NCBI GenBank assembly: GCA_007376445.1
Contig: VMGF01000002.1
Span: forward strand, 167,928 to 231,927
Length of the DNA: 64,000 nt
Reading direction: 5' to 3'
DNA from: Parcubacteria group bacterium Gr01-1014_3
Lineage (GTDB): Bacteria; Patescibacteriota; Minisyncoccia; UBA6257; WO2-44-18
Part shown: piece by piece, positions 1 through 64,000 of the stretch
Numbering within the stretch: position 1 is the stretch's first letter
How the letters are laid out: each line of letters starts with the position of its first letter
Translations under genes and position numbers: made by a program
Notes under the pieces: model-generated
Databases searched by the model: none
Told to the model about the DNA's origin: nothing
What the model saw: only the letters and a program-made list of their open reading frames with translations

Positions 1-639
1 TTCGAACTTAGAAAACGTCGGACCATTCTCCAGGGTAGAGAAATCTACCGCCGTGCCGAGCTGATGCTCGGAATAACCCTGATCGGCGGAGAATTGATTG
101 GAAGTCCCGGCGCCATAAGTCACCGAATAGCCGGATTTTACCGAAGCCTGCTCATAAAACGATCGGTAGGCGGATAAGATCAGTAAATTCATTCCCTCAG
201 CCTTCGCCGCTTCGAGCAGGCTGCCTAGACGGCCCGAAACTCCCGAGTGGATCAGCTGAGTCCGATTCTTTTCATATAGATATTGCGGATCGAGGCTGGA
301 AAGCTGGGCCGGGGCATAGTTTTCGCTCAAAAAATAAACCTTGGAATATTTCCGCAACAACTCCGGATCGGTGGCGCTCCACTTTTGAAGATTCCCCACG
401 ATGCTAGAGAGTTCGCTGATCTTTACCTCAAAGGCGCCGGTCTTGCTCCGCTCGGTATTTAAGGCCTGGAGCAGATTGTTGTTCTCCTCCCCCGCTTTGA
501 CGAGCGACTGCTCAAGATCGGTGATCTTAGCGCCACGAGCGGTATTCTCTTCTGAGGTTTGCCAGTAGCTATATCCGCCATAACCAAGCAATCCCGCTCC
601 GCCGATGATCAATAAAATTTTGGTTAAATTGAGCTTCAT
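1..639 (-). CDS. D-alanyl-D-alanine carboxypeptidase (M15B/VanY family), membrane anchored; truncated by the window edge
   Basis: Manual translation from ATG at 639: MKLNLTKILLIIGGAGLLGYGG (TM), coiled coil, then SAYRS...SADQGYSEHQLGTAVD (M15B motif). Not in the ORF track because it runs off the edge. Confidence 0.85.
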   Translation of the reverse strand, partial: MKLNLTKILLIIGGAGLLGYGGYSYWQTSEENTARGAKITDLEQSLVKAGEENNNLLQALNTERSKTGAFEVKISELSSIVGNLQKWSATDPELLRKYSKVYFLSENYAPAQLSSLDPQYLYEKNRTQLIHSGVSGRLGSLLEAAKAEGMNLLILSAYRSFYEQASVKSGYSVTYGAGTSNQFSADQGYSEHQLGTAVDFSTLENGPTFSKFE

Positions 640-750
640 CCCGTTAGAGATTTTGAAAAATAATTTTATAATATTCGCCGACATTAAAACAATTCATTTT
701 CCCTCGCTATGATTTTGCCGAAGTCGACATTATCTCTAACGGGACTTCAC
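639..750. mobile_element. Palindromic mini-element (CCCGTTAGA family), copy 1
   Basis: 13-bp inverted repeat tcccgttagagat (639-651) / atctctaacggga (732-744); preceded by TTCAT, followed by cttcac; abuts the start codon of the M15 gene. Confidence 0.7.
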
Positions 751-785
751 TGATTAATTTTAACATGAATTATACCGCCCGATTT

Positions 786-821
786 TCTTATGGGCTAATT
801 CGTGCGAATTAGCCCATAAGA
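786..821. repeat. Perfect 17-bp hairpin
   Basis: tcttatgggctaattcg-tg-cgaattagcccataaga; degenerate relative at 10677-10712. Confidence 0.8.
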
Positions 822-827
822 CTAAAT

Positions 828-1964
828 TTATTTTTGGCCCAGCATTTTACTCACTACGCGCTTGGCGCTCATAAAACAGGCAACTTGAGTGGCGGCGCCG
901 GCGATCGTGACGGTATTCCCTTTAAATTGAATGAATGGTTGATAATTCTTGGTAACCCCGAAGGTCCCAGACCAGGCATACTCGGCCCGAAGGTTCAGAT
1001 AAGGAAATAATTTCTTTAGAAAAGTTTTTATATTTTTTAAATGCGGGAAATGCGGATCTTTTTTCTTATGTTTTTTATTCACAGTCAGCGTCCCAAATCC
1101 GGCTAGGATTCTTCTATCCTTAGTTACTTTGAAGTAGGTATAACGATTTCTGGCGTCAAAAATTATTTTTTTCTTCACCAGCCCGGTTTTGGTCAATTCG
1201 CCTTCTGTCAGAGGCCGTGTAACAATAATCGTTGATTTCTGACTTTTTACCTGTTTCGCGGGATGATCCGCGTCTATAGCCATAATAAGTTTTTTATATT
1301 TTATGGTGCCATGCCCAGTTCTGGCCGTGTTTCCGGACAATTCTAAAAGAGCGGTGTTTTCGTAGATTTTAACCCCGTATTTCTCCACTGCTTTGGAAAA
1401 ATTTTGGGTGAACTTCAAAGGATTCAGGGAGAGTCCGTGATTGATAGATAATATTCCTTGGGTGAAAAGTTCGGTATTAATTTCCTCTTTTAATTCCTTG
1501 CCGCTAAGAAATTTAGTGGCCTGTTCGAGGTTTTTTTCTGCCTCGTATTCTTTTCGCAAGTAATTTATCAGGGATCTGTGTTTGAAGGCGCAATACAGGG
1601 TATCTTGCGGCTCAGCGTCGCAATCTATCTTCTCGTCCTGAATAACTTTTTTGATGCCCTGCAATCCTTCACGAATCGCTCGCCAATATATTTTACCTTT
1701 ATTTTTTCCGTAAGTTTTAATGATCTGTAAGAGATCTGATTCTCCGCGCAACACTAGAGTACCCGCCGCTTTTCCCGTGGCGCCACTCGCGATGTGGAGC
1801 TTTTCAATTAAAACAATGTTTTTGGCTCCGGATTTCGCGAGAAAATAAGCGGCCGACACTCCGGTAACTCCGCCGCCGACAATAAGATAATCGCACTCTA
1901 TGTCGCTTTGTAATTCTGGTCTGACTTTGTAGCCAGGATTTTTCCAAAAGACTTCAAATTTCAT
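828..1964 (-). CDS. FAD-dependent oxidoreductase (DAO/PuuB-like)
   Basis: IVGGGVTGVSAAY FAD motif, GATGKAAG, YAWSG. Start reassigned to MKFEVFW at 1964, which avoids overlap with the divergent gene. Confidence 0.85.
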   Translation of the reverse strand: MKFEVFWKNPGYKVRPELQSDIECDYLIVGGGVTGVSAAYFLAKSGAKNIVLIEKLHIASGATGKAAGTLVLRGESDLLQIIKTYGKNKGKIYWRAIREGLQGIKKVIQDEKIDCDAEPQDTLYCAFKHRSLINYLRKEYEAEKNLEQATKFLSGKELKEEINTELFTQGILSINHGLSLNPLKFTQNFSKAVEKYGVKIYENTALLELSGNTARTGHGTIKYKKLIMAIDADHPAKQVKSQKSTIIVTRPLTEGELTKTGLVKKKIIFDARNRYTYFKVTKDRRILAGFGTLTVNKKHKKKDPHFPHLKNIKTFLKKLFPYLNLRAEYAWSGTFGVTKNYQPFIQFKGNTVTIAGAATQVACFMSAKRVVSKMLGQK

Positions 1965-2008
1965 GAATACATTGAAGTATAGAGGAATTCTGATATGATT
2001 TAAAGAAT

Positions 2009-3163
2009 ATGAAATTCGATTTCTTGGTTCTGGGAGCAACGGGAATGCAAGGCAGAATCGTCACGGCCGATTTGATTGGAAAGGGTTACAAAGTTTTTGG
2101 TTCTAGCCGGCACGCGAAGGGGTTAGAAAAAGTTCAAGAACAGCATCCGACTTTTCAGTTTGAGGAGTTGGATCTATCCGATAGTAAAAAGATCGCGGAA
2201 TTAATCTCCAGAGTTAATCCGGGAGTCGTCATCAACTGCGCCGAAGGAGATTGGAACTTCGAAGTTTATCAGGCGGCTCTTGAAGCGGGAGCGAATGTGA
2301 TTGATCTTGGTTCCGATATTCCGACCACTCAAAAGCAGATGGCCCTTGATCAAGCGTTCAAAGAAAAAGGACTGACCGCTATTACCGGCTGTGGTTCCAC
2401 GCCGGGAGTAAACGACGTGATGCTCAGATACGCGTCAGGCTTTTTAGACACCATTGATACGATCGAGGCGGGTTTTGCCTGGAATTCCGAGCCTCAAACA
2501 TTCGTCGTGCCATTTTCGATGGAAAGCATCTTCGAGGAGTTCACTGATCCGGCGCAGGTCTTTGAAAACGGCGAGTGGGGCGTGAAAGTGCCTATGGAAA
2601 CCGTTCAAGACAAAGAATTCCGTGAAGTAGGAAATCAAAAAGTCTTTCTAGTCCGGCATCCGGAAACTTACACCTTTTATTACTACTTCCAGGATCTCGG
2701 GGTGAAAACAGTTCGCTTCTACGCCGGATTCCCCGATCATTCCTTTAATGTCATACAAGATTATATAAAACGGGGGCTAACTAAAGATCGGAAGTTTTGT
2801 TTGGATGGAGAAAATTGCGCCCCCCTCACAGCTCTTACTAAAATCCTTCAGGAAAAACACGCTCCGCCGGAAGGATATGAGGAAAAAGAAAATTTGTGGG
2901 TTTCTCTGACCGGCACTAAAAACGGCAGAAAGGAAACGATCTTGATGGAATGCATCGTCCCGACTCTCCCCGACTGGAAGAGCGCCGGTTGCAATATTGA
3001 TACCGGCTTTCCGGCTTCAATCATGGCTCAGATGATCCTAAATAAAGTAGTTGCTGACCGTGGCAGTTTTGCCCCGGCCGGGATTATTCCGCCGGAACCA
3101 TTTTTCGAGGAATTGAAAAAGAGAAGCATGAGAATCTACATGAACGGAGCGCAAATCGTTTAA
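2009..3163 (+). CDS. Saccharopine dehydrogenase-like oxidoreductase (lysine/carboxyspermidine dehydrogenase family)
   Basis: LVLGATGMQG Rossmann motif, GCGSTPG, RHPE, TGFPAS. Confidence 0.85.
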   Translation: MKFDFLVLGATGMQGRIVTADLIGKGYKVFGSSRHAKGLEKVQEQHPTFQFEELDLSDSKKIAELISRVNPGVVINCAEGDWNFEVYQAALEAGANVIDLGSDIPTTQKQMALDQAFKEKGLTAITGCGSTPGVNDVMLRYASGFLDTIDTIEAGFAWNSEPQTFVVPFSMESIFEEFTDPAQVFENGEWGVKVPMETVQDKEFREVGNQKVFLVRHPETYTFYYYFQDLGVKTVRFYAGFPDHSFNVIQDYIKRGLTKDRKFCLDGENCAPLTALTKILQEKHAPPEGYEEKENLWVSLTGTKNGRKETILMECIVPTLPDWKSAGCNIDTGFPASIMAQMILNKVVADRGSFAPAGIIPPEPFFEELKKRSMRIYMNGAQIV

Positions 3164-4461
3164 GCGGCTGAATCACCAGCTACATAACCGGTCGTCCAAC
3201 AGAGTTGAAGCGAGTAGCCGCCCGAGGGCCGATCTACATTTAATACGTCGCCAACGAGATAAAGCCATGGGATTAAGCGGGACTGCATTGTTTTGAAATT
3301 CACCTCTTCGAGCGCCACACCCCCGGACGAAACAATCGCTTTATTGGCCCCGAGTAAACCGGAAACATTGAGCGGAACCGCTTTCAGGAGCGCGACTATT
3401 TTCTTTCGAGATTCGGCGCTGACGCTGTGATTGGCCGTCTCCCCGCTGATCTCGGCAATCTCCAAAAGCGCGGACACTAGCGCGGCGGGGATCAGTTTGT
3501 TTAAAACATTTTTCAGCTTTTTATTGCTCTCGCCTATTAAAAGTTCCTGGAGTTTTTTGCGAAGCGAACCAAGATCGGTCTTTGGAAAAAGATCGAGCTC
3601 GATAACTACCTCGCCATATTTTAAAAGTTCGCCAATCTCTTTGCTTATATTCAAGACCGTCGGGCCGCTGATGCCAAAGTGCGTAAAGAGAAGTTTGCCA
3701 TTCACGCTGATCTGTTTTTGCCGGTTTTGTCCTCCAGAGGCGGATCCGCCCCAGGCGGAAAAAATCGTGAGCTTGATGTCTTTTAACGTAACGCCGCCAA
3801 GTTTTTTGGCCCACGCGTCTGAAAGTGCAATCGGAACAAGAGCGAAATCGTTGTCGACGATTGTATGCCCTAGTTTTTTAAGCCATTTGAATCCTTCGCC
3901 GGTCGAGCCGGTCTCCGGACGGGATGTGCCGCCAGTAGCCAGAACGCACGACTTGGTGATAATTTCCCCGCCCACATCGCTAAGCGAAGTGTGGCGGGCA
4001 GGTTTTCCGCCTTTTACTTTGATAATAATATTTTTTGTATCCGGATCGACTGAAAGCCCGGCAACCTCAACGCCCGTCTGAACTTTCACGCCACCCTCTT
4101 TCATATACTCAACCAGCACATCCCAGACGGACTTCGCGCTATCCGATACCGGGAAAATTCTACCCTCATTTTCTTCTTTGGTGGCCATGCCTCTTTTGTT
4201 AAAAAAATCTAGCGCTTCTGTAACTCCAAACTGGGAAAAAGCGGAAAAAAGAAACTGGTCATTGCCTTTGTATTTTTCAACCATCAGACGAACCGCCGGT
4301 TTATTGTTGGTCACATTACACCGCCCACCGCCGGTAATAAGCAGTTTTTTGCCCAAACCAGGATTCTTTTCAAGTAATAAAACAGAACGGCCTTTGCTTG
4401 CCGCTCTACCAGCCGCCATCATCCCAGCCGGCCCTCCGCCGATAACTACGACGTCATACAT
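3160..4461 (-). CDS. HI0933/BaiN-family NAD(P)/FAD-dependent flavoprotein
   Basis: GGGPAGMMAA, GKKLLITGGGRCNVTN, GRIFP, LFTHFGISGP, GGYSLQ; carries two short palindromic in-frame inserts. Confidence 0.92.
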   Translation of the reverse strand: MYDVVVIGGGPAGMMAAGRAASKGRSVLLLEKNPGLGKKLLITGGGRCNVTNNKPAVRLMVEKYKGNDQFLFSAFSQFGVTEALDFFNKRGMATKEENEGRIFPVSDSAKSVWDVLVEYMKEGGVKVQTGVEVAGLSVDPDTKNIIIKVKGGKPARHTSLSDVGGEIITKSCVLATGGTSRPETGSTGEGFKWLKKLGHTIVDNDFALVPIALSDAWAKKLGGVTLKDIKLTIFSAWGGSASGGQNRQKQISVNGKLLFTHFGISGPTVLNISKEIGELLKYGEVVIELDLFPKTDLGSLRKKLQELLIGESNKKLKNVLNKLIPAALVSALLEIAEISGETANHSVSAESRKKIVALLKAVPLNVSGLLGANKAIVSSGGVALEEVNFKTMQSRLIPWLYLVGDVLNVDRPSGGYSLQLCWTTGYVAGDSAA

Positions 4462-4928
4462 TAAGACTTTAATCCGGCGTCCTTCAGGATTTTTATTAAC
4501 TGAGGATCCCAGCTACGATCGATCTTACGGAAATGCTTCCATTCATAATAATCGCAATGCTTACTATCCAACTCAGGGCCTTTCCAGGGTTTTATTGGCT
4601 TCATTAAAAACGCGAAGTCGATATTTTGCAGAGGTTTTACGCCAAATGGGCCTTCTGGGAAGCGCAGATCGTAGACTCCGATCAATCGTACGACCTTGGC
4701 GTCGATCGACATCTCCTCTTTAGTTTTCCTTACCGCCGCCGCTTCAAGAGATTCCCCTTTTTTCATGCGGCCTCCAGGAATCCACCACCCATCTTTTACT
4801 GGCTGGTTCTTGCGCTTTATGACCAAAAAACCGTCGCTGGTTTCAATCAACAGATCGACGGTTACAATTGGCATCTCTGCCAATATCTTTTTATATACGT
4901 TAAGCGGAATGAAGCTTTTCTTCGCCAT
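4461..4928 (-). CDS. NUDIX hydrolase, GDP-mannose mannosyl hydrolase-like
   Basis: PIVTVDL, RKNQP, WWIPGGRMKKGES..A..RKTKEE; located in a glycan cluster. Confidence 0.8.
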   Translation of the reverse strand: MAKKSFIPLNVYKKILAEMPIVTVDLLIETSDGFLVIKRKNQPVKDGWWIPGGRMKKGESLEAAAVRKTKEEMSIDAKVVRLIGVYDLRFPEGPFGVKPLQNIDFAFLMKPIKPWKGPELDSKHCDYYEWKHFRKIDRSWDPQLIKILKDAGLKS

Positions 4929-6186
4929 TTTTAGTAATTATATGCGGATACGGCATCGGGAAAAAGAGCTTGCCGCCCTGCTCCAGATACGGCCGCTCGC
5001 GCTTGATCAATTCATCTTTAAAGAACCAGATCAACACCAACATCGCGCTGGGCTTTAATTCTCTGGCGCGTTCTTCAGAAACTAATTCAATATCGGTGCC
5101 TAAAGTTTTCAAACCGACTTTCTCCGGATTCCGCTCGCTCAAATACGGAATCATCTTTTTATCTATGCCGAAAAACTGCAACAAAACATTGCCCTTGGTG
5201 GAAGCGCCCAAACCGATTACCATTCCTCCTTTTTCTTTTTCCGCTTTAATGAAATCAAGCGTCGTCTTTTTCAGAGCGTCGATCTTGCGGGAAAATTCCC
5301 GGTAAGTTTCCGCGTCATATAATCGCATCTGCTTTTCTTTTTCATAAATCTCGGCAAGAGCTGCTGAAATTGGCCGAGGATTATTTTTATGGGTGACAAA
5401 AATTCTCAAACTGCCCCCGTTAACGGTGTTTAAAGAGGCGTCAAAAATATACAGATCATGACGATTCATTAAATTTTCCAAAACCTGCAAGGAATAATAC
5501 AAAAGATGTTCGTGGCAGATATCATAAAAATTCAATGTTTCCAGCGTAGTCGGCAAATGGCTTAGCTGAACACACCACACCCCATCAGGCGCTAAAACGG
5601 ACTTAATCTCGGAAACAAACGCATTGGGATCGTCGAGATCGTAGAACATAGCCACTGAGCTGATCGAGCGGAACTTCGCGCCGCCGCTCGCATTGAATAC
5701 TTTTGGTCCGGAAAAATAATCCTTGATGATAGTAATCGACTTATCTAATCCGCTGATGTCAATATTTTGCGCCGGATCAATGCCGCGCCTGATCGTATCG
5801 GTCGGAAAATAGCTCAACATCGTGCCGTCATTGCAGCCGATATCCAGAACGTGATCCCCCGGATTCAAAGTGATCTTTTGCGAAATCTCTTTAACGATGT
5901 CTTGTAGGGCCTCGCGCATCATTGGATTCGTGCCGGAACGATAAAAATAGCTGCGGTACATCAGATCACGATCTACAGTTTCTTTCAGCTGAACCAGGCC
6001 GCAGGCGGATTCATTTTTACTCCGATCACACAAAACCAGCGTAAGCGGGATCCGGATCTTGGAAAGTTCTTCCTTAGAATTATCCGCCACGAATGAAGAG
6101 GCCAGATATTGCTCGCCTAACCCGATAACCTCGGTGAGATCCGGATTTCCGCAAATACGGCACTTTTGTACTGTAGAATAATACAT
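4900..6186 (-). CDS. NDP-sugar C-methyltransferase (class I SAM, Zn-binding N-terminus)
   Basis: CRICG, CGLVQL, DIGCNDG, HEHL.YYS, NGGS, GASTKG. Confidence 0.88.
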   Translation of the reverse strand: MYYSTVQKCRICGNPDLTEVIGLGEQYLASSFVADNSKEELSKIRIPLTLVLCDRSKNESACGLVQLKETVDRDLMYRSYFYRSGTNPMMREALQDIVKEISQKITLNPGDHVLDIGCNDGTMLSYFPTDTIRRGIDPAQNIDISGLDKSITIIKDYFSGPKVFNASGGAKFRSISSVAMFYDLDDPNAFVSEIKSVLAPDGVWCVQLSHLPTTLETLNFYDICHEHLLYYSLQVLENLMNRHDLYIFDASLNTVNGGSLRIFVTHKNNPRPISAALAEIYEKEKQMRLYDAETYREFSRKIDALKKTTLDFIKAEKEKGGMVIGLGASTKGNVLLQFFGIDKKMIPYLSERNPEKVGLKTLGTDIELVSEERARELKPSAMLVLIWFFKDELIKRERPYLEQGGKLFFPMPYPHIITKNGEEKLHSA

Positions 6187-6855
6187 TTATTTTTTAGTAA
6201 AACGCTCTTTCAGCATCAGCATTAAAATTTCCCAGCCGGTTTTAAATGGCGACATTTTTCGCACACCGCCGATGCGCTCCGGTTCATCTGCCGCGATCTC
6301 TGCCACGCGCAATCCCCGCTTGATGAATTTGATCGGCATTTGAATGGACCAGGACAATCCCTTGGCATCCATATTCAGATCTTTGAAAACCGATCTCCGG
6401 TATCCCCGAAAACCAACCAATACATCCGAATACGATGACCAAAAAAGAAGATTGACCATTTTTGTAAACATCCAATTACCCTTTGATGTTAAAAAGTCAT
6501 CATCATAATTCACGGCTGGTGGCTTATACCGCGAAGCAATGACAAAATCGTAACCCTCATTCAACTTATTTACCACATCAGAAATCTTTTCTGGAAGGGA
6601 ATTGCCGTCCGCCGGAAATTCGATCACGAAATCTCCCGTGGCCAGTTCATAACCCTCCTGCATGGCATTTCCATAGCCCTTGCCGGACTGACGATGAACC
6701 CGGTAGCCGTTGGCGCGGCAAAACTCAACGGTCCCATCCGTAGATCCCCCGTCAACGACTATCAGCTCGTCCACCCATTCTTTTTTAATTTTTGGCAGCA
6801 CCGCCCGGACCGCCTCAATCTCGTTCAGTGTTGGCGCGATTAATGTGACTTTCAT
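6187..6855 (-). CDS. Glycosyltransferase family 2 (DPM synthase-like)
   Basis: PTLNE, VVDGGSTDGT, ADG, ASRY. Confidence 0.9.
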   Translation of the reverse strand: MKVTLIAPTLNEIEAVRAVLPKIKKEWVDELIVVDGGSTDGTVEFCRANGYRVHRQSGKGYGNAMQEGYELATGDFVIEFPADGNSLPEKISDVVNKLNEGYDFVIASRYKPPAVNYDDDFLTSKGNWMFTKMVNLLFWSSYSDVLVGFRGYRRSVFKDLNMDAKGLSWSIQMPIKFIKRGLRVAEIAADEPERIGGVRKMSPFKTGWEILMLMLKERFTKK

Positions 6856-7838
6856 AATCCTCGTTTTGCCTTTTCCGTTTTATACCAATTAATAGTACTG
6901 GCTAAACCATCTCGTAGCAAGATTCTCGAAGAAAAACCGATCTTTTCCTTTGCCTTCCGGGTATCACAAGTTCGCCGAGGCTGACCGTCCGGCTTAGTGG
7001 AGTCAAACACGATGTCTAATTTAGCGCCGGTAAGCTCAACTAATAATTTGGCAAGATCCCCGATGGAGGTCTCTTCATCGCTTCCGATATTCAGCGGATC
7101 GGCCACCGGATATTTTTCGCACACATCTAAAAGGCCGCGCGCGAAATCTTTCGCGTAAAGAAATGATCTGGTTTGCTTCCCGCTGCCCCAGACCACCAGT
7201 GGATTCTCGCCGCTCAATATCCGCTTGATCAAACTCGGGATCACATGATTGGTCGGGGCGAAAAAATCATCCCTGGGGCCATACGCGTTGTAAGGGCGGG
7301 CTATCGCTATCTTCATGCCGAATTCTTCGGCGTATGCTTTTCCAAGATACTCCTCCATCCGCTTTGACCAGCCATAGCCGGCATTGCTTGGATCCGGCTG
7401 ATCTTTCACGCCTTCCTCTTCTGGAGTCGGGCTGGTCGTATTCGTGGGGTAAACACAGGCCGAGCTGACCACTAAAAAACGCTCAACGCCAACCTCACGC
7501 GCGGCATCAATGACATTCATAAATGAGGTTATGTTGTCCCGGAACAAGCTCGCGTGGTGAGCCATGCTATGCGCGATTCCGCCGCCCTTAGCCGCCGCCA
7601 GGTTCAAAACGATCTCCTGGCCTTTCATGGCACGTAAAACACTCGGTTTATCAAATAGATCGACCTCAACAACGGTAATCTTATCGCGTACAGATTCTAA
7701 GAAATCTAATTTAGTGGTTTTGCGGACCGGAACAGTCACTTTCGCTCCACGCTCCACCAGCATTTCTACTAAGTGACTTCCAATAAGCCCGGCGCCACCG
7801 GTGACAAATACTTTTTTATTTGCATAAAAATCAGCCAT
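6852..7838 (-). CDS. NAD-dependent epimerase/dehydratase (GDP-sugar epimerase/fucose synthase-like)
   Basis: VTGGAGLIGSHL, SSACVYP, YGWSK (YxxxK), NAYGP. Confidence 0.9.
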   Translation of the reverse strand: MADFYANKKVFVTGGAGLIGSHLVEMLVERGAKVTVPVRKTTKLDFLESVRDKITVVEVDLFDKPSVLRAMKGQEIVLNLAAAKGGGIAHSMAHHASLFRDNITSFMNVIDAAREVGVERFLVVSSACVYPTNTTSPTPEEEGVKDQPDPSNAGYGWSKRMEEYLGKAYAEEFGMKIAIARPYNAYGPRDDFFAPTNHVIPSLIKRILSGENPLVVWGSGKQTRSFLYAKDFARGLLDVCEKYPVADPLNIGSDEETSIGDLAKLLVELTGAKLDIVFDSTKPDGQPRRTCDTRKAKEKIGFSSRILLRDGLASTINWYKTEKAKRGL

Positions 7839-7876
7839 TAATGTATTCCGATTCTATTATAAATACGCCCTCTCCG

Positions 7877-9781
7877 TCAACGAATAATTTTATAAATACT
7901 GACCGAATTATCCCGATAAATTCTCTCTAATTCCGGGTCCAGATCTAAGTCGCGTATGCCTATTTGTGACTCTAACGGGCCGACATATACATATTCGGCA
8001 TTTAACTTAGTCCAACCTGCCTTCACCGCGCTATACCGACCGAGTAACTCTTCTACCTTTTCGGCTTTTTTCTCCGCGATAACTGCATGATCGGAGGCGG
8101 AGATATACTGATCAAATGAACCGTACCGGCTTGGAAAATAATTGCCGAATAAATTACCGAAGCTATCGTTGAGATTGCTGCCTTTGTCCGGAAAACATTC
8201 ATATCCTTCGCAACCAGCGTCCATCTTACTGCTGAGCCGAGCTCGCAAAGTCTTTTCTGTAACTCCAAAGACTTTATGCGCCATCAAATAACGATCTTCC
8301 AGTTCCCGCATACTTAAGAGAGAAGTGAAGGCGGTGGCGAGATATGGGCGGACGGCGGTGTGCGTTGTTAGGTAAAAAGAAGTCATAGTTGATGGCGACA
8401 CCATCGCCGGCTCGCCGGGAAGATTTTCATTGATCCATCGCCATGATCGCGCGACATCGCTCGGAAATTTATAGTAATCCACGAGATGTGACTGCATGCA
8501 GCAACTGATCTTGGCGATATTGATAGCTTTCTTGGCCATTAAAAATACGCTCAATACGATCAGCAATCCAATAAATATCTTTTTTAATGCCGGCCAACGA
8601 ATTTCCAAACGAGAAAAGATTTCATACGCGAAAATAAATAAAATAATAAAAATAATGGGAGAAATTGAGCGGCGGAAAAATTGCGGCACGGGAACGTATC
8701 CGATCACCACCTGTACATTCCAGACAACGGTCATGGCAGCTAAAAGACCGCCTAGCCAAATGGCTTTGAGGCGGTCACGCTTCCAATAAAGTACGTACGC
8801 GACTACGGCTAGGGCCACATATACCAAGTATTCCGCCCATAAATTCGAGTTAAATCCGAAACTTCTGCCAGGAGCAATGCCTTCGCGCCAAATAAAATCT
8901 TCGGCTCCGCTGGTGTGGCTGAAAGCAAAATAAATCGCGAAATACGGGACCACGGTAATCACTAAAGCGAGGAGGAGAATCAAATAATTTTTAAATCTGA
9001 TAGGCTCTTGCTTGCGCATAAACCAAGCGGCGATGAAAAGCAGGCCGACTACGATGGTCCAATAAACCCAGTGATGAAAATAGGTATAGAAAATAAGTCC
9101 GGCAGCCGCGCCAGCGACGATGGCAGTTTTACGGGCTGGATTACGCCAGAAAATATACATCGCGAGAATGGCCAAAAGATATATCGGGTATGTCAGCAAT
9201 GGTTCGTCAATTCTCGCCAGGTACAGCTGATCAAACTGAGTATTCACCATCGGAATGAAGTTATTCAGAAAAAATGCCTGAAATTCCGCCAATCCCTGCC
9301 ACTTATAAAAAGGTAATTTCACAATGATCGGCGTCAGCGTGGCCACCAGAGCGAAGAAGATCGCGCGGAGACGGGAAATAAAAAGCGCGCGGCCCAGCAG
9401 GTACGCGATTATAAAAATAATACCGACAAAGACAAACTGCGCCGCGATATACGCGGAATCCGTGTTCCCCTTAAACAAAAACATGAATAGGGAAAAGGCG
9501 GCTGTTGGAATTATATTTTGTATGGTTGGCGGCTGTTCCTCTGCGTATAGTTCGGACGGAGGAAAATGACCATCATAAACCTCATGAGCCCGCGGAAGAT
9601 AAGCCTGTACGGAATCTCGGTAAGTTTTATATTGCGATAAAACGAACTCTTCGCCGGAAGATTCTATATTTTTCTGGACCATCAACGGCGGACCGGCATA
9701 AAAAAATCCTACAGCCAGCGCGAGCGTAAGCACGATAAACCCATAGCGATACTGATAAAAAAATGCCTTCACGGCTTCCAT
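7877..9781 (-). CDS. Polytopic membrane protein, probable GT-C glycosyltransferase
   Basis: About 11-13 hydrophobic segments plus a C-terminal soluble domain; heads the glycan operon. Confidence 0.55.
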   Translation of the reverse strand: MEAVKAFFYQYRYGFIVLTLALAVGFFYAGPPLMVQKNIESSGEEFVLSQYKTYRDSVQAYLPRAHEVYDGHFPPSELYAEEQPPTIQNIIPTAAFSLFMFLFKGNTDSAYIAAQFVFVGIIFIIAYLLGRALFISRLRAIFFALVATLTPIIVKLPFYKWQGLAEFQAFFLNNFIPMVNTQFDQLYLARIDEPLLTYPIYLLAILAMYIFWRNPARKTAIVAGAAAGLIFYTYFHHWVYWTIVVGLLFIAAWFMRKQEPIRFKNYLILLLALVITVVPYFAIYFAFSHTSGAEDFIWREGIAPGRSFGFNSNLWAEYLVYVALAVVAYVLYWKRDRLKAIWLGGLLAAMTVVWNVQVVIGYVPVPQFFRRSISPIIFIILFIFAYEIFSRLEIRWPALKKIFIGLLIVLSVFLMAKKAINIAKISCCMQSHLVDYYKFPSDVARSWRWINENLPGEPAMVSPSTMTSFYLTTHTAVRPYLATAFTSLLSMRELEDRYLMAHKVFGVTEKTLRARLSSKMDAGCEGYECFPDKGSNLNDSFGNLFGNYFPSRYGSFDQYISASDHAVIAEKKAEKVEELLGRYSAVKAGWTKLNAEYVYVGPLESQIGIRDLDLDPELERIYRDNSVSIYKIIR

Positions 9782-9867
9782 CGTTTGAGATTAACACGCG
9801 AGGAATTCATTGGGCAAATTCCGCTTAATACGATTAGGCCTATTTGGGTCTAAATGCCGTAGATTGA

Positions 9868-9942
9868 TCCCGTTAGAAACCGCGCCCGCGCTTAGCGCGC
9901 CCCGGAGGGGCCTATGGGCGGGCTGTTTCTAACGGGATTGAC
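9868..9942. mobile_element. Palindromic mini-element (CCCGTTAGA family), copy 2
   Basis: tcccgttagaaac...gtttctaacggga followed by TTGAC; near-identical to 57845-57919. Confidence 0.8.
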
Positions 9943-9966
9943 ATATATAATAGAATATGGTATAAT
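9938..9966 (+). promoter_or_regulatory. Consensus sigma70 promoter
   Basis: TTGACA (9938-9943) - 17 nt - TATAAT (9961-9966). Confidence 0.8.
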
Positions 9967-9975
9967 ATAGGAGTT

Positions 9976-10485
9976 ATGATTTACTATGACAACATCCCCC
10001 ATTATTCGCAGTTCCTGGATATCCCGCGCGTTGAGTGGCGGGCCGAAGGCTGTGGAATCGCGGCTTTAGCCATGGAAATTGAGTTCTATAAGCCAAAAAG
10101 CGTGTCTATTCCTTCCCTGCTCTCCCAGGCTATTAAGTCTGGCGCGCATGAGCTTGGTGTCGGCTGGAAGCATAAGCAGTTAGCCGATCTCGCTGAATTG
10201 TATGGCTTAGACGGAATTAACTATGACCTTACCGGCATGAGCAAGCAAGAAGCTTTTGGTGAGTTTAAGGATCGCTTAGCGGAAGGACCGGTGATCGTAT
10301 CCGTCCACAATAAGTTCGATCCTAGGGCTGCTCTTGGCCACATGGTAGTGGTAACCGGTATGGATAACGGTTACGTCTTTTATCACGATCCGGCCTATGA
10401 TAATAAGATCGCGAAAATGATCTCTGAGAAAGGATTTATGAAGGGTTGGAAACAGCGCTTCATCACGGTGCGAGAAAAATCCTAG
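9976..10485 (+). CDS. C39-like cysteine peptidase
   Basis: YSQ...GCGIAALAM, GHMVVVTG, YHDP. Confidence 0.85.
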   Translation: MIYYDNIPHYSQFLDIPRVEWRAEGCGIAALAMEIEFYKPKSVSIPSLLSQAIKSGAHELGVGWKHKQLADLAELYGLDGINYDLTGMSKQEAFGEFKDRLAEGPVIVSVHNKFDPRAALGHMVVVTGMDNGYVFYHDPAYDNKIAKMISEKGFMKGWKQRFITVREKS

Positions 10486-10487
10486 AA

Positions 10488-10519
10488 CTAAAAAGACCCC
10501 GCTTGCGGGGTCTTTTTAG
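10488..10519. terminator. Bidirectional intrinsic terminator
   Basis: aaaaagaccccgc-tt-gcggggtcttttt. Confidence 0.85.
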
Positions 10520-10600
10520 TGAGGACTCCAGTATCTATACCAAAGCTTTCGCCCTGCTCGGTTCACCCTTACGAATAAACCTTCTGTTCCAAAATCCTCA
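10520..10600 (-). ncRNA. Candidate structured small RNA (three-way junction, two GNRA tetraloops)
   Basis: P1 UGAGGAUUUUGG/CUGGAGUCCUCA; P2 GGUUUAUUC-GUAA-GGGUGAACC; P3 CAGGGC-GAAA-GCUUUG; TTGACA-17-GAAAAT upstream; terminator directly downstream. Confidence 0.55.
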
Positions 10601-10739
10601 TTCTTATTTTCAAAAATAAATGCATCAGTGTCAAGGTAGTCCTTGGGGATAACTATTCCACTATTCATGCGCCTTTCCTTATTCGCCCATTCGTACGAAT
10701 AAGGCCGTAAGAGAAAATAAAAAAACCGCGGTTAGGCGG

Positions 10740-11177
10740 TTATTTTGCTTCTTTCTTCAGCTTTTTCAGTTCGGCCTTCAGTTCATTAAAATCATCGAAA
10801 ACACCGGTCGCGAAAAGATACATCACGTCCCAGCGCTCTGGGTCATCCACTAGAATATAGCCCCTTTTGCCTTTTCCAAGATGAACTCCCAGCTCCAGGT
10901 GCCCAGACTTTCCGGCCGGCATCTGAAGAACCGCGATGTCGCATTCATCCAGATGCTTCCGGTCGAACTGGAACACATGCTTGGCGGCGTAACCCTTCAG
11001 CGCTTCTTTGAAACTATGTCCTCTGCCTTTTTCATAATCGCGCCACTTGTCATCCGCTTCCGGACCGGCTGCATACCAGTCATCAAACACTTCAAATCCC
11101 AATTCTCTGATCTGATTTGCCAACTTAGGAACTTCCGGATTTCTCAAAGAGCCTATCAGATAGACCTTCATGGCCAT
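10740..11177 (-). CDS. Nucleoside 2-deoxyribosyltransferase-like protein (phage type)
   Basis: KVYLIGSLRN, FD...LD.CD..VL..PAGKSGHLELG (catalytic-type Glu); SD aaagga before ATG 11177. Confidence 0.7.
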   Translation of the reverse strand: MAMKVYLIGSLRNPEVPKLANQIRELGFEVFDDWYAAGPEADDKWRDYEKGRGHSFKEALKGYAAKHVFQFDRKHLDECDIAVLQMPAGKSGHLELGVHLGKGKRGYILVDDPERWDVMYLFATGVFDDFNELKAELKKLKKEAK

Positions 11178-11281
11178 CTTGATTCCTTTCTTAGAACACC
11201 TCCAATTTAGCAAAGGATTTTAAGTCGCGCAAGTTTGAAATTTTTAAACTTTGAGTTATAATACAAAGCAGTTCTTAATAT

Positions 11282-11572
11282 TCCCCGGTAGCTCAGCGGT
11301 AGAGCAGCTCGCTGTGAAATAGCGCAGCCTCCTAGAGTAATCTAGGTTGAATAACGAGGTGAACTCGGTGAAACCCCTTTGGGGCAATACCGAGCCAAGC
11401 CCAGATGAAAATCTGGGAAGGTGTAGAGACTATCCCGAAAGGGAGTACTCCAGCGAAAGCTGGCGGAAGCGCCTCGATCCGACAAAGGTCGGATATGATA
11501 TAGTCCACCCCTATTAGTAATAGTAGGACAAGTGTAACGAGAAGGTCCCAGGTTCGATCCCTGGCCGGGGAG
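11282..11572 (+). tRNA. trnN: tRNA-Asn(GUU) interrupted by a group I intron (exons 11282-11315 and 11535-11572)
   Basis: Acceptor TCCCCGG/CCGGGGA with G73; D-arm GCTC..GAGC; T-loop GGTTCGATCC; joined exons give anticodon loop CT-GTT-AA. Confidence 0.88.
11316..11534 (+). ncRNA. Group I self-splicing intron (219 nt, no ORF)
   Basis: P1 exon GCUGU / intron GCAGC with U.G at the splice site; P4 CTCGGT..ACCGAG; P7 GACTAT/ATAGTC; terminal G at 11534. Confidence 0.85.
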
Positions 11573-11617
11573 CAAATAAAAAAGCCAAGTATTTCAACTT
11601 GGCTAAAAATTTCACGA

Positions 11618-11905
11618 CTACGCATTGGCCATGAGCATCTGCCGATGGGAATGCTCCTTCTTCATCTTCCCGAGCGTAGTAGTTTCCCATGTCGCGAAAA
11701 GATCATCTGCCTTGAGCCATCCATCATGATTGCTAGAACCGGGACCGAGAACATCGCGCTGCAGCTTACCATCCCAAAACGCATAGCAGATAGTAATGAA
11801 CCGCTTTGACTTCTTATTCCACTGAATTGCTCCCGTCTCATACCCTTTTGGGCGGATAAGGCATCCTTCGTCTTTGGCTCTCTGCATTGCGGTCAAAAAG
11901 TCCAT
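11618..11905 (-). CDS. Small phage-like protein, DUF2829/Tad2-like pattern
   Basis: GGAGG SD 7 nt before ATG 11905; MDF..A...AK..G..IRPKGY...W...DDLFA.W resembles the DUF2829 consensus. Confidence 0.5.
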   Translation of the reverse strand: MDFLTAMQRAKDEGCLIRPKGYETGAIQWNKKSKRFITICYAFWDGKLQRDVLGPGSSNHDGWLKADDLFATWETTTLGKMKKEHSHRQMLMANA

Positions 11906-12021
11906 ATTCATACCTCCTAGAACTTGCCACATATTACAATATAAAATTTTCTATGTCAAATCGCTTGCGCTTGTAAAAACGCTTTGTTAAATTTTAGTCA
12001 GTACATTCAAGGAGTGGCCAG

Positions 12022-12465
12022 TTGAAACTGCCGAACCAATATTGGACCAAGAAAGATATTCAGGATGTTAAGAAGGCGAAAAGTTTTGGCGATCTTTCGG
12101 TGGTAGCAATGCGGGTGGTCGCGCGGATGCCCCAGCCGGTTGGCGAGGTTTGCGGACCGATCACCTCCGGCGGACTCGGCTCACGAGAAAAGAATCTAAA
12201 AGCCTTTAATCAGGCAATCGATAAGCTACGTAAAGCCGGCAACTGCATTTTTGATCAGATTCCGTTTGAGGAAAAGCTTTACGAGTTCACGCAGGCTAAG
12301 TGGTATAAAGGCGGACTTCAGCTCTTGAGTGAGTTTTATCTTCCGATCTTCAAGTCAGGACTGATCGATACTTTCTACTTTATGTCGCTCTGGCACACCT
12401 CAATGGGAGCCAAGTGGGAGCATGATCAGGCCAAGGCGCTTGGGATCAGGATAGTTTATTTATAA
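12022..12465 (+). CDS. DUF4406-like (NDT superfamily) protein
   Basis: CGPITSGG, NL..FN.A...L...G, W..SMGA.WE...A..LG; TTG start with AAGGAG SD. Confidence 0.65.
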   Translation: MKLPNQYWTKKDIQDVKKAKSFGDLSVVAMRVVARMPQPVGEVCGPITSGGLGSREKNLKAFNQAIDKLRKAGNCIFDQIPFEEKLYEFTQAKWYKGGLQLLSEFYLPIFKSGLIDTFYFMSLWHTSMGAKWEHDQAKALGIRIVYL

Positions 12466-12503
12466 AAAAGTCCCCTTCCGCCAGTTGGCGGAGGGGATTT
12501 TTA
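12466..12503. terminator. Bidirectional terminator whose stem is the TCCGCCAGTTGGCGGA repeat
   Basis: aaaaag-tcccct-tccgccagttggcgga-gggga-ttttt between convergent genes. Confidence 0.75.
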
Positions 12504-12505
12504 TT

Positions 12506-12808
12506 TTAGTCGCGCATATTTACTTCATAAGTCTCTCGGTATGATATCACATAGCGTACCGGGATCAATACGACCATACGGCCCGCAGCGCCTTTGGGTA
12601 TGTAGGTTACCCTCAGACAATCTTCGTTCGTAGCCAAAGCTTTGATCGGCTGTTCATCGATCTCGGCGCTCGGGGCTAATTGATAGGCTGGATTCAAAGA
12701 TTCGACAACCAAATCTTCTGGAAGAATGTGCCCGTCCAGCAACCAATCGGAGCCACTCCGCTCAAGATACCAATTGAAAAGGATTACGACCCTGCGAAAA
12801 GACCACAT
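12506..12808 (-). CDS. Hypothetical protein
   Basis: 100-aa ORF with AGGGAGG SD supplied by the repeated leader motif. Confidence 0.6.
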   Translation of the reverse strand: MWSFRRVVILFNWYLERSGSDWLLDGHILPEDLVVESLNPAYQLAPSAEIDEQPIKALATNEDCLRVTYIPKGAAGRMVVLIPVRYVISYRETYEVNMRD

Positions 12809-12814
12809 ATTTAG

Positions 12815-12882
12815 CCTCCCTAAATCAAATCCCTGATTTGATCGGGCGACCTAACTCACCACATAGTGAGTTAGGTTTAGCC
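12815..12882 (-). promoter_or_regulatory. Repeated structured 5'-UTR motif, copy A
   Basis: GGCTAAACC-hairpin-GGTCGCCCGATCAAATCAGGGATTTGATTTAGGGAGG; 37 nt identical to copies at 40840 and 56090. Confidence 0.8.
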
Positions 12883-12949
12883 TCAAATCACTGGCCCAAC
12901 TATACCACTATATATAGAAGACGTCCAGGCTTGGTTCTAAGCCGCCCTA

Positions 12950-12978
12950 TTGACATTTAGCATTCTATCTATTATAAT
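12950..12978 (+). promoter_or_regulatory. Consensus sigma70 promoter
   Basis: TTGACA-17-TATAAT. Confidence 0.8.
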
Positions 12979-12999
12979 GTGCCTATCAAATAAAAAGGA

Positions 13000-13107
13000 A
13001 CGAAGTCCCGTTAGAACTGGCCAATACGGCTATTTCTAGGGAGGCATCGTAAAAAAAATACACATAAAATATGAAGATAATTAAAAATATCACCAGTTCT
13101 AACGGGA
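13000..13107. mobile_element. Palindromic mini-element (CCCGTTAGA family), copy 3, reverse orientation
   Basis: 15-bp inverted repeat tcccgttagaactgg (13006-13020) / ccagttctaacggga (13093-13107), ending at the ATG of the next gene. Confidence 0.7.
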
Positions 13108-14612
13108 TGAAAAAACTCATCGTTTTCGGCCTTTTAATGGGCCTGATCGCAGTCAATTTAATACAAGTTAACGTCGTGGAAGCGGCCAGCGAGCCGTGGT
13201 GCTATTTCATCTTCCAGAAGTGCAATGACAACGATGATTCCAGCGCGCCTAGCTCCGCTCCGGCGACTAATAATCCTCCGGTTTGGACTAGTGGGCAGAC
13301 TTCTTATAGCGCCAAAACTGGCGAGCTTTTACAGTTCACGGTAAACGCCATGGATCCGGAAGGAGCCACGCTCATCTATCGGGCTTCTTTTATTCCAAAC
13401 AGCGCGAACTTTAACGAAAACACTCATGTCTTTTCTTGGACTCCAAGTGACAACCAGCTTGGTAATTATTCCATTGAATTCAGCGCTTATGACGGCACTA
13501 ACCGCATTTACCAGAACATTAACGTCCAGGTCATTAAGGGCGTTCAGAATCCGGGCAACAGCCGCCCAGTTTGGACCACGATTCCAAGTCAAACCGCTTA
13601 TGTCGGCCAGACTTTGCAATTCTCTGTCTATGCCAACGACAACGACGGCGACACTGTAAACTATTCCGCTTTGAATTTACCGAGCGGCTCTAACTTCCAA
13701 GAATCCAACCGGACTTTCACTTGGAATCCGAGCTCCGGCCAGGTTGGTTCTCACATCGTCAGCTTCCGCGCTTCTGATGGCACCAACTATGCCGATATGG
13801 GCGTGACTATCACTGTCATCAATGGCACTCCGGTCGTGGGAAATAATAAACCGGTTTTAACCGGCTTCAACCCGCCGATCCGCGCCAATGTCGGTAAGCT
13901 CTATATTTATGATGTTAATTCTACTGATCCAGATGGCGACCCGATCTTCTATATTTTGAATTCCGGTCCGGCCGGTCTGACGATGAATTCCGTCAACGGC
14001 GTTATCAGCTGGGTTCCGTCCGCGAATCAGTTGAACTTCAATCAGGTCAACTTCTCCGTCTCTGACGGCAAGACTCCGACTACTGTCAGCTTCTTCATCT
14101 TCGTGGAAGCCGCGACCGCTCCGGCTCCGGCTGAACCGATCATTGTTGAGCCAAGCGAAGCTCGCGTAGTTATCAGCGATTTGAGCATGCGCGCTGAGGA
14201 TGGCGTGGTCATTGTTTCTTGGAATACCAATATTCCGACCCGCGCTCGCGTGATCTTCGGTGATACTTCCGAAGCGACTAAGACCCGCAACTTTACCTAT
14301 GACGACGCGACTCCGGAAATTCTCGCTATGAGCCGGGACCATGAAGTGAAGCTTGAAGATTTGGAAATGGAAAAGGTTTATTACCTCCGCGCGGTCGCCA
14401 AGACCGACGGCCAGACCGTCACCAGCCGCGAAGTCACCTTTGTGCAACTTCCTGGCCAGGGTGGTCTCCAGTTCTTTGGAGCCGCTTCCCTCTTGTCCAC
14501 CTTGGGCAACTTGCTGACGGAACCGATCGTACTCTTACTCGCGATTGTCGGCATGTTGATCTTTATGTATCTCCAGAATAAGAAAATCGCGAAGCTGAAA
14601 TCACCGTTATAA
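13107..14612 (+). CDS. Secreted surface protein with three Ig/cadherin-like repeats, an FN3-like domain and a C-terminal TM anchor
   Basis: Signal peptide MKKLIVFG..; repeats N..P...F.V.A.D.DGD...Y.....P.G......F.W.P...Q.G....F..SDG; W.T...YY..RAVA. Start reassigned to 13107. Confidence 0.8.
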   Translation: MKKLIVFGLLMGLIAVNLIQVNVVEAASEPWCYFIFQKCNDNDDSSAPSSAPATNNPPVWTSGQTSYSAKTGELLQFTVNAMDPEGATLIYRASFIPNSANFNENTHVFSWTPSDNQLGNYSIEFSAYDGTNRIYQNINVQVIKGVQNPGNSRPVWTTIPSQTAYVGQTLQFSVYANDNDGDTVNYSALNLPSGSNFQESNRTFTWNPSSGQVGSHIVSFRASDGTNYADMGVTITVINGTPVVGNNKPVLTGFNPPIRANVGKLYIYDVNSTDPDGDPIFYILNSGPAGLTMNSVNGVISWVPSANQLNFNQVNFSVSDGKTPTTVSFFIFVEAATAPAPAEPIIVEPSEARVVISDLSMRAEDGVVIVSWNTNIPTRARVIFGDTSEATKTRNFTYDDATPEILAMSRDHEVKLEDLEMEKVYYLRAVAKTDGQTVTSREVTFVQLPGQGGLQFFGAASLLSTLGNLLTEPIVLLLAIVGMLIFMYLQNKKIAKLKSPL

Positions 14613-14621
14613 CGAAGTTTC

Positions 14622-14653
14622 AAAACCGCCCGGTCGAATGACCGGGCGGTTTT
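14622..14653. terminator. Intrinsic terminator (CCCGGTCGAATGACCGGG family)
   Basis: aaaaccgcccggtc-gaat-gaccgggcggtttt. Confidence 0.8.
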
Positions 14654-14669
14654 GTTGTATAATAAAACA

Positions 14670-15386
14670 ATGAGGCTGCACAGATTCATCGGAAATTTTA
14701 ATCTATCAAAAAACAAGCTGACTATTTCGGATAAGGAAATAGTGAATCAGATCCTTAAAGTTCTTCGGCTTAAGGTTGGCGATGAGATCTATCTCGGCGA
14801 TGGGAAAGAGAATAGCGCGCTCGCGAAAATTTCGGCAATTTCTAAAACCGGCATCGAAGTTCAGCTTTCTGAAGTTGGTAAAAATGAGAGTGAACTTCCG
14901 GTTTACGGCATTCTTTACTGTTCGATTCTCAAGCGGGAAAATTTTGAACTGGTGGCGCAAAAAGCTACCGAGATCGGCATCAAAGAGATCGTACCAATCA
15001 TTTCTAGCCGAACCATCAAACTAAGCCTACGCGAAGACCGCCTGGAGAAAATCATAAAAGAAGCGGCGGAGCAGTCCGGCCGGGGCGAACTTCCGATTCT
15101 CCATAAACCGATGAAGTTCGATGACGCGCTGACGCACTCACGAGCCAATGATTTAAATGTATTTTGTCATCCGGGCGGCGAACTACTGAAAGACATAAAA
15201 CACGCATTTCAAAAGGTGGGAATTTTCGTGGGGCCGGAGGGTGGCTGGGACGAAGCGGAAGAAAAGGCGGTGACTAACTTAAGCACAGGCGCCGGACACT
15301 ACAAGATTGCCAACCTCGGCCCACTCACACTCCGCGCGGAAACCGCCGCGATCGTGGCTACTTATGCCGTCTTAAATCTGAAGTAA
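14670..15386 (+). CDS. rsmE: 16S rRNA m3U1498 methyltransferase
   Basis: KVLRL, QKATEIG, EAAEQSGR, VGPEGG, LRAETAA. Confidence 0.95.
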   Translation: MRLHRFIGNFNLSKNKLTISDKEIVNQILKVLRLKVGDEIYLGDGKENSALAKISAISKTGIEVQLSEVGKNESELPVYGILYCSILKRENFELVAQKATEIGIKEIVPIISSRTIKLSLREDRLEKIIKEAAEQSGRGELPILHKPMKFDDALTHSRANDLNVFCHPGGELLKDIKHAFQKVGIFVGPEGGWDEAEEKAVTNLSTGAGHYKIANLGPLTLRAETAAIVATYAVLNLK

Positions 15387-15391
15387 ATAAA

Positions 15392-15721
15392 ATGGAGCTC
15401 ATCAAATTTGAAGATTTTCAGAAGATAGAGCTCAAAATTGCCAAAGTTCTGGAGGCCAGCCAGGTTGAAGGCTCGGACAAACTTTTAAAACTGAAAGTTT
15501 CGCTTGGCGAAGCCGGAGAACGACAAATAATTGCCGGGATCGGAAAAAGCTATGAGCCGGATTTTTTGATCGGCAAAGAAGTCGCCATCGTGGCCAATCT
15601 CGAACCGCGGATGCTGATGGGGCTGGAAAGCCAAGGCATGATCTTAGCCGCCAAGGGCGAAGCTGGGCCAATCGTGCTCTTTCCGGAAAAGGAAGTCTCG
15701 CCAGGAGCCACAATAAGTTAG
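15392..15721 (+). CDS. Stand-alone tRNA-binding OB-fold protein (MetRS C-terminal/Trbp111/CsaA family)
   Basis: FEDFQKIELK, DKLLKL, RQIIAGI, NLEPR.LMG.ESQGMILAA. Confidence 0.9.
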   Translation: MELIKFEDFQKIELKIAKVLEASQVEGSDKLLKLKVSLGEAGERQIIAGIGKSYEPDFLIGKEVAIVANLEPRMLMGLESQGMILAAKGEAGPIVLFPEKEVSPGATIS

Positions 15722-15778
15722 TAATTAAGTAATTGGTAATTTGTAATTACATAATGACTTAATAACTCAATTACTAAA

Positions 15779-16837
15779 TTGAATTCATCTTTTTTTCTTA
15801 AAATTTTGTTTCTATTGGTAGCCTTAGTGGTCGTCGGATCTTTTGCTGTTCCTGACCCGGAACCTATCGTTTTAGATATTTCCGTGAGCGACATCACGAT
15901 CGAGCCGATCAAGGAAGTAATAACGGCGCCAAAGCCAGCTCCAATTACTAAACCGAAACCCGTCCCTGTCGTGGTATCTAAACCTCCAGTCATTGAAATA
16001 CCAACAAGCACCCCAATCGTTGAAGTACCAGCTGTAGTTAAACCACTCACGCCATCTCTCCCGCCTTTAACTCAAAATGATCTTGAAAATATTATGTACG
16101 CGGTGGTGCGAATCCGCTGCGGCGGAACTTATGGATCTGGCGCTGTGATCCGAGTTGAAGATAAACGCTACGCGCTGACGGCCGCTCACGTGGTGGTGGA
16201 TCGGATCGCGGCGAAAAAAGAAACTTGTGATATTATTTTCCCAAGAAAAGATGATTTTGGAGTATTTAAAGAAGCTTATTATCGGCCGGGCAAGATCTTG
16301 GCGCCGGAACAGACCCAATCACAATATAAAAATAACGCCCATGATATCGCTGTCCTGGAAATCTTGCCGATAGAAGAAGACGCGCGGGTATTTCCGGATG
16401 GCCAGCCATTCGTGAATTACGCTTTTTGCCCAGCCAATACACTTCAGGACGACACGCTTTTGATCGGCTACCCGATCAACGCCGGAACTACGGCCACTCC
16501 GGGCGGGGTTATATCTAAATTCCCAGGCGTGGTCGCCCAATATTCTGATATCGATGGAGTTGAAGCGCGGGCCGAAGCTCAATTCTCCGGCGGTTTTGCT
16601 TATTACCCGATTTTAAAAAATACCAAAGATACTACCAGCTATCACCCGATCACCATTAGCGTCAGCACTAATAATTTCTCCGGCGCTTCCGGCGGATTAG
16701 TTTTTAATATCAGCAAACAATGCGTTCTTGGTATCAACACCGCCACCGGCTCGGTAAATAATGTAATTTACGGAATCAGTATGAACCCGGCATTCCAGCC
16801 AATCGTAGATTTCCTGGAAACCGCGATGAGTTTGTAA
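15779..16837 (+). CDS. Membrane-anchored trypsin-like serine protease
   Basis: N-terminal TM, Pro-rich linker, LTAAHV, DIAVL, GASGG. Confidence 0.8.
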   Translation: MNSSFFLKILFLLVALVVVGSFAVPDPEPIVLDISVSDITIEPIKEVITAPKPAPITKPKPVPVVVSKPPVIEIPTSTPIVEVPAVVKPLTPSLPPLTQNDLENIMYAVVRIRCGGTYGSGAVIRVEDKRYALTAAHVVVDRIAAKKETCDIIFPRKDDFGVFKEAYYRPGKILAPEQTQSQYKNNAHDIAVLEILPIEEDARVFPDGQPFVNYAFCPANTLQDDTLLIGYPINAGTTATPGGVISKFPGVVAQYSDIDGVEARAEAQFSGGFAYYPILKNTKDTTSYHPITISVSTNNFSGASGGLVFNISKQCVLGINTATGSVNNVIYGISMNPAFQPIVDFLETAMSL

Positions 16838-18874
16838 TTATTGCACCACCACTTTTCCACCAGCCTTAAAGACATTGCTCGCCGGCCACCAGGAGCCGAA
16901 CTCAAAAGATTCATCCGCTAAAAACTCTACCGTGCCGATCTGTCCGGGAGCTAAGCCTCCAGTTTTAAATTTGGAGCTACGCACTTCCAATCCAGCCGGA
17001 TAAACATTTTCTCTGCGGATGATGAAAGTAATTCTGACCTTGGCGCCGCGCGGCACGGTCAAAACTGACGACGGATAAAAACCGGCATCATCGGCCTCGA
17101 TCTTGAATTCACGGATAGACGGCTCGGTCGTGGAAGTAGGCTTAATAGGTTCAATTTCAAGCGGCATGATGATCGGATCGATAGTCGGAGCTGGCTTCGG
17201 AGTCGGCGCCATGACAGGAGTTTTAACGCCAAGGCACTCCTGATACGCCTTATTCAATGCTTCAGATTTTATCTGATAATCCTTCTCGCTGAGCAGATTG
17301 GAGATGACCAACTCTTTCAAACGGCGCATTTCGGACAGGATCTTTTCGCAGGCATCGGAGGTTCTCGGTTCTATGGTTTTTTGCTCAACCGCCGGCCGGA
17401 GAGCGCCTTCAATCATGCGGGCCAGATCCTGTAAAAAACCTTTGACGTGGCCGATGTGAAGATTGGCCCCAGCCAAATCTTTCTTCGCGAACGCGTCCCG
17501 GGCATACTGGAGGTGTTGCTTGGCCTGATCCAATAAGGCATAGGCTTTCGGATTATTTTCCTGGGTCATCTTGCGATCGATCAGGAGCATCTCGTATTTT
17601 TTAATCCGAAGATCAAATTCGGCAAATATCTTTTCAAGCTCACCGGTATCGGTGGTATTTTTTTCTCCCAGCAATCTGATCGCGTTTCTCGCTAAAACCT
17701 CAGCAGATCTAGCCTGCCCGAAAGCTTCCCCGGCTTTCCCGTTAGTCAGGGCAGAGCCAGCTTCGCGTAAATGCGCCTCGGCTTCTTTGAGTAGCGATGC
17801 CGCCACGCCAGTCGTGTCTTTACGTTCGGCAAGCAGTTTTTTAGCCTCTTCGATAACCTTGGCGGCCCGATCCATCTGCTCTTTTGCTCGTTGAGTGAGG
17901 TCTTCCTCACCTTTGATCAAAGCCTCATAGCTGGAGGATATTTTCCTGATCGCCTCGGAAACCCGGCGGTCAGCCTGCTCCCGAATTTCCTGTAAAATTA
18001 CCGAACGCCGGACATAGTCACCCGGCAAACCCTCAATAGCTTCGCCCACTCCTTCCACTCCATCTTTATCTAAAACATCATTCAGATCTTTTTCTAACTG
18101 CTCGCCGAGACCGTGGCGAAGTTTCTCAAATGCCTCGCGAACATCTTCAGAAGATTTCCTTTGGATGCGGTCGATGATCTCCAGAGACCGGATGTGCTTC
18201 AACTCTCCTCCCTCACCCTCCAAGAGAGCCTGCTCAAATTTTGCCACTAAATTAGAGGGATCTTCTTTGTCAGCCGCGGCGGCGATACCCTCTTCGATAT
18301 TGCCCTTAGCATCTTCGGCGATATCTTTGATCTCTTGCGAATCATCAAAACGGGTGATCAGTTCATCGAAAACTTTTTCATGCTGAATGGTCCGTTCGGC
18401 TAGTTTGGAAAGCAGTTTATCCACTTCCGGGTTTTTAGAAGTTTCACGCAGAGCTTCAAGTCGGGCCTTCAATCTCGCTTGCGCTGCCTGGTAATTTTCC
18501 ACGGCGTCTAAAATCGCCTCGTGATCATCCCCGCTCACCTCCTCTACCTTCTTAAGCTCGGCTAGTTTAGTGTTGGCGATATCTAGCTCAAGTGTGACGC
18601 GACTGGTTGGGTTGAAAGTAAAAACTCTCTGAATAGTCCGTCCCAGTTCCTTAAAAAAATAAAACGGGTTGGATGGCAAGATTCCCGGATTCTCCACGCC
18701 AAGTTCGGCGGCAGAAACCGATTCATCCGCGGAAATTGTTATTTCGACGGGCTCACCCGCCGCCGTTAAAACTCCGGCGGGCAAGCCCGCTTGGGCGAGG
18801 GCAAAGTTGGTAATACCAGCGCTGGATAAGGTCATTAAGCCAGCCGCGGTTAAACTGATAATGATTTTTTTCAT
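16838..18874 (-). CDS. Secreted DUF5667-like helical protein with a C-terminal cupredoxin-like domain
   Basis: Signal peptide, PGILPSNPFYFFKE; C-terminal F.P..LTV..G..V.I.F. Confidence 0.7.
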   Translation of the reverse strand: MKKIIISLTAAGLMTLSSAGITNFALAQAGLPAGVLTAAGEPVEITISADESVSAAELGVENPGILPSNPFYFFKELGRTIQRVFTFNPTSRVTLELDIANTKLAELKKVEEVSGDDHEAILDAVENYQAAQARLKARLEALRETSKNPEVDKLLSKLAERTIQHEKVFDELITRFDDSQEIKDIAEDAKGNIEEGIAAAADKEDPSNLVAKFEQALLEGEGGELKHIRSLEIIDRIQRKSSEDVREAFEKLRHGLGEQLEKDLNDVLDKDGVEGVGEAIEGLPGDYVRRSVILQEIREQADRRVSEAIRKISSSYEALIKGEEDLTQRAKEQMDRAAKVIEEAKKLLAERKDTTGVAASLLKEAEAHLREAGSALTNGKAGEAFGQARSAEVLARNAIRLLGEKNTTDTGELEKIFAEFDLRIKKYEMLLIDRKMTQENNPKAYALLDQAKQHLQYARDAFAKKDLAGANLHIGHVKGFLQDLARMIEGALRPAVEQKTIEPRTSDACEKILSEMRRLKELVISNLLSEKDYQIKSEALNKAYQECLGVKTPVMAPTPKPAPTIDPIIMPLEIEPIKPTSTTEPSIREFKIEADDAGFYPSSVLTVPRGAKVRITFIIRRENVYPAGLEVRSSKFKTGGLAPGQIGTVEFLADESFEFGSWWPASNVFKAGGKVVVQ

Positions 18875-18942
18875 ATATTACATAATAGCATAAAATAGGG
18901 CGGCATTTGACAGCTTCTATTCTAAAAACTAAAATTATACCT

Positions 18943-19731
18943 ATGATTAAAAAATTAATAACAACGGTCGCTTTGTCGTTAGTAGTCGCCATGCCAGTCG
19001 CGGCGCAGGAAGCTACAAACGTCCAGCCTACCGGTATTAGAAAAGAGGTTCGAGAAATGCGGGAAGAAACCCTCAAGGATATAAAGGGTATTCGGACCGA
19101 TGCTCAAGCTCAAGTAAAGAGCCTGCGCGATAGCCTACAGGTTGATCTGAAGGCCAAGAGAGAAGAGTTCCAGAAAACAGTTGACGCGAAACGCGAAGAA
19201 GTAAAAACTAAAATCGAGGCTCAGCGCGCGGAATTAAAGGCCCGCCTGGAAAAAATTAAAGATGAGCGCAAGAAGTCGTTAGTCGAGAAGTTGGCGAAGA
19301 GACTCGACGAAATTAACGACAACCGGACCAGGCACTATGGTGAAGTCGTGACTAAAATCGAAAAATCCCTGGAGCGTGTTGCTTCCAGGACCGATAAGGC
19401 CGCTAGCCGAGGATTAGATGTAGCCGCGGTAAAAACCGCGATTGAAGCCGCCAAGAAAGCGATTGCCGATGCCCGGACCGCTATTCAGACTCAAGCCGGT
19501 AAAACCTATCCGATCAACGTGACTACCGAAGTAGCCCTCCGCGCCGCTGTTAAAGCCGCGCATGACGCTTTGAAGGATGATCTTAAGAAAGTTCATGATG
19601 CTGTAAAAGCCGCTCATGACGCCGTCCGCAAGGCCGCTGTGGCTTTAGCGCAAATTCCAAAAGTAGATGATGATTCCGCAACCACAACTCCTTCTTCGGT
19701 CGACAACAACAATCCAACTAATAATCCGTAA
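18943..19731 (+). CDS. Secreted coiled-coil protein
   Basis: Signal peptide MIKKLITTVALS..; long K/E/R/A-rich helices. Confidence 0.75.
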   Translation: MIKKLITTVALSLVVAMPVAAQEATNVQPTGIRKEVREMREETLKDIKGIRTDAQAQVKSLRDSLQVDLKAKREEFQKTVDAKREEVKTKIEAQRAELKARLEKIKDERKKSLVEKLAKRLDEINDNRTRHYGEVVTKIEKSLERVASRTDKAASRGLDVAAVKTAIEAAKKAIADARTAIQTQAGKTYPINVTTEVALRAAVKAAHDALKDDLKKVHDAVKAAHDAVRKAAVALAQIPKVDDDSATTTPSSVDNNNPTNNP

Positions 19732-19742
19732 ACATTAAACCT

Positions 19743-19949
19743 ATGAGCAAAACACTTATGGCGATCGTCGTTTTGGCGGTAGTAGTTATCTTGGGCTTCT
19801 GGCTGATGGGTCCATCCGCTGAGGCTCCGAGCGATACCGCCAGCGAAGCCGATACTACGGCGATGATCTCGCAGGAATTAGACAGCGTGAATCTTGGCGA
19901 TCTGGATAAGGAAATGCAAGATGTCACAGCCGAGTTGAACAACCTCTAA
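19743..19949 (+). CDS. Small single-TM protein
   Basis: N-terminal TM and acidic tail. Confidence 0.65.
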   Translation: MSKTLMAIVVLAVVVILGFWLMGPSAEAPSDTASEADTTAMISQELDSVNLGDLDKEMQDVTAELNNL

Positions 19950-19953
19950 AAAT

Positions 19954-19989
19954 AAAAAACCACCCGGTCGAATGACTGGGTGGTTTTTT
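19954..19989. terminator. Intrinsic terminator (CCCGGTCGAATGACCGGG family)
   Basis: aaaaaaccacccggtc-gaat-gactgggtggtttttt. Confidence 0.8.
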
Positions 19990-20014
19990 ATTTCAAATCG
20001 TTTAAAATAGAAAC

Positions 20015-20725
20015 ATGCATAAAAAACTCTCAGGATTTTTGAATCTGCCAACTGCAATATTTTTAGCCGGACTAATGGTCGCCGTAGCCCTCATCTACGC
20101 CACGGGAAAAGATATCATTCAGCCAGCCTCGCCAGCTCAGCTAGGCGGGCCGAGCCAAGCCAATGTTTTTGATACCCTACTCGCTGGTTCAGATTATTAC
20201 GTACGTGGCAATCCGAACGCGCCCGTGAAGATCATCGAATATTCGGATCTTGAATGTCCATTTTGTAAAAAATTTCAATTAACCATGCAGGAAGTCATGA
20301 GCGCTTATGGCGATCAGGTGGCTTGGATCTATAAGCATTTCCCGCTAGATAGTATTCACTCGAAAGCCCGCGCGGAGGCGAATGCCGCCGAATGCGCCGG
20401 CGAACAGGGCGGTAATAAATCCTTTTGGGATTATCTCGACCGGATCTTCGCCATTACGCCATCGAATAATGGCCTCGACCTGAATGAACTCCCAAAAATC
20501 GCGCAATCTTTGAACTTAAACATGCAAAAATTTCAGCAATGCCTGACTTCAAATAAGTTTGCCTCTCGTATTGAGTCGCATTATCAGGAAGGATTGGAAG
20601 TCGGCGCGCTTGGAACTCCATATTCGATCGTGATCGCGCCAAATGGACAAAAAGGCGTGATTAATGGCGCTCAAGATTATTCCGCGGTTAAGAAGATCAT
20701 CGACACCGCGTTAAAGCTTAAATAG
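20015..20725 (+). CDS. DsbA/thioredoxin-fold disulfide oxidoreductase
   Basis: EYSDLECPFC, HFPL, GTP. Confidence 0.9.
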   Translation: MHKKLSGFLNLPTAIFLAGLMVAVALIYATGKDIIQPASPAQLGGPSQANVFDTLLAGSDYYVRGNPNAPVKIIEYSDLECPFCKKFQLTMQEVMSAYGDQVAWIYKHFPLDSIHSKARAEANAAECAGEQGGNKSFWDYLDRIFAITPSNNGLDLNELPKIAQSLNLNMQKFQQCLTSNKFASRIESHYQEGLEVGALGTPYSIVIAPNGQKGVINGAQDYSAVKKIIDTALKLK

Positions 20726-21127
20726 TTACTTTTTATCTTCGCAATTAACCGGTTCTGAACTTAGGAACTGGGCCGGTAAAATACTTTCGGCAGCCTTTGT
20801 TAAAACCGAGGAAAGCAGGCTGGGCTTGTCATCATTCTTCGCGCGAAGATCGGTAATCAGTTTTTCCGCTTCTTCGGCAAAGCTTTTCGGAATCGTACTC
20901 GTGGTCTTTACTTCAACTAACTTGGTCTCTAATTTAGAGATCACTTTTTCCCGCTTCTCTGCTGGAGTTGATAAAAAATCTTCCGCTGCCTCTTTGACCT
21001 TAGCGGGGGCGGCTTTAAGCTCAGAAATCGCCGTTTTAGCCTTATTTGCCACGTCTTCGGGTAAGCCATAGAGAAAGACCCACCCGGCTAACGCCGTGGA
21101 GATAATGATGAAAAATAAGGTCTTCAT
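20726..21127 (-). CDS. Hypothetical membrane-anchored protein
   Basis: 133-aa ORF with N-terminal TM; TATAAT 6 nt before ATG. Confidence 0.65.
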   Translation of the reverse strand: MKTLFFIIISTALAGWVFLYGLPEDVANKAKTAISELKAAPAKVKEAAEDFLSTPAEKREKVISKLETKLVEVKTTSTIPKSFAEEAEKLITDLRAKNDDKPSLLSSVLTKAAESILPAQFLSSEPVNCEDKK

Positions 21128-21187
21128 AAATTCATTATATCATCACTAAATAAAAAGCCCTCCAACTGATTAGTTGGAGGGGAATTA

Positions 21188-23449
21188 TTATCTCAGCTCA
21201 CAAGCACCAGCCGAGCAGGCCAGCTCGCGGGCGCCTTTTGTCTCATCATCCTTTTCGTAAAGCAGGATCTGAGAGAAATCTATCTCGGGAAAATTCTTGG
21301 CCATCTCTTCGTACTGCTCTTTGGTAATTTCTTCGTAGGGAGCCAGAGAATAAACGTGCTCTTCGCGGGGAAAGAAAGAAAGTCCGCCAACCATATCCCA
21401 GTTCTTATCCAGCCAGTTAGCGACCTCAAGCCACTCACTCTTACCGACATAAACCGAAACGGAAGGGTTGTGCTCGGTGAAATTTTCTTTTACCAACTTC
21501 CAGCGTTCCAGCTGTTGCAAAGCAGTCACGTCTTTCATAGTAATAGAACCTTCCGGAGATTTTACCGGGAATTCCAGCACGTAAGTCGCCGCCGTATCCT
21601 CGTTCTGTCCGTTCTCCGGGAAATAGTTGATTTTCTGATCTTTGAGCATCTTAAACAAACTGTCAGTGGCCGAAATCCGGTATCGCCGAATGTAATACGG
21701 GAAATAACGGGTGTGTAGGCCGGAGGATGAATCAACCAGCTGAGAAACAGTGCCCGATGGCTTAACACAAGTAACCGCCACGGATGAATTGATGCCGATC
21801 CGCTTGGAATACAGCCGGTTGGTCGCGATAGCATGCGTCTTCAGCTTCTGGAAAATTTCCGGATTATTTAGCAGTGGACAGTCCCACTGACCAGTAATCG
21901 AAACACCCAGTAAGCGCTCTTGTTCGCAGTTCTTCTGCCACTCTTCTGATAGATATGGGAAATAAGTCAGCGAGGACTGATAAGTGCCGAGAATCGAAGC
22001 AATTCTAATCTTTTTCAACAGCGTTTCTTCGGTATCTTCCGCGCGCGCCACGACCTCGGTCAGATTACAGAATTCTTTGGATTTCAGCACGATCTCACCG
22101 CAAGGATTGGTGCCGCAGGTATCAGCGTCTTTCGCGAATATTTTCCAGCGCCTGGCCGGAAGTTGTTTTTCCAGTCCACCGCGATTAAAGATGCCGCGCT
22201 CACCACTGCCAGCCTTCGCCAGCGCGAGCCATTCTTCCATAAACTCGACCGTATCAGGTTTTTGATTGTAAGCAACGGAGTTATTCGCCATCTTACGCTG
22301 TTCATCGGTCTGGTGGAAATAACCGGTTTTGGCGGCTCGCATATCGAGATCATCCAGATCCGAAAGCGAAAGCATGGCACTCCGGCGGACTCCGCCCATC
22401 TCCACGATCTCACCGATCTTACAGAGAATGTCGTGGACATCGATCGGCTTCAGCCGACGACCTTGGCGCTTCAAAATTCTTTGACGAGTAAACTCCATCA
22501 AGGCCATTAGTGGCCCCGGACCGGAACTACGTCCACCCATCGTGCGCAAACGCGTGCCAGCCCTACGAATCTTGGAATAGTCGAATTTAACATCTTCACC
22601 GGCATACCAGGTCTCCATTCCGAAAATTATCGTGTCCGCCCAGCCTTCTTTGCTATCCGGAACGACATGAACCGGCCGCGTTTTTCCTGCCTGCTTCTTG
22701 ATCTGTGGAAGCTGTTCGACATTCTGGTATTCAACCGAGAAGCCGACACCCGTGCCGCACATCGAAAGATACATAACTTCACCGAAATCCCTGATTTTAG
22801 TAATCGCCACGAACGAGCAGTTATACGCCGCGGCATTAGTCGCCGCAGCCGCTTTACCGGCGCTCCATATCAGACGCATTGAAGGCATCGCACCTTGCGT
22901 TAAAATTGCTTCCCGAACCTCGGCGTATTCTTCATCGGTCAACTTATCGCCAAGATTTTCCTTCATAAAGGCCATATAGCGATCTACAGACTCGACCCAG
23001 GTCTCGCGGCGCACTTCTTCTTCGATCCAACGCGAATAGCTGCGAAAATAAATGAATTCACCTTCCAGTCCGCGGAAGTATTTCTTACTTTCCGCGACCA
23101 GCTGCTTGACCCTCTCTGGTACAACCCGGCTCTTTTCGCGGAGCTCGGCTCGATTCACCCGATAAAGGATGTAAGCTTTGGCGGTTTTCGCGTATTCCTC
23201 AAGAATCAGAATTTTTTCGGCGGTATCTTGAATTTGCTCGATATTTAAAACCTGCTTGGGACGATATTCCTTCAGCAGATCAGCGACAACCTTATCAGCT
23301 ACCTTATAAGCATCTTTCTCACTTCCTTCACCGACAGCCTGCATAGCTTTCCAGACGGCCGCGGCAATCCGCTCTTCGTTAAAAGGCACAACACTGCCAT
23401 CGCGTTTTCTCACCTGAGTAAACATTTTGGCGTTTTTGTCTTTTTGCAC
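21188..23449 (-). CDS. nrdJ: Ribonucleotide reductase with ATP cone, probably class II (adenosylcobalamin-dependent)
   Basis: VRKRDG ATP cone, MPSMR, YNCSF, GGVRRSA, TNPCGE, KPSGT, C-terminal ELACSAGACE; no adjacent beta subunit. Confidence 0.85.
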   Translation of the reverse strand: MQKDKNAKMFTQVRKRDGSVVPFNEERIAAAVWKAMQAVGEGSEKDAYKVADKVVADLLKEYRPKQVLNIEQIQDTAEKILILEEYAKTAKAYILYRVNRAELREKSRVVPERVKQLVAESKKYFRGLEGEFIYFRSYSRWIEEEVRRETWVESVDRYMAFMKENLGDKLTDEEYAEVREAILTQGAMPSMRLIWSAGKAAAATNAAAYNCSFVAITKIRDFGEVMYLSMCGTGVGFSVEYQNVEQLPQIKKQAGKTRPVHVVPDSKEGWADTIIFGMETWYAGEDVKFDYSKIRRAGTRLRTMGGRSSGPGPLMALMEFTRQRILKRQGRRLKPIDVHDILCKIGEIVEMGGVRRSAMLSLSDLDDLDMRAAKTGYFHQTDEQRKMANNSVAYNQKPDTVEFMEEWLALAKAGSGERGIFNRGGLEKQLPARRWKIFAKDADTCGTNPCGEIVLKSKEFCNLTEVVARAEDTEETLLKKIRIASILGTYQSSLTYFPYLSEEWQKNCEQERLLGVSITGQWDCPLLNNPEIFQKLKTHAIATNRLYSKRIGINSSVAVTCVKPSGTVSQLVDSSSGLHTRYFPYYIRRYRISATDSLFKMLKDQKINYFPENGQNEDTAATYVLEFPVKSPEGSITMKDVTALQQLERWKLVKENFTEHNPSVSVYVGKSEWLEVANWLDKNWDMVGGLSFFPREEHVYSLAPYEEITKEQYEEMAKNFPEIDFSQILLYEKDDETKGARELACSAGACELR

Positions 23450-23547
23450 TAGTCTCTCCCCTTTCTCTAAAGAGAAAAATTGATTTGTAAAACTACTAAT
23501 TACAAATTATACAGGAGCGGTACAAAAAAGAACAATATTTTGGATTG

Positions 23548-23619
23548 TGCCGCGGGAGGGAATTGAACCCCCGACACGACGCTCTTCAGGCGTCTGCTCT
23601 ACCACTGAGCTACCGCGGC
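23548..23619 (-). tRNA. trnF: tRNA-Phe(GAA)
   Basis: GCCGCGG acceptor; anticodon arm GACGC-CTGAAGA-GCGTC; GGTTCAATTCC. Confidence 0.95.
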
Positions 23620-23688
23620 AATAGGAACATTTTATCACATTCTTGAATTATATCAATTATAAAAAACTACCGCTTGGGTAGTTTTTAA

Positions 23689-24309
23689 TTATTTTATTAC
23701 ACGCTTTTTCTTATTTTCTTCCTGTTTACGTTCAAGGTCGGAATTCAAGAATACAAATTTATAATAATCTATTTCCAACCCGGCTTTTTCCAACTCATCG
23801 CTGATGTCCTGAAGGTTCTTCTCCAAAATTTTCTTGATCTCCGGGGTAATTTCAATCGCCTGATAAAAATTAAAATCGTATTCCGGAGCAAGGGCGGCGC
23901 CGATCTTATCAAGGCTCGCGCCGTAGAAATTATCGCACCGATTCACGCCACTGCACCGGTATCGCCCATCAGGCATTAGTGTAATGGCGGCGAGGTGCAT
24001 GATCCTATCAATGCCAGAAACATGGTGATCGGGGGTTTTCATATAGTCCACGTAATGCCCGAGCCATATTAGCCAAGCCCGCTGGCCTTTATTCATAGCC
24101 GCTACAACTTCTACAGAAGCTCCGTCTTCACAATCCCCTTTTCCCATGGAAAGAGTGTAGGGCACGCCTTGCCATTTATCTTCACCCTCCGGCTCGGCAA
24201 CATATTCGAATCTCGCGCCACTAACCGGTAGTCGGTAATCATCCCGGAAAATACTACACGCCAATAAAAATAAAAGCGGGGTAACAAAAAACGCGCGTTT
24301 TATATTCAT
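23689..24309 (-). CDS. Lipoprotein with a transglutaminase-like cysteine proteinase motif
   Basis: LLAC lipobox; GDCED motif and downstream His. Confidence 0.6.
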   Translation of the reverse strand: MNIKRAFFVTPLLFLLACSIFRDDYRLPVSGARFEYVAEPEGEDKWQGVPYTLSMGKGDCEDGASVEVVAAMNKGQRAWLIWLGHYVDYMKTPDHHVSGIDRIMHLAAITLMPDGRYRCSGVNRCDNFYGASLDKIGAALAPEYDFNFYQAIEITPEIKKILEKNLQDISDELEKAGLEIDYYKFVFLNSDLERKQEENKKKRVIK

Positions 24310-24360
24310 GCAAACCCTCTTCTTTCAAAAGACTTATTTAATTATACCAATTCACGGAAT

Positions 24361-26139
24361 CTAGCTCTCCTTTTTCTTCAAAGATTCTGCAATAGCTTTT
24401 TTAAGCGCTTCGATATCTACTGGTTTTTTTATCGAGCTCATTGGTTTTATATTTTTAGCCTCTTCATCAATCAGATCCGGCGGACGCGAAACTAGTTCTT
24501 TTAAGGACGCCTGCTTGGCCGGCGCTTGTGGGATATTTTCGAATTTTGGCTTGCCCGCCTCTGGCGCTGGCTTGAGTGGAATACGAGGACTTTCCTGGCG
24601 ATCAACCCTGGTCGCCTTTGGCGCCGCCATAGGCGGGTAAATTGGCGTTATGGGTATCTCGCGACGGATATCAACCCTACGAATTTCGGGCTTGCCCGCC
24701 ATGGCGGGCTTATTGCCATAGCTAGTTTGATTTTGATGACCAGGCGCTTCTCTACGAAAACCGTCCATATTGCCCATGCTGATCGGACGATCGGGGCGAT
24801 ATTCTGGACGTGGCCGCCGGATGTCACTACCCATTTGATCTCCTCCTGCGCCACCCTGTTGAAGAAACTCTCCGGCGATCTTTGCTGAAACCACGGCAAT
24901 TGGAGTGGCGTAGGTCTTACGGGTATACTCAATGATCTCCTGAGCATAGGAAGTTGGGGGTTTAGAAATCGGATCCATGGTTTTAGCGGAAAAAGGCCGC
25001 GAAGCCACGCCGTCGATCATCAACTTCACGTAAACGTTATATTTCGCCAGATTCAAAATATCGGTAGCCATAAAATCCGGTTCATATTCTTTTTCTAAAA
25101 ATTCCGCGTCCTCCGCGCCAACCCGGAAGGTTATTAGAGTGCCGACGTTACCGAAAACCGCGTCCCTCATCCTAGTATTCATATCGTGAACCAGCTGACG
25201 GATATATTGATGCGCCAGAATAAGCGAAAGGCGGTATTTTCTGGCCTCAGATAAAATATTCGCGAAAGAATCGGTGGCAAAATTCTGAAACTCGTCTACA
25301 TATAAGAAAAAGTCTTTGCGATCTTTTTCCGCTAAATCAACGCGAGACATAGCCGCTAATTGTAGTTTAGTGATGATCATGGCGCCAAGAAGGGCGGAGT
25401 TATCCTCGCCGATACGGCCCTTGGATAGGTTGAAAATCAGGATTTTCTGCTCATCCATAGCCCTCCGTAAATTCATGGCCGATTTTGGCTGACCAAGAAT
25501 GTTGCGGACGGTTGGATTAGCGACCAGCTGACCGATCTTATTTTGAATAGCGGCAGTCGCTTCGGTCTCGAATTTTTGCGCGTAACGCGCGTACTCATTA
25601 ACCCAAAAACCTTTAATGACCGGGTCTTTCAGCTGGTCAACGATCCTGGCGCGGTATTCCTTGTCGGAGAAGATCCTTAACACACCAAGAATAGTAGAAT
25701 CGCTGAACTCAAGAAGCGCCAAGAGGGCGTTATTCAAAATGTATTCCATGCGAGCGGACCAGACATCCGGCCAGATCTTTTTGAAGACGCCCATGATACT
25801 GGACGCGATCAGCGGGCGCATCTCGTTGGTAACCTGCTCTAATGGATTAAAGGCGATCGGAAAATCGCTGTCGGATGGATTGAAATAGATAACGTCCTTG
25901 ATGCGCTCTTTTGGAACATAATCCAACATCTTTTCCGCGAAATCTCCGTGCGGATCCACCACGCCAACGCCGTGACCGTTCATGATGTCAGAAATAACCA
26001 TGTTCTCCAGCATGGTGGTTTTACCCATTCCGGTCTTACCGATGATGTACATGTGGCGGCGGCGGTCATCTACTTTAATGCCGAATTTTTTATTCGCCCC
26101 GCGGAAATTGGTTTGTCCAAATAATGTAATTTTATCCAT
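24361..26139 (-). CDS. VirD4/TraD/HerA-like P-loop ATPase (type IV coupling-protein-like)
   Basis: HMYIIGKTGMGKT, DPHGD, LYVDEFQNF, EARKY, AHQY. Confidence 0.85.
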   Translation of the reverse strand: MDKITLFGQTNFRGANKKFGIKVDDRRRHMYIIGKTGMGKTTMLENMVISDIMNGHGVGVVDPHGDFAEKMLDYVPKERIKDVIYFNPSDSDFPIAFNPLEQVTNEMRPLIASSIMGVFKKIWPDVWSARMEYILNNALLALLEFSDSTILGVLRIFSDKEYRARIVDQLKDPVIKGFWVNEYARYAQKFETEATAAIQNKIGQLVANPTVRNILGQPKSAMNLRRAMDEQKILIFNLSKGRIGEDNSALLGAMIITKLQLAAMSRVDLAEKDRKDFFLYVDEFQNFATDSFANILSEARKYRLSLILAHQYIRQLVHDMNTRMRDAVFGNVGTLITFRVGAEDAEFLEKEYEPDFMATDILNLAKYNVYVKLMIDGVASRPFSAKTMDPISKPPTSYAQEIIEYTRKTYATPIAVVSAKIAGEFLQQGGAGGDQMGSDIRRPRPEYRPDRPISMGNMDGFRREAPGHQNQTSYGNKPAMAGKPEIRRVDIRREIPITPIYPPMAAPKATRVDRQESPRIPLKPAPEAGKPKFENIPQAPAKQASLKELVSRPPDLIDEEAKNIKPMSSIKKPVDIEALKKAIAESLKKKES

Positions 26140-26160
26140 ATAGTTTATTAACCGTTGCCA

Positions 26161-27417
26161 TTATTCTACCGGTAATTCGGCCGGTGGCTCGCCTTTCTTG
26201 GTGCCTAAGCGACGCAACAGCGGAGCTTCAACAACGATACTCGGGAAGTGATAAAGCGTGGCTAATTCTTCGATATTTAAGATGCCTACCTTACGTGGCC
26301 AGTACCGGCGCCGATAAGCTTCAAAAAGTTGGCGTTTCTTTAAGAAAACTACTTGTTTTTTAAACAATCCTCGTCCGATGGTGATAGTGTTTGTGTTCGG
26401 CCGGAGACCGTTGATGTGTTGCCCGGTAAACTGGTGGAAGGTAGACATAATAGCCGCGATGTTGCCGCGGGTAAAACTTTTTCGCTTATCGATATAAAGA
26501 AACCGGACATTGGATTCAAAAGCGATCTTACTAAGCTTAGTCTCGACAGCCTCCACGACATCTTTCTCGCCGGGAGTCAGAGCCAGCATCCTAGTTTCTT
26601 TTTCTGGCTTCATCGCCTCCGGCCATTCCGGAGGTTTGACAGGAGCATTGAATAAATTTTTCGCGAAGGTAATGATGCCATCAACGAATCCCGCCGGAGC
26701 CGGCGGAGCTTTCCGTCCGATCAGTTTATCACGGATCACCTCGCCTTTCTTTTTCCATTCCGGGCCGGTCGGCCGGATCAAAATTTGAATCCAAACCGCC
26801 TCGTCGCTTTTCAAGCGAGACATAGCCTCAGCAACCGTGGCGATCGGATCCAACCGCTTTTCCGGAACACTTTCCTCAAAATATTCATGAGTGCGGATCG
26901 GATAGGCGTCTTCTCTTATCAAATGATAGTCAGTGCCCCAGATATCATAAACTTTGTTCGGCAAGGTGGCCGGCATCATGTCCATGTAGTCACTGGTGGC
27001 CAAACTGATCTCCGCGTCCGGATATTGGGCGTAAATAGCTGATTCGATCAAATTCCGATGGCCTTCAATACAACGAATATAAAAATGGATGCCGCTGGAA
27101 TGGCCGACTAACTCAAAGGACATAAAATCCTCTTTTATTTTTCCGTCCCAATATTTTTCAGTAAAACGAAGACCGAAGGAATACATACCATAGCAAGCGG
27201 CAAAAACCTGCTCCATCGCCTTTGGAGTTTTCTCAATTCCCTGCGGGATCTTCGCTTCTAATAGAACCCATTTTTGGCTACGAAGATAGTTGACGTATAC
27301 ATAATAGATCCAAAACTCCCAGGCAACGAAAATTAGCGCCAAGGGCAATAAAATCCACCAAGTGGCGCTTAAAACTATAAGAATACTATTTAAAATTCCT
27401 TGAAGAACTTCTATCAT
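26161..27417 (-). CDS. Conserved membrane-anchored partner of the VirD4-like ATPase
   Basis: N-terminal TM, SFEL, YAQYPD, EELATLYHFP. Confidence 0.7.
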   Translation of the reverse strand: MIEVLQGILNSILIVLSATWWILLPLALIFVAWEFWIYYVYVNYLRSQKWVLLEAKIPQGIEKTPKAMEQVFAACYGMYSFGLRFTEKYWDGKIKEDFMSFELVGHSSGIHFYIRCIEGHRNLIESAIYAQYPDAEISLATSDYMDMMPATLPNKVYDIWGTDYHLIREDAYPIRTHEYFEESVPEKRLDPIATVAEAMSRLKSDEAVWIQILIRPTGPEWKKKGEVIRDKLIGRKAPPAPAGFVDGIITFAKNLFNAPVKPPEWPEAMKPEKETRMLALTPGEKDVVEAVETKLSKIAFESNVRFLYIDKRKSFTRGNIAAIMSTFHQFTGQHINGLRPNTNTITIGRGLFKKQVVFLKKRQLFEAYRRRYWPRKVGILNIEELATLYHFPSIVVEAPLLRRLGTKKGEPPAELPVE

Positions 27418-27507
27418 GAGTAATCGCTGAAGTGTCAGCTAATCATATTTCCGCGGATAAGTTTATTATACCACGGCCCAACTCTGACACTATAAGCAAT
27501 TCCTCGA

Positions 27508-28536
27508 TTAAACTAGGGTCGTATAACGGCCGTCCTCTAACCTCTTAAAGTGCTTCTTATTCTGGAGGTTGATGAGAATGGTGTTTTCCTTGAACAAACG
27601 ATCCTTCAAGACATGTCCCATGACTTCTTTCGGCTTAAGCGGACCGTGCTGTTTGATGAAGTGAGCGATGATCTCGCGGGCGGTGCCCGGAACGATACCG
27701 AACTCTTTCAAGCTATAAGTGCCTTTGCCAACCAAAACGAATTTGTCGTCCTTGATCAGTTCGTTGTGGATAGTTGGAGCGTGAACCGGAGTAGCCTTCA
27801 ACTCGCTGACTTTCTTAGCTAATTCATTGAAGTGCATCGGGCGCTGTTCTTTCTTCAAAACCAAGTAGGCCCAATCGCGGGCAGTCTTCGGATTGATCTC
27901 AGCGGCGGCGGACGGACCGACTTCGCCATAACGGTTAACCGCTACATGCTTAGAGATCGCCGCGTAACCCATCGCTACCGAGTCAGTTAAATTAGCCGCC
28001 TTGGCGGTAGAAGCAAAAACGGCGTTATATTCGCCTTTCTTAGAATTCCAGCCATTCAAAACCTTAGATACGAAACCTAAAGCTTTCTTCTGATCATCGG
28101 AACCAATGTGCCAATGAGCTCGGTGGTCATCGGTTTCTTTAGCGAACTTGAATGAACCGCAAACTTCCAGCAGGAATTTTACTTTATTAGAAAGAAGGGC
28201 AACCGGTTCTTTATCCGTGGCCAGAGAAACTAAATCGCCGGAAAGGAAATCCTCTCGGCGGCAATTACCCGCATTTTTTAAATTAGCCGAAACTGCGGAG
28301 ACAAAAGACGCCAAATCAACTGAAGCGGCTTTTGCCTTAACGGTTTTCAAAGCCAATGCCTCGATCTGACGGATACGCTCACGAGTCAAATTATATTTAG
28401 TGCCTAGTTCAGCGAGGGTTTTGGAGTCCGCGCTAGTTAGACCATAACGACCTTCTAAAACCTCTTTGTGGCGGACCGGAAGACCGACGAGAATCGCCTT
28501 TACGAATTGATTGATTTTATAATTCGGGCTGGACAT
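27508..28536 (-). CDS. Sigma70 region 4 plus C-terminal winged-HTH (RNAP delta/HARE-HTH-like) protein
   Basis: TLAELG..YNLTRERIRQIE; PMHF.E...TIHNELI.D..FVLVGKG.Y.L. Confidence 0.8.
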   Translation of the reverse strand: MSSPNYKINQFVKAILVGLPVRHKEVLEGRYGLTSADSKTLAELGTKYNLTRERIRQIEALALKTVKAKAASVDLASFVSAVSANLKNAGNCRREDFLSGDLVSLATDKEPVALLSNKVKFLLEVCGSFKFAKETDDHRAHWHIGSDDQKKALGFVSKVLNGWNSKKGEYNAVFASTAKAANLTDSVAMGYAAISKHVAVNRYGEVGPSAAAEINPKTARDWAYLVLKKEQRPMHFNELAKKVSELKATPVHAPTIHNELIKDDKFVLVGKGTYSLKEFGIVPGTAREIIAHFIKQHGPLKPKEVMGHVLKDRLFKENTILINLQNKKHFKRLEDGRYTTLV

Positions 28537-28622
28537 GTGTTTATATTTATATTGGTTTTACTCGGAAATTCTAACACATTTCAAAATATAGGTCAATAGG
28601 CTAACTGGCTGGTCAAAAACCC

Positions 28623-29543
28623 CTAAATTCTCTTGTTTTTTTGCCATAAAGTGAGAAGAGGGCTGGCAATAAAAATTGAAGAGTAAGTGCCGAAAACCGT
28701 ACCCACCAGTATCACCAAAATGAAATACTTAAGAGCCGCCGGACCGAGGAAAAATAGGGCTAAAAGCGTCAAAACTAGGGTCAGGGAGGTGTTGATCGAT
28801 CGGGCCATAGTTTCATTGACGCTCCGGTTAACTAGATTGTTAAAATCCTCGGAGGAACTACCAGATTTACCGGCAAACGAGATCCGTAAGTTTTCCCGGA
28901 TACGATCAAAGACCACGATCGTGTCGTGCACCGAAAAACCCATCACTACCAGGACCGCCACGATGAAATTAGTATCAACTTCGACGTTCAAGAAATAACC
29001 CAGCACCGCGAACATGCCCGCCGGGATCAGCGCGTCGTGGAACAGCGTCAAAAGAGTGATGATGCCATACTTCCAAGAACTCACCGGCTTCGAAACCTTG
29101 CGGAACGCGAATGCCACATAAAGAGAGATGCCGAGCAAGACTAAGCCAAAGGCGATCAGGGCTTTTTGACGGAGATCATTACCTACCGTCGGTCCGATGT
29201 TCTGAAACTGCATCTCCTCTACCTTTCCAAATTTCTTTTGCAGACCCTGGAGCGCAATCCCTTTTTGCTGTTCGGTGATATCTTTGGCGCGGATCAAAAA
29301 ACTTTGCCCATCCCCTCCCTGCGGCAAAACTATCGCGTCCGGAACATTGAACTGATTTATCAAAGACTCAACAAGCTCTTCTTTTACCACTGTATTTTCA
29401 CTGAATTTCAGTTCCCAGGCCACGCCACCGGCAAAATCAATTCCTGGCTTTAAACCAAAGAAAAGAATCGCCGCGATGCTTAGGGCGGTCATGGCGCCGG
29501 AGAAACCAAGGTAGATATATTTTTTGCCGATTACGTTCATCAT
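28623..29543 (-). CDS. secF: Protein translocase subunit SecF
   Basis: GIDFAGG, IGPTVG, HD, GFSVHDTIVVFDRIREN, RSINTS. Confidence 0.95.
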   Translation of the reverse strand: MMNVIGKKYIYLGFSGAMTALSIAAILFFGLKPGIDFAGGVAWELKFSENTVVKEELVESLINQFNVPDAIVLPQGGDGQSFLIRAKDITEQQKGIALQGLQKKFGKVEEMQFQNIGPTVGNDLRQKALIAFGLVLLGISLYVAFAFRKVSKPVSSWKYGIITLLTLFHDALIPAGMFAVLGYFLNVEVDTNFIVAVLVVMGFSVHDTIVVFDRIRENLRISFAGKSGSSSEDFNNLVNRSVNETMARSINTSLTLVLTLLALFFLGPAALKYFILVILVGTVFGTYSSIFIASPLLTLWQKNKRI

Positions 29544-29544
29544 T

Positions 29545-30771
29545 TTATTTAGTAAGACTTCTTAAGATCGCGCGAGTGACCGTGATCGCGCTAAACATGC
29601 TCATCAACACACCCACCAATAAAGCCAGGGCAAAACCGCGGACGAAGCTTGAGGTGAAGTAATACAAGATTACCGAAGTGATAATAGTAGAAATATTGGA
29701 ATCACGGATCGAAGTCCAGGCTCGCTTGAAGCCCTCCTCTAAAGCGGCAGAAAACGGCGCGCCTTTTTTCACTTCCTCTTTAGTCCGAGCGAATACCAAA
29801 ATGTTGGCGTCCACGGCCATACCTATAGATAGGATGAAGCCGGCAATGCCCGAAAGGGTCATGGTGATGCCAACAAGCTTGAAGACCGCGAGTGTCAGTA
29901 TAATGTAAATCACTAAAGCCAGCGCGGAAAAGAGGCCGAGGCGACGGTAATAAAGGATCATAAATAGGATGATAGCGAGGGTGCCGATCATTCCAGCAAA
30001 GAGCGCTTTATTTAAAGAATCCAGGCCCAAAGAAGGACCGATGGTCTGCTGGCTGATGACTTTAACCGGCGCCGGCAAGGCTCCGGCATTCAGTAAGCTG
30101 ACAAGCTGCTGAGCTTCTTTGAAGGTGAACTGGCCGGAGATTTGCGCTTCGCCGCCAGCGATCTTTTCCTGAACGACCGGAATTGAAATAATATTACCGT
30201 CGAGTAAGATACCGATTGGCTTTCCGACTGAGCGGATGGTCATTTCTTCAAATAATCTTGATCCTTCTTTATCAAAGGAGATGGCGATCTGCGGCAGGCC
30301 GGTTTGCGGATTAGTGACCACCTGCGCGGTCTTGAGGTAACGTCCAGTCAACTTGGTTGGGAGAAACTCTACTTCACCTTCTTTAGCGGTAGACTTTACT
30401 TCACGGAACTCCAGCTGGGCCGTGCGGCCGATCTGATTGATGGCGGCCTGTACGTCTTTGATACCGGCAAGCTCCACCGTGATCTGATATGAATCGCCCT
30501 GTTTGGCCGTGGTCACGCGCGGTTCGCTGACGCCGAATACATTCACGCGCTTCTCCAACACATCGCGTAGACCATTCATGACCGAACTCCGGTCAGCCGC
30601 CGCCACAGAAGACATATCCACTTCATATACTAAGTAAGTGCCACCCACTAGATCCAAGCCGAGATTCCACGGCAAAACTTTCGAGCCAAGTCCTTTCGGA
30701 TAAATGAAAAATCCGGCCAGAACGGTCAGTACCAAAACAAAAAATAAAATCAGTTGAGCCTTTGATCGCAT
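29545..30771 (-). CDS. secD: Protein translocase subunit SecD
   Basis: LGLDLVGG, GVSEP, GALP, IGPSLG, GMAVDANIL. Confidence 0.95.
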   Translation of the reverse strand: MRSKAQLILFFVLVLTVLAGFFIYPKGLGSKVLPWNLGLDLVGGTYLVYEVDMSSVAAADRSSVMNGLRDVLEKRVNVFGVSEPRVTTAKQGDSYQITVELAGIKDVQAAINQIGRTAQLEFREVKSTAKEGEVEFLPTKLTGRYLKTAQVVTNPQTGLPQIAISFDKEGSRLFEEMTIRSVGKPIGILLDGNIISIPVVQEKIAGGEAQISGQFTFKEAQQLVSLLNAGALPAPVKVISQQTIGPSLGLDSLNKALFAGMIGTLAIILFMILYYRRLGLFSALALVIYIILTLAVFKLVGITMTLSGIAGFILSIGMAVDANILVFARTKEEVKKGAPFSAALEEGFKRAWTSIRDSNISTIITSVILYYFTSSFVRGFALALLVGVLMSMFSAITVTRAILRSLTK

Positions 30772-30820
30772 AAGTTAAAAAGTGATTTTAAGTATAAACA
30801 ATTAAATAAAACTTTCAACC

Positions 30821-31034
30821 CCACGCCCCCCCCACAGGAACAAGGCTTTCGCTCCGCTCAAGCTCGAACACTTCCGCCGCACCCCGACCCCCGCTTAAGA
30901 CACCTTCGGTTTCTTACCCTCGTCCGCCATCCGCCAACTGGCGGAGGCGGACTCGGATCTTCCTGGTACGGGGTGCGGCTGGTTCGATTCCATGTAGCAA
31001 ATCAAAAACTGGCCTTAGGCCAGTTTTTGATTTG
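30821..31034. repeat. Nested palindromic trailer of tRNA-Lys containing an inverted copy of the tRNA 3' half
   Basis: 30980-30995 is the exact reverse complement of 31043-31058; 17-bp hairpin at 30998-31034; nested gccgcacccc/ggggtgcggc and TCCGCC repeats. Confidence 0.7.
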
Positions 31035-31106
31035 GTGCCCCCACATGGAATCGAACCATGGTCAACTGCTTAAAAGGCAGCTGCTCTACCATTGAGCTAT
31101 GGAGGC
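31033..31106 (-). tRNA. trnK: tRNA-Lys(UUU)
   Basis: GCCTCCA../..TGGGGGC-A-CCA; anticodon loop CT-TTT-AA. Confidence 0.93.
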
Positions 31107-31185
31107 TTGATACGAAAAATATTAATACAAAAATTGAGTTTGGTAAAGAGAGCGTATATAATGTACCTAGCTATTTGAGGTGAAA

Positions 31186-31458
31186 ATGACCAAACGAAAT
31201 AAGGTCAATCTAGAACCCCTTTTCCGAGTGAACTACCGAATGCGCGTGTATGATCCAACTCGTGAAGAGATGTCGGAAAGCGAACGGGAAGAAATTATCA
31301 ATGCCGCGACGCCGGAGCAGGCTCTCGAAAAAGCGAAAGAAAAACTGGAGATAATCGCCCAAAGAACCGAGCAGGATTTCGGAGCCTCGCTATATGAATT
31401 CACCAACTTTCTAGTAACAGCCATCTGCCCGCACTGTCGCGGAACTGGACTTGCTTAA
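31186..31458 (+). CDS. Hypothetical protein with a C-terminal CxxCxG motif
   Basis: GAGGTG SD before ATG 31186; CPHCRGTG; terminator at 31457-31483. Confidence 0.6.
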   Translation: MTKRNKVNLEPLFRVNYRMRVYDPTREEMSESEREEIINAATPEQALEKAKEKLEIIAQRTEQDFGASLYEFTNFLVTAICPHCRGTGLA

Positions 31459-31486
31459 ACGCCCCGATATATCGGGGCGTTTTCTT

Positions 31487-32590
31487 CTAAATCTCTTCCG
31501 CTAGCTCCTCCAACAGTTTCTTCGCCTTCGCGCTTAATTTTTTCGGAGTTTTCACGTGCCACTCTATATAAAGATCACCGCGGCCAAAACCGCCAAAGCG
31601 CTTCATGCCGCGTCCGGACACCCGAAGTTGTTCTTTCAAATTAAAATCCGCCGGAATTTCCACGTGAATCTTCTCGCCGGAAATATCCTGAACCTCGATC
31701 TTTTTTCCAAGCACCGCGTCCACGAAGCCAACTTCTTTTTTCAGCAACAAATCATCGCCATGGCGTTCAAAGTTCTTATCGGCTTTCACTTTAATACGAA
31801 TATATAAGTCGCCCTGCTCGGCGCCGCGCTCTCCCACTTCACCAGCCTTGGTAATCTTCATCATCTGGCCATCACCGACACCCGGAGTTATATCGATCTC
31901 AAGAGTCCTCTCGCCTATCGCGCGGCCAACGCCTTTGCAGGTTGAGCAGGTCTTGTTTGGGATCTGGCCGGTGCCGCTGCACTTGGCGCAGGCCCGGACT
32001 TGGGAAAAACTGCCGAAGAATGTATTCCGCGCTTCACGGATCTCTCCGCGGCCGTTGCAGGTGTCACAGGTAGTCGTGCCTTCCTTTGGGAAATGACCGA
32101 CGCCAGCGCATTCTTTACAAGCTATAAAAGTTTTAATGTGAACCGCCCGCTTCACTCCGGTAAACGCCTCTTCAAGAGTAATTTGTTGAACCACTTCAAG
32201 ATCCGCGCCCCGCTGATAAGTCTTTCGTTTCTTAACTCCCAAGCCCTCGAAGATCGCGTCAAAAACTTCGCTCATATTACCCATATCTTCAAAATTGGAC
32301 GGATCAAAGCCCGCGCCGAAATCAAAACCACCGAAAGGATTGCCAAATGGGCCGTCTCCTCCCGAGGAGGATCCGCCTCCGGCGGAAAAAACCCGGCCAA
32401 ACTGGTCGTACTGCGACCGTTTGTCTTTGTTGGAGAGCACCTGATAAGCCTCATTGATCTCTTTAAATTTCTGCTCATCGCCGTGAGATTTATCCGGATG
32501 ATACTGATGCGCCAGCTTGCGATAAGCTTTTTTAATATCTTCCTCAGTCGCTTCTTTCTCCACGCCTAAAATTTTGTAGTAGTCTTTCAT
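31487..32590 (-). CDS. dnaJ: Chaperone DnaJ
   Basis: HPD J-domain, G/F-rich region, four CxxCxGxG motifs. Confidence 0.97.
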   Translation of the reverse strand: MKDYYKILGVEKEATEEDIKKAYRKLAHQYHPDKSHGDEQKFKEINEAYQVLSNKDKRSQYDQFGRVFSAGGGSSSGGDGPFGNPFGGFDFGAGFDPSNFEDMGNMSEVFDAIFEGLGVKKRKTYQRGADLEVVQQITLEEAFTGVKRAVHIKTFIACKECAGVGHFPKEGTTTCDTCNGRGEIREARNTFFGSFSQVRACAKCSGTGQIPNKTCSTCKGVGRAIGERTLEIDITPGVGDGQMMKITKAGEVGERGAEQGDLYIRIKVKADKNFERHGDDLLLKKEVGFVDAVLGKKIEVQDISGEKIHVEIPADFNLKEQLRVSGRGMKRFGGFGRGDLYIEWHVKTPKKLSAKAKKLLEELAEEI

Positions 32591-32694
32591 GTGTTTACAC
32601 TGTATAACACCAATCTACGAATTTTACACGAATGACACGAATATTTGTGGCATTAGTGTCCATTTGTGGATTTGTGTTTTGTTTATTACGGACT

Positions 32695-33621
32695 TTATAA
32701 ACTTATTACGTATTTCTCGACGCTTTGGGTTTGTATTTTGAAAAATCCTAGATTAAAAAGCGCCTGATAAAGCAGCCAGCCCAGGCCAAGCGCCAGCCAG
32801 TTCACGAAGATCAGTAGGAATTTTATCAACAAAAAGATTAGGAATCCGCCGAAGACCAGAAAAACCGTCCGTAGAATTGGCGGAAGATTAGATAGACGGC
32901 CGAGAGTTAAGTCGTAGAGAATGTCCGTGATCGTGTCGGCCGGACGGATCTTGAGTCCGGTAAAATTACCGATCACTTCCGCGACACGCTGGGCCGCTTC
33001 CTGCACAATCAACTGACGCGCGCCGGGAGCGATACTGTCGGCTTCTTTGGGTAAAAGCTTTAAAGAAATATCGGTCAGAGAATTTTCAATAGAAAACTTC
33101 GGAATATAAGCCGAGGCGATAGGCTCGAGCGGACGGATTGCGATACCGATATGCTGCTTAGCCGCGGCGGGGTCTTCAAAATCCAAGATCGAAATAAAGG
33201 CCACGATCACGAAAATCGCGATGGCGGATGAAGCTCCCCTCAGAATCACCTGGCCGGTTTTGAAAAAACGGATCTCGAGATTATTTTTAACCTCCAGCCG
33301 TCCGTTATAGTAAGCGCTGATCAATAAAGCGATCGCGATAAGAATAGCCGCGAACATCACCAAGGAAAGCGAACCGCCGAGAAAAATGGTCATCGCCGCG
33401 ACCTGCGCCACGATCATGCCAGCGCTGATCAAAAAATTGTCCACTAAAAGGACCTGAATAACGAAAGCTGAAAGAAATAAAACGGAGGCGATGAACGTCC
33501 AAAATGCCGAGGAGAAACTGCCGATGCTTAATAAATTACCCGCGGCATAGCTGAAAATAAGGGCGAAGAAAGCCACTACCCCACCCAGAGAAATGATTTT
33601 TGTGATTACAGGTCGATTCAT
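32695..33621 (-). CDS. Hypothetical polytopic membrane protein
   Basis: Multiple TM segments; lies between dnaK and dnaJ. Confidence 0.7.
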   Translation of the reverse strand: MNRPVITKIISLGGVVAFFALIFSYAAGNLLSIGSFSSAFWTFIASVLFLSAFVIQVLLVDNFLISAGMIVAQVAAMTIFLGGSLSLVMFAAILIAIALLISAYYNGRLEVKNNLEIRFFKTGQVILRGASSAIAIFVIVAFISILDFEDPAAAKQHIGIAIRPLEPIASAYIPKFSIENSLTDISLKLLPKEADSIAPGARQLIVQEAAQRVAEVIGNFTGLKIRPADTITDILYDLTLGRLSNLPPILRTVFLVFGGFLIFLLIKFLLIFVNWLALGLGWLLYQALFNLGFFKIQTQSVEKYVISL

Positions 33622-33666
33622 CCTCTATCAAATGGCTATATAAATTAATTGTACCACAAGGCGGCC

Positions 33667-35541
33667 TTAAGCGGCCTTCGGGGGTTCTTGCTTACTATTC
33701 ATCGCCGACCCGATTTTTTGGATCTCAGCTGACAACTCCGAAACAGCCGCTTTAATTGCCTCGCTGTCCTGGCCATCTTTGACCGATTTTACTTTTTCGA
33801 TCTTGGCGGTGATAGCGTCTTGAATTTCTTTGGGAACTTTATCGCCCGCGTCTTTCAAGGATTTTTCGGAAACATAAACCAGCTGCTCGGCGTTGTTTTT
33901 TGACTCCACTAAATCTTTTTTCTTGCGGTCTTCATCGGCGTGCTTAGCCGCTTCGTTTTTTAATCGCTCGATCTCTTCCTTGGATAAATTCGTGGAAGCC
34001 TCGATGCGAACAGATTGCGTGCGGCCGGATGCTTTGTCTTTGGCAGAGACGCTCAAAATGCCGTTGGCATCAATATCAAAAGTAACTTCAACTTGCGGCG
34101 CGCCGCGCGGAGACGGAGGAATACCATCCAGAATAAATCTGGCTAAAGTTTTATTGTCGGAAGCCATCGAACGCTCACCCTGAAGAATATGGATCTCTAC
34201 TGAAGTTTGATTATCAGCCGCGGTTGAGAATACCTGACTCTTGGCAGTCGGAATGGTGGTATTTTTTTCGATCAGTTTGGTCATTACGCTTCCTAGGGTT
34301 TCAATACCAACCGAAAGCGGGGTAACATCGAGCAAAAGCACGTCTTTAACTTCACCTTCTGGTTTACGGCCTTCTTCTTTAGCCGACAGAATTTCTGCCT
34401 GAACCGCGGCGCCAATCGCCACTACTTCGTCCGGATTCACGCCGAGATGCGGCTCTTTGCCGAACATTTTTTTCACCGCTTCCTGTATCGCCGGCATACG
34501 AGTCTGCCCGCCAACCATAACGATCTCATTGATGTCAGAAATTTTAAATCCGGCGTCTTTCACCGTCTTTTGGGTAAGCTCGATCGAACGATCCAGCATA
34601 TCCTGAACCAAAGATTCCAATTTGGCGCGAGTCAGCTTCATCGCGAAGTGTTTCGGACCGGAAGCATCGGAGCTGATGTAAGGAATGCTGATCTCCGTCT
34701 CCAAGGACGCGGAAAGTTCATGTTTGGCGCGCTCAGCCGCCTCTTTCAGGCGCTGAACCGCGAGCATATCCTTACTGACATCAATACCCTCCTGTTTTTT
34801 GTACTCTGCGACTAAAAATTCATTTATCCGTTTATCAAAATCATCACCACCCAGGTGCGTATCGCCGCCAGTCGCGCGGACTTCGATAGTATTGTCGGCG
34901 ATCTCCAGTACGGATACATCAAAGGTACCGCCACCAAAATCATAAACGACGATCTTTTCATTCTTCGCTTTGTTTAAACCATAGGCCAACGCCGCCGCGG
35001 TCGGCTCGTTGATAATGCGATGTACTTTAAATCCAGCGATCTCACCGGCGTTTTTGGTGGCCTGACGCTGGCTGTCGTCAAAATATGCCGGCACAGTGAT
35101 CACGGCGCCATCGATCTTTTCACCAAGACGCGCCTCGGCGTCAGCTTTGAGTTTGGCAAGAACCATGGCGGAAATTTCTTCCGGCTTGTACCAGGTAGCC
35201 TGCCCTGAGACCCCCGAAGGGTCACCCATTTTCACATCCACGCCGCCGGTCGCGGATTCTTTGATGTCGTATGGCAGCCATTTCTTATCGCTCTGCACCT
35301 CCGCGTCGGAAAATTTGCGGCCGATCAGCCGCTTTACGGAATAAATAGTGTTCTTCGGATTTACGCCGCCCTGGCGTTTAGCCAAAAGCCCGGCAACACG
35401 TTCGTTGTTTTTAGTGATCGCCACGATCGAAGGCGTGGTGCGGTTGCCTTCGGAATTTTCTAAAATTCTCGGCGAACCAGCGTCCACTACCGCCACCGCG
35501 GAATTAGTTGTACCAAGATCAATACCAATTATTTTACTCAT
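33667..35541 (-). CDS. dnaK: Chaperone DnaK (Hsp70)
   Basis: [33 protein letters not shown]. Confidence 0.98.
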
Positions 35542-35544
35542 GTG

Positions 35545-35659
35545 AAATTTATAATTTACAATTTTTAATTTTCATTCAATTTTCAATTTGTTAATTTTCA
35601 AGTTGTTTGTTTATTGGTACTTGTAAATTGATTGGAAATTGTTAATTGATAATTGAAAA
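35545..35659. repeat. AT-rich heptamer-periodic imperfect palindrome
   Basis: (TTTCAAT)n-like left arm and (ATTGAAA)n-like right arm. Confidence 0.65.
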
Positions 35660-36109
35660 TTATTTATTCTGACCTTTGCTTAATTTAATTCTTACTGGCT
35701 TTATAACCTTACCGTTCAGTATATACCCTTGTTCCAATACCTCGGCGATCGATCCTGGCGGATGATCGGATTCCATCTCGCCTACCGCTTCGTGAAAGGA
35801 TGGATCAAATGTTCCGCCAGCTTCCACTATCATCGCTTCCACTCCCTGACGCTTAAGCGTATCGGCGATCTGAGACCTTATCATATATATACCCTTATCC
35901 ACCGGTCCTTGTTTCTCCAGCGCCGCGATAGCCAGGTCAAAGTTATCCAATGAACCAACCAGGTCCTTAATAATAGAGATGTTGGCGAATTTAGCGAACT
36001 CTTCAAAACGTTTTTGCTCATCTTTCTGATAATTGATCAGATCAGCCTTGGCGCGCTTCCAGCCGTTGAGATATTCCTCTGTTAAATTTTCCGTCTTTTT
36101 ATCATCCAT
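35660..36109 (-). CDS. grpE: Nucleotide exchange factor GrpE
   Basis: RAKADLINY, LDNFDLA, FDP..HEA, GY.LNGKVI.P. Confidence 0.93.
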   Translation of the reverse strand: MDDKKTENLTEEYLNGWKRAKADLINYQKDEQKRFEEFAKFANISIIKDLVGSLDNFDLAIAALEKQGPVDKGIYMIRSQIADTLKRQGVEAMIVEAGGTFDPSFHEAVGEMESDHPPGSIAEVLEQGYILNGKVIKPVRIKLSKGQNK

Positions 36110-36215
36110 CTTGGTGATATTATAGCTAAGTTTGTAAGGTCCGTAAAGTCGAAAGTCAGCTAGAAAGCTTTATAGACTTTATGAACTTTATAGACTTTCT
36201 ACTATAATTAAGTAT

Positions 36216-37121
36216 ATGTGGATAACGAAGGGTAAGGCTAACTGGATCGACATTTTGAAGCCGACCAAGGCCGATATTGATTTCCTTAAAAAACAACACA
36301 AGTTCCATCCGATCATTCTCGACGAACTTTTGCATCTCTCCGCCCGCTCCCGGGTTGAGTTTTATCAGAGCTATCTTTTTTTAACTTATCACCTGCCGAT
36401 ATACGACCAGGAACTCAAAACTTCCCGCCGGGCGGAAATTGACTTTCTAATCACTAAAGACGAGATCATCACCGTCCACTATGAGGACCTGGAGCCGATC
36501 AGCACGTTCATGCGGACGATCAGCAATCAGCCCGCCATCAAAACTCGCGCCTTCGAAAGTTCGGAACGCCTCGCGTATTACCTGATCCAGGAGATCATTC
36601 ACTTTTCGATGCGACAGCTCCGGCATGTTGAAGAAAACATCCGGTATATTTCACAGGAAATATTCAAACATAAGGAAGCCGAAATGCTGCAAAAAATTTC
36701 CTACGCGAAACGCGACATCTTGGATTATGGCGTCATCAGCTCTCCCCAGGAAATTCTTTTGAATTCCCTATTGGAAGTCGGCACGAAATTCTGGGGACCC
36801 GAGCATCGGATCTATCTTTCCGATCTAGTTGGCGATCACTACAAGGTTACCCAGCACCTGGAAAACTACCGCCAGGTCATCGAATCGCTCGAAACCACGA
36901 ATGGCCAGCTCTTGAACGCTAAAACCAACCACGTCATGCAGCGTTTCACCATCTTCGCGTTTTTGGCTTTTCCGATCTCTTTGTTCTTCTCGCTCCTCTC
37001 GGTAAGTTTTATTGGTAACTTCATCCTTGCCTCACCAACGCGCTTTTGGGCTATCTTTATCGGTGTCGGCGCCCTGATCATTTCGCTGGTATTATTCTTT
37101 AGGAAAAAAGGATGGCTATAA
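36216..37121 (+). CDS. CorA-family divalent cation transporter (no canonical GMN motif)
   Basis: WIDI..P, FHP..LDE, RSRVE, N..M..FTI, two C-terminal TMs, F.KKGWL. Confidence 0.8.
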   Translation: MWITKGKANWIDILKPTKADIDFLKKQHKFHPIILDELLHLSARSRVEFYQSYLFLTYHLPIYDQELKTSRRAEIDFLITKDEIITVHYEDLEPISTFMRTISNQPAIKTRAFESSERLAYYLIQEIIHFSMRQLRHVEENIRYISQEIFKHKEAEMLQKISYAKRDILDYGVISSPQEILLNSLLEVGTKFWGPEHRIYLSDLVGDHYKVTQHLENYRQVIESLETTNGQLLNAKTNHVMQRFTIFAFLAFPISLFFSLLSVSFIGNFILASPTRFWAIFIGVGALIISLVLFFRKKGWL

Positions 37122-37248
37122 CCGCTTCGCGGCAAATTCCAAATGACAAATTTCAATTATCAAATAAATTCCGGGTCGTCCAGAATTTCGATCATTGATA
37201 TTTGGAGCTTATTTGTAATTTGGCGCTTGGAATTTGGAATTTTTAATT

Positions 37249-38712
37249 ATGCAAATCTTTAATTCTCTCTCTCAAACAAAAGAAAAACTCGAAGACGTGA
37301 TAACCGGCAAAAAAGTCCGGCTCTTCGTCTGCGGTCCCACGGTCTATCACGACGCGCACATCGGCAACGCCCGCACCTATATTTCTTTTGATATTATCGC
37401 CCGCTATCTCCGCTCGGCCGGTTTCAGAGTTTATTATCTCCAGAATATCACCGATATCGACGATAAGATCATCCGCCGCTCGGCCGCGGAAAACACTACC
37501 CCGCAAGCGCTCGCCAAAAAATATGAAAAGATCTATCACGAAGATGAGAAAAAGCTCGGAATCATCTCGGTCAATAAATACGCCCGGGCGACTTCCTATA
37601 TAAAGCAGATCGTGAAGCAGGTGCAGACCCTGATCGACAAAGGCCACGCCTACAAGATTGACGACGGATATTACTTCGACCTCTCCACTTTTCCGGATTA
37701 CGGCAAACTCGCCCGCCGGACGGTACTTCAGGCGGAAGATTCCACTTCGCGTATTGATGAGAATCCGAATAAAAAAAATCGGGGTGATTTCGTGCTGTGG
37801 AAATTTTCTTCCGCCCAAGGCGGATCCTCCTCCGGAGGAAAAGAAGGCGCCGCCCCTACCGGGGGCGAGCCTCGCCCTGAGGCAGGGCGGGAGCCATCTT
37901 GGAACACCAAGTTAGGCAGTGGACGGCCAGGCTGGCACATCGAAGACACGGCGATCACCGAGTATCAGTTCGGCCCACAGTATGATATTCACGGTGGCGC
38001 GATCGATCTGAAGTTCCCCCATCACGAAGCCGAGATCGCCCAACAGGAGGCCGCCTCCGGCAAAAAACCGATGGTGAAGATCTGGATGCACGCGGGCTTT
38101 TTAAATATCGGCGGAGAGAAGATGTCGAAGAGCTTTGGTGAATTCGTCACGATCCGGGAATTTTTAGAAAAACATTCCGCGCTAGTCTTGCGATTCATGG
38201 TGGCAAGTCACCACTACCGAGCGCCGATGGATTACTCTGAGGCGTTGCTCCGGCAATCCAAAAATACCTTACTCAATCTAATGGGTTTTCTGGGGAAGTT
38301 GGAGATGGCCCGAGGCTCCGCCAAAGCCTTGGCGGCGGAAGAGTTAGTAAAGAAAATGGCGGAGGAATTCCAAGCCGCCATGCAAGACGATTTCAATACG
38401 CCAGAAGCTCTCGCGGCAATATTTTCGCTGATCAATCAGTTCCAAAAATCTGTTTGGGAGCTGGATAAAAAATCAGCCAAGTTGATCACAAAATCCATCG
38501 TCAGCTCGCTTGAAGTCCTAGGGCTAGAGCTTCCGAAGGTCAAAATCCCCTCTCAAATCCAGAAAAAAGTGAAGGAGCGAGAGTTATACAGAGGAAATGC
38601 ACAATTTATCCCAGCAGACACTTTGCGGCAAGAAATAGAAGCGTTAGGATATACAGTAGACGACACACCCCGCGGACCATTAGTATTGCCGCGGGAAATA
38701 ACTAATTCCTAA
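37249..38712 (+). CDS. cysS: Cysteine--tRNA ligase
   Basis: CGPTVY, HIGNAR, NITDIDDKII, GRPGWHIE, KMSKS, DDFNTP. Confidence 0.97.
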   Translation: MQIFNSLSQTKEKLEDVITGKKVRLFVCGPTVYHDAHIGNARTYISFDIIARYLRSAGFRVYYLQNITDIDDKIIRRSAAENTTPQALAKKYEKIYHEDEKKLGIISVNKYARATSYIKQIVKQVQTLIDKGHAYKIDDGYYFDLSTFPDYGKLARRTVLQAEDSTSRIDENPNKKNRGDFVLWKFSSAQGGSSSGGKEGAAPTGGEPRPEAGREPSWNTKLGSGRPGWHIEDTAITEYQFGPQYDIHGGAIDLKFPHHEAEIAQQEAASGKKPMVKIWMHAGFLNIGGEKMSKSFGEFVTIREFLEKHSALVLRFMVASHHYRAPMDYSEALLRQSKNTLLNLMGFLGKLEMARGSAKALAAEELVKKMAEEFQAAMQDDFNTPEALAAIFSLINQFQKSVWELDKKSAKLITKSIVSSLEVLGLELPKVKIPSQIQKKVKERELYRGNAQFIPADTLRQEIEALGYTVDDTPRGPLVLPREITNS

Positions 38713-38811
38713 ATTGTTGAATTTTAAATTTTTAATTATAAATTTGAAATTAATTTAAAATTTCAAAATTTAAAATTGAAAATTACGCAAAGTTAGGTTA
38801 ATTAGAAATTT

Positions 38812-40164
38812 ATGGCCAAAAAGTTATTAAAGCTTCCACCGAGCAACGTCGAAGCGGAACAGTCCGTGATCGGCGCTTTAATGCTGGATAAAAACGCGAT
38901 CATCAACGTGGCGGACATTCTCCAGCCGGACGATTTTTATACGCCCGCCAACGCCAAGATCTATGAAACTATTCTGGAGCTTTACGCGAAAAGCCAGCCG
39001 ATCGATATTCTGAGCGTCAGTAATCGCCTCAAAGAAAAAGAGTATCTCCAAGACATTGGTGGCTCTACTTATGTTTCCAAACTCATTGACGGAGTTCCGA
39101 CAGCGTCGCATGTCGCCTACTACGCCAACCTGGTCAAAGAAAAGAAAATTATGCGTGATCTGATTCACGCCTCCGCCAAGATCACCGAAAAAGCTTTTGA
39201 TGTGTCGGGTAACCTGGATGAAACTTTAGACGAAATCGAACGATCGATCTTCGGCATCTCCCAGCGCGCCGTGCCGCAAAAATTCGTCCTGATCAAAGAT
39301 GAACTCCCTAAAGCCTACGAACGCGTGGAAAAACTGCATCGTGGTGAAAAAGCTCTCGGTGGTTTGGGCACCGGTTTCATCCAACTCGACAACATCACCT
39401 CCGGTCTCCGGCCATCCGATATGATCGTCATCGGCGCCCGGCCTTCGCTTGGTAAAACTTCCCTGGCGCTGGATATCGCCAGGCACGTGGCGCTCAATGA
39501 GAAAGTCCCGGTTGGTATATTCTCACTTGAAATGTCGCGTGATCAGCTGGTGGACCGCTTGCTCTCGGCCGTTTCCGGCGTGCCTCTCTGGAAACTCCGC
39601 ACCGGCCGCTTGAGCGATGAAGCCGATTTTGAGCTTCTTCAAGCTGGTTTGGACAAACTCTCCGGCGCCCCAATATTCATAGAAGACAACGCTTCGCCAA
39701 ATATCCTGGAGATGCGCTCCATGGCCCGTCGTCTGCAAGCCGAACACGGCCTCGGACTCCTGGTCATCGATTATCTTCAGCTCATCCAGCCCCGCACCAA
39801 GTCGGATAACGTAGTTCAGCAGGTCACCGAAGTCTCCCGCGGCATCAAGGGCCTGGCCCGTGAACTAAATATCCCGGTCATCGCTCTCTCTCAGCTATCC
39901 CGTAACGTCGAACAGCGCGAAACTGGTGTACCTCGGCTCGCCGACCTTCGTGAGTCCGGCTCTATCGAACAAGACAGCGATTTAGTTATGTTCATCTCCA
40001 GAAAAGACAAAACTAAAACCAATCTTCCGCCGGAAGAAGAAAACTGCGTTGAAATTCACATCGCTAAGCACCGCAACGGTCCGCTCGGTATGGTTAAGTT
40101 AAAATTCGATTCAGACAGAGTCAGCTTCCAGAATATCGACACGGCGCATACGAACGCTAGTTAA
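38812..40164 (+). CDS. dnaB: Replicative DNA helicase
   Basis: ARPSLGKT, SLEMS, IDYLQL, LSQLSR, LRESGSIEQD, KHRNGP. Confidence 0.97.
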   Translation: MAKKLLKLPPSNVEAEQSVIGALMLDKNAIINVADILQPDDFYTPANAKIYETILELYAKSQPIDILSVSNRLKEKEYLQDIGGSTYVSKLIDGVPTASHVAYYANLVKEKKIMRDLIHASAKITEKAFDVSGNLDETLDEIERSIFGISQRAVPQKFVLIKDELPKAYERVEKLHRGEKALGGLGTGFIQLDNITSGLRPSDMIVIGARPSLGKTSLALDIARHVALNEKVPVGIFSLEMSRDQLVDRLLSAVSGVPLWKLRTGRLSDEADFELLQAGLDKLSGAPIFIEDNASPNILEMRSMARRLQAEHGLGLLVIDYLQLIQPRTKSDNVVQQVTEVSRGIKGLARELNIPVIALSQLSRNVEQRETGVPRLADLRESGSIEQDSDLVMFISRKDKTKTNLPPEEENCVEIHIAKHRNGPLGMVKLKFDSDRVSFQNIDTAHTNAS

Positions 40165-40234
40165 AAGTCCATCAAGTCCGTAAGGTCCATAAAGCTTTAT
40201 AGACTTTAAGAACTTTCGACTTTAGACTAATCCT

Positions 40235-40813
40235 ATGCTTCCTGAACCCATAAAAAATCTAGTAGACCAGTTGGCGCAACTGCCGTCGATTGGGCCGCGC
40301 CAAGCTATCCGCCTAGCCTTTCATATTAAAAATCGTGGTGATAGCGCCGTGGAGCAGTTAGCTTCCTCGATAGCCGGACTGGCCAAGCTGAAGACTTGTC
40401 CGAGTTGCTTCTTGGTGCATGAAAGCGGAAATTCGGCGGGCCTCTGCCATATCTGCGATAATCCTCAGCGCGATCCGAAACTGGTAGCCGTGGTAGAAAA
40501 AGAGACCGATCTCATCTCGCTTGAACGAACCCAGAGGTATGGCGGGCGGTACTTGATCCTTGGCGAATTAAAAAAGGATGGCTCATTAAGCATTGAACAG
40601 AAAGCCAGGCTAGCCTCGATTAAAGATGCCGAAGAGATAATTTTAGGCATCAGCCCGACGACCTTCGGCGACCTGAATGTGGCCTTCATCAATCAGGAGT
40701 TAAAAAACTCCGCTAAAAAAATCACCCGCCTCGGCCGCGGCTTGCCGACCGGCGGCGAGATCGAATTCGCGGACGACGAAACTCTGGGAAGCGCTCTTGA
40801 AAATCGAAATTAG
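40235..40813 (+). CDS. recR: Recombination mediator RecR
   Basis: LPSIGPRQA.RLA, C4 zinc finger, VVE, TRLGRGLP.GGEIEFAD. Confidence 0.95.
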   Translation: MLPEPIKNLVDQLAQLPSIGPRQAIRLAFHIKNRGDSAVEQLASSIAGLAKLKTCPSCFLVHESGNSAGLCHICDNPQRDPKLVAVVEKETDLISLERTQRYGGRYLILGELKKDGSLSIEQKARLASIKDAEEIILGISPTTFGDLNVAFINQELKNSAKKITRLGRGLPTGGEIEFADDETLGSALENRN

Positions 40814-40839
40814 TTCTGGTATTATATCTTCAGTATTTT

Positions 40840-40907
40840 GGCTAAACCAAATTCGTTATGTGGCGAATTTGGTCGCCCGATCAAATCAGGGATTTGATTT
40901 AGGGAGG
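40840..40907 (+). promoter_or_regulatory. Repeated structured 5'-UTR motif, copy B
   Basis: Same motif as 12815-12882; promoter TTGAAA(40797)-17-TATTAT(40820) just upstream. Confidence 0.8.
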
Positions 40908-40912
40908 TGGCG

Positions 40913-41182
40913 ATGAACGCGAAGCGTCTGATCATGGGAGCGATTGCTGTTATCGGCCTCGCATTATCTTCAATAGGAATTTATGGCTACATTACGCACG
41001 ACAAGGTATTGGCCGATAATGTTGGTGTCTTAACTGGACTCGTGATTATGATGCTGGTGGCCATGTACTGGCCCAAGGTGGAAAAGCAGGCCTGTGGTGA
41101 CTGCGGATTCGAACACTGTAAATGTAATCCGCCGGCCAAAGAGGGAAAACCGGCCGAAGAGAAGAAGGACGAAAAGTGCTGA
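40913..41182 (+). CDS. Small two-TM protein with a Cys-rich tail
   Basis: Two hydrophobic helices, CGDCGFEHCKC; terminator at 41218-41245. Confidence 0.65.
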   Translation: MNAKRLIMGAIAVIGLALSSIGIYGYITHDKVLADNVGVLTGLVIMMLVAMYWPKVEKQACGDCGFEHCKCNPPAKEGKPAEEKKDEKC

Positions 41183-41245
41183 GGCGGACATAAGCCAGGC
41201 GCGTGACGCCCAGATTCAAAAAGTCCCCATTACGGGGACTTTTTT

Positions 41246-41557
41246 CTATTTAATACTGGTAATCTCTACTTCCGTGAAATACTGGCGGTGTCCTTTCTTT
41301 TTGCGCTGGCGGGTCTTGGAGTGATACTTGAAGACAATAAGCTTCTTGTGGCGGTTCTGGGTGATGACCTTCGCGTCTACTTTAGCACCGCTGACATAAG
41401 GAGCGCCGACTTTGACATCGTCGCCATCAGTAGTCATCAAAACTTTATCAAACACAATATTGCCGTTCACTTCGGCCTCCAATTTCTCAATTTTTAGTTT
41501 TTGACCGAGGGTTACAACGTATTGTTTACCACCCGTTTCTATAACTGCTAAATTCAT
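41246..41557 (-). CDS. rplU: 50S ribosomal protein L21
   Basis: AVIETGGKQY, GAPYV, KKGHRQ. Confidence 0.97.
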   Translation of the reverse strand: MNLAVIETGGKQYVVTLGQKLKIEKLEAEVNGNIVFDKVLMTTDGDDVKVGAPYVSGAKVDAKVITQNRHKKLIVFKYHSKTRQRKKKGHRQYFTEVEITSIK

Positions 41558-41672
41558 TTTATTATTTGATCAATGGTGTGATTACGAATATCGAATTTAT
41601 ACGAACAAGCGAATAAACGAATTACGAATTAACCATTCGATTATTCGTATATTCGTTCAGATTGGTTATTCG

Positions 41673-41987
41673 CTAATTAATGGATAGTATAACAGCCAGT
41701 ACGATCAAAAGCAAGAGCGCGATCAAGGTTGAAGAGAAATAAAATAATCTGGATAAAAATATATCCCGCGCGGAAAAAGCCTTTCCTAAACCAAGATTCA
41801 TTAGGACCATTCCAGAAACCAGGATCAGAATACCCAATACATCGCCCCGGTCGCCAAGCAGATCGATCCCCCGCTCGTTGCTAAAGTGGATCACCATAAT
41901 ATCCGCGCTGGAGCTCAAGAAATTAAAATAAAGTCCCCAAGAAATTGCCAGCAATATTAAACTCAAAGTCGCTATTATCTTTGCCAT
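41673..41987 (-). CDS. Small membrane protein
   Basis: Three TM segments, IHF...GID.LG. Confidence 0.65.
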   Translation of the reverse strand: MAKIIATLSLILLAISWGLYFNFLSSSADIMVIHFSNERGIDLLGDRGDVLGILILVSGMVLMNLGLGKAFSARDIFLSRLFYFSSTLIALLLLIVLAVILSIN

Positions 41988-42120
41988 CTACAGTTATTGG
42001 AATTCTTTTTCTTCATATAAATTTTATACTCCACCAATATACGAATCAAGCGCGAATATACTAATTCGTGAATCTGTATATTGGTATATTAGTGCTAGAT
42101 TGGTCATATTAGTGAAGTTT

Positions 42121-43398
42121 TTATAGTGTAAATGAAGCCGTTAAAGCTTCAAGCAACGACCGGTCCTGCTCGTTGATGTCTTCAGTCGGTGGCACCTCGA
42201 CTTTGAACGGATTCACATAACTCCCGAATTTATGCATTTCGTAATGAAGGTGCGGCCCCGTGGAAAGTCCGGTCGAGCCAACATAGCCAACCACCTGGCC
42301 CTGCTTCACATGCGCCCCTTTTCTGATGCCTTTTGGTAGGGCTGAAAAATGGCCGTAGCGGGTGGTATAGGTGTCGTTGTGGCGGACAGTCACCGAGAGC
42401 CCATAGTAGCCATTCCAACCGGCCTGCGTGACCGTGCCATCGCCCACCGAGACGGCCGGAGTGCCGGTGTTAGCCACGTAATCTATGCCACGATGCGGAG
42501 ATACCTTTTTGGTGATCGGATTGAGTCTGGCGCCGGTATAGCCGGAGCTGATGTATTTATATTGAAGCGGAGATTTTAAGAAAATTTTCTGAAGCGATTT
42601 CCCTTTTTCGTCATAATATCCAATCTTAGTATTCGGGCCTTCAAATAAATAACCGTTGAAAGTTTCGCCATCATTAATAAACTGGGCTGCTAAGATCCGG
42701 CCGGGCATTGCATACTCGCCATCCAGATACCGATCTTCATGAATTACCTTGAAAGAATCACCGCTCCGGATATCGGCTGCAAAATCCACCTGCCAGGCAA
42801 AGACTTCGGCGACCGCGAGCGCCAGGCGCTGATCAAAGCCTGAGCCGACCATGGTCTCATAAAGTGAAGTCTCGATCGTGCCGCTGGCTTCGCTGATCTT
42901 TACCTCATACGGAATATCGGCGACTTCCACCAACCAGCCCACCGCGGCAGGCAAGCCTGCCTGCCGGTAGGCATGGCTCGGTGGCGAGACCAGACCTTCT
43001 TCGGCTTCTAAAACCTGCGCTGTTAAATTGGCGCCATCCGGTGAAGAAGTCGCTACCCAGATGGTCAACTGTCTTTCGGTATCAATTTTATAAATCAACT
43101 TCTCAAAGATCGCGCCGGTGTGATCATATTGGAAAATTGCCTCGCGACCGGCGATGATGGTCGCGAAATCATAAACCGGTTTAGCCGCCGCCAGAATTTC
43201 AGAAGCCGTGCCAGTGGAAAAACCCTGACCGGTCATAAAGCTGATAAAGGTGGCACCGGCCGGGACTTTAGAGCGGATAATTACCTTGGACGGTTCAGGT
43301 TTGATAAAAAGTTTTTCTATCCCGCCGGTCAGGCCAGAAACGACCGCGAGAATCCCGAAAATGGCCAATCCCGCCGGAATTATTAGCTTTCTTGACAT
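42121..43398 (-). CDS. M23 family peptidoglycan endopeptidase (MepM/OapA-like)
   Basis: HRGIDY, YGH, STGPHLHYE. Confidence 0.92.
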   Translation of the reverse strand: MSRKLIIPAGLAIFGILAVVSGLTGGIEKLFIKPEPSKVIIRSKVPAGATFISFMTGQGFSTGTASEILAAAKPVYDFATIIAGREAIFQYDHTGAIFEKLIYKIDTERQLTIWVATSSPDGANLTAQVLEAEEGLVSPPSHAYRQAGLPAAVGWLVEVADIPYEVKISEASGTIETSLYETMVGSGFDQRLALAVAEVFAWQVDFAADIRSGDSFKVIHEDRYLDGEYAMPGRILAAQFINDGETFNGYLFEGPNTKIGYYDEKGKSLQKIFLKSPLQYKYISSGYTGARLNPITKKVSPHRGIDYVANTGTPAVSVGDGTVTQAGWNGYYGLSVTVRHNDTYTTRYGHFSALPKGIRKGAHVKQGQVVGYVGSTGLSTGPHLHYEMHKFGSYVNPFKVEVPPTEDINEQDRSLLEALTASFTL

Positions 43399-43519
43399 TG
43401 AGAAAATAATATGCTATAATTTAACCAGTATCTTTTATATGTGTGGAGGCGCAAGCCGACGCCAAAGGCGGGCAAGCCTTCACACCAAAGCTCGGCAGAT
43501 ATGCTGAATTTTGGTGTGA

Positions 43520-43591
43520 AGGCCTGTAGCTCAGAGGCTAGAGCATCCGACTCATAATCGGTTGACCAGGGTTCGATTCCCTGCAGGCCCA
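43520..43591 (+). tRNA. tRNA with CAT anticodon (probably Ile2/lysidine type; elongator Met not excluded)
   Basis: GGCCTG/CAGGCC acceptor; loop CT-CAT-AA; lacks the initiator GGG/CCC stem; A1:C72 mismatch. Confidence 0.85.
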
Positions 43592-43639
43592 TACCTTATA
43601 CCCCCAACCTTGGGGGTATTAATTTACAATTTTCAATTA

Positions 43640-44497
43640 TCACTTTTCAAACTTGATCGCGCTAATAGCAAGGAACATTGGGATCTCTTTTCGGATACGA
43701 TTCTCCGCCTTGGCTCGCGGTCCTGGTTCGCTCTCTTTGTGCGATATCCACTCTTCCAGGTTCTCAACTAGAAAACCCGCTTTAGCGAGCGAACCAAAAT
43801 ACGCCGAAAGCGGCCGGTGGAAAGACCAGGTAATTTCCTTTGGTTTATCGCCCGGATGCATCTGGATCGGCACTTTCATCTCCGACATATAACTGTCGAT
43901 GCGGCGATACTGAGATTTCCGCTCTTCGTCCCAGCCCCAGCCGCTTTGGCGTGGAATGCGGAAAACCGGATGATTCATCACGATCACTAACTTACCGCCG
44001 AATTTCAAGATTCGATGAGCTTCACGGAAAACACCATCCATTTCGGCGATATTTTGAACCGTAAGAATCTTTACCACAGCATCAAAGTAATTAGTCTTGA
44101 AGAGGCTTAACTTATCGGCTGGAGCCACTTCATAGCGGATCTTTTTATCCGAACGCTTCCGAGCAATATTGATCAGCTCCGTCGAGACATCAACTCCGAT
44201 AACTTCGGCGCCTTTTTTGAAAAATTCGCGCGCGAAATATCCCTGTCCGCAAGCAAGGTCAAGAATATACTGCCCTTTCCGGAGATCGAGCAATCGCAAA
44301 ACACCAGGTAAAATCACCTGGCTCTGATAGGTACCTTCCCTGCCCTCCATCATCGTGTCGTACCATTTGGCAACTTTGCCCCAGGAGGTTGGTTTATCCC
44401 ACCTAGCTTTCGCTTGGCGAGGCTCGCCCAAAGGTTGGGCGGCTTCTCTTCGCGGACCGCCCCGGCTCGGGCCTGGTCTACCTTCCATTTTTCGCAT
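43640..44497 (-). CDS. Class I SAM-dependent methyltransferase
   Basis: LDLACGQG, GVDVS, NHP, FHRPL. Confidence 0.88.
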   Translation of the reverse strand: MRKMEGRPGPSRGGPRREAAQPLGEPRQAKARWDKPTSWGKVAKWYDTMMEGREGTYQSQVILPGVLRLLDLRKGQYILDLACGQGYFAREFFKKGAEVIGVDVSTELINIARKRSDKKIRYEVAPADKLSLFKTNYFDAVVKILTVQNIAEMDGVFREAHRILKFGGKLVIVMNHPVFRIPRQSGWGWDEERKSQYRRIDSYMSEMKVPIQMHPGDKPKEITWSFHRPLSAYFGSLAKAGFLVENLEEWISHKESEPGPRAKAENRIRKEIPMFLAISAIKFEK

Positions 44498-44542
44498 AGG
44501 ACTATTTTAGCAGAAAAACACATCTTTTGGAAGCTCGAAAAA

Positions 44543-44571
44543 TTGACATTAGGAATAAAAATTTTTAGAAT
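44543..44571 (+). promoter_or_regulatory. Sigma70 promoter
   Basis: TTGACA-17-TAGAAT, followed by a GAGGAGG SD. Confidence 0.7.
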
Positions 44572-44602
44572 AGTACCAGTCTTTTAACAGCGAGGAGGAA
44601 TT

Positions 44603-44953
44603 ATGGACCTAGTGATTCTGTTCGGGTCTTTTGCTAGGCCATTGGCAGTAGTTTTATTCATTGCCTGCGGCTATGTTTTTGCAATTGGAAATGTTTGGCT
44701 ATCTTTAATCCTGGGACTAGCCGGTCTTTGTCTCAGCTTCTTTTCGATAACGACAGCCTCCACGCAACCCTGTACTCCGGAAATAGAGGTCCGGCAACCG
44801 ATAAATTATAATGATCCCGAAACCTGCGTCCTCTGCAAGGCTGAAACGCCATATAAGAAAAACACCCACATCGATCATCGTCAGCACTACATCGAAGGCT
44901 CCGGCCAACTCTGCGAAAAGTGCTTTAAAGAAACTTACGGGGAGGAGTCGTGA
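44603..44953 (+). CDS. Membrane protein with a C-terminal Zn-finger (phage-like)
   Basis: Two TMs; CVLC...HID.R..YIEGSGQLC..C. Confidence 0.65.
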   Translation: MDLVILFGSFARPLAVVLFIACGYVFAIGNVWLSLILGLAGLCLSFFSITTASTQPCTPEIEVRQPINYNDPETCVLCKAETPYKKNTHIDHRQHYIEGSGQLCEKCFKETYGEES

Positions 44954-45156
44954 GCGCCACGTCCTCGCTGATATTCGCCTTCGTCTTTCTCGTATTGTTC
45001 GGTTCTACCTGCCGTTCCATTAGCCGGTGCCTAAAGAAGATGAATACTTCTCAGTCGCAAGGCTTGGTCTGGACCCTACACGGCCTGACAATTCTCGCGC
45101 TGGTTGCTTTTGTGCTATCCCTTTACTTCGCCGTGGTGACTTTCACAAAATCATAA
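44950..45156 (+). CDS. Small two-TM protein
   Basis: GTGA overlap with the upstream stop; GGAGGAG SD. Confidence 0.55.
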   Translation: MSATSSLIFAFVFLVLFGSTCRSISRCLKKMNTSQSQGLVWTLHGLTILALVAFVLSLYFAVVTFTKS

Positions 45157-45196
45157 AACCGCCCAATAAGGGCGGTTTTTTATACTAAATAAAAAC

Positions 45197-45979
45197 CTAG
45201 GAGGGCCATTCGGGGCCTTTAGACTCAATTTGTCCGATCCGATCCAGGAATTTAATCAGAAGCCATCCTTCGTCCAACTCGAACCACCGCTCGCCCGTAC
45301 GTAATCTGGGGCTACTTTGATATTTGTGGTGATTGTTGTGCAATCCTTCGCCACAGGTTAGAAAAGCGATGAATCGGTTGTTGTAGGCGTCGGCGTCTTT
45401 ATAGGTTTTATAACCCCTCTTGTGACAGTGCGAGTTAACTAATCCGGTAGCAAGAAGATAATCGAGGCCGAGAAGAAGATGCGCGCCCGCGCCGAACAAT
45501 ACACCGATGAAAAAACCTAAACTTAACAACCATCCAAACACACCAAAAACAACACAGACTAGTATGAAACCAGATAATAGGCCTAAATTACTATGCTTAT
45601 CTAACCAGTCATACGTAGGAACTCCCTTTCCCCAATAATTAAGATCAATTTTTTTGGCTTCGCTCTGGTAAAGAAAAATATTCCCGAGCAGAACACTCCA
45701 ATAACCATTCACGAATGGGCTGTGAGGATCGCCTTCAATGTCGGTATATTTATGATGCTTTCGATGAACAGCCGCGAATTCTCTTGGTATAGATCCTAGA
45801 AGCAGCCAGCAGCTAACGCGGAAGATCATTTCCGCGGGCCTTTTTAGTTTAAAGGAGAAATGCGTGAGAGAGCGATGAAGGTAAACGGTGGTAGTAAGTT
45901 TCGCGACCTTGCTTATAATCCGCTCATAAAGAATGCTCGCGATCAAAATTATGATCACCGACGTCCAGGTGGTTGTCAT
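45197..45979 (-). CDS. Membrane fatty-acid (delta-9-like) desaturase
   Basis: Three His boxes HRSLTH, HRKHH, HNNHH; D..GDPHSP; GEG. Confidence 0.9.
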   Translation of the reverse strand: MTTTWTSVIIILIASILYERIISKVAKLTTTVYLHRSLTHFSFKLKRPAEMIFRVSCWLLLGSIPREFAAVHRKHHKYTDIEGDPHSPFVNGYWSVLLGNIFLYQSEAKKIDLNYWGKGVPTYDWLDKHSNLGLLSGFILVCVVFGVFGWLLSLGFFIGVLFGAGAHLLLGLDYLLATGLVNSHCHKRGYKTYKDADAYNNRFIAFLTCGEGLHNNHHKYQSSPRLRTGERWFELDEGWLLIKFLDRIGQIESKGPEWPS

Positions 45980-46028
45980 TCTGAAACTCCTTGGATTTCA
46001 AGAAACTGCTATTAGCCTAAACGAAAAT

Positions 46029-46247
46029 CTAAAGAATTTCAACAATCTTCTTTTTTGAGGTGTGGCCGGCGACAATTCGCACAGCGCCAGCTGGAACCTT
46101 AAAATATTTCGCGATGGCCGAAATAACCGCGCCGTTCGCCTTCCCCTGCACCGGCGGTTCTTTTACCGATACACGATAATTTATCTCGTCGAGCTTTTCT
46201 ACTGATTGCTCATGAGCATTGGCCTTCACCTGAATAAAAATCTTCAT
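46029..46247 (-). CDS. DUF167/YggU family protein
   Basis: V.EPPVQGKAN, G.TSKKK. Confidence 0.9.
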   Translation of the reverse strand: MKIFIQVKANAHEQSVEKLDEINYRVSVKEPPVQGKANGAVISAIAKYFKVPAGAVRIVAGHTSKKKIVEIL

Positions 46248-46284
46248 CTTTATATTATATCAATAAAAAAACCGCCATTGGCGG

Positions 46285-46485
46285 TTAGTGTGAGATTGAT
46301 GTATTCGTGAACCACGAGGACCACTTCCAATAAGTTATGTGCCAGCCACATTTTTTACAAGTCTTACTAACCCTTGGCTCTCTTGTTGCGGACATCATCA
46401 AGATCGGCTTTTCAACCATGATCTCTTCCATTTCCCAATCATGCTTACAAAAGACTTGCCGAAGATAATTGACGAACCAGCGCAT
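46285..46485 (-). CDS. Small phage-like Zn-ribbon protein
   Basis: GGAGG SD; FCKHDW...CKKCG; start reassigned to 46485. Confidence 0.6.
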   Translation of the reverse strand: MRWFVNYLRQVFCKHDWEMEEIMVEKPILMMSATREPRVSKTCKKCGWHITYWKWSSWFTNTSISH

Positions 46486-46558
46486 ACAACCTCCAATAGA
46501 AACTAGTGTGATGATAAATAATAAACATGTATCTGTCAAGAAATAAAAAGGCCCAGCT

Positions 46559-47398
46559 TTATACTGAGCCTAGCTTCTGGAAAGTCTTCACGGCGTTCAT
46601 GAAGTACGCTTCGGCTTTCTTTCGATTGTATTTATCGTTTCCGTATCCTTCACCGAGCTTGTCGCGAAGGCCGCCTTCCGCGTCGATCGAGAATCTGACA
46701 CCGTCAAGCTTATTGCCCATGCGACGCTTGATCTCCGTCAATGATTTCGCGACTGTCTTACCATTCAAGCCACCGGCAAATCCCAACTTAGATGCCGAGC
46801 AAAAATCCAGCATATTCTTGGCCACGAACGTGGCAAGCTGTGGATTCAGCGGAGTTCCTGTGCCACCAGAAGCATCAATCAGGAAATGATCGGCGTACGG
46901 CTCCATCTTGGCAACGCTATGCATCATCACATTGATCGGAAAATCCGTCAGAAATTCTTTGTGCATTTGAATTATAATTTTCAGCTGCGGATACTTTTCG
47001 CGAATGCGCGCCATCTGATCTGGCGTAATTTTAGTCAGCACTTTATTAAGCTGTAATCCTTTTACGATTTGAGGATCATGCCCGCCCATCTTTTCAAAGA
47101 TCTCATCGACCGAACTCTTAAGCTCCGCGAAATTCTTCGCGCTGAAATGAATTACGGTAAAAATCTCTTTGTGATACGAAATGGCATGGTCAAAAATTCC
47201 CCAAATTTCTTCAATGGCCGGTAATCTCCTGTTCTGATTCTTCTCGCCGCGTAAACTGCGTTCGGTAACTTGAACTCCGATCTGCGGGGCGTGTAATGGG
47301 TAGCCGGTTTTGCACAAAACCCGCTGAACCATTTTGGCGGTCCAGATCGCGTCAAACATGCTGGTGATGCCAACGATACCGATATACGGTCGTTCCAT
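46559..47398 (-). CDS. Divergent phosphoribosylanthranilate isomerase-like TIM-barrel protein
   Basis: YIGIVGIT, GLQLN, LIDASGGTG, GFAGGL, IDAEGGLR. Confidence 0.65.
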   Translation of the reverse strand: MERPYIGIVGITSMFDAIWTAKMVQRVLCKTGYPLHAPQIGVQVTERSLRGEKNQNRRLPAIEEIWGIFDHAISYHKEIFTVIHFSAKNFAELKSSVDEIFEKMGGHDPQIVKGLQLNKVLTKITPDQMARIREKYPQLKIIIQMHKEFLTDFPINVMMHSVAKMEPYADHFLIDASGGTGTPLNPQLATFVAKNMLDFCSASKLGFAGGLNGKTVAKSLTEIKRRMGNKLDGVRFSIDAEGGLRDKLGEGYGNDKYNRKKAEAYFMNAVKTFQKLGSV

Positions 47399-47436
47399 TT
47401 CGTCCCCTTTTTCAATGTGCGTAGGGAAATTTTAAC

Positions 47437-47994
47437 TTAATCTAAAAGTTTTCTCAACAACTCATCCCAAGTTTTGACGCGAGAAAAGGCCGGGGTATCC
47501 GAAAAAACCCCGTGTTGATCAAAAAGGTATTTATTTTTCACGCTGGCTAAAACATCCAGGATCCGAATCTCATCGTCCACATAATGCGTGACTCCCAAGC
47601 GGCGCGCCTCAGTCTCTTTATCGATCGGATCTTTTACGAAAAACGCGTTCGCTTCATTAAAATACAGCGGCCAGAGGTCATGTTTTTTTAAAAGTTCTTT
47701 GGCAACAGCGGCATTCTGTCGTCGAGAAATAAGATAAAATGGCATTTTTGATTCCTTAACCGCCGATAATCCCGCCAAAGCGCCATCTAGCATGGGCGAT
47801 TGAAGCGCGTAATTTGGATCGTCATAAAGCTCGTGTTGAATTTCATGCAAAATCGGCCCAGGAATATAGTTCCGGATCAAGGATGAGACGGTCTGCTCCG
47901 GTTTTAAGACAAAGCCTCGCTTTGCGGCGAGAAGGATCTTTGGCATAGTGTGGTCGATGATGACTCCGTCCATATCGAATCCGAATATTTTCAT
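47437..47994 (-). CDS. HAD-superfamily phosphatase (5'-nucleotidase-like)
   Basis: FDMDGV, ISRR, K, YVDD. Confidence 0.8.
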   Translation of the reverse strand: MKIFGFDMDGVIIDHTMPKILLAAKRGFVLKPEQTVSSLIRNYIPGPILHEIQHELYDDPNYALQSPMLDGALAGLSAVKESKMPFYLISRRQNAAVAKELLKKHDLWPLYFNEANAFFVKDPIDKETEARRLGVTHYVDDEIRILDVLASVKNKYLFDQHGVFSDTPAFSRVKTWDELLRKLLD

Positions 47995-48024
47995 AATAGT
48001 TTTAATATAGCAGAAACTTATTCA

Positions 48025-48069
48025 TCCCGCACCTTGCTTCTACGCGTAGAAGCAAGGTGCGGGATTGAC
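48025..48069. mobile_element. Perfect 40-bp palindrome with the same end signature as the CCCGTTAGA elements
   Basis: tcccgcaccttgcttctacg|cgtagaagcaaggtgcggga; preceded by TTCAT, followed by TTGAC. Confidence 0.7.
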
Positions 48070-48168
48070 AACTCGGCAAATAAATCTTTTTTTGGCTTTT
48101 TTCTTGTAAAAGATTGTATTACTCTACTATATAGTGCTTTGACAAAATTCCATTGAAAGGAAAAGGCC

Positions 48169-48861
48169 ATGCCAAAGTGGAACATCGCGCGTGATGAATA
48201 TTTTAAAAGATTGAATCTGCAGCCGATCGATTTTCTGGAGCGCATCCGCGTACCTAAATTGGATCGCTTAACTGCAGTTATTCCATTGAGGGATATTGCC
48301 GTGGTTGAAGCGGTTTCTGTCATTCATAAAGATCTTCTTGGCGAACTGATCAAAAAGATCACCACTCTCGACAAGCAAAATCTTTGCGCGCAGCCGCGCT
48401 TTACGATTACCAAGCTCGACCCGCGCTCGCTTAAGATCGGGCAGAAATTCGTGTACAGGGAAACTTATCAGAGCATCGTGGAGCACATGGCCGATAAATT
48501 CTCAGACTACGCGATGTCGGCTCGCGGCTTCAGCGATCTCGGCGCGTATTTTGTCTTCGGACAAGACACTGCCGGCGCCTACTCCATGGCCTGTTATCTG
48601 CCTCCCATTATTGAGCGGCATGGCGACGACCTGGTGGTGATGGACGGCATTCACCGCAACTTTCTGGCTAAGCAGATGGGTATCACGCTGAACGCTATCG
48701 TGCTGGAAAACGTTTCGGCGCCATTCCCCTGCGCGGTCAAGAGCTGGTCGGAAATCCAAGTAATTCCCGTGGCTGATAAACCAAAGGCTCTCGAGGACCG
48801 ATATTTCAGTCTACGAAAAGAGCTGTTCCGTGATCTAAAATATTTAGGGATTGATGGATGA
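48169..48861 (+). CDS. Protein with a ParB/sulfiredoxin-like motif
   Basis: LPPIIE....VVMDGIHR. Confidence 0.6.
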   Translation: MPKWNIARDEYFKRLNLQPIDFLERIRVPKLDRLTAVIPLRDIAVVEAVSVIHKDLLGELIKKITTLDKQNLCAQPRFTITKLDPRSLKIGQKFVYRETYQSIVEHMADKFSDYAMSARGFSDLGAYFVFGQDTAGAYSMACYLPPIIERHGDDLVVMDGIHRNFLAKQMGITLNAIVLENVSAPFPCAVKSWSEIQVIPVADKPKALEDRYFSLRKELFRDLKYLGIDG

Positions 48862-49385
48862 TAAAACAACCGCCGGAAGAAATTCACTGCCATGCTAAGG
48901 CCATGGAGATCTTCGTCAAGAAAGCGCACGAAGCAAAGTTATACCGGCCGGTGGCCGTGGCGATCATCCAGAACCGCCATAACAAGATTCTCATCGTGGA
49001 ATCGGCAAAGAATAAAAATGAATCCAATCCGCCTCAAGGCGGCATTGAAGAAGACGAGGAGATCATTGACGCTCTCTTCCGGGAAATAAAGGAAGAGGTT
49101 GGCATCAGCAAAAAACACTTGAAACTAACCGCCTACTTAGGCGTCCAGGATCTGGACTCACAGAAATCCAAGCGGGGCGCTCGCGGATTCGCTCTCGGAA
49201 AAAGATATTTCTTTTTTTGTCTGCGATATCGCGGACCCGCGAAGATCAAGATCCAGAAGTCGGAAGTGAAAAATTACCGCTGGGTTCGGCTCGGCGCCAT
49301 GAAACGGGCCCTAGCCAAGACCCGGCGAAGCAAGCGTTTAATGTTGCTGGAATTTTTCCAGCGGGCCGGGCCTTATCTAACCTAA
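48858..49385 (+). CDS. NUDIX hydrolase (RppH-like)
   Basis: YRP.AVAII.N, PQGGIEEDE....A..REIKEEVG; ATGA overlap. Confidence 0.85.
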   Translation: MIKQPPEEIHCHAKAMEIFVKKAHEAKLYRPVAVAIIQNRHNKILIVESAKNKNESNPPQGGIEEDEEIIDALFREIKEEVGISKKHLKLTAYLGVQDLDSQKSKRGARGFALGKRYFFFCLRYRGPAKIKIQKSEVKNYRWVRLGAMKRALAKTRRSKRLMLLEFFQRAGPYLT

Positions 49386-49395
49386 GGAGGGAAAG

Positions 49396-50118
49396 ATGGC
49401 CACGAATGAAAAAATATTTGAAGAAAAGGCCCAGACAATCCTGAAATACCTGAAAAGCTCGAAGCGATACGACGAAAGCTTTATGCCAAGACCATTCTTC
49501 ATTGAATTCACCGGGTCACCTTCAGCTGGCAAAACTACGACTATCACCGAGTTGGACAAGTTCCTTCGTCGGCAAGGCTTCAGAGTTTTACGCCCACAAG
49601 AAGGCGCCGAAGTGGTCCGCCATATTTCCCGCTCTACACCGCTTTATAACATCCGAACGGCGCTCTATGCGCTTGTGATGCTGATCGATCTAAGCCATGG
49701 CCACCTTTATGATATCGTTATCTTCGATCGCTGCGCTTTCGATGCTTATAGCTGGATGATGTACTGGGAAGAAAAGGAACAGCTTGGCGAAGACGAAAAG
49801 ATGCTTCTGCAGTCCTTCTTCCTCTCCCGTTTCTGGATAGACAAGATCGATGCCGCTTACTTCATGGTCTGCAATCCCGAGATAGCGATGCAACGCGAAC
49901 AACGGATCGCTCTTAGCCAAAAATTGGGCGAAACGACAAACCCGAAAACTATCCATTCCTTGATCGGCCGCTACCGAACCGCCCACATAGAATTGTCTCC
50001 GAGGTTCAAACAACTTCAGCTCATTGATACCACGCAGATGGGCGAACAAGAAATGGTAGAAATGATCGCCAAGAAGACCCTGGATATTCTAGAACAGAAA
50101 GCCAAGACCTCTCGATAG
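49396..50118 (+). CDS. Thymidylate/deoxynucleoside-monophosphate kinase-like P-loop protein
   Basis: FIEFTGSPSAGKTT, IFDR, P..A..R. Confidence 0.75.
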   Translation: MATNEKIFEEKAQTILKYLKSSKRYDESFMPRPFFIEFTGSPSAGKTTTITELDKFLRRQGFRVLRPQEGAEVVRHISRSTPLYNIRTALYALVMLIDLSHGHLYDIVIFDRCAFDAYSWMMYWEEKEQLGEDEKMLLQSFFLSRFWIDKIDAAYFMVCNPEIAMQREQRIALSQKLGETTNPKTIHSLIGRYRTAHIELSPRFKQLQLIDTTQMGEQEMVEMIAKKTLDILEQKAKTSR

Positions 50119-50138
50119 AGAGGTCTTTTTTAATTTCA

Positions 50139-50600
50139 CTATCGGAATCTTATCGAAACCCTCACATCCGCATCATGTTCTGGAAGACCAGATGGATTAT
50201 CCTTTTGGAAAACCAGCGTGCCGGTATCGGTCGCCGGGGCTTTAAATTCCAAGGTCGCCTCAAATGGCACAAGCTCAATAGTCATCCAGTTGTCCTGCGC
50301 CTGCGCGACAGCTATCGCGATCTGATTGCCATTGCCGTCTAAAAGCTTGATCGGGAAAGATGCCTCAAAATACCAGATCCCCCTCGCCTCTCCGGTGATC
50401 TTGAACGGACTTTTGATTATGGAATTGGCCAAACTCTTATCCAACTTCACCACATCACCAAGATTAATAACGGAGTTACCACTAGGCTGATTGCTATCAA
50501 TGATCAGCTCCGGAACATCCGGTGTCCGGCTGGTATAAAAAATCACGCCCGCGATAACCGCGACTAAAGCCATGATCGATAATGCAACAAGGTTTTTCAT
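50139..50600 (-). CDS. Membrane-anchored Gmad2-like immunoglobulin-domain protein
   Basis: ITGEARG.WYFEASFPI, WM, DNPSG. Confidence 0.8.
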   Translation of the reverse strand: MKNLVALSIMALVAVIAGVIFYTSRTPDVPELIIDSNQPSGNSVINLGDVVKLDKSLANSIIKSPFKITGEARGIWYFEASFPIKLLDGNGNQIAIAVAQAQDNWMTIELVPFEATLEFKAPATDTGTLVFQKDNPSGLPEHDADVRVSIRFR

Positions 50601-50681
50601 AAATTAACTAATAACGAATTTGTTACGAATAAGCAAATATACGAATATGTGCCGATTCGTTTATTCGTATATTAGTTCAGA

Positions 50682-51377
50682 TTAGTTATTCGTTAATTTG
50701 GTGAAATCCGCCAGAGTTAAAGCTTTCTCTTTTTTTCCTCCGGAGGAGGATCCGCCTCTGGCGGAAAATTGACCTACCCGCGTCCTCTCCAGGCCGGCCA
50801 AATACCCGCCAACTTTTAATTTTTTGCCCAAATCCCGCGCCAATGAACGGATATAAACTCCTGGGCCGGTCACCACCCGCAATTCTAAAAATGGCCACTT
50901 ATATTTCAATAAGGAGATCTTTTTAATGAATGCCGGGCGGGATTTCATCTTAACTTTCTGACCTTTCCTGGCGAGCTTATAAGCTTCTTTGCCGGCGATC
51001 TTGATCGCGCTGAAAATCGGCGGTGTCTGGCGGATATTTCCAACGAATTTTTTCATTGCCACGCGAATCTCTTTCAGCTCCGGTTTCTTGGAAAATTCAA
51101 CCGCGGATTTTTCACCTTCATCATCGTCGGTCGTGCTGTAAAATCCTAGCTTAATCTTGGCTAGATATTCTTTTTCTTTTTTGACGACTTCGCCGAGTTG
51201 TTTTGTGCCAGGACGGCCGATGCCGATCACCAGAACACCGCTGGCCAGCGGATCTAAAGTTCCAGCATGCCCGATCTTGCGGATGCCGGTGATTTTCCGG
51301 AGGCGGTTCAAAAAGCCGTTAGAAGTCGGTCCTTTCGGTTTATACGCGCCATAAATACCTTCAATGGTCTTCTTCAT
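50682..51377 (-). CDS. truB: tRNA pseudouridine(55) synthase
   Basis: KPKG.TS, GHAGTLDPLASGVL, PP.FSA.K, G.YIRSLARDLG. Confidence 0.96.
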   Translation of the reverse strand: MKKTIEGIYGAYKPKGPTSNGFLNRLRKITGIRKIGHAGTLDPLASGVLVIGIGRPGTKQLGEVVKKEKEYLAKIKLGFYSTTDDDEGEKSAVEFSKKPELKEIRVAMKKFVGNIRQTPPIFSAIKIAGKEAYKLARKGQKVKMKSRPAFIKKISLLKYKWPFLELRVVTGPGVYIRSLARDLGKKLKVGGYLAGLERTRVGQFSARGGSSSGGKKEKALTLADFTKLTNN

Positions 51378-51976
51378 TAGACGAATTTTTGGATCTGGGG
51401 CAAAAGTTGCTCGATCGCTATGTGACGGTGCCCTATCTTCGACTCTTCGGCAATCGTCATTTCTCCCAAGGCCTTGCCGATCTTCGGAACGTAAAATAAA
51501 GAACGGAACGGAAATCCGGGAGTAATTTTAGAAACCGTTTTTTCCAAGATAAACCCGCGGGTAATTCCCTCCGCCAGGATCGGCTTGGAATCTTTTGTAT
51601 GTTTGATCGCGACTACCACTCTAAATTGCGCGCCTCTCCTGCCAAATGGCACGCCCTTAAGCTTTTCCAGGGCAGTGTCTATCAACTCTTCGTCGGTACA
51701 CTTCCGACCAAGCCATCGGCGGGATAAAACTCCCGGCTCGCCGTTCAGATAATCAATTTCCAGGCCGGAATCCTCGGCCAAAACCGGCTTATCAAAAAGC
51801 GGGGCGTAATATTCCACTTTTTTAATAGCATTCTCTTCGAAAGTTTTACCGTCTTCCTCCGGCTCATCCTGAACTTTTAAATCTTTGAGTGTATATAATT
51901 TAAAATCCGCGCCTAAGAGCGCCTGATATTCAATGATCTTTCCCGGATTATGCGTCGCGATGATTAACTCTTTCAT
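51377..51976 (-). CDS. rdgB: Non-canonical purine NTP pyrophosphatase (HAM1/RdgB)
   Basis: ATHNPGK..E, EEDG.TFEENA..K, EDSGL, PG..S.R, HR. Confidence 0.9.
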   Translation of the reverse strand: MKELIIATHNPGKIIEYQALLGADFKLYTLKDLKVQDEPEEDGKTFEENAIKKVEYYAPLFDKPVLAEDSGLEIDYLNGEPGVLSRRWLGRKCTDEELIDTALEKLKGVPFGRRGAQFRVVVAIKHTKDSKPILAEGITRGFILEKTVSKITPGFPFRSLFYVPKIGKALGEMTIAEESKIGHRHIAIEQLLPQIQKFV

Positions 51977-51986
51977 TTGCGCCAAA

Positions 51987-52835
51987 TTATATCACAAAAC
52001 AAGATTTTAGTATATCCAGATTATCCTTATCCGGTCCGAGATCATCAAATCCCGGCACCTCCAACATCCAGGCCTTATTATGCAAAGATTTTTCACTGGC
52101 TAAATTACGAAAACCCTCCAAGCCGATCTTTCCAACGCCAAGATTCTCGTGGCGGTCGTGATGTGAATCGCATTCGCTCTTAGAATCGTTGATATGCATC
52201 GCCACTAGATTTTCCAAACCGATGTGCCGATCAATTTCTTTCAAGAGCTTCTTAATATTATCTGACTCGTAAGATTTAATAATTCCGGACTCAAAAATAT
52301 GCGCCGTATCCAGACAAAATTTCGCCCGCGGTGAATCCGCTAATTTTAAGATTCGGCCGATCTCTTCGGGATCCGATCCGATCTTGGTTCCTCCGCCGGC
52401 GCCGTTCTCCAGGATCAACTGAGCCTTGCCGGGCACGGATTCCAGCGCTAGCCGCATGCCTTCAGCCACTTTTTTCACCGCGCGGCCGTTATCTCCATCT
52501 TTGGCGGAGCCGACATGAAAAATTAAACCATTCGCGCCGAGCATTTCGACGATCTTGAGATGCGCGGTTAAATTATCCACCGATTTAAACCAAAGGTCAG
52601 CGTTATCGCTCGCCAGATTCACCAAATAGCTGGCATGCAAATAAACCTCCGCGATTTCACTTTCTTTCCAATGCTTCTGAAATGCCTCAATCTCCGTCTT
52701 GGACGGAAATTTAACCGACCATTGTCGCGGTGACGAACCGAAAAACTGCACTGCCCTGGCCCCTAAACGAGTTCCATTCTCAATTGCCTGGTACAATCCG
52801 CCGGCCGTCGAAACATGCGCTCCGAGTTTTAACAT
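51987..52835 (-). CDS. nfo: Endonuclease IV
   Basis: GAHVS, HASYLVNL, FHVG, LEN, DTAH, HINDSK, DRHEN. Confidence 0.95.
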   Translation of the reverse strand: MLKLGAHVSTAGGLYQAIENGTRLGARAVQFFGSSPRQWSVKFPSKTEIEAFQKHWKESEIAEVYLHASYLVNLASDNADLWFKSVDNLTAHLKIVEMLGANGLIFHVGSAKDGDNGRAVKKVAEGMRLALESVPGKAQLILENGAGGGTKIGSDPEEIGRILKLADSPRAKFCLDTAHIFESGIIKSYESDNIKKLLKEIDRHIGLENLVAMHINDSKSECDSHHDRHENLGVGKIGLEGFRNLASEKSLHNKAWMLEVPGFDDLGPDKDNLDILKSCFVI

Positions 52836-52838
52836 TAA

Positions 52839-53840
52839 TTAAACTTTATCCGAACGGGGCGGAACTGCCAAATACGACATCAGCCATCCTACAATACCGG
52901 CGATCACGATCGAGCCCGTCCAAAGATGAATCGACATCCAGGTACCCTCGGTCAACATAACTATCAAGAAAAATCCTTTGTAAAATATCGCCGGCGCCAA
53001 AAACGCGGTCAGGCGGAACCGCCGGACCGACCAAGGCCAGTGTGTGGAAATCGAGTAAATAATATCCATCACTAATCCGGAAACAATCGCGCCAATCACG
53101 AAATAATAAAAGTCATGCATAAAACTCAAACCGAACGCGGGAAGCGAAAAAAGTATCGTGAAACTGCCGAACGGCAACCTAATCTTTTTCAGTAAAATCA
53201 ACAAACCTCCCATCAAAATCCCGGTTTGAATGAGAAGGCTTCCCACGCTCAACGCTTCACTATAAAAAATCCGCGCGGTTTTCTGGCTCAGAAGCGGCCA
53301 GGGCCGGGAAGACAAGCTCACATATTGAGTCATAAAAGCTATCACCGACATTAAAACGGCAAGGGCAATGACCGCCAAAATTTTATGACTCACGTTAGCT
53401 TTTTCCCGGCTGTACCAGAGCGCGCGGATCGGCGCGGTCACTATGAACCCAAGCCCGATCGCAAGAAGAAGATGTGTCGGACTCAAAAGCGCGTCCACAT
53501 TCGATTCAATACCGAAAATAAGGTGCCAGGCCATATCCAGCGCGCCACCGAGGCCAAAAATTATCACTCCGACTATCGATAATACATATTCCTTAGGCAC
53601 GGACCTTAGCCAGGAATACCCTCGCCTCCTTCCAATGATCGCGTAGATGAGCAAGGCAATGCCGAGCAAACCAAACCCTCCATAGAAGATCGCGTGCCAG
53701 GGCGTAAAGAAAGTTTCCAGCGCGGAATCCAAATGATTATGCGCCCAGCCATCTACATAAAGACCGCCGACAAAGATTGCCGAAAAAATAACGAATACAA
53801 TATCAAAAAATAAATTTGGTTTGGGGTATTTAACCGGCAT
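52839..53840 (-). CDS. Polytopic membrane protein with conserved His/Trp motifs
   Basis: DGWAH, FFTPWH, DMAWH..FG.E, LSPTH. Confidence 0.7.
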   Translation of the reverse strand: MPVKYPKPNLFFDIVFVIFSAIFVGGLYVDGWAHNHLDSALETFFTPWHAIFYGGFGLLGIALLIYAIIGRRRGYSWLRSVPKEYVLSIVGVIIFGLGGALDMAWHLIFGIESNVDALLSPTHLLLAIGLGFIVTAPIRALWYSREKANVSHKILAVIALAVLMSVIAFMTQYVSLSSRPWPLLSQKTARIFYSEALSVGSLLIQTGILMGGLLILLKKIRLPFGSFTILFSLPAFGLSFMHDFYYFVIGAIVSGLVMDIIYSISTHWPWSVRRFRLTAFLAPAIFYKGFFLIVMLTEGTWMSIHLWTGSIVIAGIVGWLMSYLAVPPRSDKV

Positions 53841-53846
53841 ATCTGA

Positions 53847-54284
53847 TTATTTTAGCTTTTTCACGCCATACCCGCCAATCACCAGTCCGGCGGATATCAA
53901 TACTAAATTTTTAATCACAAACTCCCCTTCCACGGTAAGCAGAAGCGGATTGTACCCGGAAAAAAACATTGCCGGCTTAAGAATAAAAGTAAAAAGCGTG
54001 CCAGCCATCTGCAGCCAAAGAAGGGCCAGTGTCGCGCGAAGAGCGATATTAAAGATTAAACCAAGCCCAACCGCGGCCTCCCAGATCCCAAGTATTAAAA
54101 TGAATTCCTTTGTCGGAAAGAAATAATAAGTTTCTTGGATTAACCCAACCACCGGACTGACCCCGAAAACCTTTAAAAGTCCGAACCAGAGAAAAACGAT
54201 TCCCAAACAAACTCGCAGAATCGGCACCGCCCAAGCATGCATCCGGTCTATAAAAACTTCATCTAAAACTTTTAACCAGGTCAT
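53847..54284 (-). CDS. DoxX-family membrane protein
   Basis: LRV.LG.VF.WFG.LK, GEFVIKN. Confidence 0.8.
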   Translation of the reverse strand: MTWLKVLDEVFIDRMHAWAVPILRVCLGIVFLWFGLLKVFGVSPVVGLIQETYYFFPTKEFILILGIWEAAVGLGLIFNIALRATLALLWLQMAGTLFTFILKPAMFFSGYNPLLLTVEGEFVIKNLVLISAGLVIGGYGVKKLK

Positions 54285-54344
54285 TTTTTAATTATACAAT
54301 AGAAAAATAAAAACCGCTCCGATTTCTCGGAGCGGTATAATATG

Positions 54345-55673
54345 CTACTTTTTCTCTTCTTTCTTCTGGCCCTTCACTTCGAGGTCCAGCGCCAAATCCT
54401 TGGCCGTCTTCACCGTCAGCATATCGATCAAAGCCTGCGCGCCATTCGTGGTACCAGACTGATTACTCGGCCCCATCACCACGCTCGGCACCCAATGGCC
54501 TTGATACTTGGCGATCGCGTCAGCGTACAGCCGGTTCACCTCAATGTAGGCATCCAGCTTCTGCTTGAGCGCGCCGTCAGCTTCCATGATCATGCGCTTC
54601 TTTTCCGACTCACCCTGGCCGTCCAAGATATTCCTCTGCTTGTTCGCTTCCGCCGCGTCTCTCTGCAGTTTGGCGACCTCAACCTCACGCTGAGCGTTGG
54701 TCTCGCCGACCTGCTTCTGAAGCTTGGCGACCGAAAGTTCCCTGGCCGCCGCGGTCTCGGCAACTTCCTTTTCCTTGGAAGCCTCAACCACCGCGCGAAC
54801 CTTCTTCTGCTCTTCCTCATACTTCGCCTTCATAACCTCGGCCTTACCCTTCGCTTCCTCGGTCAGCGCGTCCTGCTCGGCCTTCTGCGCGTTGGCGCGA
54901 GCCGTCGCGACTGCCATCAGGGCCTGTTGCTGAGCCGCGATCTGCTCCTTAACCTTGTCCGCGTACACGAAGTTCTTGATCTCAAAATTAGACAATGAAA
55001 TACCGGTTCCGTGGAAAGGATTCGCCTGACGGACAACATTACCCTTGGTGTCCCTGCGGATCACCTTTACGATCCGGGTAACTGTGTCGCCGGAGACTGG
55101 ATCCTTTTCCTTGTGAATCTCTTCATCGATCTCGTAAAGACCGTTCTGAACCTGATCCCAAGCCCAGTTTACATACTCCGGTCGCTTCTCCGAGTAAGAT
55201 TCGCGAGCCGACATCAAGTTGGCTGTGCGGTTTAGGGCATTTCGGATCACCGGCAGAAGCAGTTTGTTCTCCACGTCATGGTGGCTGCGAAAGCCGTGCT
55301 TCATAGCGAGCGCAATTGCCTCCTGTTCGATGTTAGGCATCGACACACGGCAAGTTCCCGAGATCTTACAAGCCGAGCCGTCGTTAAAAGTTACCTCAAT
55401 GCTTTGATCTGCCAACTTGCCTTCGTTGTGATCGGCGGTAAAAAAGAAAGTTTCGGCTTTCGGCCAGGTCGTGATCGTGCCGAACCACTGCCACCACATT
55501 CCAGGGTCCATCTTAACAGACATCTCACCGTAAATCGCTGACTGCTTGATCTGATAAGTATCGGGAGCATTTGTTTCAACAATACTTCCACCAAGAAATA
55601 CCGCGAACAATAAAACCACAACCGCGGCCACACCGAGAACCACCTTTTTGACGGGAAATTCATTTTGTTCCAT
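54345..55673 (-). CDS. SPFH/band-7 (flotillin-like) protein, phage type
   Basis: N-terminal TM, I.V.FNDG, long A/E/K coiled coil; AAGGAG SD favours ATG 55673. Confidence 0.75.
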   Translation of the reverse strand: MEQNEFPVKKVVLGVAAVVVLLFAVFLGGSIVETNAPDTYQIKQSAIYGEMSVKMDPGMWWQWFGTITTWPKAETFFFTADHNEGKLADQSIEVTFNDGSACKISGTCRVSMPNIEQEAIALAMKHGFRSHHDVENKLLLPVIRNALNRTANLMSARESYSEKRPEYVNWAWDQVQNGLYEIDEEIHKEKDPVSGDTVTRIVKVIRRDTKGNVVRQANPFHGTGISLSNFEIKNFVYADKVKEQIAAQQQALMAVATARANAQKAEQDALTEEAKGKAEVMKAKYEEEQKKVRAVVEASKEKEVAETAAARELSVAKLQKQVGETNAQREVEVAKLQRDAAEANKQRNILDGQGESEKKRMIMEADGALKQKLDAYIEVNRLYADAIAKYQGHWVPSVVMGPSNQSGTTNGAQALIDMLTVKTAKDLALDLEVKGQKKEEKK

Positions 55674-55770
55674 CGCCACTTCTCCTTCTGCCTTTTGGGC
55701 AGCTTTGAGGTTAAATGCCCCGCCTTACGACATGTAAAGCGGGGCATGCCTGGAACCAAATAAGTTAAAG

Positions 55771-56082
55771 TTATTTATCCTTAACTTCCCAACGACCTGA
55801 GTCAAATTCGGCAAGCTCGTTTCGCAAGCGCAGAATCTCGGCGTCTAACTCCGCTAACTGTTCCGCGACATCCTGATGCGCGAGCTCTTCAAGTTCTTTC
55901 TGTTTCTTCTTCAGTTCATCGAGCTTCTTTCGAAGCTTAGCGCCATATTTCGGATCCCTCTCATCAAACTGACCGGTATCCTTGTTTCCTATTAATCTAA
56001 GAATTGGTCGAACAACGGCGAGCCACAGAATCGAGAAAATCGCGACAATCATGATCGCTTCCAGCAATACCTGAATAAGCAT
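55771..56082 (-). CDS. TM plus coiled-coil protein upstream of the SPFH gene
   Basis: N-terminal TM and heptad-rich tail; SD supplied by the leader motif. Confidence 0.7.
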   Translation of the reverse strand: MLIQVLLEAIMIVAIFSILWLAVVRPILRLIGNKDTGQFDERDPKYGAKLRKKLDELKKKQKELEELAHQDVAEQLAELDAEILRLRNELAEFDSGRWEVKDK

Positions 56083-56089
56083 CTAGCCA

Positions 56090-56155
56090 CCTCCCTAAAT
56101 CAAATCCCTGATTTGATCGGGCGACCAACTTGCCACAAGGCAAGTTGGTTTAGCC
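56090..56155 (-). promoter_or_regulatory. Repeated structured 5'-UTR motif, copy C
   Basis: Same motif; promoter TTGACT-17-TAAGGT upstream on the - strand. Confidence 0.8.
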
Positions 56156-56233
56156 TTCTCTAGTTATAAAAGTGCCGAACTACCTTAACAGAAACCTTTG
56201 CGATAGTCAATTAGACCCACGCCGTTGGCGGGG

Positions 56234-56259
56234 TTAATTTCCGGCTAGCCGGAAATTAA
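56234..56259. repeat. Perfect 26-bp palindrome
   Basis: ttaatttccggct|agccggaaattaa. Confidence 0.75.
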
Positions 56260-56293
56260 AATGCCCCTGCTGTTTTCACAGCAGGGGCGGGTA

Positions 56294-56716
56294 CTACATC
56301 GAGATCCTGGAATTCGGCGGGAAGGCCTTGGCCTGAGCCGCTTCGGCTCGGCGTTCGGCGGCCGCCCTCAGGATACCGTGCCTCACGGAACCTTCGGAGA
56401 CGATGACCGGAAACGGGCCGGACCAGTCGATCTGGTGGTTGGCGTGCAGTTCATTGAGCTGCTGCGCCACCTCCACCGCCACCACCCGGCCGTGCCAACC
56501 ACCGACAGTGTCGATCGGTCCGATGAGCGGTACGGCGAGCACCGAGATCTGCCCGTTGCGGAACGTACCGATAACACGATACTCCCGCTCGCTCGGAATC
56601 CGTCCGCGCTTCCGGCCAGACCACTCCACAAAAAACGGAGGATCCAGCACATCCCGCCTGGCGGGAAGCTGAGACATCGGAACGATCGGAATGCCGTTCA
56701 TCAACTCGAAAGCCAT
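56294..56716 (-). CDS. Hypothetical protein (GC-rich)
   Basis: AGGGAGG SD; own TTGACT/TATAAT-type promoter; terminator near 56260-56290. Confidence 0.65.
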   Translation of the reverse strand: MAFELMNGIPIVPMSQLPARRDVLDPPFFVEWSGRKRGRIPSEREYRVIGTFRNGQISVLAVPLIGPIDTVGGWHGRVVAVEVAQQLNELHANHQIDWSGPFPVIVSEGSVRHGILRAAAERRAEAAQAKAFPPNSRISM

Positions 56717-56819
56717 CAGATACCTCCCTAAGTTGTTAATCTACACTTCGTATATTATAGCATACCTTATAATTAAAGTCAAATAATAAAGCCCAGTCAT
56801 TCGACTGGGCTAGTTTTCG

Positions 56820-57725
56820 CTAGTATTCGGCTCGCTGAGGCTTGTCCTGAGCTTGCTTGTGGTGAGCTTGTCGAATCCGTCGAACGGACTTCCTCTTCTG
56901 ACCATAGTCATCGAGGGAGAACTTGAAGAGCGGTTCCTCGATCCACTCGCTGTCCGGATCACGCCAGGTCGGATCGATTACGCAATGTTCCATGAGAAAG
57001 AAGTTGTTAATTGGCAAATTATATCTATATTCTCCCGATAGATAATGCCTATATGGGCTAACAAAAACTCTCATCTTCCGGTCATCATCCAGTTCGATAA
57101 TCAACGGCCAGCGCTCGCCTGCCGGCTCTATTTTCAAGAGCTTGGCGGATCTGACGTAAATCGAAGTCAGCGGTTCGGTATTGGTCTGGAGTTCTGGCGC
57201 GGCTGGCTGACTGACATTCGTAGCCACCGCCATCGGTTCTGCCGGCATCTTAGCCGCCGCGGTCAGCCGATCAATTTCGGCCTTCTTCTCGCTAAGCGCC
57301 TTAGTTTGCATCATACAAATGCAGAACAAGACTACTGTAGCCAGCGTCACAGCCCCAATAACTATACCCATAGTCGCAGTTCGATTATCAAGCTCGTTAT
57401 TTGATCTCCACTCCCTATTCCTCAAACCATAGCTTTCCCTTTGCGCTTCATCCAACTGTTTCCCTATTTTATTATTCTCATTAACCAGAAGCAGATTTTG
57501 CTCTTTCTGAACACGAAGATCTTCCACGCTAGGACCATGCGAAATGACGCGCAGATTCTCCGCCTCCACACGTTTGTTTTCAGCCTCTAGCTTAGCGATG
57601 TAATCCTCAGCCTCTTCCATCGTCATACCCAGATCGCCGCGCGGCTCATTTGGATTAAAAACAATGTCATCCTCCTCGATCGGCTTCGCGTCACTCGGCA
57701 AATCCTTCTTCGGCTCATCAGCCAT
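56820..57725 (-). CDS. Hypothetical coiled-coil/TM protein
   Basis: AAGGAGG SD; central TM; terminator at 56788-56816. Confidence 0.65.
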   Translation of the reverse strand: MADEPKKDLPSDAKPIEEDDIVFNPNEPRGDLGMTMEEAEDYIAKLEAENKRVEAENLRVISHGPSVEDLRVQKEQNLLLVNENNKIGKQLDEAQRESYGLRNREWRSNNELDNRTATMGIVIGAVTLATVVLFCICMMQTKALSEKKAEIDRLTAAAKMPAEPMAVATNVSQPAAPELQTNTEPLTSIYVRSAKLLKIEPAGERWPLIIELDDDRKMRVFVSPYRHYLSGEYRYNLPINNFFLMEHCVIDPTWRDPDSEWIEEPLFKFSLDDYGQKRKSVRRIRQAHHKQAQDKPQRAEY

Positions 57726-57844
57726 ACAACCTCCTTGCCTCCGCCAGTTGGCGGATGGCGGGCGAATACTGTAAAGAAACTTTGAATATATTAATAAAAT
57801 ACACCGATAAAGTCAACCGCTCGATTAATTTCTCATGATATTGA

Positions 57845-57919
57845 TCCCGTTAGAAGTCGCGCCCGCGCTTTGCGCGCCCCAAAGGGGCCTATGGGCGGGC
57901 TACTTCTAACGGGATTGAC
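57845..57919. mobile_element. Palindromic mini-element (CCCGTTAGA family), copy 4
   Basis: tcccgttagaagt...acttctaacggga-TTGAC; compensatory changes relative to copy 2. Confidence 0.8.
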
Positions 57920-57943
57920 AATAGGCTTAATGTATGCTATAAT
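57915..57943 (+). promoter_or_regulatory. Consensus sigma70 promoter with extended -10
   Basis: TTGACA-17-TATAAT with TGn. Confidence 0.8.
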
Positions 57944-57992
57944 CCAAAAAGTAATTTAGAGTGCTTTTTAACAACTTCAATAAGGAGAACCC

Positions 57993-58424
57993 ATGGTCGA
58001 CACATCAGCTTACGGATCCCAGATTCTGGACCTGGTCGCGGCTCGAGAAACCGCCGTCAAAAAGTACACGGCGCGGGACGCGGCCTGGAAGGAGCGGCAG
58101 ATGACCAAGGAGCAGCGTCAGGCCGAAGAGGAGAACGAGATCCAGCGGGCCAAGGTGGAGATCCTAAGGATCGAGGCGCGAATCATGGAGGTCAAGGAGC
58201 TCGGGGGAACGAGGCTGGAGAATATCCGCTTTGTGCCCCTGTCCATCTGCGCGATGCCCGTCAGCGTCCAAAGCTGGTACGAGATCCGCACGTCCTGGAT
58301 CAGAAATCCGGAGCGCATGATCTTGGCGGCTTTCGATCGTGGTAACCGCCGGATTGACTTCGCTGAGAAGATCGACCCGACGACTCAGACCAGAGGCTTC
58401 TCTGTTTCGATCTCCTGGGACTAA
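57993..58424 (+). CDS. Hypothetical protein (GC-rich)
   Basis: TAAGGAG SD; terminator at 58428-58460. Confidence 0.65.
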   Translation: MVDTSAYGSQILDLVAARETAVKKYTARDAAWKERQMTKEQRQAEEENEIQRAKVEILRIEARIMEVKELGGTRLENIRFVPLSICAMPVSVQSWYEIRTSWIRNPERMILAAFDRGNRRIDFAEKIDPTTQTRGFSVSISWD

Positions 58425-58461
58425 AGTAAAAAGCCGAGCGCAATGCTCGGCTTTTTTTATT

Positions 58462-58929
58462 TTAACCGCTATCAAAATCCCGGATGTAGGTACCGCATTT
58501 CGCGCAATGAATTTCGCCATCTCCCCACATAATGCTGTGATTCCGGACATCGTATTGATCGGAACCGCAATCGGGACAATTCAGCTTGCTACCGGCCTTA
58601 CGTCTAGCCTCAAGGTAATCCTTGACCGCTTGGTAAATCATTGCCCTCATAAAGATCTCGTTTTTGGTCAGGCCAGAAAAATCTTTGAGCGTCTTAGGAT
58701 CCAGCTTAACCATCAGAGTCTCTACATTCTCTTCGGCTTGCAGGTCGGCGCGCATCCGATCAACGCAATGCGAACAAGGAGGTTCTTCTTTATATTTCAA
58801 TAAAAAAATCTCGACTGCCTTATCAACCAGAGCCTCTGGCTTTTTTCTGTCTTTCTCCGCGTAACGATTCAGATCCTTCAGATACTTCTGATTCAGAGCG
58901 ATCGAGAAAATGAGATCTTCCTTCATCAT
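58462..58929 (-). CDS. Putative tandem ribbon-helix-helix-like protein with a C-terminal Zn ribbon
   Basis: LV..AVE.FL and MI..AVKDYL helices; CPDCG...CAKCG; start reassigned to MMKEDL. Confidence 0.5.
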   Translation of the reverse strand: MMKEDLIFSIALNQKYLKDLNRYAEKDRKKPEALVDKAVEIFLLKYKEEPPCSHCVDRMRADLQAEENVETLMVKLDPKTLKDFSGLTKNEIFMRAMIYQAVKDYLEARRKAGSKLNCPDCGSDQYDVRNHSIMWGDGEIHCAKCGTYIRDFDSG

Positions 58930-59031
58930 GCGAAACCTTAAATGAACCGACATTATCGTAGCATGGACATTCTGGATTTGACAAATCAAAAAGAATCTTA
59001 TATTATTTATCCAGATTTTTGAGGAGGAATT

Positions 59032-59256
59032 ATGGACGCGAATTGCCGGTACTGCGGAAGTCCGGAAGGCTCCGAATGCCACAAGCACTGTCCGGCATTA
59101 GCTGGGCCTGGAGAAAAAGAGATCTGGGAGCGTGGTTACAAAAACGGCCGGATCGGAAAGCCTTATGATGGCTATGGGCCGCATTACAATTTGGGCTATC
59201 TCCGCGGCAAAGCCGAGCTAGACGTCGCGGTTGCCGAACAACCACCCGGCTGGTAA
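59032..59256 (+). CDS. Small Cys/His-containing phage-like protein
   Basis: GAGGAGG SD; CRYCG..H..CP; WERGY..G. Confidence 0.6.
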   Translation: MDANCRYCGSPEGSECHKHCPALAGPGEKEIWERGYKNGRIGKPYDGYGPHYNLGYLRGKAELDVAVAEQPPGW

Positions 59257-59336
59257 TCAGCTGAAGCCCCGCCAACATCTTATAAAGTTGTAGCGGGGCA
59301 TTATTTTTTAGTAATATATTAAGTTAAAATAAGAAA

Positions 59337-60311
59337 ATGCTAATCGACGAAGTAAAAATCAGGGTTAATTCTGGAAAAGGCGGCAAGGGCGCTATAGCTT
59401 TTGATAAAAACAAAATGGCCATCGGTCCGGCCGGAGGTAGCGGCGGTAATGGCGGCAGTGTTTATCTGGAGGGCATTATTGATCTGGGCGCTTTGCGTCA
59501 ATTTAGGCATCAGAAAGAACACGCGGCCGAGAACGGCCGGGATGGCCGCGGGCAATATCTCGATGGACACGTTGGTGAAGACTTAACCCTGAAAGTTCCG
59601 GTCGGCACCGTCGTTCACAATCTGGACACGGATTTTAAAGAAGAAATCACGAAAGTCGGTCAACGGATCATGGTAGCTAAAGGTGGCCGGGGTGGTAAAG
59701 GTAATTTCCTCTTCCGCGCGCCGCACCGCACCAGCCCAATGATCGCCCAGCCCGGTTTGCCTGGCGAGAGCTACAATCTCCTTCTCGAATTAAAGATGAT
59801 CGCCGATGTTGGCCTGATTGGCTTACCGAATGCCGGTAAATCCAGCCTAATCAATGAACTCACCGCCGCGAAAAGCAAGGTGGCGAACTATCCCTTTACC
59901 ACGCTTGAGCCAAACCTCGGCGTTTATTATGAATTAATTCTAGCCGATATCCCGGGACTGATCGAAGGCGCTTCCACCGGGAAAGGTCTTGGCACGAAAT
60001 TTTTGCGTCACATCGAAAGAACCACTGTGCTTTTTCATCTGATCTCGGCTGAATCTGCTAAACCGGTCACTGATTATAAAGTCATCCGCGCCGAACTAAA
60101 AAAACATAATCCGAAGCTAATCGAAAAAGATGAGTATGTATTTTTAAGCAAAACCGATCTAACCACGCCGGCGAACGTTAAAAAGACAATGGCTATTTTG
60201 AAAAAACAAAATCCGAAAATAGCGGCCATTTCGATTCATGATTGGGATAGCTTAGAAAAAGTGAAAAAGATTTTGAATAAGATCAAAGCAGAGAAAATGG
60301 GTGGAGTATAA
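59337..60311 (+). CDS. obgE: GTPase ObgE (no C-terminal domain)
   Basis: Gly-rich Obg domain, GLPNAGKSS, YPFTTL, DIPGLIEGA, KTD. Confidence 0.96.
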   Translation: MLIDEVKIRVNSGKGGKGAIAFDKNKMAIGPAGGSGGNGGSVYLEGIIDLGALRQFRHQKEHAAENGRDGRGQYLDGHVGEDLTLKVPVGTVVHNLDTDFKEEITKVGQRIMVAKGGRGGKGNFLFRAPHRTSPMIAQPGLPGESYNLLLELKMIADVGLIGLPNAGKSSLINELTAAKSKVANYPFTTLEPNLGVYYELILADIPGLIEGASTGKGLGTKFLRHIERTTVLFHLISAESAKPVTDYKVIRAELKKHNPKLIEKDEYVFLSKTDLTTPANVKKTMAILKKQNPKIAAISIHDWDSLEKVKKILNKIKAEKMGGV

Positions 60312-60351
60312 ATAAAAGGCCCCTCATGACCTAAGTCATAAGGGGCCAACG

Positions 60352-60810
60352 TCAGCGGGGCGGGGGTTTCGAGCGGCGTCTTCGCTCCAGCTCTTCCTTG
60401 CCGGGACCGGCGAAGTAGAACTTGATCGTCGCCCGGGCATTCATAGCGTTCGCTTCCGCGATTGCCGATGGAATGCCCCAGACCCAGAACATCGACAGGG
60501 AAATGAACTGACCGGCCTGCGGTCCTTCCTGGGACGCCCAGTTGAGAGTTCCCGCGAGGTCCCAGGCGCCGATCACCGCCGGCACCGCCTGCCACGGCTC
60601 GCCATTGATGGCGAGATACGCGCTTCCGGCGCCCGGAATGACGTTCAGCGCGCCGGCCAGCAACGGGCTGACCACCGGCTTTTCTGGTAAGCCCAACTCG
60701 CGGATCTCGCGGATCTGCCAACGCTCCTCATCAGAGAGCGGATGCAGGGCGCACCCCATCGCTGTAATCGCCGTGAACCCGATCAGAACCAACAGAACCA
60801 GCTTCTTCAT
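60352..60810 (-). CDS. Hypothetical lipoprotein/membrane protein (GC-rich)
   Basis: MKK..AMGC lipobox-like; LN.IPG.G..Y; GGAGGT SD. Confidence 0.65.
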   Translation of the reverse strand: MKKLVLLVLIGFTAITAMGCALHPLSDEERWQIREIRELGLPEKPVVSPLLAGALNVIPGAGSAYLAINGEPWQAVPAVIGAWDLAGTLNWASQEGPQAGQFISLSMFWVWGIPSAIAEANAMNARATIKFYFAGPGKEELERRRRSKPPPR

Positions 60811-60879
60811 TAACCACCTCCATTTTATACTCGAAAGTAACTGTGGGCAGTATAGCAGAAAATAAGAGATTTGTCAATC

Positions 60880-62931
<2,052 letters not shown>

Positions 62932-62971
62932 TCACAAAAAACCGGCTTTTTGCCGGTTTTAATCAATCATT

Positions 62972-63589
62972 TTACGAAGTTTTCTCAATCAACTTCCGAT
63001 ATACCAAAACCGTGGCCATCATGGAAACCGGCACCGTCACGAGCAGGCCCACGAATAAGATCAGGCTGCCGGCCAGGTTGATCAGCGCAAGCACGAAAAG
63101 CAAGACAAAAAGTTCCCAGACATGACCCTTGGTCATTGCCCAGCTGGCCTTCAGGGCCTCGATCGGATTCATGCCTTTATCGATGATTAAGTAATCAAAA
63201 AACTTTAGGCGGACTGCCAAGATAATTCCGGGAATAATCAAAAGAATTAAGCCGGCCGCCACAGCGACGCCATATAAAACTGAGCCGATGAAATACTTGA
63301 AAAACCACGGAGCGCCGGACCAGAGGTCTTTAAAAATGGCCGGATGACCAGCGTTCAGCTTAAGCGAAATCCGCAATAAACCGATGGTCACAAAAGTCTG
63401 GAGTACCCAGCTGACGATATTTAGCATGCCCAGCTTAACCGGCTCCTGGCCGATTTCGGCGGCAAACAGTGATGGCAAAAAGGAAACCAAGCCCATCACG
63501 ATGCCAACTATCAAAAATAATTTGAAGTTTTTCGTAAACTGCCCCCAGCCGTACTCAAGAGTGCTTTTTAAATTAAATAGTTTCGGCAT
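62972..63589 (-). CDS. Conserved membrane protein (DUF975-like)
   Basis: LLIIPGI, ALKASW..TKG. Confidence 0.75.
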   Translation of the reverse strand: MPKLFNLKSTLEYGWGQFTKNFKLFLIVGIVMGLVSFLPSLFAAEIGQEPVKLGMLNIVSWVLQTFVTIGLLRISLKLNAGHPAIFKDLWSGAPWFFKYFIGSVLYGVAVAAGLILLIIPGIILAVRLKFFDYLIIDKGMNPIEALKASWAMTKGHVWELFVLLFVLALINLAGSLILFVGLLVTVPVSMMATVLVYRKLIEKTS

Positions 63590-63590
63590 C

Positions 63591-64000
63591 TTAGAAATAT
63601 TTATCTATTATAACATGCCCGCAAAATAAATAGAGCATTGAAGCAGTGGCGAGAAATGGCCCGAACGGCAAAGCGTCTTTCCAGCCCCTCTTCCCGCTTA
63701 GTAAAATACCCGTCGCTGCTAATCCGCCAAATATAAACGCGCCCATCAGGATCACTAATATCCCCTGCCAGCCGAATAAGAATCCCAGCGCGCCAGCCAG
63801 CTTTAAATCGCCTAACCCCATGCCGCGGCCTTTGGTTAATAAGACTATTAGGCTAAAAATTACCAAACCAATCGCCGCGCCCAGCAAATGGTCTTTCCAA
63901 ACTGCCCAATCGGATATACCTGAAACTCCTATTAAAGCCGCGCCGCCCAGAACCAACGCAAGATTCAGTTGGTCCGGTATCACGTAATGTCGAAGATCGA
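63591..64000 (-). CDS. pilD: Prepilin peptidase (A24), C-terminal part; extends beyond the window
   Basis: DLRHYVIPD, GMGLGDLKL, LPFGPFL. Confidence 0.88.
   Translation of the reverse strand, partial: DLRHYVIPDQLNLALVLGGAALIGVSGISDWAVWKDHLLGAAIGLVIFSLIVLLTKGRGMGLGDLKLAGALGFLFGWQGILVILMGAFIFGGLAATGILLSGKRGWKDALPFGPFLATASMLYLFCGHVIIDKYF

Follow-up and report, generated by a model that had tools for sequence, protein, structure and literature searches.

Introduction

6S and CsrB/RsmY are small RNAs that act as protein sponges by mimicking natural substrates. The RNA gene described here is similar to them in having its own promoter and terminator, in a presumed mimicry of a substrate in trans and in an arm that can be repeated. 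It differs from them in that it has no sequence or structure match to these RNAs, no GGA loops and no open-promoter bubble. Mimicry of rRNA in cis is well known from the S10/uL4, S15, L1, L20 and S8 operators, as set out in the accessible part of one source (PMC10931766). As in ribosomal-protein leaders of this kind, an rRNA-like module is found here outside the ribosome, and its partner protein is presumed. However, these leaders act in cis on their own mRNA, whereas the RNA described here has a terminator at P1 and no downstream ribosomal-protein gene.

Comparative screens have yielded orphan non-coding RNA motifs that are likewise covarying, stand-alone and of unproven function (PMC5737381, PMC11109978); the RNA described here is not in Rfam 15. 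The main texts of these two papers make no mention of Parcubacteria, and their supplementary motif tables might include the RNA. Nothing relevant was found in the accessible parts of PMC9297842, PMC13351717 and a preprint (bioRxiv 10.64898/2026.10.21.760802), whose clusters might include the RNA family. In the literature searched, with subscription papers mostly outside its scope, neither a CPR-specific small-RNA family nor a free trans-acting rRNA mimic was found.

This report focuses on an RNA gene in a window of 64,000 nucleotides, which is the whole stretch of DNA that was analysed. The RNA belongs to a real, conserved and apparently undescribed small-RNA family of CPR bacteria. The genes of this family are stand-alone, single-copy and patchily distributed in one class of these bacteria, probably Paceibacteria.

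Locus and fold of the RNA in the window

The RNA gene is flanked by a deoxyribosyltransferase-like gene with its terminator and by the 3' end of a converging C39 peptidase gene, which is also closed by the terminator hairpin of the RNA (Table 1). A terminator scan of the region did not list this hairpin. The predicted gene length is ~115 nt including the terminator, with a core of 80 nt, and transcription is predicted to start near 10600-10602. Taken by itself, the combination TTGACA-17-GAAAAT is near chance, with 5 such sites found and 3.3 expected in 2.3 kb.

Table 1. Features of the RNA gene and its surroundings, in positions of the window
Feature	Position	Strand	Details
Structured RNA core, three-way junction	10520-10600	-	RNAfold, RNAalifold, pair covariation
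P1	10600-10589 paired with 10531-10520	-	11/12 pairs with two-sided changes, 96% of cells paired
J1/2, ACAGAA side	10582-10588	-	G10584 kept in 26/26 copies, A10582 in 25/26
P2 arm: 4 bp, 3x3 loop-E-like loop, 2 bp, GYRA tetraloop	10560-10581	-	GUAA at 10572-10569
P3 arm, length and loop variable, GAAA in the window	10541-10556	-	6/6 pairs with two-sided changes
J3/1, GUAUAGAUA in the window, family consensus R-UA-K-AG	10532-10540	-	Alignments of copies
Intrinsic-terminator-like 14-bp hairpin, usable from both strands	10488-10519	both	Directly 3' of P1
Sigma-70-type promoter: -35 TTGACA 10634-10629, 17 nt, -10 GAAAAT 10611-10606	10606-10634	-	Score 10/12
DnaA-box-like 9-mer, one mismatch to consensus	10644-10652	-	9 nt upstream of -35
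Leaderless 10-codon ORF MRILEQKVYS, incidental	10569-10601	-	Peptide not conserved
C39-like peptidase gene that runs towards the terminator, a neighbour outside the system	9976-10485	+	PF13529, E 1.7e-10
Nucleoside 2-deoxyribosyltransferase-like gene, own terminator, not part of the system	10740-11177	-	PF05014 weak, E 0.0055

A preliminary description of this locus, whose letters and coordinates are as written, had proposed an ~80-nt three-way junction that forms on the minus strand alone. The three-way junction was recovered by RNAfold as both the minimum-energy and the centroid structure of the minus strand. Positions 10515-10605 fold at -30.1 kcal/mol on this strand (z -4.72; 1 of 200 shuffles equally good), and at only -13.6 kcal/mol on the plus strand (z -1.58). 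A descriptor of the architecture had one match in the host genome (808 kb, 93.7% complete) and none in a reversed control. The RNA is single-copy in this genome, and every holder searched has one copy per genome. DNA contigs of three sequencing runs span the RNA with 0-1 differences; in one of these runs the flanking genes are ~7% different, and its contig pieces cannot be assigned to one organism. Among the sequencing runs listed as containing the locus, none is of RNA.

Several other elements were observed nearby. A perfect 9-bp hairpin with a 10-nt loop lies at 10677-10704 (-), between the upstream gene's terminator and the promoter of the RNA. A GC-rich inverted repeat with CCCGTTAGA ends (9868-9935) resembles a small mobile palindrome, and just after it the C39 peptidase gene has a 12-of-12 promoter at 9938-9966 (+). 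On the other side, 10740-12808 holds an island-like group of small genes around tRNA-Asn (deoxyribosyltransferase-like, DUF4406 and two unknowns). The deoxyribosyltransferase-like gene has viral relatives that are 46-68% identical, and the RNA was absent within 2 kb in the loci of 14 of its 16 viral relatives (14 searched). The tRNA-Asn itself (11282-11572, +) is interrupted by a group I intron of 219 nt (57.8 bits in Rfam) and is miscalled as Thr by ARAGORN with introns. The host genome has one more match that resembles a group I intron (G000:C4:21640-21964, -), with 35.9 bits and below the Rfam cut-off.

Distribution of the family

A covariance search across CPR genomes, which the preliminary description had proposed, led to 26 distinct structure-conserving copies that are 37-67% identical to that of the window; they come from CPR genomes and one metagenome contig. 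The first covariance model was built from the window's single sequence and was followed by two rebuilding rounds. The single-sequence model matched 5 of 150 genomes of the order; four matches were stand-alone copies, and the fifth (L190) was 23S rRNA and was excluded from all models. In genome samples that overlap one another, with the larger searches run under stricter filters, the rebuilt models placed copies in 6/150 genomes of the order, 3/150 of the class, 2/5 and 2/6 of two families, 1/19 and 16/105 of two other orders of the same class, and 0/150 of a phylum-wide sample. Of three weak matches among 40 near genomes, one proved to be a tRNA, one a coding region and one just a simple hairpin. 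Since all three were spurious, none of 20 genomes in the window's own family gave a true match.

Pattern scans contributed one more genome record and one metagenome contig, once matches that failed the model had been dropped (11 of 14 from metagenomes and 17 of 23 from genomes, with duplicates counted once). All six true genome records from these scans are labelled as CPR bacteria. The exact junction pattern gave 16 non-self matches in 400 genomes, about the same number as a reversed control, and 120 matches in viral sequences, none with the fold; four further patterns found no true copy in viral contigs. BLAST of the locus returned only terminator or AT-rich fragments from 61 related genomes and no match from phages.

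Conserved structure and covariation

In a model-fitted alignment of the 26 copies, 94.6% of cells are paired and 23 of 24 pairs show two-sided changes, counts that are biased by the fitting of the alignment to the structure. None of 500 shuffles reached the observed pairing, and slid controls were also far below it. RNAalifold also returned the identical junction when given 11 copies aligned with MAFFT alone. Furthermore, the sense strand folds better (lower z) than the antisense strand in all 11 copies. The covariation across 26 copies establishes that the fold is not due to chance and, together with the folding bias of the sense strand, bears out the earlier suggestion of selection at the RNA level.

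Conservation is highest at the P2 tip and the junction bases. The P2 loop sits 8-10 nt from the junction and is GYRA in 26/26 copies (GUAA in 13, GCAA in 12 and GUGA in 1), and the family consensus of the tip is CUA CC GUAA GG GAAA. P3 is GNRA-closed in just 16 of 26 copies, so that of the two GNRA tetraloops first described, the one on P2 is a constant of the family and the one on P3 is not. The continuous pairing first drawn for P2 also needs revision: the arm is real, but its central three pairs are mostly non-canonical in relatives and its middle is a loop there. The 12 bp given for P1 are supported, but P1 probably reaches farther, into the junction. In 10/11 copies the base 5' of GAA forms a pair with the one 3' of UA (A-U, C-G, G-U or U-G), a count in which L195 was included by eye (automatic anchoring was off). 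J1/2 and J3/1 would probably extend P1 by this one covarying pair and a GA/UA loop-E-type module with putative non-canonical pairs. At the other end of P1, a G-C pair close to its base is kept in 23/25 copies. The P2 arm is present twice in three copies from one genus (L403-L405). This four-way variant with two P2 arms (1501-1610) includes one member that is a single-contig genome.

Promoter, terminator and neighbouring genes

The promoter and terminator of the RNA are family traits. A sigma-70-like promoter in register was found in 24/25 copies and at 7.2% of control positions (score of at least 10 in a scoring scheme of our own), and these promoters end 3-6 nt ahead of P1. A hairpin and T-run directly after P1 were found in 24/26 copies and at 9.7% of control positions. 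The terminator hairpins of different copies have unrelated sequences.

A DnaA-box-like 9-mer occurs at most 75 nt upstream in 18/25 copies, against a background of 1.7% of random windows and 4 of 78 strong promoters of the host genome; TTATCCACA, which we take to be the DnaA-box consensus, was used for the comparison. The box-plus-promoter pattern is found at 15 sites in the host genome (14 besides the RNA gene), so it is not unique to the RNA gene. A DnaA-box-like 9-mer a few bases upstream of the -35 seems to be a common promoter design in these genomes, and none of the literature found describes such a design.

No Pfam family recurs among 31 neighbouring proteins from 18 of 26 loci (one per close lineage where possible), and the C39 peptidase is not among the neighbours of other copies. 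Synteny around the RNA is common to close kin only. The downstream genes vary in identity and direction and are often on the opposite strand. These neighbours, which share no family, agree with the earlier view that there is no gene for the RNA to regulate in cis. The peptide MRILEQKVYS, if it is considered as a functional product, fared differently. Among 11 copies, 3 lack a start codon in the first 16 nt, and in the others the encoded peptides (3-52 aa) are unrelated. The promoter and terminator of the RNA, the lack of a shared neighbour and the lack of a conserved peptide together argue for a stand-alone RNA gene.

Comparison with known RNA classes

The preliminary description had recognised no tRNA, SRP, 6S or hammerhead RNA in the sequence and had proposed an Rfam scan. 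No Rfam family fits: Rfam 15 gave no gathering-threshold match at the window's RNA or in the loci of 21 other copies, and 9 stretches of the RNA alone, scanned by E-value, yielded a single partial match of 16 bits (E 1.3). No match to an Rfam ribozyme family appeared with the E-value limit set at 10. RNase P RNA and tmRNA are present in the host genome, but it has no RF00169 match and no PF00448 (SRP54) at 93.7% completeness, nor an RF00013 match; the RNA also has no long hairpin with a central bubble, as 6S RNA would. The RNase P RNA is divergent (G000:C1:18153-18523, -; 63.9 bits against a gathering score of 100).

Other classes were also rejected. A riboswitch or ribosomal leader is contradicted by the terminator at P1 in 24/26 copies and by downstream genes that differ and are often opposite. 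A MITE- or REP-like repeat does not fit with one copy in the host and in every holder, and an antitoxin RNA of a type III toxin-antitoxin system does not fit with the lack of a shared gene family behind the terminator. A small ORF was dismissed since start, frame and peptide are not conserved. Likenesses to hairpin ribozyme, RNase P, c-di-GMP and C4 RNAs were considered and dropped for lack of an Rfam signal. A search for antisense targets found complementary matches of at most 13 nt in the genome, with the terminator left aside.

Likeness to 23S rRNA domain I

The P2 tip is closest to one hairpin of 23S rRNA, nt 458-472 in E. coli numbering, which we take to be helix 23. A profile of 26 P2 tips ranks this hairpin first in the whole host genome (19.2 bits; next 15.1). 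In E. coli rRNA it is the first of 52 GNRA-closed sites (next 10.6; 0 of 500 shuffles). A search of operon leaders with a tight P2-module pattern had 23S as its sole match in the host genome. Common to both is GUA-CC-GYRA-GG-GAAA. The P2 arms match the 23S tip at 7-13 of 14 positions, and the window's copy (7/14) is among the most divergent. However, the P2 tip caps a 4-bp stem and the rRNA hairpin lies in a multibranch loop. The P2 loop is GYAA in 25/26 copies and the 5' GU varies; the remaining copy (L401) has GUGA, the same as the rRNA's own. An A stands in 28/29 P2 tips where the rRNA has G465. No proteins touching helix 23 were found in the literature searched.

A second likeness involves the H18-H20 junction. 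Nt 281-359 of 23S rRNA are the primary site of uL24 and uL4, uL24 grips both strands at the H18-H20 junction, and the fold of this junction is a very common Y shape, according to the accessible part of PMC6426284. This junction is also ~80 nt long and three-way, and its GAA and (G)UA strands sit on top of the closing helix. The RNA differs from it in several respects. It is a free gene outside rRNA, and it lacks the UGGAAA loop of the 5-bp H19, the GAUACA linker and the short, UGACA-looped H20. Instead, P2 is longer, each side having 8-10 nt, and ends in a GYRA loop, the linker is 2-3 nt, and P3 is longer with a variable loop. The best full-length rRNA matches of the whole model fall on H18-H20 in 3/6 23S sequences (nt 280-360 in E. 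coli); their scores are weak (12-19 bits, E 0.013-0.8), and the other three, including that of the host, have none.

Modules of the GUA/GA type occur eight times in one 23S rRNA (PMC2919703, in the part accessible), and the P2-type module is recurrent in RNAs (accessible parts of PMC2919703, PMC8450098 and PMC3273805). Since such modules recur and Y-shaped junctions are common, the likeness to rRNA may be convergent. The RNA replaces no lost piece of rRNA, because the 23S rRNAs of the host and two other holders (G048 and G531) keep both H18-H20 and nt 458-472. Two irregular 23S genes were observed. In the host, one locus (G000:C2:398555-400406) encodes a 23S rRNA with an insertion of ~80 nt between the H16-like and H18 regions, and the contig end truncates the gene. 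G048 has two very different 23S sequences on separate contigs (L241 on C16 and L240 on C3), of which one may be a contaminant.

Proposed function and alternative explanations

Because the P2 arm resembles a piece of 23S rRNA, the RNA may be a free decoy for ribosome-building proteins. More generally, it is proposed to be a trans-acting folded RNA, a decoy or scaffold that would bind an early large-subunit protein or assembly factor via rRNA-like surfaces, a tentative reading to which a probability of about 0.35 is given. The RNA would fold into a compact Y-shaped junction, in which the GYAA loop of P2 probably docks on conserved GG/CC pairs near the P1 base, following general receptor rules. 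It would act in trans by its shape, without base pairing, and would display two surfaces like those of 23S domain I, the helix-23-like arm and the H18-like GAA/RUA junction. Candidates for the bound early 50S protein or assembly factor are uL24, uL4, bL34 and uL23. Binding would buffer free protein or throttle 50S assembly. The twofold P2 arm in one genus is as expected of a repeated binding unit. Both uL24 and bL34 occur in holders and in a non-holder alike. A co-occurrence test of low power compared 985 host ORFs of at least 50 aa with the holders G556 and G632, the non-holder G004 and 280 kb of the ~745 kb of a further non-holder, G022. It left 10 candidates, none convincing by eye as a partner of the RNA.

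The main competitor is a folded RNA with a non-ribosomal partner (protein, RNA or small ligand), in which the modules would only build the fold and the junction would be the pocket. All of the family-level evidence fits this explanation. Loop-E and GNRA modules are recurrent building blocks (PMC2919703 and PMC8450098, in the parts accessible), the fixed P2 length and the conserved P1 G-C pair fit internal docking, and the internal loop of P2 tolerates much change. On the other hand, the 8.6-bit lead of one rRNA hairpin over other GNRA sites and the arm duplication in L403-L405 are left unexplained, and the low-power test found no co-occurring partner gene. This explanation was rated nearly as likely as the decoy or scaffold, the preferred reading; its share of probability is slightly the larger of the two but is spread over unnamed partners, with no mechanism named.

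The other alternatives are all improbable to differing degrees. The RNA could be a decoy that diverts rRNA- or tRNA-directed nucleases or toxins (from the host, a competitor or triggered by phage) by offering a sarcin/ricin-like arm with a bulged G and a GNRA loop. This would suit the GUA/GAA core beside the GNRA loop in the P2 consensus, an arm that can be doubled and a patchy occurrence typical of defence (16/105, 6/150 and 0/20 genomes). However, the P2 loop is closed by two pairs, as in nt 458-472, whereas the sarcin/ricin loop is closed by one; the bulged G is kept in 15/29 arms only, and no defence genes are among the neighbours examined, so that this decoy is considered improbable. Even less likely is a new class of self-cleaving or trans-cleaving ribozyme. 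The size, the compact fold and the junction with conserved purines would be like those of small ribozymes, but few junction bases are invariant, no positive sign of catalysis accompanies the lack of an Rfam ribozyme match, and with a promoter of its own and a terminator set right at P1, cleavage would have nothing to release. Slightly less probable again is a helper domain for self-splicing introns that would act in trans like P5abc or group II domain 3 and dock via its GNRA arm. The architecture recalls P5abc, the tRNA-Asn gene contains a short group I intron 700 nt from the RNA, and 4/5 holders tested have group I introns (G593 has none; holders only were included). Yet these bacteria commonly carry group I introns, no intron was seen at the loci of 21 other copies, and the RNA matches no Rfam intron family. 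The least probable explanation is a cis element, small-peptide gene, split rRNA piece or mobile palindrome, for which a start codon at position 2 in 5/11 copies and the rRNA-like motifs might speak. Unrelated peptides, variable neighbours, intact 23S rRNA and one copy per genome speak against it and have largely refuted it.

In a more specific form of the decoy reading, the RNA would be a free, separately transcribed miniature of 23S domain I surfaces that titrates a 50S-assembly initiator (uL24, uL4, bL34 or an assembly factor) in trans under a DnaA-box promoter, coupling ribosome building to replication. This form as a whole is doubtful, and within it the DnaA-box-like site as a link to the replication cycle is speculative.

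Significance

CPR genomes are tiny, and in that of the host the searches run found neither SRP nor 6S RNA. In genomes so small, a dedicated small-RNA gene with a conserved structure probably has a useful role. With 26 copies, a model, boundaries and a natural double-arm variant, the family is now well defined for direct tests. If the RNA binds no ribosomal protein, it would still be a novel compact RNA fold. Trans binding of ribosomal proteins, if it takes place, would represent a novel way of regulating ribosome assembly. Furthermore, if the coupling to replication is true, host-dependent CPR bacteria would link the building of ribosomes to their replication cycle.
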